Of a stretch of DNA of 64,000 bases, positions 1 to 64,000 are shown in pieces; positions within the stretch are counted from its first letter, which is position 1; each line of letters begins with the position of its first letter. A program made the position numbers and the translations under genes. This DNA comes from Amoeboaphelidium protococcarum X5. Its lineage: Eukaryota > Fungi > Aphelidiomycota. The stretch is taken from assembly GCA_023515725.1 (NCBI GenBank), contig JALDTO010000214.1:1-64000 (forward strand), read 5' to 3'. The notes beneath the pieces are model-generated. The model did no database searches, had not been told where the DNA came from, and saw nothing but the letters and a program-made list of their open reading frames with translations.

Positions 1-2
1 CG

Positions 3-3000
3 CATTCTTCCAACGTCAACCTTAACGGTTTCCGTTTTTGCACTTTGCACTTTTAACAATAAGAGCATTATATTAAGCCTCGCTCGATTCTGGTTCTGTG
101 GGATATGCTGACTGCAGAGTATGATTTTGAGAAGCATTTGATTATTAATCTGCTGATGATCTTTCTAACCTTTGCTCTGAAGATTGGCGATTCTGGTGCT
201 AATAATCGATTTCAAGTTGGCGCTAATAATCCTGCAAACTAAATGTCATTTGCAGACTTTTCCAATAGCATCTTCTGTGCATGTATTTACGAGACTTTTG
301 AACATGCGAGCTGGTAGGTGAGATTTGTTGGGTTGGATCACGGCTTCGGTTTGCTCAGTAAGATGAGTGAGTCCCTCATTAAGAAATACGATAGCTATCT
401 GTGGTTGTTTGGTCCTCTGGTGACTTATTTGATGTCTTGTGTTCTTGATGAAGAGGAGCATGTTCGGCTCAAGTCTGTCTCCTTGTTACGTAGTCTTGAT
501 CCTTCCCGCCTCGATATCCTGGTGGCAATTTGGTAACAGTATCTTCTCATACTGGATGATGTGGAGCAGAAGATTAAAGTCCTTCAGGTGATGGTTTACA
601 TTAATGGCGTGTTTCCAGCGTTGCATCTATTGTCTTGGTCTGCTGTCTTTTAACTTTTGGAATGGAAACCATCCAAGGTGAGCAGTAACAGGTAAATGGC
701 TAACGAAAGCGGACAATTGCTTGATGCTAAAAAGTAATCTGCTCTAAACAGAGTAGTGCATGACTTGCACTTGCGTAATTTTAAACTTGCTGCGTTCAAT
801 GTGACTATGAAGATGATTGCGATTGGGTAGTCAATCTCTAGGGAATACATGGCTCGCGTTTAGGTGTTGGCGGCTTAACACGTAGGTTTCCTAGATGCGT
901 CTTACAGCATGAAGACGGATAAGAATATTCTCGTTCATTTTGGACCGGCCACGTTTAATGTGAAGAATCCATCCCATCAAGAGGCACTACTTATTATTTG
1001 CCGTTCTTGTAAGGTGATGTTTGATAAATTTAATGTTGATGTGTCTGATTCTGGTATGGGAATTGCTAGTGCGATCACTATGAAATCTGTAATCAGTTCC
1101 GATTTTGGTAATCGCGGAATGTAATAGAAATAGGCGGGTGGCGTTAATGGAGATTTGAAGAATTAAGCTGCCACGAGATCCCTTGCCAATTCAGGATTTG
1201 AGCGTCTATTGTCCAGGAGTGAACGGATAAAGTAGTAATCGCGCATTATGATAGAGATGATGTCACATCTGAATGATCCTCCAGAGTTGATTTTCTTCTT
1301 TGATCTGATTTGTCACACCGTGAACAGTGCTGATGTGGTTTGCTAGTTAGACCCAACACTTCTCAAGTGCTGGCTGGACTGTGTCTTTATATTTATCTAT
1401 AAATTTGATGTAGAGTCGCAGGAGTTGCTACCAAAGGTGGTATTTGTTATGAAGACACTTTTAGCTGCTATTTTGAGCGGCAGTGTTTCTGACGAAGTCG
1501 CGCGAATTGCCATCGCTCTGTGCCATGTCATCTTACGAAGATCAGTTGTTATCACTACTGAGATTATGGTTGAAGAGTTGCTGACGTTCAGCCTTATCAT
1601 TGTTCGCCTTTAGAGTCACAAGTCTCATCAGTTGGTGCTGAGAGCTAAAATATTTCTGAAAGCCCTGTTTGATGTTTTCTATGACAGTGGATTATTTATA
1701 TTGGTATTTACTGGGAAATTGGACATTTCTTCAAATCCTTTCTACAAGTAGATTGCAGCTTCCTGTTAGATATTGGAAAATGATTTGTTCGGTGCTCTAT
1801 TTCAAGTTTGGACCAGCTAGCACTCCTCTAGAGAGAATTAGGCTCGAAAGTTTCCATTTTACGAATTGCCTATCCGTGATGTTGCTCAGCGTATCTGGCT
1901 TTACAAATCTTTTACTAAAGAGGAGTTCAATGCCATTATTAAGAATATGACGCTGTTTATCGTATAGACTCGACCACCTCTACGTGGAAGAAGTGTCTGG
2001 GGAGAGTTGTCGCAATTCTTGATCAATCTCACCGTTAAGCCTCTATCATGGAAAAGGGAGTAGTGGAACGTTGATTGTATCCTTGATCTGTGCCTTGTTC
2101 TGTGTAATTAATACAGTAAAGGATTTAAAATGATTGCCACTGCTCTCAAGATTTTGCTTGTACATGTGATTGAAAAGTGTTAGTTTGAGGTTGATGCTCT
2201 CAGTGCTCTTTTGCAGTAGTGTCACGTCTCCCAACTGAAGTAGGAGAATTCTCGTGCTGAAAATGTTAATATTGCAGTGTACAATTTGATCAAGTCCAAG
2301 TTGTTGTCTGATAGTTCCTCCTGGTAAAAGGCTAACTAGAAGAATATATATTCGTTTCTTTTGCAAGACTTTGAGTCTCATTTGAAAAGATCTAATCTAT
2401 TGTACTCTGAAGTGGCGAACGTTAACCAAAATGTAGTGTTTGGTACTAATCTGGCCACCCAGTCTGCTTTGATTACTCGAAAATTGATAACTACTGTGTA
2501 ATCAGTCGCTTCTGAAGATCGTAAGGAGTATCATGAATTGTCGCTACTTTTGGCAAATTTGTGTGTCTTGATGTGGAAGGATTTTGATAATGCTATTTAG
2601 CCGATGCTTTTTAGCAAGAAGCTCTAAGAACTGGACGTGGGATAGTTTTTGCGTTTATCAGCACCGCTTTTACTCGGTGCTTGTCGCTATTTTGATTGTA
2701 ATTTTTCGCTGGCTTTACTGCAGAATTGGTCGAAATATTTGAATGCTCTTTAATTCATATTGAACAGTATCGCTGATAGTATGGGAAATGGCGGTGTCAG
2801 TTAGACACGTACAAAGGGAGCAAAGATTGGCAGTAATGATAAGACTACTTCATTTTCCCCTCTGAGAACTGCAGTGTTGAGTCCAAAGAGTGATAAGGTA
2901 GTTAATCCGTTTGATAAAAAGAATGTTAATGATAAAGATTCCAATGGCGCTGATTAAGCAGATGCGTTATCCGTCGTTAGTTCGGTATTCTTCATCATCA

Positions 3001-3458
3001 AGTGTCTCAGCCTGCTGTGCTCTACTGTTTAATAAAATTTGCGTCCCTATGGTGGAAAGGAGGTAACAGTGCTCGACGTCAAGATTAGTATGATGACTGA
3101 GTTGGTGTCCACAGCAGAGTTGTAAGTATGGAATTACATGTGGCCATCGCTAATGCAATTACTGACTAAAGAGCATTATGGCGTTGATGGCAGAGAGGTA
3201 AATACCAAGTATAACAATTGGCAATACTTTCTGGAGACTGTCAATTTCTGGCGTCTATCATACTCTGACATTTACAGATGGCATAGTGTTGAGCTGGTGC
3301 AATTTATTGACGACCATATGGTATTCCTGGATGATAATCTCGCCACTCAAGCTCAGTATCTGATTAAATGCTCTAAAGAAACAGCCACTGAAAAGCCCAC
3401 TACAGAGTTGCTGCTCTCTCAGTTGGTGGCTGAGTACCTTGGCAATACTGATGTATGA
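3..3458 (+). CDS. UNC79-like HEAT/ARM-repeat protein (NALCN/Cch1 channel auxiliary subunit-like), 5'-truncated by the window edge, >1150 aa
   Basis: One code-6 frame links track fragments 318, 909, 1425 and 3138 and ends at TGA 3456-3458. The segment WQVRF...LMSCVLDEEEHVRLKSVSLLRSL...KVLQVMVYINGVFPALHLLSW resembles the remembered UNC79 segment WKIRF...FLTAVEDVNPAVATRAGLLLDTI...ILSKLLLLHFLKQDIPALSW. Confidence 0.6.
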
Positions 3459-3682
3459 AACGCTACGTGAAGTATTCTAATTTTATATGTGTTTACAGGT
3501 ACAATGATGTAAAAAAGCCTTGTACGTTACAATGGCCTAAAGTTGCGTGCGAACTTTGTATTGTTGGATCGTTGTGATGGAAAGTGTTGGCTGTGTGTAT
3601 CTACAGACTTCTACCAATTTATTTCTTTAACTCCTTTATCATCAATTCAAATTTAAACAGCCAGCAATAAAATATACTAAGT

Positions 3683-6600
3683 ATGTCATACCAAGCTAGA
3701 TCAAAATTTCTGACCAAAACTGGTTCTACAACGTCTCTGAGAAAGTTGAACAATCAGGATGTTGATAGTAGTAGGACCATCAATGTCTCTCTGTGCGCTT
3801 GCACTTGTTTCTGGATACCTAATAAATAACATGGATATTCACTGGCTCGATTTACTGATGATCAAGGAGATACACTGAAGAGAGAAAAGCATAAAGTTTC
3901 ATCTTCTGACCAGTTGTATGTGACTGTTTTTGAGTTGGATCACTTGATCGACTCGATTCTCTAACAACAGGCAATAGTTGATGGTTCACTCTTATTTCAG
4001 GTATGATATAGAAAATTTTATATAGTTTTACATATATTCTATAAATGTGAATGTAGGATACAAGAGTCAATGCTAATGATATACAGAGAGCTGCGGTTGA
4101 AGTGCAGCAAGTGTACAATCCATTGTTTGATCAGGACGATGATTTCTCTGCTGAAACGATTAGAGATCAACTTTTACAAAGACGCCTACAGACTCCGTGG
4201 AAGCGCTGCAACAATGATGCTGACGTACTGTGTCTTTATAAAGAATAGGTATTATTTGGCAAGTAGCGGATCTCTTAGCAAATGGAAGCTTTCGTGAATC
4301 TGGATGTTAATTATTTTGGTGTGAAGGGTGATGATTAGCGTACTGCATCCAATAATAATGTATCCAGTAGACCCGCCGTTGTGATAGGAATTAATGATTA
4401 GAATAATTATGAGATAGCAGCTGCGCGTATTAAATAGGCAGGATCAATTTGCCAAAATGCTTATGATCTGCTCAGAATGTTCACTACATAATCAATGAGT
4501 GGTGGTTAGGGAGAAGCGGCCTCGCGTTTATTGGCGGTGGAAATATTTGACTCGAGTCAAGCAACTCCTTTCAAGATTCTATCTCTGTCCAAGAGTTGTA
4601 TTTCTCTAGGTGCATTGCGCTAGTGCCAAACTTTTTAGATATTTAATGCTGTTAGTTATGCAGTGTGTAATCCATCACGCGCAAAGCTTTTTGATTTCTT
4701 GCCTCAGTAGACTGCTGCAGTATGCTCATCTATATTTGGAACATCAGCATCATCTTCATCATAGTCTAGCGGGGAATAATACGCTTAGTTTGAATAACAA
4801 ATTCATTAATTGTAATTGAAAGATGAGCAAGTGAAAATTCTGCTGAAGCTATTGACTGCCATTGTACTTGTAAGCGCCGTAGAGTTCAAAGAGAATCAAG
4901 ATCAATCCGCAGAGTCAACCTTATCCATATAAATTGCAAGTGACCGCAATGTAATTGATAGTGCTAGTCAACTACTTGGCCTAGAATTTTCTGCCCTGGT
5001 AATGATTCTGTTATGTCAATTTTCTAGTGTTGGTGACCAAAGTACGGGTAGAAGCTGGTTTAAAGCTCAGAGAATAGTAGAATGCTAGTCATCAAGAGAT
5101 CAGTTTTGCAGATATTTGTATCAAAAAGTTGTCGAGTTGGTTGTGTGGTCTATCAATGAATATATCAATACCTCCAAATCGTAATAATTAGCTCAATCCT
5201 CATCTCACGTAAAAGTGATCAATATTCCAGCATTCCAACTTGGAGTTGGCGACTTTGACTCGTTCATTTTCAATTACGTGAATGAGAAGGTCCATCATCA
5301 TTTTCTGGCTACGAATGCTGTTGCCCACTTTAACATATTTGAGTCTAATAATTCTATTGTTCATGGAATAAGTAATATCGAAAATGGTAATTAAATAGTG
5401 AAGAATCTGGCTGATAACCTGAATGTGGTGAGTGGTGGTAGAACTAGCATATTCTCCTAGATTGATGACACGCTGAAAATGCCAGATTATCCTAATGATA
5501 CCAATCTCACCATGAACATTCATCGCACATTCCAAGGTGTTACCAAGACTTTGCCTGACTTTGTGTAGAACTTCCAGGATCCTACCGATGATTAGATAAG
5601 AAAGCTGTATTAGCAGTACCTTCGCTGCAGACACGAAGAGGGATTCATAGTGAGACACTTTGATAGCCAGGCTATTTGTCTATACCGTACACAAGGTTTT
5701 AGTGAGTTTAATGCAGAGAACTTGGAAGGTGCTTTTGATGAGTGTTTGTTGAAAAATGTGCCTAAATTACCTTAAGATTCTGCATTATATTCTATTATGG
5801 CTCAGTTGAAGATCAATGCCAGTCAGGAACCGTCATTTGTTCAGTCTCCAAGTAGTGCATCGAGAATGAATTTTCATCTATCGCCACTACAAAGTAAGAC
5901 TGGTAGTTAGTTTGCCGTGCCCAAGTAAGGCAAAACAATTACTAGTGTCTGCAGTAGAGTAAAGAGAGAGTGTATTGGATTGCTAAAGATGCTGTAAGAT
6001 GGGCAGTATCGGGCTGTCTATGATGTAGTGTGTCTATCACTTCGGCACAATAATGATAACGGTGGCGCGTAATAGTTTATTGATGGCTCTAAAATGCTGT
6101 TGTAGATGAAGATGTGGAATTTGATTCAATTATCTCAGCTGCAACAGTTCAGATTTGGCTATGAGTTTTCTATTGCTCCTCTACTCAATAGATTTAAGCC
6201 GTTTATGAAAGACTTGAGACTGAGTATCGATTTATAGAATCCAAATTCCTTTTGTCTGGCAGTGTTGGATGCTCTGGGTGTAGATCATCGCCGAGGTGGT
6301 GCGTACGTTTCTTCGTCTTTGCGTATACTTCTCAGTAATAGTGTGACCGAACTGAAATAATCCGATATTGAAATCTTGTCTGGGAGTGCATCAGCTGAAG
6401 TTTATCAACAGCTTTCGAACCGCGTCGTGTCTGCATTGTTCAGAGTTAAATGGCATCAGTATCACTGTATTGCGTTAGTCCTGGTGCGTCTGAGATCATC
6501 TGCTGTTAAGAAGCCTCCTGCGTAGTTGCTAGAAGCTACATAGCTCACTAGGCCATTGTCCATGTTTGATATGCTGTCTAATTTGAAAGTTTCACATTCA

Positions 6601-7803
6601 ATGAAATAGCTCCATGGAAGTCAGGCACCTTTGAGTAAAATACCTCATTCTTCTTCAAAGTAGAACTTGATTGCCGTTCTGAATGGGTAATAGTCCGAGT
6701 TATCGCCAGTTGTTCAGGATTCATCCGATAAACGTATTTCAGAGCAGGTTGAATAGCATCGCTTAGTAAAGACTTAATCTGTGCAATCAATTGGGAGTCT
6801 AGAGTCCAAGATTGATGATGGCGAGAAGCAGTATAGGACGAGTTAGATTCACAATTTAGTGCGTTAGAGCCAACCGCAACTGACTGGTGTTCATTAGATG
6901 TAACAAGCACTGGTAATTGGTGATCAGAATGGACAGAGGCCTATATCAGCATCTTCCAAGATGATTGCTCACCTGTCGCAGTAGATCAATATCAAATCAT
7001 CGGATAGTAGTCGCCACAATAGTGCCGATGTTTTGGATATTCTGGGTAATTATACTTACAACGCGACTACTTCTGTTGTGTATTCTCAAGAATAATCGTC
7101 GCCGTTGTCCCAAAGTTATGTTGTTGATTATTATCAGTAGTAGTAGCCTTATTCTGAAGTAGCTTCCCCTCAATTACCAAAGAAGTTGTCAGGACCTGAT
7201 ACTTAACATCAAGTTCCTGATCAGAAACAGCCTGAACGTGTTTAGCCTTTAGATCGCCTGAAATTCATTGCGGCCAAGTTGAAAGAGCTTGTGCAGACAC
7301 AGCCTAATGCCAATGCTTAAATTACTAAGCTGAAGGATGAATATCTGTCAGTATGCCGTTACATTGAGAAGGAAGAGCTTGATAAATCGAAACTTAATTT
7401 GAACGAGAATGTTTACATTAAAGTCCCTACTGGCACAGGTGATGGAATTATCTCGGTAGAATATTAGTTTGATTCTAATAGCAAACAATGGTAAGTTAGT
7501 AGGTAGATTATTGAGCGAAAGTAAAGCATAACGTCCTCAAAGTATCTTCTTGTTTAAAGCCTGAAGTCTGTGGAGGCACAAGTGAATACTCTGACAGATA
7601 ATGAAAAGTAAAATGTTCTAAAGCTGATGAAAAATGCTATAGACTCTGGCTTGATGGTTATTGATGAATCTTAAAAGTTTATGTTGAAAGGTTAGCATTT
7701 TGTGTTCACAAGTTTAATAGATGTCGGTATGTTAAGTAAAGATCTAGATAGTGCAAAGTTTAATGCTTAATGGAATTAGATTATAAAACTGTCGTAATAA
7801 TGA
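3683..7803 (+). CDS. Highly divergent myosin VI-like protein with degenerate motor; exons 3683-4000 and 4057-7803; 1354 aa
   Basis: Phase-0 GT-AG intron 4001-4056. Myosin-head blocks: KLLTAIVLVSAVEFKE, SRDQFCRYLYQKVVELVVWSIN, FDSFIFNYVNEKVHHHF, EEGFIVRHF, NPNSFCLAVLDALG. Insert-2-like RVVSALFRVKWHQYHCIALVLVRLRS and a C-terminus resembling the myosin VI cargo-binding domain. No GESGAGKT. Confidence 0.75.
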
Positions 7804-7854
7804 TGAATTTAAGTGAAATAAATTTGATTAATATTGGTACATACTAAAAGCTTA

Positions 7855-10800
7855 TCAGTACTTGATTAATTCATCCAATTCGGGGAATACACAAATCAGC
7901 AAGTCTTCAATCAATCTGCGAACCAGCTCATTATTGTATTATTGATTCTAAAGCAATTCAAAGATCTTTAGTATACCCTTCTTAGCATTGGATCTTCCGA
8001 CCATCTGTCCCAAGATATCAGGAACCACCAGTAGTAACTTCTTGTGGGCGTCAAGTCGTGTGCGCTCTTTCTACTCTTCACTACGCGGCACCCAAGGCTG
8101 ACTTGGCTTCATTACATCACACAATCGCCTGGCATACATGGTGAGCATTTCATCCGTATGGAGACTGGACACCACTTCTCCAATCTTACGTTCTATCGCA
8201 CCACCCATCACTTGTTGCAGAATTAACATCACAGCCTATCGCCGCAACCAATTGTTCTTCTCCTTCAGTTCAAACATCTCAATGAACAGCGCGCATAACG
8301 ACTCGGACAATGACGTCTAGCCGAGCGTCTTCTCATCCAAATGTTTTGGTAAAAAATCGTCATCAGGCGAAGGAGAGGAGATGGCAATCTTGGGAACTAT
8401 ATTAGGCATAGTCTCATGATTGATGGACGAGTATAGACTGCTTTCGAGTTCTTAATCAGAGTCTAAATGACCAGGGGTTACGTGCTTGTTCTTGGTAGGT
8501 GAATCAGATTCCACATTGACACTCTTGCGTCTGCCAAATGTGAATTATGAAGACTACGCTGCAGGTTGCTGCGATTAATAATTAGAATTCTATGGAGAAG
8601 TTTGAGCAGATGATGTAACAGAGTCGTATTAAGGATTATGATGATGATAAGAATGAGTATTAGTAGTAAAACTACCGATAGATGACGCGTCCGAATCCAT
8701 TTCATCAATCTTACCAGCCTTGTTACTATTACCAAAAACCTGGCCAACTTTATTACTAATCGCATCAAGCAGCGCATTCGGAGTAGATTTGAATCTCTTC
8801 CGTTGCTTTACCACTTTAATAGAATGCTCATCTTAAATCGGCTTCTAGCCGGAGCTGATATTCCCGCCAGCCGATCCAGCACTTTCATTCAAGTGAAAAA
8901 TATTCAACAATTTCTTTACATTGAGCGGATTAAATGGCAATATACTCTGCAGAGGACCAGTCTTGAAAGATGACGTTGTTTTTGAATTGAACTGGTCTTG
9001 ACACAAAAACTATCGAAATTCCCACGACTTGGCAATTACGGGATCATTCACCAGATTCCTCAGGTAACGCTCCAATTACACTCTTCGACCTTCTACAAAG
9101 TCACGTTCCTTCTTATTTTCAAAGAGGGAGTTGGCAGACGATCCACTAAGTGACTTGAAGTGAAGATACCGCTTCCCAGGTAGATCATATCCACTTTTAC
9201 ACATAATCTGAGGATATTTCTGCTTCAACTCTTTATTCAGACGATCAAATTCAGAGTATCGACGCGCTATAATCCATCCCTTGTAATTATTAATCTCGAT
9301 AATATACACTACAAACTACTATTACTGCTACTACTACTGCTGTTACTACTAGTTCTAAGACTGTGCGTTCAAAGCAGAACTATCCGAGGAAGATCCAGAA
9401 GCAGAAGAGTCGACAGAATAAGACGGTATTGAAATCTTGGTCTATCCAGGCACGACAAAATTATCAGAGATTGACAATTCCATGGTATTCCGAAGATTAT
9501 CGAGAAGAGTTCGCTCATTCTGGAACTACGTCTTCATTTTACGCATCAACTTCACTTCCTTCTATCCCAACTTACTCCCAGCAAACTACTCTTAATCTTC
9601 ATCGGCCAATTTATCAATCATGGCATTCAAAAGCTCTTCTTGATGTAGCAGCTTCTCTATTCTCTCATTAATCTTCTTAATCTCAGACTTTACCGAATCT
9701 TTACCACCCGTAGGGCTACTCATATTTAAAAACTAACGATCATTATAATCAGAATCGCTCTCCATAGACGGGCTAACCATCGCACTATACTTTGCTTCCT
9801 AATCATCACCCTCAGCCTCTTCATCATCTTCAAATTCTTCGCTAATCTTGTCAATACTACTACCACCAAGACTCTCCTGTAACTCTGATTCTTCTTCAGT
9901 ATCGCCAACACCTTGCGTCTACAGATCATCAATGCTCTTAGTGGCTTGCGCGCTTTTAATAGACGTAACACTATCCTTATCACTGAGCTCGGTGCCATAG
10001 CCGTCAGATCTGATGATTGACTAGAAAGCCTTCTCCACAGCCTCAATGTCAATCTAACTAATTACATCTGAAGATTTTTTAAGCGTGTTACTCTTCAAGC
10101 TGCCACCAAAGGATGCATCGACACTTTACAGATCATTTGATTATTATTATATCTACTGAGACTGCTTTACTGACAACTTAGACTATTCATCAGATTACAC
10201 CTAGGACAAGTCAATCATATTCTAATTTTACACTCTAGCAATGGTGGAAGCTGAAGGGATCGGCTGTGATATAGGCTACTGCTGAACCAGTGAGTCCTAT
10301 TACTTGGTAGGAGATCTCCTTCCCAGTGACAACATTTTCTTAAAATCATTATAGTTACTACTAGTATAAGAACTATTCATGGGTGATGTTTACTGCTATG
10401 ATACCTACTACTACTGGGCGAGAAGAGACTAATACTATTGCTACTGTTTATGCAGAATCTCATAACACTAAGCCAGAATAGACAGAATTTACACCTACCC
10501 TTCAATATGATTGAAGTTTCGATTCTTCAACATTGGCATCAAATCTCCCAAGGACCGTATCAGCATATCATTGTCACCATGTCGTTATACAATCTGTTGC
10601 AGAGCATCCGAGACAATGCGAACTTCAGCAGAGTTTTAATTACAACCGGCAAGGTGAGTAGATATAAGAGCCAACTTTTCAGCCACAATATCAGAAGGAG
10701 ATCTATCAGTCACGGCCGAGGTTATTACATTTTATTTAATCTTCAGAGCAGACAGCAGAGACTTGACAGTATTATCAACATCAGCCAAAAACTGCACTTT

Positions 10801-11775
10801 AACTTCAACAATCTAAGGATTGAAATCTGCAGGTAAAGTAGAAGCAGACGCAGTAGTCGTACTATCCAAGACTTTTCGCATCTTATTCACAATCACCTGC
10901 TCAGCAATATAAGCATCCATAACAGATACTATAGTCTAATTCCAAAAATCTGGATCACTTAACAGATTCACTACGGGATTATAAATGTAAAACAGAACAA
11001 TCTTGGACAGGAACAGCTACTCAATAGAGGCCACGTGTTCATTCTGAGTGAGGAGATCGATCACTTTACGGCAGAGTTTAATAGCCAAAGCCTCAGATCT
11101 GGCGGCGAAGAATGATGACTATTGTCCTTGCGATGATGATGATTACTACTAAATTTACAGCCTCTTCCTGGTGGACACATGTAATGTTATAGATTTGAGC
11201 ATTCTCTACAATAAGGCAGTCTAGTCAACAGCAACTAAACGATCATGCAGCTTATCCAGAATCTTGACAAGATACTAGTCAACGTATAGTGTGAATGGCA
11301 TTTCATTTCGTAAAGTCATCATTGTAATCAGTACCTGCTGATCTGTAATTCGATAAAGCCAAGACTCTATAAAGTCAACTTTAATGATCTTGAACACGGA
11401 ATTAACAGCATCATTAACGCTGGAACTATATCTATGAACTGCAAATGTCTTGGAATGTCTTGGTAATGATCGCATCTACGATTAACGAGGAGAAGTATTC
11501 TAGAGCTCACCATTGATTGAAGAACCACCATCTCTTTATGAATCAAAACTTTACAACAAAGACACAACTTCATCGGTAAATATTATGCTATTCCTAGTAG
11601 ACGTATTGTTATCTTCATTCTAATCCACCCGCACAAAGAATCTAGATAACTCTTTTCTATTCACAAATACAACTATAGCAGGGACACCAACCAGTACAAA
11701 AAGCAGAGTAAGAAACAATAACCTCAGCACTGGGGACAACAATAGAAGGATGAATATGCTCCAGAACTTCCACAT
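7855..11775 (-). CDS. PXA-PX-PXC sorting nexin (Mdm1/SNX13/14/19/25 family), 1306 aa
   Basis: N-terminal hydrophobic segments, PXA-like KVDFIESWLYRITD, PX motif IARRYSEFDRLNKELK..LPGK, and Nexin_C-like end PDILGQMVGRSNAKKG..CVFPEL. Single frame in code 6. Confidence 0.85.
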
Positions 11776-12429
11776 TCTCTCAATAAATAAATCTGTTCTC
11801 CTAGTACGAAATAAAACGAATCTTTACACAAATTTATACTGGTGACGGATTACGAGAGAGAGAGAGAGATCCACATGGAGTTAAAACACTTGATAACAAA
11901 GAGAGAAAGGACATAAAGCGACAATGGTTAAATGTGATGTTTCACCGCCTGTCAAAGACTCAGTGAAAAAATGTGAACCAACCGCGTAAAAAAGCTTATC
12001 TCTACTGAAACGACAGTTCGGAGATAGTAAAAGAGAAACGGTCGATAGAACACGGGCTACATTATTGGTGGGAGATTCAAAAACAATACGTATAGCTCAA
12101 TCGACTCGTCACAATGCCGTAGACTTAATAGAGTAGCCTTGAGTACAATTTGTTTACCCCCAAAAGCATCAGGAAATAAAGTGGCGACGCATTTGGAGAG
12201 ATAATAGAATGCATGGGTAAAGAACGTCTACGGTCTTTCTAACGCGCGTCGTTCTTTCTCTTTCTCCCTTTAAAAGCGGATAACTCGCATACGAAACACT
12301 TTCTCGTCCGACTAAGCCATAGAGCAAAAGCGAGCGCGACCGCAAAAGAGAGAATTTCTTTCTTCCTGGTATTGCTTTCCTTCCTTCTTTCGATTCCTTG
12401 ACGTAATATTAGGAAAGAACCGAGCAGAA

Positions 12430-13910
12430 ATGAATTACAATATTGCAAAAGTAGGTTTCTTTAGAATAGATTGTGAAAGTAAGTAAATTAAACTTGAATT
12501 TTGTAGAGAGCATTAGCGTCAGTCGGTGCCACAGTCAGGCCATCGATCTCCACCAAGTAGGCGCTGATGAACGTGCCAGAGACCAGAGTGACTACTCTAT
12601 CGAATGGACTCAGAGTGGCCACTGAACATGCTGATAATGAGACTGCCACTGTCGGTCTGTGGATTGGTGCTGGCAGTAGATTCGAGACGGAGAAGAATAA
12701 CGGCGTGGCTCATTTTCTGGAGCATCTCATCTTCAAGGGCACTGAGAAGAGATCTCGCGTCCAGATGGAGAAGGAGATTGAGAATATGGGTGCCCAGTTG
12801 AATGCCTACACCTCGAGAGAGTAGACGGTGTACTTTGCGCGCTGTCTCAAGAAAGATGTCGGTCAGTCTGTGGATATTATTTCTGATATCCTGCAGCATT
12901 CAAAGTTGGAGGAGAGTGCAATTGAGAATGAGAGGAGCACAATTCTTCGCGAGAAGGAGGAAGTGGAGAAGGTGATGGAAGAGGTTGTATTTGATCATTT
13001 GCACGCAACCGCTTATTAGGGAACGTCTCTTGGACTCACTATTCTGGGTACTGATGCTAATATTAATTCCATCGGTAGAAAGGATCTGACTGATTACATC
13101 AAGACTCTTTACACTGCTGATAGAATGGTCCTTGTGGGTACTGGTGCAGTTGATCACGATGCTTTGTGCAAGATTGCTGAAGAGAAGTTTAACTCTTTGC
13201 CTTCTGCTGCTGCCTCTTCTTCCCTATCCGCAAAGTCGCTAAAGTCTTCTCTGATTGTGCCACCTACTGAATTCACTGGCTCTGAGATTAGAATTCGTGA
13301 CGATTCTATGAGAGATGCTCATATGGTGGTTGCTGTTGAAGGTGTTGGTTGGAATCATCCGGATCATCTGCCTCTGTTGCTGGCTTAGACTATTGCCGGT
13401 TCTTGGGACAGATCTTTGGGTAACGGTGCACATCTGAGCAGTAAATTGGCGCTGGCTGTTGCAAAGGACAATTTGTGCGATTCTATCATGTCTTTTAATA
13501 CCACGTATACTGACACTTCCTTGTTTGGTCTCTACATGATTGCGTCTGATCGTATGAAGTTGATCGATCTGTGTGAGACCACTCTGCACTTGTGGACTAA
13601 AATTGCCACCAGTGCGACGGAGACTGAGCTTGTACGTGCCAAGAACTAGTTGAAGACGAGTCTTTTGTTCTCACTGGATAACAATGTCAATGTTGCTGAG
13701 GACATTGGACGCCATCTGCTGACTTATGGTAGAAGAATTAGCCCAAGAGAGATGGAGTAGATGATTGACTCTATCACATTGACTACTGTGCGCGATGCTG
13801 CAATGAAGTATATCTACGGTGTAGATCCTGCTGTCGTTGCCATGGGTCCTATTGAGGCTTGGCCTGACTATGTCGTTCTGAGAACTAAGATGTCACAGAA
13901 GCTATTCTGA
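12430..13910 (+). CDS. MAS1: Mitochondrial processing peptidase beta subunit (M16); exons 12430-12450 and 12507-13910
   Basis: [35 protein letters not shown] (HxxEH), [10 protein letters not shown] with Q encoded by TAG. GT-AG intron 12451-12506. Confidence 0.95.
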
Positions 13911-14074
13911 GAGTCTGAGTTTGAGATGAAGATCTATGAAAGACTTTAATAATTTGAATAAAAAATCAGATTATCTTAAACGATCTTTTATTAATTTATA
14001 TTATCATTATATAATTATTATTAGTGTCCAGCTTAAATCTATATCACTGAGATAAAGCTAAAACAATGGAGTTC

Positions 14075-15034
14075 TCAAGTATTATCTTAACGGCCACCCA
14101 AAAACAAAGCTGAAAGTGCGCACCTACAAAATTTGAATTCAATTGCAAGGTTTACTACAGTAGCTGGCAAGAGTATCAGAACAAGAAACGGCACAAACCA
14201 TCCTGCTTACAATATCACTGCCACAACCAAAAATACCATGCAGTAGACAAAGACGAGAATTCTAAATATTTTCAGGCGAACTCGTACAGTATCAGTTATA
14301 TTCGCGCCTAAATACCATCGATAAATCATCGCGCCCAACCAGAGGCCAAGAATTACGATAGTTGCAATTAAGAAATGCCGGTAAGTTGCACTAGGATGCT
14401 CAAAGGGGTGCCAGAAAAGATAGCTTTTGCGGTTTTAGATTGCAAGATACTCTTATCTCGCTTCCTCGAAATCATAATCTTCCGAATTAGGGTCGGTGCT
14501 CATGAGGCTACGGGTCTAAGCAATACAATCACTCACAAAGTCATTGGTTCTAGACATGAACTTAATGAGACGATTGGTAGTTTCACGTGGATCATCTTGA
14601 TTACTGTCCAGAATATCCAGTACTTGATCTGCTTCATAGCTATTACCAGTGGCTTAGGTGACAAACTGAACCAGCTTTCTTGACGCGTCTGCATAGTCAA
14701 CCCTTTGAGAGAAGCGCGCGATCAGTTGACTGGAGTGTTCAACCATTCGAGGTGCCATGTTTTTAGCATGCTCTATAATTGGATCTAGGGAGAATGATAT
14801 ACCATCCATGGTATTTCTCGCAATTTACTTGATAGCTTTTAGCACCATTTAATCGCCGCCTGTCATCTCATGCATCATACGATTGAAGACATCCTTGTCA
14901 TTAACGAATTCTCCACTACGCAGAACGGCATTGATATCAGATTTCATAAAAGCTCCGACGCGCACTGATTAAATCGCCGGGAAGAAGCAGTTGGCCCACA
15001 ACACTAACCACGAGAATAGAAGAGCATAAAACAT
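14075..15034 (-). CDS. Orphan membrane protein, paralog A (319 aa; N-terminal hydrophobic segment, helical middle, about 3 C-terminal TM helices)
   Basis: Open code-6 frame from ATG to TGA. About 78% identical (hand count) over the first ~180 aa to 17007-17930. Confidence 0.85.
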
Positions 15035-15321
15035 CTTATAATTGCAAAGTCAGTCCCTCAATTGAAAATCCAACAAAAGATAATTTGAATGTGGCGTATG
15101 ATGATAAGGTTGATAGATGAATTTTACTTATCGCCCTTGTAAATACTACCCTGCTCTGAAATGCATTCTTGAATGTAGAAAGGCAGATAAAATTCTTCCG
15201 CTATATAGATTTATTACACCACAATATGGGAACTTAGTCTATCTCTCGAAACTCAGACCTGGATCAAAAATACAGTATATGCAAACTTCTTCTTTCAAAT
15301 CACTAGATTAATTTCCTCTGG

Positions 15322-16308
15322 TCAAAAGAATATTCTACGCCATATAGATTAATCTTAAGCAGCAGCTGAAGCTTAAATTGGCGTCGGTTCGTATGAATAC
15401 GTTTGAGTTAATGGCGACGCGTTAAACTAAGTCGCTCCAGTCAGAAAGGATACGATAGAGTTCACCGCGTTCCAAACTGAAATTACGCCAGTCTCGGCCA
15501 CAATGAGACCATCTAGGGCGATTCTATGAGCTAAACCAATAGCCAAGTCCATCCATCCCAGCATTCTAACAATCTGCCACAGGACCAGCGAAACTAGTGT
15601 CAATTCCCACAGTATAAATATCACTCGCCAGAAAAGATTCATGCTCTACATTAGCCTGAAATGCGCGTTCATTAATGCTCCCAAGCCGAATAAGTCACTC
15701 AAAGAGAATGACATACTGACATTGGACATTGACAGCAGATTGATAGAGGTGGAGCTGGCTGTAACAACACTTTTCTACGACGCTGCATAGATTGGATGTT
15801 TTACAACAGGTAGCAGAGATGATGGGGTACGTTTCAATTCACGCAACAACACCTTATCTGTTACAATACTGGTTGATGATGTCCTTGGAGACTGACCCAG
15901 ATCGCGATATTCTTCTTAAAGCACGGTACCAAATTTCGGATGTCTCTTCTTGATCACGCGCTTTTAATAATAATGATTTCGCCCAGTATCGTCTACAATA
16001 GCAACAACTTCGCGTTGCTCAGTCGCTTTATCACTTGATATTGATAAAGTTGAGACAGCTTGGTTACTATACGATTGGAATGCATTTCGCACATTAGATG
16101 CTTACAGCATTGATTGCCAAATCGAACTTTTCTGTATTTGCATATGTTATGGCGATTCTGCATGTTATTATGCCACATTCAACTAATCTTTTGGTGGTAA
16201 TTCAGGTGGTGTTTCATTCTAATCGCAGTTAGATGCAGGGTGTTACTCTTTTGATGTGTCTTCTGCTTTAACACTCACCTTCTTTCCAATACCAAAAAGT
16301 CTTATCAT
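15322..16308 (-). CDS. Orphan protein (328 aa), polar N-terminal part, C-terminal hydrophobic helices
   Basis: Open frame MIRLFGIGKK...FWRVIFILWELTLVSLVLWQIV...WRRIFF-TGA; includes track ORF 15427..15642. Confidence 0.75.
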
Positions 16309-17006
16309 TTCAAATTGATAACAAGCCAAGTCGAATATTTATTAAAAAGATATATTTGAGCTTCAAATTCTGATTGAATTAAATATCAAAAAATTAACTT
16401 TAGGCTATTTATATAGATCCAAAATCAATCTTAACACTTTCTCAACACGATTGGGCTGGCCGCACTCAAACTGCTTTGTGTGCATTGCATTTCTAATATC
16501 TAAAACAATCTTCATAGATTTAGTTGGCTTAAATTAGTATAAAAGTTTGCGCACACCGAATAACGTATAGCTTTGACATGGGAAGATGGTTGAATAATAC
16601 GCAATAGGGGGAACTTCATTAAAAGTGAAAGTCTATCCAACTATTAAATAGCGTTCACGTAATGTTTTGGTTCAACTTTTTTACCATCTGATGGACTGAT
16701 GGAGCACATATCCTTTTAGGATCGACTCAAGGTAACCACTCGAACACAAAGACAGCTATAATTTTGTCGATGGATATAATGAATACATTATGTGACGAAT
16801 TTAATAGCGATAGTTATTATTGCACTGTAAGTGAATGATTTGGCTCCCTGCATTACAGGGATAAGATGACCCCTTAATAAGACTATGGGGTAACTGTTAT
16901 TCAATCAGATCATCCTGCGCCACAGTCTCACTCATCTTTTGTGAAAGTATACAATACTATCCATTTAATATAGAAAATACATAAATATCCAAAGCACGCT
17001 TCTTTG

Positions 17007-17930
17007 ATGTTTTACGCGCTTCTGTTTTCATACTTGGTGCTATGGGCCAATTGCTTATTCCCTGCGATCCAGTCTATGCGCATCGGGGCGTTTATGAAAT
17101 CTGATATCACTGCCGTCTTGCGTAATGGTAATTTTGTCAATGACAAGCATGTTTTCGATCTTCTGATGCATGAGATGACTGGCGGTGATGCAACGGTGAA
17201 AGAAGCTATCAAGCAAATTGCCAAAAATACCATGGATGGTCTATCCTTCTCGCTGGATCCCATCATTGAGCATGCTAAATAGATGGCACCACGAATGGCT
17301 GAAAATTCGCGTGATATGATCTCGCGCTTCACTCAGGGTGCGAACTATGCGGACGCGGCAAGGAAACTGGTGTCCTTTGTCACTAAGGCCACTGGTAGTA
17401 CTTATGAAGCAGATTAAGTACTCGACATTCTAGATAGTACTCAGGATGATCCGCGTGAGACTACTCATCGCCTCATTAGTTTCATGTCCAAAACTAACGA
17501 CTTTGTATCTGATTGCATTGCTTAGACTCGTAATCTGCTTATCGATAGTTCAATTGATTATAAACGGCAAAGAGAGATAGAGAAATAAGAAATAGCGCAC
17601 AAGGTTTATCTCTTTAATCATCCATTTGAGCACCCCAGTGCTTTATATAGACATTTTGCTCTTGCTACTTTGGTGATTGTCGGTTTATGGTTAGCATCTC
17701 TGATACTTCAATGCGTGATCCCGGTTAAGTCCGTTAAAACGACTTTGAATGTCTTTAGATTATTGGCTGCTATATACTGCTTCGTTTATCTTTGTGTTAT
17801 GGCATCTTTTACTGGCTCTGGTGGTGTTGCTCTTTTACCAATTATTGGTTCTTTTTTAGTATTCTTTCCATATTGTCTATTTGAGTTAAGTGCACTGGAT
17901 TCTGTAAGAAACTCCGATAGAGGCGGTTGA
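17007..17930 (+). CDS. Orphan membrane protein, paralog B (307 aa)
   Basis: Joins track ORFs 17004 and 17670 in one frame. Shares MHEMTGGD, SFSLDPIIEHAK, QDDPRETT and HPFEHPSA with 14075-15034. Confidence 0.85.
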
Positions 17931-18071
17931 TTTTCCAAAGAATGGGCTGCTTCTCCTTGCAAAAGTTAAACTTCTGAAGTTTAGTGCTTGCGATTCAATA
18001 AATAAGCTAGAAATTTTTTGTAAAATGAAAGTCTCTTTTAATAAAAGGCGTCTTGCTGTTAAACTCAATGA

Positions 18072-21000
18072 TCAATTTTCTTTATGCTTTTTACCTTCTC
18101 GTCGATCCTCCCCCACTTCATTTCCAATTATGCCATATACTCTCTTGATCATCTTGTTGTACTCTAGGTCCTTCTCCTTGATCTACTCCAACCGGGTCTT
18201 GGCCAGGAATGCAGCATCTTTTCTCAATTCCCTCATTGCGCCCTTCATCTCCTTCGCATGCAGCGTTTTCAACTTTTACGCCTCTGCTCTTTCCGCATTA
18301 GGATCATATTTACGATCTGGATTGAACGCTTCATTAAATTTAGGATTCAGACTCTTCTATACAGCATGCCGCTTCTATTTGTGAAGCTGCAGAGGCAACC
18401 TAATGCATTGAGGAACTCCAATGAGATGACAGTTACGCAATCTCACCTTCATCAAATCCGTCTCTATCGCAGTCAACTCATTCACCGTCGTGGTCAATTA
18501 TCGACATTCAATGCCAGCGTCTTTGAACTTATTCTACAACTTCGACAAAACTTGTTGAACTGGTCCATATACTTCCTAAAAGGGAAATCCACTAACTTCT
18601 GGAACATGTACAAAGATGTCAGATAAAGTTTATCCATCGGCAAGATCTCCCTACAATCTGGTCTCTTTCGACGCGTAAAGACGGGTATATGAGGACAGCA
18701 ATTGCAAAGGTATGATAAACAAAAGAGACTTGCACTCTGATGCTCCCAGTGCACACTTTTAAAACAGCAATTGCGGTAAAGACGTATCAAAGTTCTCGAT
18801 ATACTCTGTCGCAAAGTCAAGGGACAGGTACTATTATTATTTGACCTAAGGGTTACTAAATGAAGGACCATACTTACTCAAATCGAAACCACCTAAATAC
18901 TTCGAGAAAACCACAGTTATCATGGTATATAAGAAGTTTTATACTTCCGGAATAAATCTCTTAGTCTCAATCACACAACCATACAGAGACTGACAAATGA
19001 TTAAACCGTGCACACATTCACGCAATACCAGAGACATGACGCCACTATCAACCTAAGGTGGCAGATTCTTTACTCTGTGACACAAGTTATTTAGCCATTA
19101 TGCGTAGATCATATACAGTGGTGTCCCGACAGCGTTATAAAAGTCGGTCATTGAATACAACTTGGTCAATAACGCAGCGGACATTAGGTGCTCCTTTGAG
19201 ACAATAAACTTGTACTTTGATGCAGGTAGATTGCTAGGTAGTACTACTGATACTTTGCTTAATGATTTCTACATCCTTCCCAGTTTGGCAAATGCAATCT
19301 TTTGCATCGTGTCTGGATACTTCAGAGCGAGATCATGAATATTGTTGGCCAACATGTCCAGCTCTTCCAGAACATTACAGTTTTCGTCATCTTCAATAGT
19401 CTTGCATTTAAGATCATACAACTAAACAAGCATCTTCAACAGTGATTCAAGCTTGCCACCATGATTAGGATTCACAGAGGGATGATACAATACTTTCAAT
19501 CTTTTCAGAGCAATCTCTTGATTGGCAACGTCATACTATGCCAATAGAGACTGCAACTCTGCAAAGCTTTCTGGGCACTCTAATACATACGGCACGTGGG
19601 ACTTGTTGAGTTCTTACTGTTGATCCTTCTCCTCTTCTTCATGTACGCTTTCACTATGACGTATAATCTCTTCATTTACATCCGATTCTTCGTCATCAAC
19701 AGACCCAACTTCATTAAAGTTATCAGATTCATTTACATTACCATATGACTCTGATGCATCACCTTTTTCACCTAGATCTTCATCCGCCGAGGCATCTTCT
19801 ACAATATCAAAGTCGCTATCATCTTCATCTTCATCTTCTTCAGTATCGAGATCTTGCTCTTTCTATATTCTCAATTTGGCGTGGGAGGATAAAGATAGCT
19901 CATGAGCATTCATCAACTTGCCATCTTTATAAGTCAGAGCATTCCCACTCTCCATATTCTCATCCTCATCTTCGGAATCATCAACGTCACTCAGCTGATA
20001 ATTAATCTCCAAATCATCACCTCCTTTCACCACAGAGGAGTCTAACTTCTTACCACTAAGACCTTTAGATTTAGAGGAAGATTAGAACATTCTAGCGCGA
20101 CGCTCTTCCTCCAACTAGCGTAATCTGTCAGCCTCTTCTTTAATCAGCTCTTCCTCAGTCTTAAGTCTATCCGTTGGTCTTGCTCGCTTCTCAAAAGTCA
20201 ACTCCTTAACGAACATATCATAATCCTCAATTTCATTTTCAATCTTTTTAGAGGAATCAGCCAATAGAGACTGCTCCTGCTCTGCCAATTTCTTCTGCGA
20301 TGCTTCATGTAAAACATCGCGAATATCGTCAACTTCTTCATTCAATTCAAACACCATATCCTCATTCTCTTCCTACTCTTTCTATCGCAGCATCTTGTGA
20401 TATTTTGATTTAGCCATCACTTCATGCATAACATCTTTGAATGTTTTAGGCTTATAGTTAGGATCATCTTGCTATTATTGTTGATCAGACGGCGTGAATC
20501 CACCAAAATGATAATCGCGAACAATAGACGCGTCAATATTATCCCCACCACCACCACCATAACCTTCACCATCATGCGTGTCATTTAATCTTGGATCATG
20601 AGAAGCCAGACGTGCATCATCATACTCGCTCAACCGCTTGCCAGAGTGAGTCAACTGAAAATCATTCAAATCTTCACCTAGTAGGCCGCCGGCACCGGAA
20701 CCAAAACCATCCTCATCATAGTCACTATCACCATCGCCGTCACTACCGTCAGCGAGATTGTATAGCTCAGACTTCCGTCTTTTCTCTTTGGCAAAACGCG
20801 CCAGCATCTTCTCCTCCACTGTCATTTTCGAGTCATTTTCACCAAATCTACGATCAGTGAATGATGACACCTTATCCTTCTAATTGTACTCTTACAACAG
20901 AGTCTTGGATCTATTCTCATAGCCCTTCTTGCGCGATATCGTGGGCTTACCAACACTTCCTTTCACCACTCTATTAAGTACCTGGTGCTTCTACCTATTG

Positions 21001-21236
21001 ACTTTCAACTCAAATGGACTGATTCTATTATGAAGTTTTGCCAATTTTTCGCGCTTAGTCAGTATAGTATCACGTCCACCATCACCTGATTTACCACCTT
21101 TATTACTTCCACCACCAGACTTTTTCTATGGGCCGATTAATCCCAAATCTTTGAGATTACTCTTCAATCGCTTCAATACAGAACCACCACCCTTCTTACT
21201 GCCTTTCTGTTTATTATTACCGAGACTGCCAACCAT
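18072..21236 (-). CDS. NOP14: Nucleolar protein Nop14 (SSU processome), 1054 aa
   Basis: FTDRRFGEND..EEKMLARFAKEK, LTHSGK, ELTFEKRARPTDRLKTEEE and C-terminal KGAMRELRKDAAFLA. Confidence 0.93.
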
Positions 21237-21385
21237 ATTTATGATAATCGCGTTCACAGTTTAAGAGATCAAATGAGAGAAAAACGAAAAAAGCTAATTT
21301 ACTTCAAAGCTAAATTCACAAAGTACAACTAACAGCATTATTTATTAAACGTCTAAATCACTATTTTTATACAAATATAGACTGT

Positions 21386-23119
21386 TCATATTAGCAACTT
21401 GGAGGAGCCGCCAGACTGTTGGCGTTTCGTACTGTCAGTGTTAGGAGACTATTCTTCATCACCTTCTCCTCCTACTACTCCCTTCATTGGAGGCAATCTC
21501 TCATTCTGCAAATCACTCTTCTTGGCCTCCTCAAAATTGGTGATGGCACGCTTAATTCCCTCAGCACCTAGTGCCAGATAACCAGTTGGCAGCTACTTGG
21601 TTCCCATCAAACTCTTCAACTCCATGATACTCTCGGACTGGTCACGCAGAACATTAAACACTCTGGCCATCTTGCCAATCGCCTTGATCTTATTCCTAAT
21701 AACATTACGTCTTGCCTCAACCTCCTCTGGAATGATATCAGTCTTTTTATCTGCTGCACTCTGCTCCAACTCTTCCAACTCCTCCTTACTACAAATACTC
21801 AGTACTGAGACCAGCATATCGGTAATCTTTTCACATACAAAAGGCATACTCCACGTGAACACATCCATAAAATTAGGCAAAAAGTACGGATGAGGTGTGC
21901 AATTAAACTGCCTGATATTCATCACATTATTCTCGTACTTCAAGATGGCCGCCTTATTGTTGTACACATCCAGATAGTTGGGAGCACTGAAGATGGTGAT
22001 AAGCGATGGAAATCCAGTAGTCTTGGTCTTTCTATACATCTTGTAGCCAGCATCCTAAGCCTCATGGGCACGGATAATAGATAGCAATTCGTTCTTCTCT
22101 ATGAATGCACATGCAGCATGATAACTAAAGAAATACGAACAGCCTCGTACATGATTATGAACAAAAAACTCATTAGTCTTCTCATTGCCAAAATCTTCAA
22201 TTGGATCAGCCCACAGCAGGTCACACATCAGGCCATGAGTAGGCGGCTCTCTGAATCTATTGATACTCTTCAAGTCATCAATGGTGGTGAATTCCGGGGA
22301 CAGACCACCATGAATACAGAGAAATTGTTTGTTCATTATAGCAGCCAACGGTAAGGCATTAAAAGACTCCAGGCAGCTCTCATAAATCTTTTCAACATAC
22401 TTGTGTTTAACCTCGAGCTTGAAAGTAAAGTAATCAGTCAAATGTCTGCACTCGTGATTTCCTCTTAGTAGATATATAGACTGAGGATACCACATCTTTA
22501 AAGCCCATAGATAAAGCATGCATTCAATAGAATAGTACCCTCTATCGACATAATCTCCCAGAAATAGATATCTGGTTTCGCCAGGCTGACCACCAACATC
22601 GAATAGCTTCATCAAGTCAAAATACTAACCATGAATATCACCACACACTGTAATAGGCGCATCGACATCAAGAACATTAGACCCATGCTTCAAGATCTCG
22701 GTGGTTTTCTGAATGATCAATAGTGCCTGCTACGTGGTCAATCTACCTTCATGAATAAAGTGTTGACGTAGGAATTCCAGATTAGGATAACCAGGACGTT
22801 GCTTTGAGTAAAACTGCTCATCAGTAGGCAGATAAGCAACAGGAGCCGGAACTTCCTTCAAAATTCTCTCCACCGTACTGTACTTGGTTCCATCCTCGGT
22901 AATGTGCACTTTAAACTCTGCCGGAGACTTGGGCTTATTCACAGACTAATGCTGCAAAGCTTTGACAATGTTAGTAGGAATACTGCCAATATTTGGTGAG
23001 GCACTGGGCGGCTAAATGGACGGACTATTAGGGGAACGAGCATTATCATTCTTCTGTGCAACCTGGACACTGACAATGGGCACATCCTTGGCCTCCTTAC
23101 TCTGACGACTTGCCGACAT
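21386..23119 (-). CDS. CNA1: Calcineurin A catalytic subunit (PP2B), 577 aa
   Basis: GDIHGQYFDL (Q=TAG), GDYVDRG, RGNHE, RAHEAQDAGY (Q=TAG), SAPNYLD, CaM-binding [19 protein letters not shown] and autoinhibitory [16 protein letters not shown]. Confidence 0.97.
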
Positions 23120-23336
23120 TATACTAGTTGTACTGACAAGATAATAATAATAATGATGATGATGATATTGCAGATATTAGTGTCAAGACCAATGATGAGA
23201 CTATAATTAGGACTTATTACAAAAAAGCCGTAACGGGTCATGACCGTGTGACGCGGGCGATGTGTGACACGAGTACTAATAACACGCTCGGAAAAATTTG
23301 TCAACTTTTCTTTCGCTTCCTGACCATCAACACAAT

Positions 23337-25358
23337 ATGCTATCATCACCCACTCAATAGAGACATCGAGAAAACGATCTGTATCTGCAGTAAAGGGCTC
23401 AGGAGACTTATGAGCTGGCAGCGGAGAATAGGCCGGAGAATACTAATTTGGCATACAACCCAAAGCAGATTGAATTTCAAGATTGGTGTACTGAGCGTTA
23501 ATTCAGAGACAGAGATACAGTGTCCGGGGAGAAATTGCATGCATTTGTGAGCGATATGGTGGTTGGCAGACCGAGTAGAACTGATCCCACTGTCACTGTT
23601 GGTGCTCCTACAGTCAATTCATATGTGGCAGCTATCACAGATTTGTATAAGTAGTAGAAGCTTCGCAACATGAACAACTACCCTCCGCCTCGAGAATTTC
23701 CGGCAGTGAAGCAGTTACTTCATCAAGTGAGAGGAGCGCAAGATTAGGTAAATAGGCGCAATTATGCTGATAGAATAGCAGGTACCATAGCTGATGGCTA
23801 TTCGAGTGTCGAAGAGCTGCAGAGAATTGCAGATTGGTTCATGAACTCAGGAGGTCGGAACGGGCTGCGTGACAGATTTATGTTCCTCATGGCGCACTAT
23901 TGCTTATTACGTGGCGAGTCTTTAAGATCTTTGGAGTTGGCTGATTTATATGCCATCAAATTGGAAAATGAAGGATTCACTGAGTGTTGGGCATTACTGG
24001 TACTCATGTGTTAAGGCAAAACCAATCAGTTCAATCGTAAAGAGTTTGGCTCATGCCTCAGAAATAAGCGCGTTGAAATATGCCCTTTCGGAGCATTGGC
24101 TCTTTATTTATTTCAGCGTTGGCATGACTTTAATGAGCCGTTTCCTGATTTGACTAGTCCTCAAGATTGGTTTTAGATCAAAGTTTGTCGAGCTCGTGGA
24201 CTTACTGAAGAGATGACTTACCAGACTCATTATAATGCTGTCAACAAGTGCTTGAGGGCCTGTAACATTCAAAGCAGTGCCAAGACTCATATCGGACGTG
24301 GTGCAGGTGCACGTATGGCAGAGTTGCAGGGTGCGTCTGAAGGTGATATTCGGCGCTTGGGGAGATGGAACAGCCAGGCGATGGAAGGCTGCTATTTGAC
24401 TGCACTGCCCAGAGGAGCGATGAGATCTTTGGCTGGTTTCCCTACTGATTCCGGATCATTCTATTTAGATCGAGGATAAATTGATCCGCCTGAACATTTA
24501 CAGAGATTGATATTTCCAGAAATTGATACGTATGTTATTGCAGAACTAGCGCATACGACAACCGCCGGGTTTATTAAGCTGCTTAAGTACATGAGGATTG
24601 TTGTTTTGTAGGACGCGGCTATTATGTAAGATTAGTATCCAGATTAGACTCTCTTTAATCATGCTCTATTTAGAAGTCAGGATTTTTTGCATTATAAAGA
24701 GTAACTGCTTGCTGCTCGGATTAATAATCTACCGCCTACCGAATTGAGATTGTAATAGGCTATGCCAGAGTTGGTAAATAAGATCGATTCTGTTGGTCAT
24801 TCTCTTCACGGCAAGATCGATGTTTTGAATCATAAAGTTGAACAATATGCTCATTCAAATACTCAAGTGCGCAATACTCTGAATGATTTACTCAATGGAC
24901 GCACTGCAGTCCGGTTATATGCTGAGCCATAAGCTGCTAATCATGTGCTGCATTAGCCGCCTATTTAAATTGATTTGAATGCGCCTAACGTCTTACAGAA
25001 TCAAGTTGGTGATAACATTGATATTATACCTGCTCGAGCTCTTCCACCGCAGTAGTATACCATGTCTCGTGGGCTGTCAACTGTTCAGGATGTGTGGAGG
25101 GAGTATAAAGAAGGCATTGGTGGTAATCCATCAGTTGAATCATTGGAGTAATAATTTGGGGCCAAGTGGAGAAGCAAAGACAGTGAAAGGAAGCATTTTT
25201 CTAGGCGTTTAGTTATATACAAATTTATTCAGAGTAAGATTGATAGTGGACTTTCGGAAAATGACGTTCTCACTGCTTTGGAGCGAAAGCGCCTTGGTGA
25301 TAAGCTGTCACTGGACAATCTATAGAAGAAAATTAAGTCCAGGGAAATTGATATATGA
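23337..25358 (+). CDS. Crypton tyrosine recombinase (Ndc10-II-like YR domain + C-terminal GCR1_C DNA-binding domain), 673 aa
   Basis: RPENTNLAYNPKQIEFQDWC. Catalytic set LLRGES (R), QGKTNQ (K), THIGR (HxxR), LGRWN (W), MEGCYL (Y). GCR1_C-like MSRGLSTVQDVWREYKEGIGGNPSVESLEQQFGAKWR..RKHFSRR. Confidence 0.9.
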
Positions 25359-25588
25359 CTTGCTTGCGTCGACTTTTATATATATATATTTATCATGTAA
25401 CCTTGAATTTAGACTTCTTTGTAATACATTTTTATAAAATTCAAAAATTCTTTACATATCTGCATACTGAGCAATATCAATGTCATGTTTGGTATAGTCC
25501 AAGAAAATTCGGCTTTGAAATACAACATGCACTGTTTCAGCCAATTCTCAGTCACAGCAATGAAGAATAAACGGTACCGGAAAATTTT

Positions 25589-25617
25589 AGAATAACTAAA
25601 ATAACTCTAGTTATTCT
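25589..25617. repeat. Perfect 10-bp inverted repeat AGAATAACTA-N9-TAGTTATTCT near the Crypton right end
   Basis: Arms at 25589-25598 and 25608-25617, read directly. Confidence 0.8.
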
Positions 25618-26020
25618 GTGACAATTCTTGTGACAAGTTTAATGGTTTGTTTGTGACCTCGCGCGAAATCTTGTGACCCAAATTGGGATAATTATTATTA
25701 TTACAGTGAAACGAGAGAACAATCAAAACTGACCGACAGACTTCTTCTTTCGAGTTAAGATCGGGAAATCCAGAGAAGAGAGAATGAATTAGAATGGGCT
25801 GTAGAAGAACAATCAGACGGTCAGTCAAACAGACAGGCGTTTCGGAGATGTGAGAGATAAAAAGGCGATGAGAAACAAACAAAGCTGAGATTTTAAAGTT
25901 TTGACGGCGGCCGTTTGAAACTGTCTTTTGATCTTACCGAGCGAATCTCTATATGGTCCCGGGCTTATTGGATATATGTATTGAACGGAGAATAGAGTAA
26001 GTATGAGGAGTATGATACAT

Positions 26021-26711
26021 TCACTTTTAGATTCTTTCATTTTGCAATTGAGATACCCGGTTGATTTCATCTTCTTGAATTGAGAGTGTCTCAAGCTACC
26101 TAGAGACTGAAATTGTAGATGCGCCACTCTTCTCAGCCAACTTCTTTTAATCAGATGGTCTATTTTAAGATACTTGTGCGCGCCAGTTATCAATATATGG
26201 TGATGTCGCAGATCCCGGCTCGTCACTTCCACTGTATGATAATTAACTGTCAGCTGTACTATTCTTTCTATCATGATGAATTTAAGTCACTTAACCAGAT
26301 TGCGTCTTGTTGTTGTTATTAACTCTCCCAGAGGACAGGTCGGGCAGTTTCAACTAAAATGGCTCTTTTTGTTCTTTCATTTGCGATTATTTCACCGAGA
26401 CTGAACTCTAGCTGTCAGAGTCTGAGCCTTATTTGTTAATTAGGCCATTCATCAGATTAGTATTTATTAGATCCAGTTCAATTGATGAGGAGCTATCCAT
26501 ACTCTGCAACACATCCTCTTGCGGATCAGCTTCATCATCTCCATAATACTGGTTTGATGACGCGCTATCCATTCTCTAGTGTTGCTATGATTGTAATCTA
26601 ACATTGGTGAATCGCTCGTTATTACTACCTTACTTAGATTTTAAATTTATATATAAATCATTCAAGAAATTATGATTAATACCTCTAACAGTTATTGCCT
26701 TAACTCTCCAT
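26021..26711 (-). CDS. Hypothetical hydrophilic S/Q/D-rich protein, about 210 aa, probable short intron near the 5' end
   Basis: Long code-6 frame (..YYGDDEADPQEDVLQ..FQLKLPDLSSG..) ending TAA AAG TGA. AT-rich GT-AG intron candidate at about 26625-26682. Confidence 0.55.
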
Positions 26712-26845
26712 TCCGTATCGTTTCACTTGACTATTTTTTCGTATTTTCTTAAAGTGACGAATCTGATTTATCGTGAGAGAAACTAAAAACTAGGCTGATA
26801 TTTTTATCACTACTTTGAAAGTGAATTGATTGCAATTGTACGTTG

Positions 26846-28837
26846 ATGAATTCACGGCTAGTTTAGAAAGTATAATCGCGATTTATCAAGATAGGTCACC
26901 GGTATTACGCGTAGTTATAAAGTGGATAATCATCAGAATTAAAGAGGGTGTTTAATGATCCATTGTATTACAGATCTCACTATCTTGGTCAAAGTGGACG
27001 ATGCGGTTTATTCAAAATGTCTAATCTTACTTCATGTTAACGTATGATTTATGAAGCTAGTGGTGCTTTATAGCGATCTCTATAACTAGTCGATTAAATA
27101 GTGTAAACGCGTCGAGACTAGTATCATAGTGTGCCTAGGTAGATGGATCTACTCTCTGACATGATTTGCTCCATCATTGATCCTGCAGAGTTGATAAGAA
27201 ATGTTCATCCAGATCCTGATTGGACCCAGGCTGCCGATTAATGCTATAATATCTTAGGTGCACTAATAAATGATCTCAATACACACCAAGGCCTATATAA
27301 TGCTCTGAAGAAGGCACAGCTATCTGGTTCCGTTCGAGATCCAGACGCGAGTAGAGTTACTAGTTTACTTCTTAATGACTTTGAAAAGAGTGGGGTTCGT
27401 ATGTCTTCATAGAAGAGGTTGAAGTTTGTAGAATTATCAAATGCATTAAATGTGGTTGGCCATGCGTTCACTTCCTTGTCAGATACTCTTCCTTAATATG
27501 GGCGTCCTAGGCGAAAACATTTGCATCCCAGATCTTAGATGCTTCACGATATCATTGTGCTGAGGTCCGAGATTGCTCATCTTCTGGATCATGAAAGCTA
27601 CTCTGAGTTGTACCTCAAAGATAAAATGGCTGGTAATAAGAATACAGTCAAAAGATTTGTAGACAGAGTGACACGAGAGCATGGACGCGGTGCTGAGCAT
27701 TTATAACATCGGAGAGCCGTGATCCATGGTACCTATGAGATTGGAGATGTTATGCAAAGTCTTTCATCGCTGTTTGAGTTACTTTATGGCTATGCTATCA
27801 GACCTGCTGAAATACTTACAGGTGAATCTTGGCATGAGGACGTGATCAAGGCTGACGTTATTGATGTTGATTGTGACGCTAAAGTTGGCTCAATATACTT
27901 TGATCTGTTTAGTCGGAGATTGAGCGGTGATCATTAAGTCGACAAGATCAATCATCCATCCTAATTTACTGTCCGATGTTCAAGATTGATATAAAAAGAT
28001 GATCTCGATCATTACCGACCTGATTTACGAACGGACTTTGATACAGAAGGATTGAAATGGCAATAAGGAGTCGGTGTTAAACAATTGCCAATCTTGACGC
28101 TGGTTTGTAACTTTGAAAAGTCCATCGATAAACCGACGCGTCTCACATGGCCTAATATAGTCACTCTGGCACACGAGATGGGACATGCAATGCATTCAAT
28201 AGCGGCACGTACTGATTATCAACATGTCGCCGGCTCCAGATGCGCATTGGACTTTGTCGAGATGCCATCTATCCTGATGGAGTACTTTGTCAATTCGCCC
28301 ATCTTTTATGCACAGCTATAGAATTCACAGCTTAGCTTCGATGATACGACTTTGCAGTAAACGCGTGCGATGTCATAACAAGGCTTATATGGATACATGT
28401 CCTCCAAGGAAGCTAGTTCTGAATTAAAAACTTAATTATTTTACTCTGCGCTCGATCAAAATTATCACTAATTGACATAAGAACAATCACTGAAATTGGA
28501 CACTACCTCTATCTACTATGATACGTGGTAGTAGTTCTATGGTGGTAATAATCTGCCTCGAAATGGTAGATCATCCTCCCGGTTAGCTGGCCCTGAGACT
28601 AGCTTCACACATCTCTTCACTTATGGAGCCGGATATTACTCATACCTATGGAGCAGGACTCTGGCTCACTAGATTTTTCAATCGCTCTTTGCATCTTAAA
28701 ACTCAAGTATAGGTTAATGGGAAATGAATGGAAGGTTATTGCGCGATGAAGTTTTGAGACACGGTGGTTCTGTAGATCCCAGAGATATGAACTGGTCCAA
28801 GTTACTTGAGAATTCCCCTCTTAAAGTGCCAAGTTGA
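26846..28837 (+). CDS. OCT1: Mitochondrial intermediate peptidase (M3A), 663 aa
   Basis: [35 protein letters not shown] (HExxH), [13 protein letters not shown] and [18 protein letters not shown]. Confidence 0.93.
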
Positions 28838-29693
28838 TGAATAGTGAATTGCTTTTTAACTGAGCATTGAGTGTAAGGTTGCAATAATGGTCATTCAACC
28901 ATTCTATTATCTTTTGTTGCCAAGGAGTTTAATCATAGCATAGTGAATCAGTTTCACTAATCTATTCTGGTTATCGTCTTTCCAATTTGAGCTGTGACTT
29001 ACCTAGCAAACATTTCGATTACATTTGGATAAAAAACCTTCAGTAAAATCACGTCCTATATATTATGAAGGTGATTTCGTTGAACACTTATTCTCCTCTG
29101 CAAACTCATTCATACATAATCCATCATTGCGGAACTTTTATACTTCACGAGCACTCATTTTACCATCATTAATTTAAATGACAGCGCATGGAGTAAGGAT
29201 ATAATAAAGACATTGAACATATCAAAACTCGCCGGTAAATCTTTCCAAGCCATTTATTCTATGAAAAGTACAAGTTCTTGAGGTTTTATATACTAACCAA
29301 CAATAATATATTCTCCATGGTTTCTCCCAACACTCACGGCCACAGAGTGGCTTAGCGAAGGATACAGAATATGGAGAAAGGTGGCTACAATACATTCGAA
29401 AATGTTATTATGTGACCACGATCCGTTAATCTATCGCAAAGAAATGCCAGCTCACCACTACTGAATATAGTGTGCTCAGCACAAGCAACGCGAATAATAT
29501 GTTTGAAGAGAAGAAAAGTGGACATTTTGCCTTTTGTCACTTTTTCAAATCCAGTCGCCGCGTGATCCAAGCGTTTCGCCCTTTAGGTTGATTAAGGTTG
29601 CTCGATTTGCTTTGCGCAGCCTTTGAGATCCTTCAGCGGCACCCACCTCATTATTCGAAAAGTATCTATATACTTGATTAACAAATATATAAA

Positions 29694-30036
29694 ATGGTAA
29701 GCGATCATGTTGCATAATTATGATCAAGATTACTATTTATTGAATGATTGATTGATTGTGTAGGCTGGAGCAAAGAAAAAGAAGTGGAGTAAGGGAAAGA
29801 CCAAGGACAAGGCTAATAACGCCGTCACCATGGACAAGAACACCATGGATAAGCTGATGAAGGATATTCCAACTGCAAAGTTGATCACCCCATCAGTTCT
29901 TGTTGATCGTCTGCGCGTCAACGGTAGTGTTGCCAGAAGGGCATTGGAGTACTTGGAAGCATAAGGTCTCATCAAGTGTGTGAGCAAGCACCACAGTTTG
30001 GTGATCTACACCAGAGCCACTGCTGCTACTGAGTGA
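29694..30036 (+). CDS. RPS25: 40S ribosomal protein eS25; exon 1 is the ATG only, intron 29697-29763; 91 aa
   Basis: [46 protein letters not shown]. Confidence 0.96.
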
Positions 30037-30343
30037 TTCTATATAATAAAATTACATCTCTACCGTATTTGAATTTATTTTTATTTTTTCCATTTGCTAT
30101 ACCCTTCCTTGTATCCAGTGCTACTTGGCGACGACAGGCGCTGTATTATGGAGCCAATCGCCGATGAGCTCCACCAGATAACCGTTGTCACTATGGCTAC
30201 GGGATGCTCAGCCGCGCATAACATCCGCACTCAATTACCTTTATACCAATAATATACTTGGCTTTCATACTCTATACAAATTATTTTTCATCTGTTATAT
30301 ACATACATACCGCAGTTTAGTGGGTTGAAGATTTTGTTTGAGA

Positions 30344-33340
30344 ATGTTGATCTCATACGATTTGATCAACTATGTTAGCCTGCTACTTGCCTCAATCTCG
30401 CTGGGAGTTTAAAATTATGCCATGGCTGTGCCAAATGCTGGTAACTACCGATTTCAGTAATACAATGCTGGACACCTGTTCAAGAGATCTGCCTCAGCAA
30501 TACCTTTTACTGAGAATGGGCCGACTGATGTTGGATCGCTGGTGGTATCTGCGCAAGATTTGAAGGGAAGATCCACAACGTATTTGGGGCGTGGTGCACG
30601 TTATATCTAGCTAAGCTACATTGGCTTTTAACGTCCTGCTGACTTGACAGCGATGATTATGTATGTCCGTAATGTGAGCCAGAATAGCTTCATTGGCAAG
30701 TTACCTCAGACTGGATTGGGTGGTGATGGCATTTAGTTGATCTTGAATGATCCGTACTTTGGTAATGCTATCAGAGCTGTACTCATTGGTTTAGTTATGG
30801 CTGTTCTAGTACCGGTCGGTATTATTGGCTTCTGTATCTTGCGTGTCTGCTGCAATACTTGTGGTGGTAAGAATGTAAAGAAGGGTGGTTATAGTCTTCG
30901 TGAGATTCAGATCTCATTTGGTGTTTTTGGAGCTTTCGCCGTCTTAAATATTGCCTTTGCATCACTACTTATCGCTCTGTCTAATGATGTGACTTTCACG
31001 ATTGGTCAATTCAAACAAGGAACCACTGCTCTAACGGTGGACGCTGCTCTTTTTGTTAACAACTCCTTGAATGGTATTGCTAATGCCCCTAATGTTGCAG
31101 CGGATACTTTGACCAATATTCTGTACAACATGTCTGCGAGCAATGGTCCTTTGGCAACTAAATTGAATCAGAGTGTGGCATTGCTGGTGAACAACATCAC
31201 CTTTAATTTAAACACTATCGCATCTAATCTGGATAATGCTGTCATTATGCTTAATCAGACGTAGGCATAGTTGGATAGCTTGAAAGCCAATGTTTCCTCT
31301 CTGCCTGCGACTTTTAATGGTTTCGCTGATTAAATGGACACATTGTCAGTCGTGTCATTCAATGGTACCAACTGGACAGTGCCTAATTTCCCATCATCTG
31401 CGCCGCTGAGAAGCGTAACTTTGCCTGATTTTAATAATCTGCCTAACATTACCGACTTTATCTTGCAGATCCAAGGCGTTGATGTGAGGAACACTTCAAA
31501 TCAGATATCGAGCACCTTCTCGAATCTGACCAGTAACTTCACTGCGTAGATACTGCCGCTGATTAACTCCACTGTTCCTTAATTGAGAGCCTCTCTGAAT
31601 AGCTCAGTCAGTGCTTTTAATTAAACGTAAGCGGATTTTTCTGTATCGGCTTAGAATCTGCAAAGCTAGGCGTCTTCTGCGTTTGATGATGCTTCGTTTT
31701 ACTATAAGTAGTATGGAGCTTTGATCTTTGGTATTGAAGCTGCTATCATTTTGATCCCACTGATTCTGACAAAGATGTGCGCCTTTGCTAAAAGACCATC
31801 ATTTATGATAACTTTCCCAGTGGCTGTTCTTCTAATGTCATCGATCGTGTGGCTGCAGTATTCTATATTCTACATTGTTAGTGCTCCATTGAATGTAGCT
31901 TGTGATGCAATTCCCGTGGTGTTGAATCATGACTACACTGGTGCAGAGTTCAACGCGAACTTCAATGCCTCATTCCTGTAGAATGTCACTGTTGGCTTTA
32001 ATCCTTAGCTGTTCTTGGATAGCTGTCGCAAAGGTAATACTCTGTTCAATGCTTCTATCAACTCTAAGGATGACAATGCTATTAAAGTTTTGAATTAGAT
32101 TGGAGCTAGTTAACTTGATGCCATGACTAAATCAGTGTCCGCGCTAAATGTATCAGGTCTGGTATCTGGCTTGAATATCTCTGGATAAGTTGGTTCCGTT
32201 AACACCAGTTTTGCCAGTTTTAATGCAAGCCAATTCAATTTCCCTAACTTAGTCAACACTTCCAGTATTGATAATACTTTGAACGGTGCTAATAATACCG
32301 CGCAAGGTTTGACTGCTGCATCTTTTTCCGCTGACCAAGGTAATGTGGCTGTCATGTAGTAGAAATTGGACGCGTTCAACAGCCGTGCATTGTCAGTTAA
32401 TTCATCTTGGACTAATTACACTTTTGAATTTTTGGCTGTAAACAGAGTTGATGCCAATGATAATACATTTGATCCAACTGTTGTTACTGGTAGCCTATCA
32501 GATCCTAACAACAATTTATTGACTGCTGATTACTATGATGCATATTGGCGCGTTTTGTTTATCAGACAAGCTAATTAGGCTATCAGCAAATTGTAGAGCA
32601 ATGTTACTACGCTAGTAAATGACATAAAGATTGTGCAGAATAACCAGGTTGCATAAAGTGAGCAAGCTTATGCCACCATCCGTAGCATGGCTGAGTCTGT
32701 TAGTGGATTGGTGAATTTGGCAGTGTCCACATTGAATGTTGTAAAAAACTTGGCCAACCAACTGCAATCTGCATTAGATGACTTTGCCGCCTGGGTGCAA
32801 AACTACTTGTTGACATTGGCATCCTCTGCAGTAAGCTCGTTGATCAATAATCTCTTTGTAAGCAATCCTGATCCAAAGTTTGGCGAGTGTAAACCAGTGG
32901 CTGAGGCTATTCAGTTTATGTTTGATGCCACTTGTCAGAATGCTAACAACACGTTGTCTGGCTTTTGGCTGGACAATTTACTGTTGGGAATATTTTTGGT
33001 CTTTGGCTTCATCACCACAATGATTCTGAAGAAGAGAGTTTCATACATGGCGTATGGCGCGTCCGAAGATGATCTATTCGCCAAGAGTGAAGGCAAGAAG
33101 GATTCTGTTAAGAAGTAGTCTGATGCTCCAATGTTTGATAATATTTAGGCTTCTGCTCCAATGGTGGACAGTGCTCCATTTGATGATAATGACCAATCAC
33201 CTTCCGCCGATAGTAATAATGCTGGTCGTCAATCGTTCTCTGGCAGCCGCTACGATCGCCGAAGTTCTATGGAGAAAGGTGGCTCATTTGCTGAACAGGG
33301 ATTCAATGATCCAGCGCCTGCCTATGATGATTAGCAGTGA
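30344..33340 (+). CDS. Prominin-family pentaspan membrane glycoprotein, 998 aa
   Basis: Signal peptide. TM1 followed by Cys cluster FCILRVCCNTCGG. Two large loops rich in N-x-S/T sites. Pre-TM5 GECKPVAEA..TC..LSGFW matches the prominin CKPV..C..LNxFW pattern. Confidence 0.8.
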
Positions 33341-33577
33341 AATGAATGAATAAGTGAATATGAAAGTAGTTGAATGATGAGTATATAGTTTATTCAATTT
33401 TGTATCGTTAGTTTCTTGAACCATAGACAGTACTGCAATGTTTCAGCTTCAGATCAATCCTAAACTCGCTACGACGCGACACGAACGCGCCAAGTCGAAA
33501 CAACGTTCGCTCGCTGGTTAGAAAGCTTAATTCTCCAGCTAATTCTAATTGATAACTTGTTGGATTAAATATTAAGC

Positions 33578-34396
33578 ATGACAATGCCAACAACTTAAAA
33601 TTCCGCTTAGATTTAGGAACCCCCAGTTAGTAAGTAGCCAAAGAAAACATGGTCAATTCTGGGCCTGGAGAGTATCCCGCGAGACTCTCAGACATGGAAC
33701 AGAGTGGAGGCTATGAATTCCAGTGACTTGAACGAGGCGACAGTCTTTGAGAAGCGACCATATGATTTGGCAGAGCTATTCCCGTCAACTGTTGAACCAA
33801 CGTCGTACGGTGGTCTGAAATTGGTTAGTACTGAAGATGTACCTGCGTTGACTCGAATGTAGCGGTTCGCTGGCCCGCTGGTTGCATACACTGATCCAAG
33901 GCTTACAGACTATGATCGCCGCTATGTGTTGAACATTTATGATCCACCAAAGTATGAGAGCGTATATGGGTAGACCACCGAACGTGGTCAGAAGAGATAC
34001 GCAGAGCATCCACTGGACGCTGAAGGATGGCTCTGGCTTCTCCCCATAACTAATGCTCGTTACTGCAATCACGCCTGTGTGCCCAACTGTGTGATCGCTG
34101 ACGACTTCTATGTGTTGACCATACGTCCCGTCAAGGCTGGTGAAGAGTTGACATTCCTGTACAATAAGTCTGGTAATAGTGATGGCGAGCCGGGACATGA
34201 AGTCCAACTAAAGTACGGCGACGTGTCAACTAAATGGTACTGGGATCCGTTGTGGTCATTTGAATGTGCCTGTGGACATCTCAAGTGTCAGGGCCAAATT
34301 GATAGTTACCGCAATGTGGATGAGTATCATGAACAAGACATTCCTCAAGATGTGAAAGAAGTGATTGACTCTATGCTCAAGAGTAAAGTTTAGTGA
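33578..34396 (+). CDS. Stand-alone SET-domain methyltransferase with post-SET cysteines, 272 aa
   Basis: ARYCNHACVPNC, TIRPVKAGEELTFLY, FECACGHLKCQG. Confidence 0.88.
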
Positions 34397-34869
34397 ACTT
34401 GATTTGTAAATTAACAAAGATGCAACTTCGTATTCTAAATCATTGTTATATTTCAAACTCCACTCACAGGCATTATAAAGGCTATTTCATCATTTTATTT
34501 CAATTCTATACAGGATGAAGGTATAGATTCCCCATTTTCATAAATTTAAAGCGCAGTACCATCTACATATTCGCAATTTACGGCCACCATGCAAGATTGA
34601 AACATTTCCAGAAGCCTATAACTTTAATCTTTATATTTCACATCCACCAGATACTCAACCAATTCACCCAGCGTTGGAGTCTCCAATAGATTTAAATCCA
34701 CAACGTCTTTACCATCACTCTGAGGACGCGTCACATCCTTTAACGCGGCGAAATACAACACTTAAACTGACATAATAAATTAATATTCTTAATTAGAGGA
34801 ATTAAAACGAATTTAAAAAAAAAATTAATAGCGAAATACGGTAGTCGACTACTATATAATAAGAGTTCT

Positions 34870-37032
<2,163 letters not shown>

Positions 37033-37480
37033 ATTTCTTCTAAATAATATAGTTCTATTCCTACTAGACTTTGATATTAAAGACAATTATTATAATTAAG
37101 CTTTAAACTTGAGTTTAAGCATTAACACACACGAGTCGTTCTGCTTTTAAAGGAAGAAAGATCCAGAAGAGAGAGAGAGACCTGGAAAGATCAATGAAGA
37201 TTGTTGGAAAGTGCCTATCTTTTCTCTTTTTCGACTTTCTTCAGCTTAGGACCAAACGCGCGTTCTCAAAATGAAAATTGTCGTCGCCTTACTTTTGATA
37301 TTTTGAATTGACCGAAGATTTTCCTCTCTCTCTCTCTCTCTGTCTGTCTCTGTCTCTTGTCTTTACTCCCGCTCGTCTTACTGTTGTCAGTCTTGTCTGT
37401 CTGTGCTTTAATCTTTCCTTGCTTTCTTGATTGGTCTGTGATCAATAATAAAAACAAAACATCAGAAAGGCGGACTGAAA

Positions 37481-37992
37481 ATGCCATCAGATTAAGCATC
37501 TCAATCAAAAGTCAAGACGCGGCATGCGAACTCTACTCGATTTACCAAGTTTGATTAATTTGAAGAAGCAGTTTTACAGTTGATTAAAGAAGATCCCATC
37601 AGGGTAAGTATTTATTACTTGCAAATTGTTGTTAATCATTATATTATATATTTGTCGATTTCCTTGTGTAGACGCGACTTTGTTCAAATATTAGATATGT
37701 CAATGGTAGAATAAAGTTGAGGGCCACTAATGATGTTCGGGTGTTAAAGTATAGATTGCGGCAGAAGAGCGAATTGTCAAAGTATGAAGCACTAATGAAC
37801 AAGGCGATGTCTCTGCAGTAGAATATTATCAACAATAATAATAACAATAGTGGCGCACCATCTTAATCAAAAGAAGTTGACGAAAACGCGCGTTCTGCTC
37901 AACAAGGTTCTTCTGGCTCTCTCAATTAAACTCAACAGAACAAGAACAAGTCAAAGGGCAAGAGTAAGAGTAAAAGAGGTAAACGCCGATGA
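37481..37992 (+). CDS. SRP9: SRP9/Srp21 (SRP Alu-domain subunit); exons 37481-37603 and 37672-37992; 147 aa
   Basis: FDQFEEAVLQLIKEDPIRTR..GRIKLRATNDVRVLKYR and a basic C-terminal tail. GTAAGT..TAG intron. Confidence 0.8.
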
Positions 37993-38215
37993 TGTTAATA
38001 ATGACCATTAGTAACTGAGTATAAATGAACTGCTAAAAATATCTACTGAAGTATTTGAATTGACTTTAGATGTTAGTTTCGTAATTCATACGTATTACTT
38101 CTATGAGCTGAGTACATCACACTGCATTAATTTAACAATGTTGATCCAAGTAATGATTATACGTCAGCGTACTGTACGAATGACTCTCGGAGAGCGGCTG
38201 TCTTGTAAAAGACTT

Positions 38216-39187
38216 TCACAAATCAAAAGTAACTGTTAGTTCTAACAATTATCGCCATTGAGTATCCAAAGTGTTAAATTCAACAATTGACGGGATATTG
38301 TTCCATTTAACTTTAGATGGGTCAATTCGCAACTGTGACCTCCATTTATCTTGTTACCTAATAGCAACTTATTGCAACATTTCCCATGTGACCACCACAT
38401 CTTTCTACAATGTTGCATGCTACACAAGTCCATATTGACTGAGTGCTAGTAGAATATCATCAGGTTAAATGTATAACGCTGCAGATAGTTCAGCGACAGT
38501 AAGTTGAGTCTGAGCCTACCGTCTCGTTGATTTCCCCCTCTATCCCGCACCAACACCATAAGAATCTCCTGACTATGACAGTAAAGATAACATGTATGAA
38601 ACTATGAGAGAAATCCAATATGACGTATATGAGAGGCGACCAAGGTTGGACAATGGTCTCTCTGGAGATCCAATCTTCTACTCTGCACGCGACACCCAGT
38701 AGCTCAAGTCTATCATCAATTTCCCAATACCAGTCTTCTAATATGGTGGCAGCACCACTATACATGCCAAATTCCAACCACCGACACTATCCAGTTCTTT
38801 AGAGAAGAATCCGAGCAGAGATTTATCCTTCATAGAGTACGTGACATAGAAATCGAATCCCTCCAGGTAGAAGAAGGTGGTCTTTTCCTTCATGAACGAC
38901 TTGCCCAGCAGACATAGGCACTGACAATACAATTTGTACTCTGAAGGGGAGACTCTGTATATCCTATACTCTTATCCATGCTGATATACCAAATTACGAT
39001 TATTGCTAGCAGGCCAGTCAGCATATGTGCAATGATGCAGTTGAAACCACTCGGCTTTGGGGAAATAGAGTCCACACTTGTTACAAACGTACAAATCATC
39101 CTTCAAATCCAGCTCACTCGCATTATCCTCAAAGAATTCAACCGGATGACTGGACTTTATAACCAGATTATTTATATGTATATTCAT
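38216..39187 (-). CDS. MYST-family histone acetyltransferase (catalytic domain only, Sas2-like), 323 aa
   Basis: LYVCNKC zinc finger, YCQCLCLLGKSF, GFFSKE, NLACIVVLPPYQKTGIGKLMIDLSY and GSPERPLSNLG. Confidence 0.9.
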
Positions 39188-40540
39188 AATGTCAGTTAGA
39201 TTTTTAGCAACTAGAATGATATCTGATCTTTTCACTCACTACTGATGGGTTTTCCACTTCCAGTTTGATGGGATTTGAGACTGCAAAACAGCGGAGGCGA
39301 CGAGTTCAGACAAAGATCTCGATCAAAGGAGCAAAGCAGTACTTCGTACTTTCTTACTGCTTTACCCGTTTGATGATTACCGCGTTTGGCTGGGTTGGAT
39401 CAATGATTATAGGGACAATGACTAAAGGTTATAATGAAGATGAAGATAAACACAAAGATTCGTGTGCTATGTAGTAGAAGTAGGTGAGCTCGTTGAATTC
39501 CAAAGTTGTCTAGCTGTAGTCGCGCGTGGATCGTGTCTATTGTTGAGAGAAAATCAGGTGGCACAACAATATCCGATTAAGTATCAAACTGGTTCCATGT
39601 TGATCAAAGACACTCTTTACTATAAAATATAATTTATTGAACCTCATACGAGCTGAAACATTATAATCTTAAGTAATAACTTAATTTGATAGTCCAGACT
39701 TGATAAATGACGGAAGCCATGAAGATTCCTGCCTAAAGGCATAAGCCACTAACAAACATGCTCATGCTTTCTGAAGTTTTGATTTACGGCCACCAGCTTG
39801 TAGACGCATTGATAAAAGCACGACAATTAACACTGTAAATATCTATTCAAATGTTATAGGCCATCACTGTCGCCATCTAACTTGTACAGCTCTTATCGCG
39901 CTCATGATCTTTCACAATTGTTTCAAAGCAGAGACTTCTTAGAGCAGCAAGGCCATACGCGGTTTTAAATCTTCTCCATTAGTCGATTATTACTGTGGAG
40001 ATTCACGCGTTTCCAATCGGCAAAGTTTCATTACGTGGTACATTGACGCAACGAGTATCTATAGGGACAATGGAGCCACTGTAATCACTTGGATATCTTT
40101 GTCAAGCATGTAAACTGAATTTTAGCAAATGATATTTCTTTGCAATATCCTTTGCAATATGCTTCTAATCTAATTGATGAAGCTATCATAATCATTTATC
40201 ACTTAAAGAGAAACTAGATGTTTGAATATTCACGCTCAAATGTAAGAACATCACACATTAACGGTTACGTTCTATTGACACAACTAGAACAAGTATGTGT
40301 CAAAGTATATATTAGCGCGATTGATTCAAAGTCATCGTCACAAGGTTCAAGAACTATTAGAATGTCGCCTGTATATATAAATAGAGTCCACGCGTTGACT
40401 TTTAAATCATCAAGAGTTCGAAGTATTCAACTTGCCTATCATACGATGTAGATTAAACAAACATTAAGAGCGGATTTTAAGCATCACAAATCCCAAAAGC
40501 TACACAATCAATATTTTTCAATACGTCAATATCAACATCA

Positions 40541-43297
40541 TCATTTTTAACTCCCAGACACCTTCAAGCCCTTGACGGCAGATGGCAATGAAACGGGCTT
40601 GATCTCTGCTGCCTTACTACCACTAGATTTAGCCAGAGCACCAAGTACAGACTTGACGTCTTTACCCCCTTTGATGTCTGCAGATGGTTCAACAGGACTA
40701 TTGACAGATGGACTCTTCATGCCGCCACCCTTCTTATACAATACCTTCCTAAATTTGATCATGGCCACGGCAACATTGGCAGTAGTCTTGAACGCTCTCA
40801 AACTGGCAGCTTCGGAGGCCTTGAGCATGGACTTAACGGCCGCCATCAAGTTTTAGGAGCAGAGAATCAACTACTTCTCACTGTCAATGTCTTTCGGTTC
40901 TGCAATCTTGACTGCTGCCACAATCTTCAACTGGACAGACAAAGTTTGCATTCTCTCCATAGCCTGGTTCAACTAAAGTTTCAGCGACTTGTCAGTACAG
41001 TTATCCTTTACATTCTTTCCATGCTATAGCAATTGCTAAATATCAACCTGCATATTTTGCACAGTTTTCATCATATCTGCTTTAGATTGAGGTGTATTCT
41101 GTTTGTACAGAGCTGACATTGCCTCCATCTTAAGAGCCAATTGCTGCATCAGCTCAACAACAGGATTGTTAGATGCAGAGTATTGCGATGCTTACACTTT
41201 CAGATCCTGTGCAGCCGCCTTGATAGGATTCAACTTGGCTTCTTCTTCTGATAATATTTCAGGCGCTGGGCTATTCACAATTTCAACTTCCTCGCCGTTT
41301 TGTATAACAATCTTAGGACCGTCATCAACATCAACCTGAGAGGAGTCGACCTCCTGCTCTACTGCCACGACAGGTGTAATAGGTTCAGGGATAGAGTAAT
41401 TTTACTACTTGCCAGTCTGATTATCAGACTGTTGGCCTAATCTGAGCTTCTGTAAATCGCTATTAAAATCCTTATACGTTTGCTACTGAGACATGAATGC
41501 TTTTCTTGCACTAGCATCAGAGGGATTCTACTCCAGCTTATCTTTCAACGATTGCGCATTATTCAAAGCTCCCTCCAACTTTTATAAACGCTGCTGCAAC
41601 TCCTGCTTGTACTTTGGATCGCTAGTGTTCTCAATTTAAAACTTCAAATAATCCACCATTCTTTTCATGGACGCGACAATATTGCTAGCCGCAGCCAGCA
41701 GAGCCTTATCGTCATTTTGAGCTACGGCAGTCTGGATCTTATCAAACTAGGCATCGATATAGTCCTGATTAGACTAAACCAGAACATCAAACGGAAACAG
41801 TGAGCCATTGTTAATAACATTCTTCTCCAATCTTTACACGTCATCTTCAAACTATTTTACCACTCCATTAAAATGCTCACCTAGTTGCTTATCATTCGGA
41901 AGACTAGCAGAAGCCAGGCCACTAACCTCCACCAAACGAGCCATTTACTTTACATTCTTTTGAGCATTTCTGATGTTGTTAAACGTCTCAGCATCAGGGC
42001 TCAGCAGAGCAGCTTCATCAAGAATGGACACCAAACGCTAAACTTCCGTGTTCAACTTGACTTTTTCATCCGCTGCTTACTCGGCCCCTCCCTCCTTAAC
42101 ACTATCATAGAACTCACCAATCCTGGCCTGTTTAACCTGGTGATCCTTCAGCTAATTAACAGAGTCTTGTAAATCAGCAGCCACCGTCTAATCAGACAAT
42201 TTAGCAATTTCCTGCAATTCTGCATCAGCTTATTGCAATGTTTTATAAAGAGACTCCTAATTCTCAACATTGCTAGGATCAGATGCAACCATATTACTCA
42301 ACAAAGATATCTCCTGCTATTACTCTTTGAACTAGCTTGCTAAGGATTTCAAGACAGGACCTGCAGGTTGGCGAGTAGACTCTGCTAAATTGGTAACATT
42401 TTCAGTGAGTCCATCACCAGTAAAATTGAAAGCCTCTAGAATTTACTGCAATTCATCAACCTTTCCCTCCTATGCAAACTACATAATCTCGCCCAACTGT
42501 TTACGTATATCGCCTCTACTATTCACCAGTTGACCAATAACATCAGAATACGATGGCTCGACCCAGTCCCTGATCTAAACAACTTTCGAAATCTCTTCAA
42601 CCAGCTCAGAGATATAACTCAAGCAGACTGAGCGAGATTGAATAATGGACTAATTCTTTGAATTCTATGCCACCGCCTTACTAGATGAGACTACGAGATT
42701 AGAGGTCTTGGTGATATTCTAGATAGCATCACGTAGACGAGTCTACAGCGCTGGGAAGAGAAGTTCGTCGACACGCCTAGTTGCCAAAGCAGTGAGATCA
42801 ACCAACTATTAGCATGCGGGTTTAATGATTGCAATAATCTACTACACCTCAAATGTCTAATCCAGCTTTGATAACACAGTCTTGGTGGATGCACACAAAT
42901 TTACAATCTTGCGAACTTCACCATCATCATATGCATCCAGCAGATGAGTGGTTCCCTGTAAGATACCTTTCGCGGCGTCCACCAACATTGCACGTCCCTT
43001 CTTACTGAAAGAGTCAAACTTTATCTCGCTGGCAGCCTCTAACAGTATCTAAACTGAAATCTCAATTTCATGACATGCGGGTGGCATCTCCTTCTTCATA
43101 AGATCATCTGCATTCTGATTCAACATATCCATACCAACCTTTACCAAATTCCTAGCCTGCTCATCCACCACCTGCGCAACATCAGATAAATCTGGCAATC
43201 CAGCACCAATTGCATCAGCCTCGGCATTCAAAACAATCAGAGCAGCAATAGCCTCAGCGACAGGCTACAATATCTACTTAGTTGTCGCAGTATACAT
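40541..43297 (-). CDS. VCL: Vinculin, 918 aa
   Basis: N-terminus TKQILQPVAEAIAALIVL..LPDLSDVAQVVDEQARNLVKVG, LVDAAKGILQGT..LDAYDDGEVRKIV, and tail CTDKSLK..QLKIVAAVK..QNLMAAVK. Confidence 0.9.
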
Positions 43298-43395
43298 TTC
43301 AAAATAAACTCAGAGTATTTATTGACAAAGAGCCTGAAATAATTAAGTTCAAACTTCAAGAATTGTATTAAATAGAACTGAAACAATAGTCTTTC

Positions 43396-43440
43396 AGAGA
43401 GAGAGAGAGAGAGGGAGAGAGAGGGAGAGATAGGGAGAGA
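43396..43440. repeat. (GA)n tract upstream of vinculin; similar GA/CT tracts at about 11854, 37168, 37324 and 50645
   Basis: Read directly. Each lies just upstream of a start codon, reading CT-rich on the sense strand of the nearby gene. Confidence 0.7.
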
Positions 43441-43776
43441 GCGGAAAGGGATGAAGAATATTCTCCTTACCGTCAGTCAGTCAGTCAGCCAATACAAACA
43501 CAGCTGAGAGACGATCGAGGTGTCTGAAACGACAAACAACCAAGGATCAACATTTGCCTGTTTCACTAAGCAGATTTAGTAATAACTGAGATGTAGTATA
43601 CTAAATCACCTCAACTAAGCTAAAATTTCATTATTATTCTTAATGGAATTATCCCTAGAAGTTGGTTTAGATTCTCTTCGTGATAGAGAAGTGTTGACTC
43701 TCTTTTCTTTCCACCACCATTGAACTCAACCGCTGCAGTTGGGATTCGTTGAAGAGCGTAAATTCTCTGGTTAAAA

Positions 43777-44266
43777 ATGAAGACCGTGTCAAATGATCAG
43801 GTAATATTTTATTACATTATGGAATTTGTAATAGTTATGTGATTAAAGTAGTTTTTGCTAGAATTATCAAATATTTTAGAAAAGAAGGCGGACAGCAAGT
43901 CGTTGTACATCACTTGCAAACGCGGTATGATCTCAATCGCTACATTTATCCACCATTGAATCTTCACTACACCACCGAAATTAACGATATGTAGGTATGG
44001 ACTTTAAAGAGAAGAGGAAGATTCTGAAAGGTAAGGCGGACACAACGACTGACAACAGTAAGAACTACTCGTCTTACTTCAGATTAAAGTCAAAGTCATT
44101 GAAGATTGGCACCTCGGTTTCGTCTAGGAACGCGGTCAAGTTCGCGCGCTCCTACAAAGATCTAATTGCATTGCACATGGACACTCTAGCTGAAAGGAAA
44201 GCTAAGAAGGGAAGAAAGAGCTCCAAGTCTCAACCAGATGATAAACAGGCTACTGTATAATCATGA
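43777..44266 (+). CDS. SRP14: SRP14 (SRP Alu-domain subunit); exons 43777-43800, 43852-43924 and 43995-44266; 122 aa
   Basis: VSNDQFLLELSNIL..SLYITCKR..KIGTSVSS..KFARSY..HMDTL..KAKK. Two GT-AG introns keep the frame. Confidence 0.82.
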
Positions 44267-44479
44267 GATACCTATCAATTACATTTACTTATACATGCAG
44301 TTAGATTTAGTTGACTTTTGATGTAACTTTTCCAGGGGTGACCGATTGTATGAAGAGATCTCCTTATGACAGCATTAGACTTTCCTCATATTTATAGTGA
44401 ATATCCCACTATTTTAGCTAAAATATATCCTTTACCGCATTCCATTCAATTTATCTGACTGTTATCAATTTATTTAGAT

Positions 44480-47400
44480 ATGAAATAGGCTAGGAATTTA
44501 ATGAGACACACCAGCACACCACCACTTACATCATAATCATAGGAGAATCTGGTACCTGTGGTTGATAATCTGCATGATGCTGCCGTATTTTCTGGGATGC
44601 GAAATAATATGAGGACTCCTAATCCTGAGGAGGGCAGGGAATTAGAGTAGCCAAATGGGAGAGGATTCATACCTGGATGCAGTTACGCAATACGAAGGCT
44701 GTTGGTGTGGCTGAGTCACGGAAAGTTTGAAGACAATTATCCAACCTCCTAAAGTGGTGGTGGCGGTGGCTCTCGATCTGAACAGGTGAAGGTGCAATAG
44801 ATTTAGAAATTGCGCGAAGAGTATCGCAGCAGAAGAGTTGTGAGAGTGAGAGGTGCAGAAGGTCTGCTTGGCTACGCAACTATTCGCAGATTTAAACGCT
44901 TCTTGGATGACATTCATTCTCTCTATGCAATTCTGCTTGCGTAAATCCTGTTTGACACGATGATTTGTCTTATATACTTGATAAGTATGGAGAATTCTGG
45001 CCCGTGGCCCGATAATTCGCGCAAGTTTTGGTTTATATCACGTACTACTTAATCATACTATGCCCTGCTGTTGTTTGCATACATCCAAGTGCTCTTATCA
45101 TGTATCCGAATCGTTACAAAGCCTAAATCTTTATTCAGATTAGGCACGTTGATAGATTTGATTACTATTGTTCCATTCATTGCCACTCCCTTTATAAAAG
45201 ATGGTGAACATATTTGGGTGCCGTATTTCCTGCGTATTTGGAATTTGTAAGCCGCTGTGAACGCCTTACTGCTACTTCAACTCAGGGGATCGACTGTTCT
45301 TAATCAAATGATGAGCTAGATTATTGTTTTTGTTTTGAGGACTGCAGCTTTTGTGTTTACGTGGATGTGTGGATTTTAGTTTTTTGAGATGCAGTTTGGT
45401 GGTCCTCACTATGGCATAGTTGACTCTCTGTACTTTGTGATTATCAGCTCTGCTACGGTCGGTTATGGAGATATCACTCCGGAGACGATGCTGGGTCGTC
45501 TTCTCTGTGTCATTATGATTATTCTTGCCATTGTATTCTTCCCTTCACTTATCAGTGGTATTGTGGAGACTTATAAAAGTTAAAAGGAGGGTCATAAAAC
45601 GTTTGTTGGTGGATCATCTCCGTTTGTAATTGTGTGTCTATCCTTTACTTAGAATTAGTTTGTGCGCGAGATTCTCACTTAAGCTCTGACCCTTCTGAGT
45701 GAGAAGAAGCACTTTAGGCATAGTCGAAGTTAGCACGCTGATAAGTTGGGTGCCTTCTAGTCTCGCTTTAAGACTGTCAATAGTATATTGGAGACTACTA
45801 GTTACCAGATTGTAATACTAAGTCCTCATAAGCCGACTCATGACATTAAATAATTGCTAAACTCTCTATAATACAGACATCGCATAGCATTTATATAAGG
45901 ATCTGCATTGGAAGAGAATGATCTTCGGCGCTGTAGTCTACGTCAGGCAGCTGCGTGCTTTGTCATTGCAGATCGCAGCAAAGGAATTCACTTATCGGAT
46001 GGTATTGAGGAGGATCGTCGTAATGTTCTACGCGTGTGGTCCATTAGGAAGTTTAGCAGCATGACGCCTGTTTACGCGTTTAACATCAGACCGGAGACAG
46101 ATTTACACGTAAGACCTCTTGTTAAACAGGTAGTTTGCGTCAATAGTATCAAGTAAATGATTTTAGGCATCTCTTGCATTCATAAAGGTGCCAGTGCTCT
46201 GATAACAAACCTTATTCACTCTGCTCCTCGTCTGAAGAAATACAACTAGAACTGGCAAGTGTAGTATGGCGACGGATTATCTAATGTAATAAGACTTAGT
46301 CCTTTTAACAGGCTGTTTTGCGGCAAGCGCTATAGTGATGTCTGCTGGTTTCTGTATGCAGAATTCCAAGTAATTCTAATCGGTGTAAAGTTTCGTATTC
46401 CGGCGTAAATCAATGCTTTCTAAGCCAATATAAAAACGCCTAATAATTAGTCTACTGTTTATACCTACTGCGAGCATTTAGTCCTTAATCCTGGACCTGA
46501 TTTCATCTTTCCGGATAATGACCTGGTAGAGAAGATAATCTCTGTTAGCTCTTGTATAGAAGATTTGGCTGATATCGAGCGGCTTGATAAAGAATAATTT
46601 TAGTCAACATGGTAGAAATGGTTTAATGTTTAAGACGATTTGGATTAATCGTTTCCCTCACATTCTCAGCGTTAGCATCATCAGTCTGACAGCTGCTAAT
46701 GTGGCATGTTTGGTTAAAGTGGTGGACTCGACCCGGTTGTTGATGATGCTGGTAATCTCACCGAAAGTATCTTTCTTAATCGTAGATCTTCGTCCAAATT
46801 GCATTAAGAGTCGTCGTCATCATAATCTACGGCTAATAGGTTTTTATCGGCCTCATCTCCTGAGAAATTTTTGTCTCGTCTTCCAGCATTGAGATACGGT
46901 ACTGATTCTTTGCCTACTCTATCGCCAGGTGGTTCTAAGTCTGTTGATGTTGATGCCGATTTGGAGGATCAATTCTCAGATGTTGAATAGTCTGCAAATA
47001 TATATGTTGGTCATCCGCGTCCACCACATCATATGGTGATTGATAACGATCTGCAATCTCCGTTCTGTTATATGGTCAAGTAGATTCCATCTATTGAATA
47101 AAGTAGACTGGCTGATGCGTCTATAGATCAAGATTTTAAAATCGATGCTGATGTGTAACATGGACGAGGACATAAAGCAGGACCTTCTGGAAATTACAAC
47201 AAACTGAAAGGTCATGTTATATTATGCGCCAATAACTTTGAAGTTTGGACATTTATGTGCACAGTGAGGGCATCTTTTCTGGATAAGAGCTAGTTGACTC
47301 CAATTCTGATCCTGTGTCCACAATTACCGTCTGAGGATGAATGGAGATCTATAGCGGTATTTCCTCATGTATACTTCATGTTAGGATCATCTCTGAAGCG

Positions 47401-48601
47401 CAATGATCTAATTAAAGCTGGTCTATTTGATTGCAGCTGTGTCATTGTTCTGCAGTAACCTTTGGAGCAAAGTAAAATTGACGGCGGCGATGATGAACGT
47501 TTTGTGGACAGTGCTGCAGTTATGACTGCTCATCAAATCGATTTCATGACCAAGGATAAGTATGTTATCACGGAGCTTGTCACTAGGAATAATATTAAAT
47601 TTATGCGAGTTAAGCATGAAATGCTGGAATGTCTGCCCAAGCTCACGTCTATAATATCGCCAGAAATGAATCCTATTGACATCACGCACACTATGCGAAA
47701 GTTCACCTTTAGGAGAACTGTGCCTGAGGGAGCTTTAAAGTCTAATCCAAGCGAATGGGAGAATGATGATGAAAACTTTGCATAAAAGGCTGGAAATTTT
47801 TCTCAATCTAGTTAGTTTAATGCACGGACTGCTGAGAGTATGGATGAATTGCATGTCAACACTGAAGACCCTGGATATTACGCACACTCTGCCGTATATG
47901 CATCTGGTCGAGTACTCACCGGTGATATGTACGATGGTTTGATATTTGAGGCTTTCAGAACTCCGGCTATTACAGATGTTATCAAGTTGTTATGTGGCCG
48001 CCGGTATCAGAGATGGCGAGATTTGAGTAGCCATTTGAGCGTTGTAGGATCTGTCCTTAAAAGTGTGCGTGTACCGCCCCGTCTAGTAGGAATGTCATTT
48101 GCTCAAGTATTTCGCCATCTCTCCCTGGAGCATTAATACGTCGTTCTGGGTATTTATCGCAATAGAACTAGAGCTGACGTGGAATAGTAGTTTTCTGAAT
48201 TGGACCAGTAGTTACATGGATCCCCGTTTAAGTATTAGGATATAAAAGATTAATCTTCCACTATTCACTAGCAATAATCTACTTCATAACGACTTTAGAA
48301 TTTGCCAGTGCATAGAACTAGAACTAATGTCAGTACATGGTCTCCTCAACGGTAGCACTTGTATCAGATCGACTCTAATTACACTATGAATTTAGGGGAT
48401 ATGGACGCCCTTGAGATGTAAAATATTACCCATAGATCATATCAAGAAAGTGCACAAAAGACATAGAGAATCCAAAAGCTTCTGTTGGATATGAATCACA
48501 TTGATAACGATTTGCCGTACTTGATCACAAACCCTCTTCCTGATCTCATTATTGATTCTATGGATGACCTCTTCCTCTTGGTGCCTGAAAGTACTCATTG
48601 A
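44480..48601 (+). CDS. Slo/BK-type potassium channel with tandem RCK domains, 1373 aa
   Basis: TM region with pore SATVGYGDITP. RCK1 QGSALEENDLRRCSL..ACFVIADR; RCK2 GSSLKRNDLIKAG, VITELV and YASGRV. Confidence 0.9.
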
Positions 48602-48668
48602 TGATGAGTTGTAAGTTAATGAATATATACAAGTAATCTATTTGATTAAAAGCTATCTCACGTTGAAT

Positions 48669-50054
48669 TCATACTCGTTTGCTCTTTGCTATTGTTGCCG
48701 CAGAACTAATAGACTACTTACTGGTCTTGCTTACAACAAATCTGCGCCAACTATCAACTATTGACGCAGTAGATGCACATATTAGAACAAAACAGTTGCA
48801 GCAGAGCAATATTGCAGAAGAGATCGGAGTCGCTGGATAGACATTCCAACAGTACTCGATAGTGAATATGACAGTCACGCCATAAGACCATGCTACAAGA
48901 TGATTAACGGTAAACTGAGGCTAATTAGCATCAGAATCTGTTGATTTCGATAACAAGACGTGTATAGAGTAAGCAACTAAAAATGGAAGAGACCAGAAGT
49001 ACCATGAATAAAACTAGTAATGCAAAGACCGACTAAAACAGATACCGACCAGATTGGATAAGGCGAGCATGGTAACGATATTCAACGCGTCAATATTAGC
49101 CATTTGAACACTACCACCGTGCCGAAGAGCATCCACAAATCTGAAAATAAATTTCACCATACCCACCTGCTATGTCCAAGCAAAATGACCTAACAAACAC
49201 CATAAACTTACGCAGCCAGAGACTAACAATAAATGAAAATTGGATGAGTAAAATACGTCTGGATGTACAAACTTCCAATTCACAGTCCACTTGTAATCAA
49301 AAACACGCCCCAAATTAAAAGAGCTTCTAAAATAATTCACAGCATGATTGTAATTGGTCAAGAATGGCACAGCAAGAATTAGTTGAACAGCAGCAATAAT
49401 CAGCAAATGCTTGATTAATGATCGAGGAGACAAATTCAAAGCGACTACCACCATGAACGCAGGAAGAAATAATACAATGTTCATCTTTACAGATAGAGCT
49501 ACTGATAACAAAATACTTGATACTGTGTATTTTCTATTTAAAAGTGCCAAAACGCAAAGATACATGAACAACATGGCGACAGGGTCATTGAACATACGCA
49601 GCATAAAGATTGAGTGCATTCTCTTACTTACGGAAAGCAGTGGGAGCATGATAGGCGGAACTACTTTAATATGCCAGCTGATACGGTAAACTAACGCCAG
49701 AGATACCACGTATAGACATGCAAAGATATACTGAGCCAATCTAATATTCTAACCAGCATCAGTGAGTTGAAACAATACAGAGTAGATATACACGAACCCA
49801 GCAGGATACACCAACGGTCCAGTATCACCTTTCATTAGAGAGTAATCTCTACAGCCATCAAGATATTGCCCAACTTCTTACATATAAGCTTTCCAGTCAA
49901 TCTCAGTGTAAGGCACGTTACTAATGATGATCAGCGAAGACGCACTCTCCAGCATTAGGAGCAGCAATGGAAGTATGAACGAATAGTTGTAACTCCAATC
50001 GAAACACAGCGAGTTTGCGATATTCACGTATCGCTTGTAATCTACAGCCACCAT
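48669..50054 (-). CDS. ALG3: Dol-P-Man:Man5GlcNAc2-PP-Dol alpha-1,3-mannosyltransferase, 461 aa
   Basis: [47 protein letters not shown] and SRSLHYQFYSWYF. Confidence 0.96.
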
Positions 50055-50373
50055 AATCAATACAGTTTATAGGGTATGTACCACAGAGGGGACGTAAGAT
50101 TTGTGTGAGTATGTGTGAATAGGTGACAGGCAGGCTTGAGCGCTGCATAACTAAACCCAAAAAAGCTGAAACGATCAAAGAGGCGTCGGCTGCCGTGTGC
50201 CGAGTGTGATGACTGAAACGGAAAGTCTAAAAATTTCTGATGCAATCATTATCAGTAATGGATAAAAGTGATGAATGTCAAGCAATATCAAATCATTTAT
50301 TCAAATCACAACTTCAACATTTCCAACGTGGCCAACTCAAACCAATCCTCATTCAAAGCAAGACGCAACCGAG

Positions 50374-50566
50374 TCATTGAGCCTGAGGACGAGGACATTT
50401 GCAAATTTCTTCATCCTTCAAACCGGCCAGAGCTGAATCAATATGCTTTCCGCATCCTACAGGAACATACAAAAGATGATACGAGTTGATAATCAAACGA
50501 ATAGAGTCATCACTTACCTGCCCAGGTGTATTTGTGGCACTTATCACAAGTAACTCTTCTGCACAT
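50374..50566 (-). CDS. 43-aa Cys/His-rich microprotein MCRRVTCDKCHKYTWAGCGKHIDSALAGLKDEEICKCPRPQAQ; exons 50518-50566 and 50374-50456
   Basis: Canonical intron CAG/GTAAGT...TGTAG at 50457-50517. Splicing rebuilds a TWAGCGxH motif across the junction. Exons total 132 nt from ATG to TGA. Confidence 0.85.
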
Positions 50567-50960
50567 ACTTAACTAAATTCTTATGGAGGTGAATTAAAAC
50601 AAAACGCCTTTGATTGTTATTACAATGAGTACTTGAAGAAGAAAAGAGAGAGAAGAAAGAGCGAGCGCGATTTCCTCTTTTATGCAGCGCCGGTGTGGGA
50701 ATGCTTATGCAAGCTATGTGCAAGCTGATTGGTCGTCAACCACGTAGCTTGGCGGACACTTCCCAAAAATCTAATACTACTACAATCAATAATACGATAT
50801 CATCGTCTGATACAATATCCTAAATGTCGCGATGTATTTTATTAACCAAGTATCGCTTGAGACTAAGGACTTGACATATCCTTTCTCCCGCTCATCTCTT
50901 CTTGATTGGCAACCGTTTTATATTCACTTTACGCTGTGAAAGTGATCATCAATCGTGATA

Positions 50961-53168
50961 ATGTCTAGATGCTTCATTGCTACATTTATCGCCACTATTC
51001 TACTACTACTATCACAAAATATTTAGGCTGAAGATTAATCATGTAATCTATCTGCAAAGCCATCTGATATCTCGGAATGTGATTATGTAATTGACCAGTG
51101 TTCATCAGATGGAGCAATCGATTATCTGTAACTCTATTTCTGTCAGTCGAGGTGGAACATTTTAACTATTCTTCTCTGTCTTGGTATGCTATTTATTACG
51201 ATATCTGTCTGTGCATCCTACTTCATGACCGCCTCCATCTAATCGATCCAGCAGCTGAGCCGCCATCTACCTCATGTGGTCAATCGTAATGGAAAGGGGA
51301 TCAGTGACGCGGTGATGGGCGTGACTTTCCTCGCTTTTGGTAATGGCGTTGCAGATGTTATTGGTTCATTCATTGGTATAAATAGCGATGCAAGTACACT
51401 CGTTCTAGGAGAATTGATGGGCGCCGGACTGTTTATCAACACTGTCGTTGTCGGACTGATTGTTCTCTTGCATGGACCATCGATTAAGTTGCAGCAGAAG
51501 GCATATCTCAGAGATCTTATATTCTTCATTTTTGCTGTGATATTTGTTCTTGTGGTTATTGCTGACAAGAGGATTACTTTGATTGAAGCGATATGTCTCA
51601 CTTGTTATTATGCTTTTTACGTGATCGTTGTAACTGCTGGTCCGCAGATTTGGAAGTTTGTGTAATCGCTGCTCGGCTATGGCTAGCAGAGAGGACTTGT
51701 AGAGTTGACTTAAAACATTCATGATGATAATAGACTTATTGAAGAGGCGGGAAAATTATTTTATCGCGGCGATGATGATGATCAAGATGATTAAGTAATT
51801 GGAGCATTAAATGGCCAAGATGCTATGAATAATGGAGGCAGAGATTTGATAATCCATGATAAATATTTTTACAAGTTTGGAGCGTATGGTAAAGCTATTG
51901 GAACGTATAGATTGAGACCAGCATTATCTCAGTATCGCTCATTGTCCAATGATGGTGACGATTTGATTGAAGATTTCCAGCAGCAGAAAGATGGTAATTT
52001 TTAAAAGCAGGGTAATAGTCTATTGGTTGAGTTTGATCAGCTGTATGACGCTGATAACACTCGCCATTAAGTCGATGTATCTGATGATAAGACTGATCGT
52101 CGTCATACTTCTTTTCTACCTGCGGAAAGCTCATCTTCACAATAATAGGATGATACAAGGACTATTGATTCTAAATTTTCAGAGCGATTGTTATTATCGA
52201 ATTCACGTGATTATAACGCTCAAAGCCGTTAAGATTATGATCAAGCTTTAAATTCTAGAACTTTTTCTGGTTTTGGTAGATTTTTATGGATGAAGCTCTT
52301 CCCATAGAATTAGAAATATGGCTATTCCCCTCCTGTGGAACGTGTTCTAGATGTATTCCTTCCTGTAAGGTACGAATGGGCTGAGTTATCCATAGCTGGT
52401 AAATTTGTGTCAGTCTTAGCAGTTGTGCCACTTATTATGCTCACTCTTTGTATTCCATAACCTCTACCATCTCTAGATGACTCCAGCTCTGATGATTATG
52501 GTGGCTCTGAAATGTATTTTATATGGGATCGATGGTTGCTCTTAATCTAAATAGTATGCGCACCATTGTTTTTGTTCTATACTATAGGCGTGACTCTATT
52601 TGCAGCGATACCTATCGTAGTGGTTTGTTTTATATCGATTGTTGGGTGGACTGACCCCTACAAGATACCACTGTCAGTCATTGTACATACAATGGTGACG
52701 TTTTCTTGTTTCTTCTCTTCAATAATATGGATTTATTAGATCGCCAATGAGCTTATGGCTCTTCTCCTGGCTCTCGGTGTCATTGTGAATATAAGTCAAG
52801 GGATGATTGGTCTGACCATTTACGCCATTGGGAACAGTATTGCAGACTTTGTCGCGAACTTGTCTGTGGCGCGTCAAGGCTATGCAAGTATGGCGATCGG
52901 TGCTTGTATTGGAGGCCCGTTGTTTAATATTCTTCTTGGTGTTGGTGTCTCCTCACTGTATTACAACATCAGTCATAGTTGGTATGAGATTTAGATTAAC
53001 AATACGCTGATTGTTTCCTCATGTGCCCTCTTACTGTCTCTGATGATCTCAGTAGTGGCTGCGCTCTCAAGCAGTTCATAGAAATGGAGAAGGTATGGAT
53101 TAACTTTGATTTTCATTTACGCTACATCCATGCTCATAAATATTGTACTAGAAATTATTAAGCATTGA
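50961..53168 (+). CDS. Cation/Ca2+ exchanger (CCX/NCLX, YDL206W-like), 735 aa
   Basis: Alpha-1 repeat GVTFLAFGNGVADV and alpha-2 repeat GLTIYAIGNSIADFVAN..GGPLFNILLGVG; signal peptide with a Cys-rich start. Confidence 0.9.
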
Positions 53169-53466
53169 ATAGAACTCATTTAATCATATTCCAGATTGGA
53201 CGTTTTCCACCCTTGTAATCTTATTTCTTCTATCAGAGAAATCGAAATACAGCAACATTAGAACCGCCATTGTAAAATCTCGCCACGTAGAACAGTAAAG
53301 TATCATTCGGTTTTAATCAGACACATGACATGATCATTAAAACTTTATACCTCACAGACGATTTGAAGATGGAACAACAAAGCCCCAAGTCATAGCTAAT
53401 ATAATGCTTGGACAAGCCGAATTTTCGTGTGTACCAAACCTTCCTTGGAAGGATAGCTATATACTA

Positions 53467-53538
53467 GGAGGGATAGCTCAGTGGCAGAGCGTAGGATTGC
53501 AAATCCCGAGGTCGCGGGTTCAACTCCCGCTCCTTCCT
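53467..53538 (+). tRNA. tRNA-Cys(GCA), intronless
   Basis: Acceptor GGAGGGA/TCCTTCC, D arm GCTC/GAGC, anticodon loop TTGCAAA, T arm GCGGG-TTCAACT-CCCGC, U73 discriminator, downstream T-run. Confidence 0.9.
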
Positions 53539-53863
53539 TTAGTTTTTGACATTTAGTATTAAAGATTGCCCCTTTTTGGTAATGGTATGAGATTTTTTGG
53601 GTCTACAGACTATGTCTCGCATTTTGATCATACTCTTCGGAACCTCGTTCTGACCTGGTACACACTTTCCTTCATTTATGATTAAGACATGGACCATGAA
53701 ATGGTTATATTTAACATTTGCCAGCATTGTACTGATATACTTCTCTAGTCCATTCTATCATTGTGATCTCATCACAGATTACCGGGTCTCTTGCCTTAAA
53801 ATTCCTCTTCTCCTCAATCTTCTATTTTCTCCGACAATTCCAAAAATCAAGAAACGGTCAAAG

Positions 53864-54313
53864 ATGTGCGCGCCTGTCAGTTAAATAGTCCCTTTAGAGA
53901 CTTCACATTAACGCACAATGCTATCTCGACTCTTACGAGAGGGAATGCTGGGCAATTTAGACGAAGCAGAGTTGACTCGGATAACTCAATTGTTAACTAG
54001 AGCAGAGGCACGACAAGGAGCGGGAATCAGGCCGCAGTAATCAGATGTGCATGATGATCATTCTGGCGATTCAAATGGAGATTAAAGCGTATCTGAAGAG
54101 GAATATGAATAATTTGACCGGTACTACTAAGGAGGAACTGGTATAATTGAGGATTACGATGATTATTCAGGAAGTGATTATGACGATTATGAAGGAGAGG
54201 AACTCTACTCAGACTACAACAGGTACGAGTAAGACCTCGCGGATGAAGATGATGATAATTACCTCTCAGGCGGCGATGATGTTGGTGTTGTGCAAATGCA
54301 TCGCTATTAATGA
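53864..54313 (+). CDS. Hypothetical small acidic D/E/Y-rich protein; start uncertain (in-frame ATGs at 53678, 53864 and 53918)
   Basis: Open code-6 frame with strongly acidic composition, ending TAA TGA. Confidence 0.55.
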
Positions 54314-54542
54314 CATGATATTGACTGGGACTGATTCTCGAAGATGTTCATATTTAGATTGTGTTGTCCCGTTTGTACGGTAATAGAATTGTATAATTGT
54401 CAACTCTCGTTTCTCTCTCACTTGTTCTGGCTTTTAATCTCCTGCCTTTGTTTTCAATTCATTCATTCAGTCAGCTAAAAATCTTCGCTTTGTTTCGAAT
54501 CGCATCGCGTTATCTTCCAAAAGCTTGTACGTGGTTAATTAG

Positions 54543-55379
54543 ATGTTATAGCGAGCAAATATAACAAGATTAAGACCGTTGGTGGTCAATAATGGGCTAA
54601 GAGTCGGTGTTGACTTCTATCGATGTGCTTCATCTGTAAGTTCTTCTGCTTCAAACTACGCTAATGGTAGTAAATCGAATGGATCGTCTGGTGCTGTTAA
54701 AACATCTACTCCCACAGATAAAGAGGTTGGTGGTGATCAGATTGAAGTCGCTACTGAAGGTGACAAACCATTCCCGTAAGAACCGTATTTAGCCGGAGAT
54801 GACGGTAATTCAGACGCCACACCATCGCCTGCTGACAGAGACTGGTCACTCTCATTCCATGGCATTGGAAGCTAGCCTTTCAGTAAGGAGGCGGCGAGCA
54901 TTCTGATGGCACCGTTGGATGATGCAGACATTGAAGTCAAGCCAGATGGACTGTTGTACTTGCCAGAGATTAAATATCGCCGCATCTTGAACAAGGCATT
55001 CAGTCCCGGTGGATGGGGATTATGCCCCAGAGGTCCTCACTCTATTGTGGGCACTAATACTTTGACGCGCGAGTATGCACTGATCGTCCTGGGCCGATTC
55101 GTCAGTCAGGCTAGAGGTGAGTAGTAGTTCTTCAGTCAACAAATGAAAGCCACCGCGACTGAGGGTGTAAAGTCGAATGCTCTCATGAGATGTTGTAAAG
55201 ATTTGGGTATTGCCAGTGAGTTGTGGGATCCGGCCTTTATTAGAAAGTGGAAGGCCAAGTTTGCCAAAGAGTGTTGGGTGCTCGACTAGAGAACATCAGT
55301 CAATGGCAAAGGACCGCGTAAGAGGCTATGGAGACGTGTTGACGAAAAGTTTGATTATCCATACCAAGAGATAAAATGA
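54543..55379 (+). CDS. MGM101: Mitochondrial genome maintenance protein Mgm101 (Rad52-like), 278 aa
   Basis: [31 protein letters not shown] and [20 protein letters not shown]. Confidence 0.95.
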
Positions 55380-55467
55380 ATGCAATATAGTAGCACAATA
55401 AATTCATTATTTCCACTTTCAATGCTGGGTTGCCTTTTACTCTCATTGTGACAACTGAGGGCTAAAA

Positions 55468-56793
55468 TCAAAGCTAAACTTTCTGGCCAGTTATGAGAGA
55501 CTTTTTACCAGCTTCTAGAATTGTGGTTACATTTCTGGTGGTGGATACTAAAGCCAACATCTGCCAATTGAATGGGAGCTAATTTGCAGCTGCTTTGGTG
55601 TTATCAGATACCCGCGAGGCATCCGAGGCTGACACAGTCAAAAGCTCTTCTAAAGAGTCAAGTGTAAGCTTTCCATCACTAACCAACTGGCATGCTTTTA
55701 CCCACACTTGAAAGCTTTAGTAACCATAAGTCTGTTGCCCGTTGAACTAGCCAAACTAATCAGGGGTATAAGTCCAAAATAGTGGATTATTTGACTTGTA
55801 TCCTTACAAATCAGTCGCTGTCTCATAGCCTCTATGAGCCTGATCGATTCGTATTTCACCAGCAGATCCTAGCAGGTGGAATCTTTGCTGTGAGTGAACT
55901 TCAGCCTTGTCAGGAGCAACCCAACTGGACGTGAATACAGCGTGAGCCGAGTTTCTCATACCACTTGCAAACTCAACCAACAAAGTGATTGTATCCTCAC
56001 ACTGAGGAGAGCAGCCATAAGCTGCAGATGATGCGATGCCTTTGGAAGCAGACGCGTAGACACTTACGGGCTTCATCTACGGATAGGACCAACAAAGGAA
56101 ATCAATATGGTGCGAGTTGAGATAATACGAAATATCGGAGGATACACCAGCCCATGATTTAAACGTCTTTAACTAATATTTTGGCTAAGACATATATGCA
56201 TAAAAGTAAGATAAGTCTGCACCCATCTGACCATCAACAATCTTATTTCGTGCATCCTTATAGATGGGATCGAATCGTTTATGGAACTCGGTACAAACAA
56301 CCACATTGTGCTTCCGTGAATCTTCAATCAAATGATCATGTTCCTTGAGATGATGAACCGTTGGCTTGGCAATCATGACGTGCATTCCCTTCTGGATGGC
56401 GTATAATGCTATAGGATAATGTGTAGAGTCGGGAGTAAAGATGGTGACAGCTGAACCTGAAGGCATTGAATCTATTGCATCTTGGTATGCCTATAGATTA
56501 GTTCCCGATTTGGGCCAACACTCGTCGATCTGAGTAGATAAGTTTGAATACATCTAGCCAACACCATCATTAAGCCACTAAATACTTCTCTCCACTTTCT
56601 CTGCTGAAGTTCCACACAGCCCAATCCATTCAACCATGCCACGTTGACGCAGATGGAACATTGTTAATGCCACCACGCCCATCTTTTTGTCAGTTGAATT
56701 GCTTGAGCTCTGACTTCCCTAAGTACCAGCAGCATTGACAGAAGGCGGAATTCCAACCGTATACTCTCCAGTTCCAACCATTAAGACTCTCAT
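55468..56793 (-). CDS. gaaA: Gfo/Idh/MocA oxidoreductase, GaaA-type D-galacturonate reductase, 441 aa
   Basis: [44 protein letters not shown] and [25 protein letters not shown] match remembered Aspergillus GaaA motifs. Confidence 0.82.
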
Positions 56794-57036
56794 ATTTTTT
56801 ATTAATCTTGTTCTTCTATGACTTTAAATGTTAACAAAAAATCGAAAGCCAAGACCAACACGAAAATATAAATGGTCTGAGCAATAAAAAGCAAATTTCA
56901 AGTCAAGTTTCCAGTAAAATAGCCGGCACAGAAACAAGAAGGAAATTAGATCAAAATTAAGAGCCAGACAAAGAATAAAACTATTTTATTACAATTCAAT
57001 CGACAGAAGGGAAAGTTCTTATGGGATAGATAGCTA

Positions 57037-58452
57037 TCACGCGTTCTTGGTGAAGTTGGCCAGCTGTTTCAGAATTCTTACGGTGGGATCCACTTCGCGT
57101 TGACGAGAAGAATCGCGTCGCTGGAGACGATTCGGAGACGGCACTTCAAGTCCCAGCAGTGATGCTCTTCTTGCATCATCCTTGGTCATTCTCAGACCAG
57201 AGTCGCGTCTCTTGTTTTCAGGAGTGGCTTTCTGACTCGCACCATCTTGAGACGGCGGAGAAGATAAATCTTAATCGTCATCAGGCCACACCACTTCAAT
57301 GGCGGCCACAAACATCTCATCAACATGCTGCTTAATCTCCTTGAGAACAGTAATCATATCATGAGCATGTATCAACTTTGGATCACTCTCTTTTAGGAGA
57401 GATTCTATTTTCAATTCCAAATTCTCAATGGCTTGACTCACCTTGTAATTTTCAGAGTCATCAAGCATCAGTTTAACGTTCTCATCCGATATCAAATCAT
57501 CCATCATTTGCTTCTCTATGGAGAACAAATCCACATTCTCATCAGCTAATTCACAATCTAAATAGTTCTCAAGTTGGATTCCAGACCATTATTAAATCTG
57601 TTCACTTGTCAGATTGATTTATTCATTGAGCTATTGAAACTCCACTTGCAATTATTCATTCAATGGATTTGGGCGTTAAACAACTCTTGGCGGATCTCTT
57701 GGTCTGTGGTACCATGAGCAGTTGATCTAACCATCCAACAGCGCCTAATAAATATCTTGTAGAACTATGGACACTTGTATATCAGACTACTAATCCTTGA
57801 TACGTGAAATGCAATATAATAGCAATTGTTTCATGCGAATAGGATCAGGCAGGTCTGGCTGAATGTGATTTACAAATTAGGTTGAGGGAACGTCATGGTG
57901 TACACTCAACTGCAAGTTGGAATATGAGCTTCGACGTTTACCGCGCAGACAGAAACTACTCTTCCTACCAGCACCAGATTTTCTCTTCTTTTGCAAGCTC
58001 TAACGGAATTAATCTAAATTGAAGTGTTGAATAGACTCTGTTGCTTCTTTACTGACTGTGGTAGAAGTGGTGGTGGTGCAAGTTTAAACACTGCTTGAAC
58101 GAGTACTTATCTGAGACATAGACTCCACTTCTGACTGCGTGAAATTAGCTGCTTGTTAATCTTAACCCATATCAATTGCTTTGGCCTTTATAGAAGATGA
58201 CTAGACACCATATTTGTGTGGTAAACTCTTTTACTTCTTTGAGTCTTCATTCAGAATACTATCAAAACGTCTCTTGTGTAGATTAAGTGGACTACTTGGC
58301 ATAAAGTCACTGGTGGTGATAGTCTTACGTGGAGACTTTATATCATGTTATAATTATTAGTTTTCAGCTATGGGCTTCAAAGGCTCAGCTCTCTTCTAGA
58401 TATACTTCCACGGCAAAGGAGTTGGAAACGATGATCTTCTACCCTCAGTCAT
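57037..58452 (-). CDS. DSN1: Kinetochore Mis12-complex subunit Dsn1/Mis13, 471 aa
   Basis: RKSSFCLRGKRRSS (Aurora-site motif), HHDVPSTQFVNHIQPDLPDPIRMKQLL and SWYHR..RPNPLN. Confidence 0.82.
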
Positions 58453-58714
58453 TACTACAGTAAAATACTCTCAGCAAATTATTATTATGCAGACAGGTAT
58501 AGTATAATAATGTGACTTAAAATTGTTCTAAAGTTTAATATAAAAGTTGAAACAGAAATGGAAAGCTCGACGAGCGTTTCACCGTTTCAAGTCTTCGCCA
58601 ACATGGACGCGACACTTTATCCAAACGACGTTGAAACGTCAGCATTTCTTACACTGTACTGTGTTGTGTATCATCAATTAGACTTAAGACTATTATATCA
58701 AAAAAGTTGTACAG

Positions 58715-59491
58715 ATGACAGTTAAAGCCAACGATTATGAAAGATACGAAGTTCAGGACTTGAAACTAAAAGTGTTGCAAGAATACATTTTAAATCTGGA
58801 AGCAACGAATGCAAAATTGTATGCCCGCTGTAATTATTTGGAGCTGAAACAACGTTAGTCTGAGCTATAAGTGTAGTCTGTGTCAAATTCATCCGACTTG
58901 AGCTGTGATATTAGTCCAAGTCCTGTAATAGCCTTCACTATAGTGCAGCAAATTATCGATGAGGCAATGAATATAAGCGAACAGTCTCAACTGTAGAAAG
59001 AATTTAAGAATCGCCTGAATGAAACGGAGACTTTGAAGGATCAGTAGCTTGAACAAATGGCTGAGAGATTGAAAGAAGGTGAAATGAACAAAGTTGTCGC
59101 GTGTTCATTGCAAAGGGAGACAGAGCTGTTGAAGAGAGATTTTGAATTTGAAAAGTCTTATATCAAGGCCGCTCTGTAACACTTATAGCACGAATTGAAC
59201 TGTAAAGACCAGACAATATCAACGTTACAGGAACAACTCTAATAACTGAATTTGCGTTTATTTGAGAAAGAGAACGAGTGTGAAGAGTTGCAAATTTATA
59301 TTACCACATACAAGACGCAATCGAAAGAAAAAGTTGAGATCTTGAAGGCTAATTGCGCTGCTGCAGACGCTGAAGTTGAAAAGATGGACACTATAATTGG
59401 CAGGATCCGAGAAGCCTTTTAAAAAGAGATCACTTTCATAAATCAAAATCAACGATTGTCAAATTTGATGCATGTGATAAGTGAAAACTGA
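58715..59491 (+). CDS. Hypothetical coiled-coil protein, about 258 aa
   Basis: Open code-6 frame rich in E/K/Q/L heptads; absent from the ORF track. Confidence 0.7.
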
Positions 59492-59545
59492 TCTATACCA
59501 ATGGCACGCAATATAACATCATCATTTTTCTACATTTGACACTTC

Positions 59546-61024
59546 TCATTTCTTCACCTGAGCCAAAAATGAACACATTAATGCGTCGTCACACTTGTTA
59601 CCACTGATAAATGGATGCTTTCGACCACTTGACGAGCCTTTAAGGAGTGCAGATGGCGATGGTCTACTCTGTGGGTCTTTATCCAGACACAACTCAACAA
59701 AATGACTGAAATCGCGCGTGTATGGACCGCCAGATGATTGATCAGGCACTTTTGGCAATTGTCCATTAACGATAAGAGTGAGCAAATCAAAAGGACTGAG
59801 ATTTTCCACATTAACGGATCCTTGTGAGAGACTTGACGCAAGAGGATGCTTGCCCAGGGCGAGTTCAAGCAATGTGAGTCCCAGACTCCAGCTATCTGAT
59901 TATGCAGAGTATTATGCACCCTAAATCCTCTCTGGAGACATATACGCACCAGTACCGACAAATGTATTCGCAAAAGTTGCCTCCAACTGGCCAGAGACAC
60001 CAAAATCGCACAACTTGATCTGGCCTTGCTTGTTGATCAAAATATTGGACGGCTTTATGTCTCGGTGTACAATCCTGTGCTTTTCATACAAATAAACCAG
60101 TCCTTCCAGAACACTGATGGTTATATGTCCAAGAATAGATTCCTTAATACAACCAACGCGCGAAATACTCTCCAATGACCCTGCATCCATATACTCCATA
60201 CAAATACAAAGTTCTCCGGATGATATGAATGCACCATAGAAGCTAACAATAAACTTAGATTAACATTCTCCCAGAATCCTCAATTCACGCGCAATCTCTT
60301 TACTCAGGCCACCATTCTCACCATCTGCTGCATTGAGTATATGGACTCCATTAATAGATTTCTTCGCCATTATAGTATTCGTAACAATGTGTCTGGCGCG
60401 ATATACCGTACCTCCACTGCCTTCGCCCAATTCTTGCAAGAGCTCAAGATCACTATCAGCCAGAGTGTTAAGGTATTTATGTAACACTTGAGCTCTCTCG
60501 CTATTCTAATTTTTCAGAAGCAGATTAGAGCTACTTGAGGATCGAGATTTATTAGTGAGGGAGTTACTAGTCTATCCTTGCAGCGAAGTATTGAACATGC
60601 CACCTTAATCAGCGAGATTTTATGATTAGTAATTCAAGCTATCAGATGATTGTTTACGCATTGCTGTCATTGCACCTAAATCAATTGGCTTAGGACGTGG
60701 TCGGCGTTACTTAACAGGGCCATTTAGAGATTGTTGAGATCCATTTAGTTACTCCATTGAAGTCGCGCCGCTGATACTATTATTGTCACCATATGAGCTG
60801 AGAGAGTCACTAGATGCAGATATTGATAATTTCTAAAGGCTTCTATTAACACCACTTGATCCAGAGTTGTTAATAAAAGTATTGTCGACAGAAGATCCAG
60901 TTTGATTAGAATCAGAGTTGGCAGATGACGGTGAGGATTGAGATGATTTTGATGTTTAAATACCTCCAGCAGCCAAATCTAACCGCGGTAATGGCTTGGT
61001 CTTTACTTTACGAGGCGCCGACAT
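59546..61024 (-). CDS. MAP kinase kinase (Ste7/MEK1 type), 492 aa
   Basis: [56 protein letters not shown] and N-terminal D-motif [13 protein letters not shown]. Confidence 0.95.
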
Positions 61025-61294
61025 TAATTTAGTATTTTTACAATTACTAAAGGTGGTAGATTCGATAAATAAAAGGCTGATTTGATATTAAGATTAAAGC
61101 TGAAGAAATCATCAAACGAGCTCCCATGAAGTTGATTAAGATATTTATAGCCTACAAGGTATGAAAGTAGAGATATTTCTATAGCTAAAAACACAATATA
61201 TTGCTCAATATTTTAACAAAATACTAGGTTTTTACATGAAGTATCGTTATCCTGTAAGATGCAAACGCTATGACTGTATTACAATCCGAAACGT

Positions 61295-62992
61295 TCAATT
61301 CGATTCTCTAAATTGGATTTTGCCAATAGCGCCAATCAATCGGTCAGTGTTACCATGATGCTTCAACCTTTCCCCGTTTACAGCGATGCCAACTTCTATC
61401 ACTTGTATTTACGGTGGGAGCTGATATTCTAGTGCTTGCCACTATTTCTGAAACTCTAAACTGGAATTTAAAGTTCGATTTGCATTGCACATTACCACCG
61501 ATTCTTCTTCACCAGCTCTATACTTGCAATACAGCGAAAACGCTTCCAACTTCCCGCTAACATGAGTTATCACTACACCGTTCTCAAGTTTGAAATCTTC
61601 AAATCTAAAGAGCGGAGAAATCATAATCTCTCGAGGCACATTAATAGCGTTACAAAGTATAGATAGCGCGTGGGAACCAGAATACGGCTCAATCCCATCT
61701 TGAGCATTCGTCAGTCTCCATTCAAACAATTCCAGATAAAGGCGATCATCTCCTTTGATATCATAGAACCTGTTTTAATTCCACAAATTTGGAAGGTAAC
61801 TCTATTTCTATATGTGACTATAGAATCCAGAGTGCATTAATTTCCCATCTTGGAACATGTAATTACCGTATCCCATACAAAAATCCGTCTCGAAACTATT
61901 ATCGACTACAGGTGTAGAATACAATTATAGATGTTAACTTATTCCACAGTAATCGTCGTTCCAAAGCATATTGTCCAATTTCTATTAATTCAGTCTAGAT
62001 TTTCCTTCAAACGACCATGCAGGTGCAAAGAGAGCTGCATTCAATCCATACTTCTTTATTAGATTGAAGGCCTACAATATTGATTGCCACGATAAGTTGA
62101 ATAAGAAATATACATGTAGATTAATTCTTACCAGATGACAGTTCAATTACCCACCACCGAGCTATCCGCGACCCCACACATCTACACCAACATATACATC
62201 TTAAACTCTACTGCCAGCACTCTTTTGAGATATTTCGAGTTACTTCTGGCGCCATGTGTAATTGGTAAAGAAAGCATCGGATACTTGAAAGAATTTGAGA
62301 TTATTTTCATTAAGACAATCTTACCAAGCCAGAGAACCATCATGAATGATTGAATCATACCAAATCAGCTTGAATGATGGGTTAGCCTAGTGCAAGAGGT
62401 TTTTGAATATAGTCAACCATTGTATAAGTTTATCAACATGGCGCGTCTCGACCGGACTCTCAACATTCACCAGATAACCATCAAACCGGAAATACTGAGC
62501 AATTTGAACTAATTTAGTGGCAGTCTCAGCGCAGACAGTCTCATTACCTCCAAAGGTATCGCCATAGATAAGACGAAGAATTTACTCAGTACCAGCCTCA
62601 TGTTCAACAATAATAGTTCCGAGACATTGAACGCCATTCTTATGCGTGCACGATGTCCAAACCACAGGAGGTATAGTAAGAAAATGATGTGAGAAGTAGA
62701 TAAATATTGAGATATGATTCCAATTCTTAACTGTATATGTAGTGCGCTCGAAATCCGGTTTATCGCTATAATAACCTCCGGGATAAATATCATCTTCCAC
62801 GTAACCACCTTACATATCATGACAAACTAATAGATCCACGCCATCTCGCAACTTTTATCGCGGCAACAGTGGAACATGGCAAATGTTATGCTCATCCACT
62901 CCATCCAAAGGCTTCCATTTAAGCAATTCAGCGACCGAATTCAAGTATCGGCTTTTAACTTTATTAGATATATTATTCAGTGGCAATATCAT
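61295..62992 (-). CDS. ENGASE: Cytosolic endo-beta-N-acetylglucosaminidase (GH85); intron 62072-62131; about 545 aa
   Basis: LLVCHDMQGGY, YFSHHFLTIPP, FDGYLVNVE (NxE), GVDVWGRG and ALFAPAW. Confidence 0.9.
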
Positions 62993-63378
62993 TTCTCTAT
63001 TATAAAACTTGCTAAAGCTGCTGTTATGAACAAGCGAAAATGGAAATATCTTGAAACAAAAGCACGCGCAAGCTTTGTTCGCCTTTTCCCGCTCGGACAC
63101 AGCGAAGAGAATGTCTCTCTGTTGACATCTCGGCGCGTTCATTATAGATTTCGCTCCAAGACTTTCCTTTGCAGCTAAAGACGATTGCTCTTGTTTTCTT
63201 CCTGGCAAGACATCAGCAGCAACAACCAAATTGACGTGACGATTTCGGAATGCTTCGATTGACGCGCCGCCCTTCCTCTCTCAGTTTCGCGTGTTATCCT
63301 CGCAGCAGTAGAACTAACTATCATTAACATAGTATTAACAAGTAGTAACCAATTAAAAGTAGAAACAATAAAGCGACA

Positions 63379-64000
63379 ATGTACAACCTGAAGTTTTTGA
63401 GTGCCCCTGTCCAAGATGTTCATCAGCGTATCATTATCGGTGAGAAGAATGTCATCGCCACCAAGGAAGGTGGTGACATGAAGTGGTTGTCCGCTGTCAA
63501 CTTGGCATCAACTAGTACTTCTGGTGTTAAGGCTGTGGTGCAGCGAGCTATTGTCTAGGACGAATCTAGCAGTGCTACATGGTTCCCAGAGTCTGCAGAT
63601 CAACCTCCAGTCACTGTGGCAACTTTTGCTAGCGAGAGAAGCCGTAATTTGGGTGTGATCAGAGGTGACGTTATCACTGAACTATTGCCAAAGCTGCTAT
63701 CTGCCGCTGATAAGGGCAAATCCGTTCTGTTGACTGTAGTGTTGGCTTCCAAGGACCAGGTACACGCTGCCACCACCGCTATTGCTCGTGCTCTGCCTGT
63801 GTACAACAGAAAGACCACATCTTAGGCTGGAAGTGCACCACCATCTGGGACTGTAAATGTCCAATTCGTACTTGCTGATGGTTCATCCTCTGTCGTCAAT
63901 GCTGATGAAGCTGCGCAGTTGCAAATCACTGCCGACTCTGTACGTCTATGTGCCAGACTGGTGGATATGCCTGCTAATGAACTGTCAACTGACGCGTATG
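63379..64000 (+). CDS. NPEPL1: M17 aminopeptidase NPEPL1-like, 3'-truncated
   Basis: SRNLGVIR, AIARALPVYNRKT and VRLCARLVDMPANEL. Confidence 0.8.

Follow-up and report, generated by a model that had tools for sequence, protein, structure and literature searches.

Amoeboaphelidium protococcarum is an alga-parasitising relative of fungi, and a gene in its genome raises the question of whether a myosin with an erased nucleotide-binding site can be traced to class VI, and what such a protein would still do. Class VI has been described in holozoans and apusozoans, not in fungi (PMC3942036). Another survey restricts it to Holozoa and, in addition, lists myosins whose P-loops and switches are disrupted (PMC5583752), and in the aphelid Paraphelidium it was the sole ancestral class not found (PMC6299283). 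The gene lies on the forward strand of contig JALDTO010000214.1, of which the first 64,000 nucleotides (the window) were analysed. An initial annotation, made from the letters alone, had described an intact myosin VI derivative that kept the reverse-gear insert and the cargo tail and lost the ATPase motifs.

Gene model, expression and selection

Under translation table 6, positions 3683-4000 and 4057-7803 form a frame of 1354 aa with a single TGA stop; long frames in the window open up only when TAA and TAG are decoded as Gln. Exon 1 (3683..4000, aa 1-106) probably encodes an SH3-like segment near the N-terminus (~3788-3937), which has no Pfam match. It is followed by a 56-nt GT-AG intron (4001..4056), whose position is common to both copies of another strain (56 and 58 nt), and by exon 2 (4057..7803, aa 107-1354 plus the TGA), in which 68 in-frame TAA or TAG codons are read as Gln. 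These and all features below are on the plus strand. The two-exon model first proposed was recovered in its coordinates, intron and genetic code, and the motifs quoted with it each lie where they had been placed.

The model is identical to MIR68_008688 (NCBI, here P0005) of A. protococcarum. A stop-free piece of the window led to the full-length protein P0001, named in NCBI as a hypothetical protein of the same species, and the search with P0001 led on to P0004 and P0005. P0001 and P0004 come from another assembly of the species, where the gene is present in two copies that share the neighbours and the intron position of the window. Whole-protein searches and folds were run with these three proteins; stop-free pieces of the gene searched singly against Pfam, PDB and Atlas gave nothing useful.

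In the assembly of the window the gene is single, while most other myosins are paired. Its partner is missing because a block of about 17 kb lacks a homeolog: for window 77-16900, no homeologous copy was found in the same assembly except for 14509-15046, and in the assembly of the other strain the part around the gene is present twice. Loss of heterozygosity, deletion or collapse are the readings considered. A sequence of 70-76 nt at window 1-76 occurs across the genome in at least 25 near-identical copies, several of them at contig ends, and may be an assembly-breaking repeat. The neighbours at 3-3458 and 7858-~11800 are large genes for which no Pfam match is recorded; they keep their synteny across strains and evolve under purifying selection.

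Two sequencing runs (X9 and X12, with no library type recorded) are about 90% identical to the window and therefore come from a related strain. Their contigs jump 56 nt at the intron, with no second joint seen, and the X9 contig is colinear with the window from ~3668 to 7835. They are read as spliced RNA, that is, as expression of the gene in the related strain. Since the contigs have no further joint, there is no room for an exon that would restore a P-loop; this possibility, raised with the initial annotation, was ruled out.

The open frame has the same length in the three copies, up to a dS of 0.3, and the coding-region indels listed between strains add up to multiples of three or offset one another. 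Against the other strain, dN/dS is 0.18-0.19 at a dS of about 0.3 (bootstrap CI 0.15-0.23), far below the value near 1 that had been named beforehand, together with no expression, as counting against the first reading. Together with the open frame and the spliced contigs, this bears out the description of the gene as intact. By region, dN/dS is 0.28 for aa 191-345 (the nucleotide pocket), 0.10 for aa 346-670 and 0.11 for aa 781-925, and 0.17-0.29 for the C-terminal module; the pocket is the fastest-evolving part of the head, and its interval just touches that of aa 346-670. Residues 545-615 are nearly invariant across the three copies. The head as a whole stands at 0.18, compared with 0.01-0.07 for the working-myosin heads of the genome, and the two neighbour genes stand at 0.06 and 0.09-0.11. 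Purifying selection is clear, though looser than in the working myosins or the neighbours.

A myosin head without its nucleotide site

The protein is a member of the myosin superfamily by both head homology and fold. PF00063 matches above its cut-off (74-75 bits with P0001), beginning only at profile position 235 and covering the upper and lower 50K, relay, SH1 and the start of the converter (4771..6282, aa 345-848). A profile built from the genome's own myosins aligns aa 337-851 with 101 bits, and global alignments stay colinear through the N-terminal part of the head. Identity to other myosins is only about 15-20%, and alignments place insertions in the lower 50K region and in loop 2. The modelled head matches myosins in Foldseek (E 1e-11) and VIA-align (Z 16-17), in keeping with the fold first proposed; since a myosin alignment went into the model, this match is not independent. 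That alignment had 19 rows and gave a mean pLDDT of 44, with low confidence outside the upper 50K and without resolving the P-loop and insert 2. Myosins from giant-virus bins were used unchanged, solely as alignment rows and comparators; four of these (L025, L028, L034 and L038) carry GNSGSGKT where GESGAGKT is expected.

The region of the lost P-loop (4318..4413, aa 194-225) contains no GxxxxGK[ST], and its register differs by method. MAFFT and hhalign place the site at aa 194-201 (window 4318-4341). The initial annotation had placed it at aa 213-225 (~4375), where no consensus is present either; this register is slightly preferred because a conserved hydrophobic strand precedes its Gly. Neither the consensus GESGAGKT nor its Gly-Lys-Thr was found in the head of any copy, and the sole loose Walker-like match, at aa 726, falls in loop 2 and is not conserved. 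Degenerate switch I (4510..4533, aa 258-265) aligns as AASRLL to the consensus NSSRFG, with Ser-Arg alone retained (Arg263). In switch II (5221..5238), NIPAFQ stands for DIxGFE, so that the Asp, the Gly and the salt-bridge Glu are all replaced. Apart from one Asn-to-Ser change, both motifs are common to the three copies, and alignment reproduced the readings GEAASRLL and NIPAFQ made by eye.

The loss of the P-loop and switch consensus abolishes the ATPase cycle of myosins. On this known chemistry, the protein is very probably unable to bind Mg-ATP normally or to hydrolyse it and would therefore have no power stroke; with the site lost, minus-end motility is not expected. A precedent is Drosophila myosin-18, which binds actin and not ATP, and for which the same Pro and Gln changes in switch II have been discussed (PMC3122231).

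Evidence for and against a class VI origin

The affinity to class VI comes mainly from sequence searches. Against all PDB sequences, the top 18 matches are myosin VI (36-38 bits), followed by the next class at 24-25 bits, and aa 600-930 alone retrieve only myosin VI from the whole PDB (18/18, E ~1e-4); myosin VI in the PDB is effectively one mammalian sequence. Two blocks are class-VI-like, the EGFIVRHF region (5623..5730, aa 629-664) and the stretch from the SH1 helix to the converter (6076..6285, aa 780-849). They share 16 and 20 identities with myosin VI, and the best values among 22 other heads are 11 and 14. Both had been compared with MYO6 in the initial annotation and do align to myosin VI of the PDB. 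In Foldseek, myosin VI fills most of the top rows by a small margin, with a folding alignment that held no class VI sequence; VIA-align does not tell myosin classes apart, and the structure models are of low confidence.

The score margins are narrow in other comparisons. Within the genome itself, the heads of class V and of the short class I myosins reach 31-32 bits against the protein, near the myosin VI score, and in a three-sequence profile search myosin IE comes within 2.3 bits of myosin VI. Insert 1 and insert 2 are listed as class-defining for myosin VI (PMC11040104). Insert 1, which adds 26 residues by PDB numbering, is absent as judged by length, a point overlooked in the initial annotation: from the switch I Arg to the helix at aa 358 there are 92-95 residues, and in non-VI myosins this span is 87-107, in most of them 93-95.

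Where insert 2 would be expected lies a conserved hydrophobic helix (6421..6498), whose resemblance to the insert had been noted in the initial annotation. It lies about 46 residues past the last aligned converter position, compared with about 38 in myosin VI. HMMER alignments to myosin VI end before it, PF21521 is not matched and the searches run detected no insert 2, so the insert described as kept is better reported as a conserved helix at about the right place. The spacing of its Trp and Leu residues presumably fits a calmodulin site. Neither an IQ pattern nor the class VI lever of single IQ, three-helix bundle and SAH was found, and Glu, Arg and Lys make up at most 33% of every 40-aa window of the tail, in agreement with the earlier reading by eye.

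A linker of 240 aa rich in Ser and Gln (6514..7233), with no IQ, SAH or long coiled coil, leads to the C-terminal part. In the model of this part, a helical hairpin precedes three strands and helices. The predicted hairpin (7246..7374, aa 1170-1212, pLDDT 67-81) stands in place of MyUb, and the beta/alpha module behind it (7411..7782, aa 1225-1348) is a candidate degenerate cargo-binding domain (CBD). We take this order to resemble that of MyUb and CBD, with about 45 aa inserted. The RRL motif of MyUb and the WWY motif of the CBD are absent. Filtered searches of the tail against Pfam (including PF16521), PDB sequences, Atlas, Foldseek and VIA-align, the last two with a tail model of pLDDT 50, gave no match; the top fold matches are helical hairpins of a generic kind, ribosomal S15 among them (Z up to 6). 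The claim that the cargo tail was kept thus obtained no CBD match by profile or fold.

Homolog searches, a representative search and metagenome scans yielded no distant ortholog or class VI protein, and the gene has so far been seen in one species, with no ortholog found outside A. protococcarum. The suggested look-up of a canonical MYO6 paralog was run on the 19 PF00063 matches of the genome and found none; the other matches were assigned by motifs and tails to classes I, II, V and XVII and to two MyTH4 types. Among these, myosin V (L007/L008) has the P-loop GMSGAGKT and the short-tailed myosin I (L010/L012) GVSGAGKT, and their heads are strongly constrained (dN/dS 0.03 and 0.07). A second single-copy and strongly altered head, L015 (G000:C68:7869-9335, minus strand), has the P-loop GNSGSGKT and a switch I ending in SSRCH, and is probably class XVII-like.

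With the PDB searches favouring myosin VI and insert 1 missing, the first class VI call stands in part. The sequence comparisons suggest that the protein is probably derived from class VI; since the evidence is mixed, it is not filed as a member of the class.

Proposed role, alternatives and known systems

In the role proposed here, the 50K subdomains would still bind F-actin, insensitive to nucleotide. The long flexible linker would join the head to the C-terminal module and give it reach, and the small module would bind a membrane or a partner protein. An actin-binding head, a linker and a partner-binding module would thus make a static tether between actin and cargo. Calmodulin may still bind to the post-converter helix, and the loss of insert 1, IQ and SAH would fit a protein without gating or stepping. 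As a whole, the account of an expressed and selected class-VI-derived pseudo-motor that, in the manner of Drosophila myosin-18, would tether actin without responding to ATP is the most likely of the readings, at a shade under even confidence.

Several alternatives bear on parts of this account. A class-VI-derived, ATPase-dead protein might no longer bind actin, its head serving as a folded scaffold for other partners. The low identity to other myosins, the insertions in the lower 50K and loop 2 and the relaxed dN/dS of the head would suit this, and myosins with reduced or missing actin-binding capacity are on record (PMC5583752). Against it, constraint peaks in the 50K region bearing the actin interface, where aa 545-615 hardly vary, and a scaffold seems unlikely. 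A slow or nucleotide-binding motor with a remodelled site would account for the retained Ser-Arg of switch I and for the presence and constraint of relay, SH1 and converter. It is very unlikely given that no copy has a P-loop Gly-Lys-Thr in its head, that three switch II residues are replaced, that the pocket evolves fastest in the head and that the lever has no IQ.

The class VI likeness could also be due to chance or long-branch effects in a dead orphan of another class, such as a duplicate of class I, V or MyTH4 type or a relative of class XVIII. The missing insert 1, the lack of tool matches for insert 2 and CBD, and the small margin in total score point in this direction, as do the Pro and Gln of switch II shared with Drosophila myosin-18, the comparator heads including no class XVIII sequence. 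This origin is nevertheless improbable: two separate blocks match myosin VI only across the PDB, with identities well above those of the 22 other heads, and neither TH1, DIL, MyTH4, PDZ or long coiled coil nor the insertion of myosin-18 after switch II is present. Membership in class XVIII was rejected for the lack of PDZ, of that insertion and of a long coiled coil, and membership in class XVII for low scores against the genome's class XVII heads and the lack of a chitin synthase domain. The single copy among mostly paired myosins might raise the suspicion of a pseudogene in decay, or of an artefact of assembly or annotation. It is scarcely credible and largely refuted by the equal open frames in three copies, the dN/dS and the spliced contigs; the block without homeolog explains the missing partner, and the other strain has two copies.

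The tether reading can be extended to evolution, more tentatively. Class VI would then have left its first known trace on the fungal branch of the opisthokonts, surviving there only as a pseudo-motor with insert 2 and a tail derived from MyUb and CBD. Such a protein would connect actin to membrane cargo independently of ATP and represent an intermediate in the loss of the minus-end motor toward fungi; this possibility has somewhat less than even confidence. If true, class VI would have persisted into the sister group of fungi, its loss would have passed through a motor-dead stage that standard motif-based surveys miss, and the anchoring role of myosin VI would have been separated in nature from its transport role. 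A literature search that covered papers other than the A. protococcarum genome paper found no description of the gene. Dead myosins are already known, and a dead class-VI-like one in a relative of fungi appears to be new.

Among known systems, myosin VI (class 6; MYO6, Jaguar) gives the best sequence match of the head. Both proteins have the two blocks typical of the class, a hydrophobic helix of non-IQ type behind the converter and a small globular module ending the chain. Unlike myosin VI, the protein has no P-loop or switch consensus, insert 1, IQ, SAH, RRL or WWY, is not matched by the lever and CBD profiles, and occurs in Holomycota, from which class VI is reported to be missing (PMC3942036, PMC6299283, PMC5583752). 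Fungal chitin synthases (class 17B) have degenerate myosin-like heads, which are likewise eroded motor domains kept in the fungal lineage, but these heads are fused to chitin synthase, whereas the protein lacks that domain and has low scores against the class XVII heads of its own genome. Myosin-18 keeps a near-consensus P-loop and has a PDZ domain, a long coiled coil and characteristic insertions, all of them missing here. In function, however, the closest parallels are the ATP-blind actin tethers, Drosophila myosin-18 (Mhcl), with its Pro and Gln in switch II (PMC3122231), and Limulus class 21, whose heads are likewise predicted to be unable to use ATP; by analogy, the A. protococcarum protein probably works as they do.
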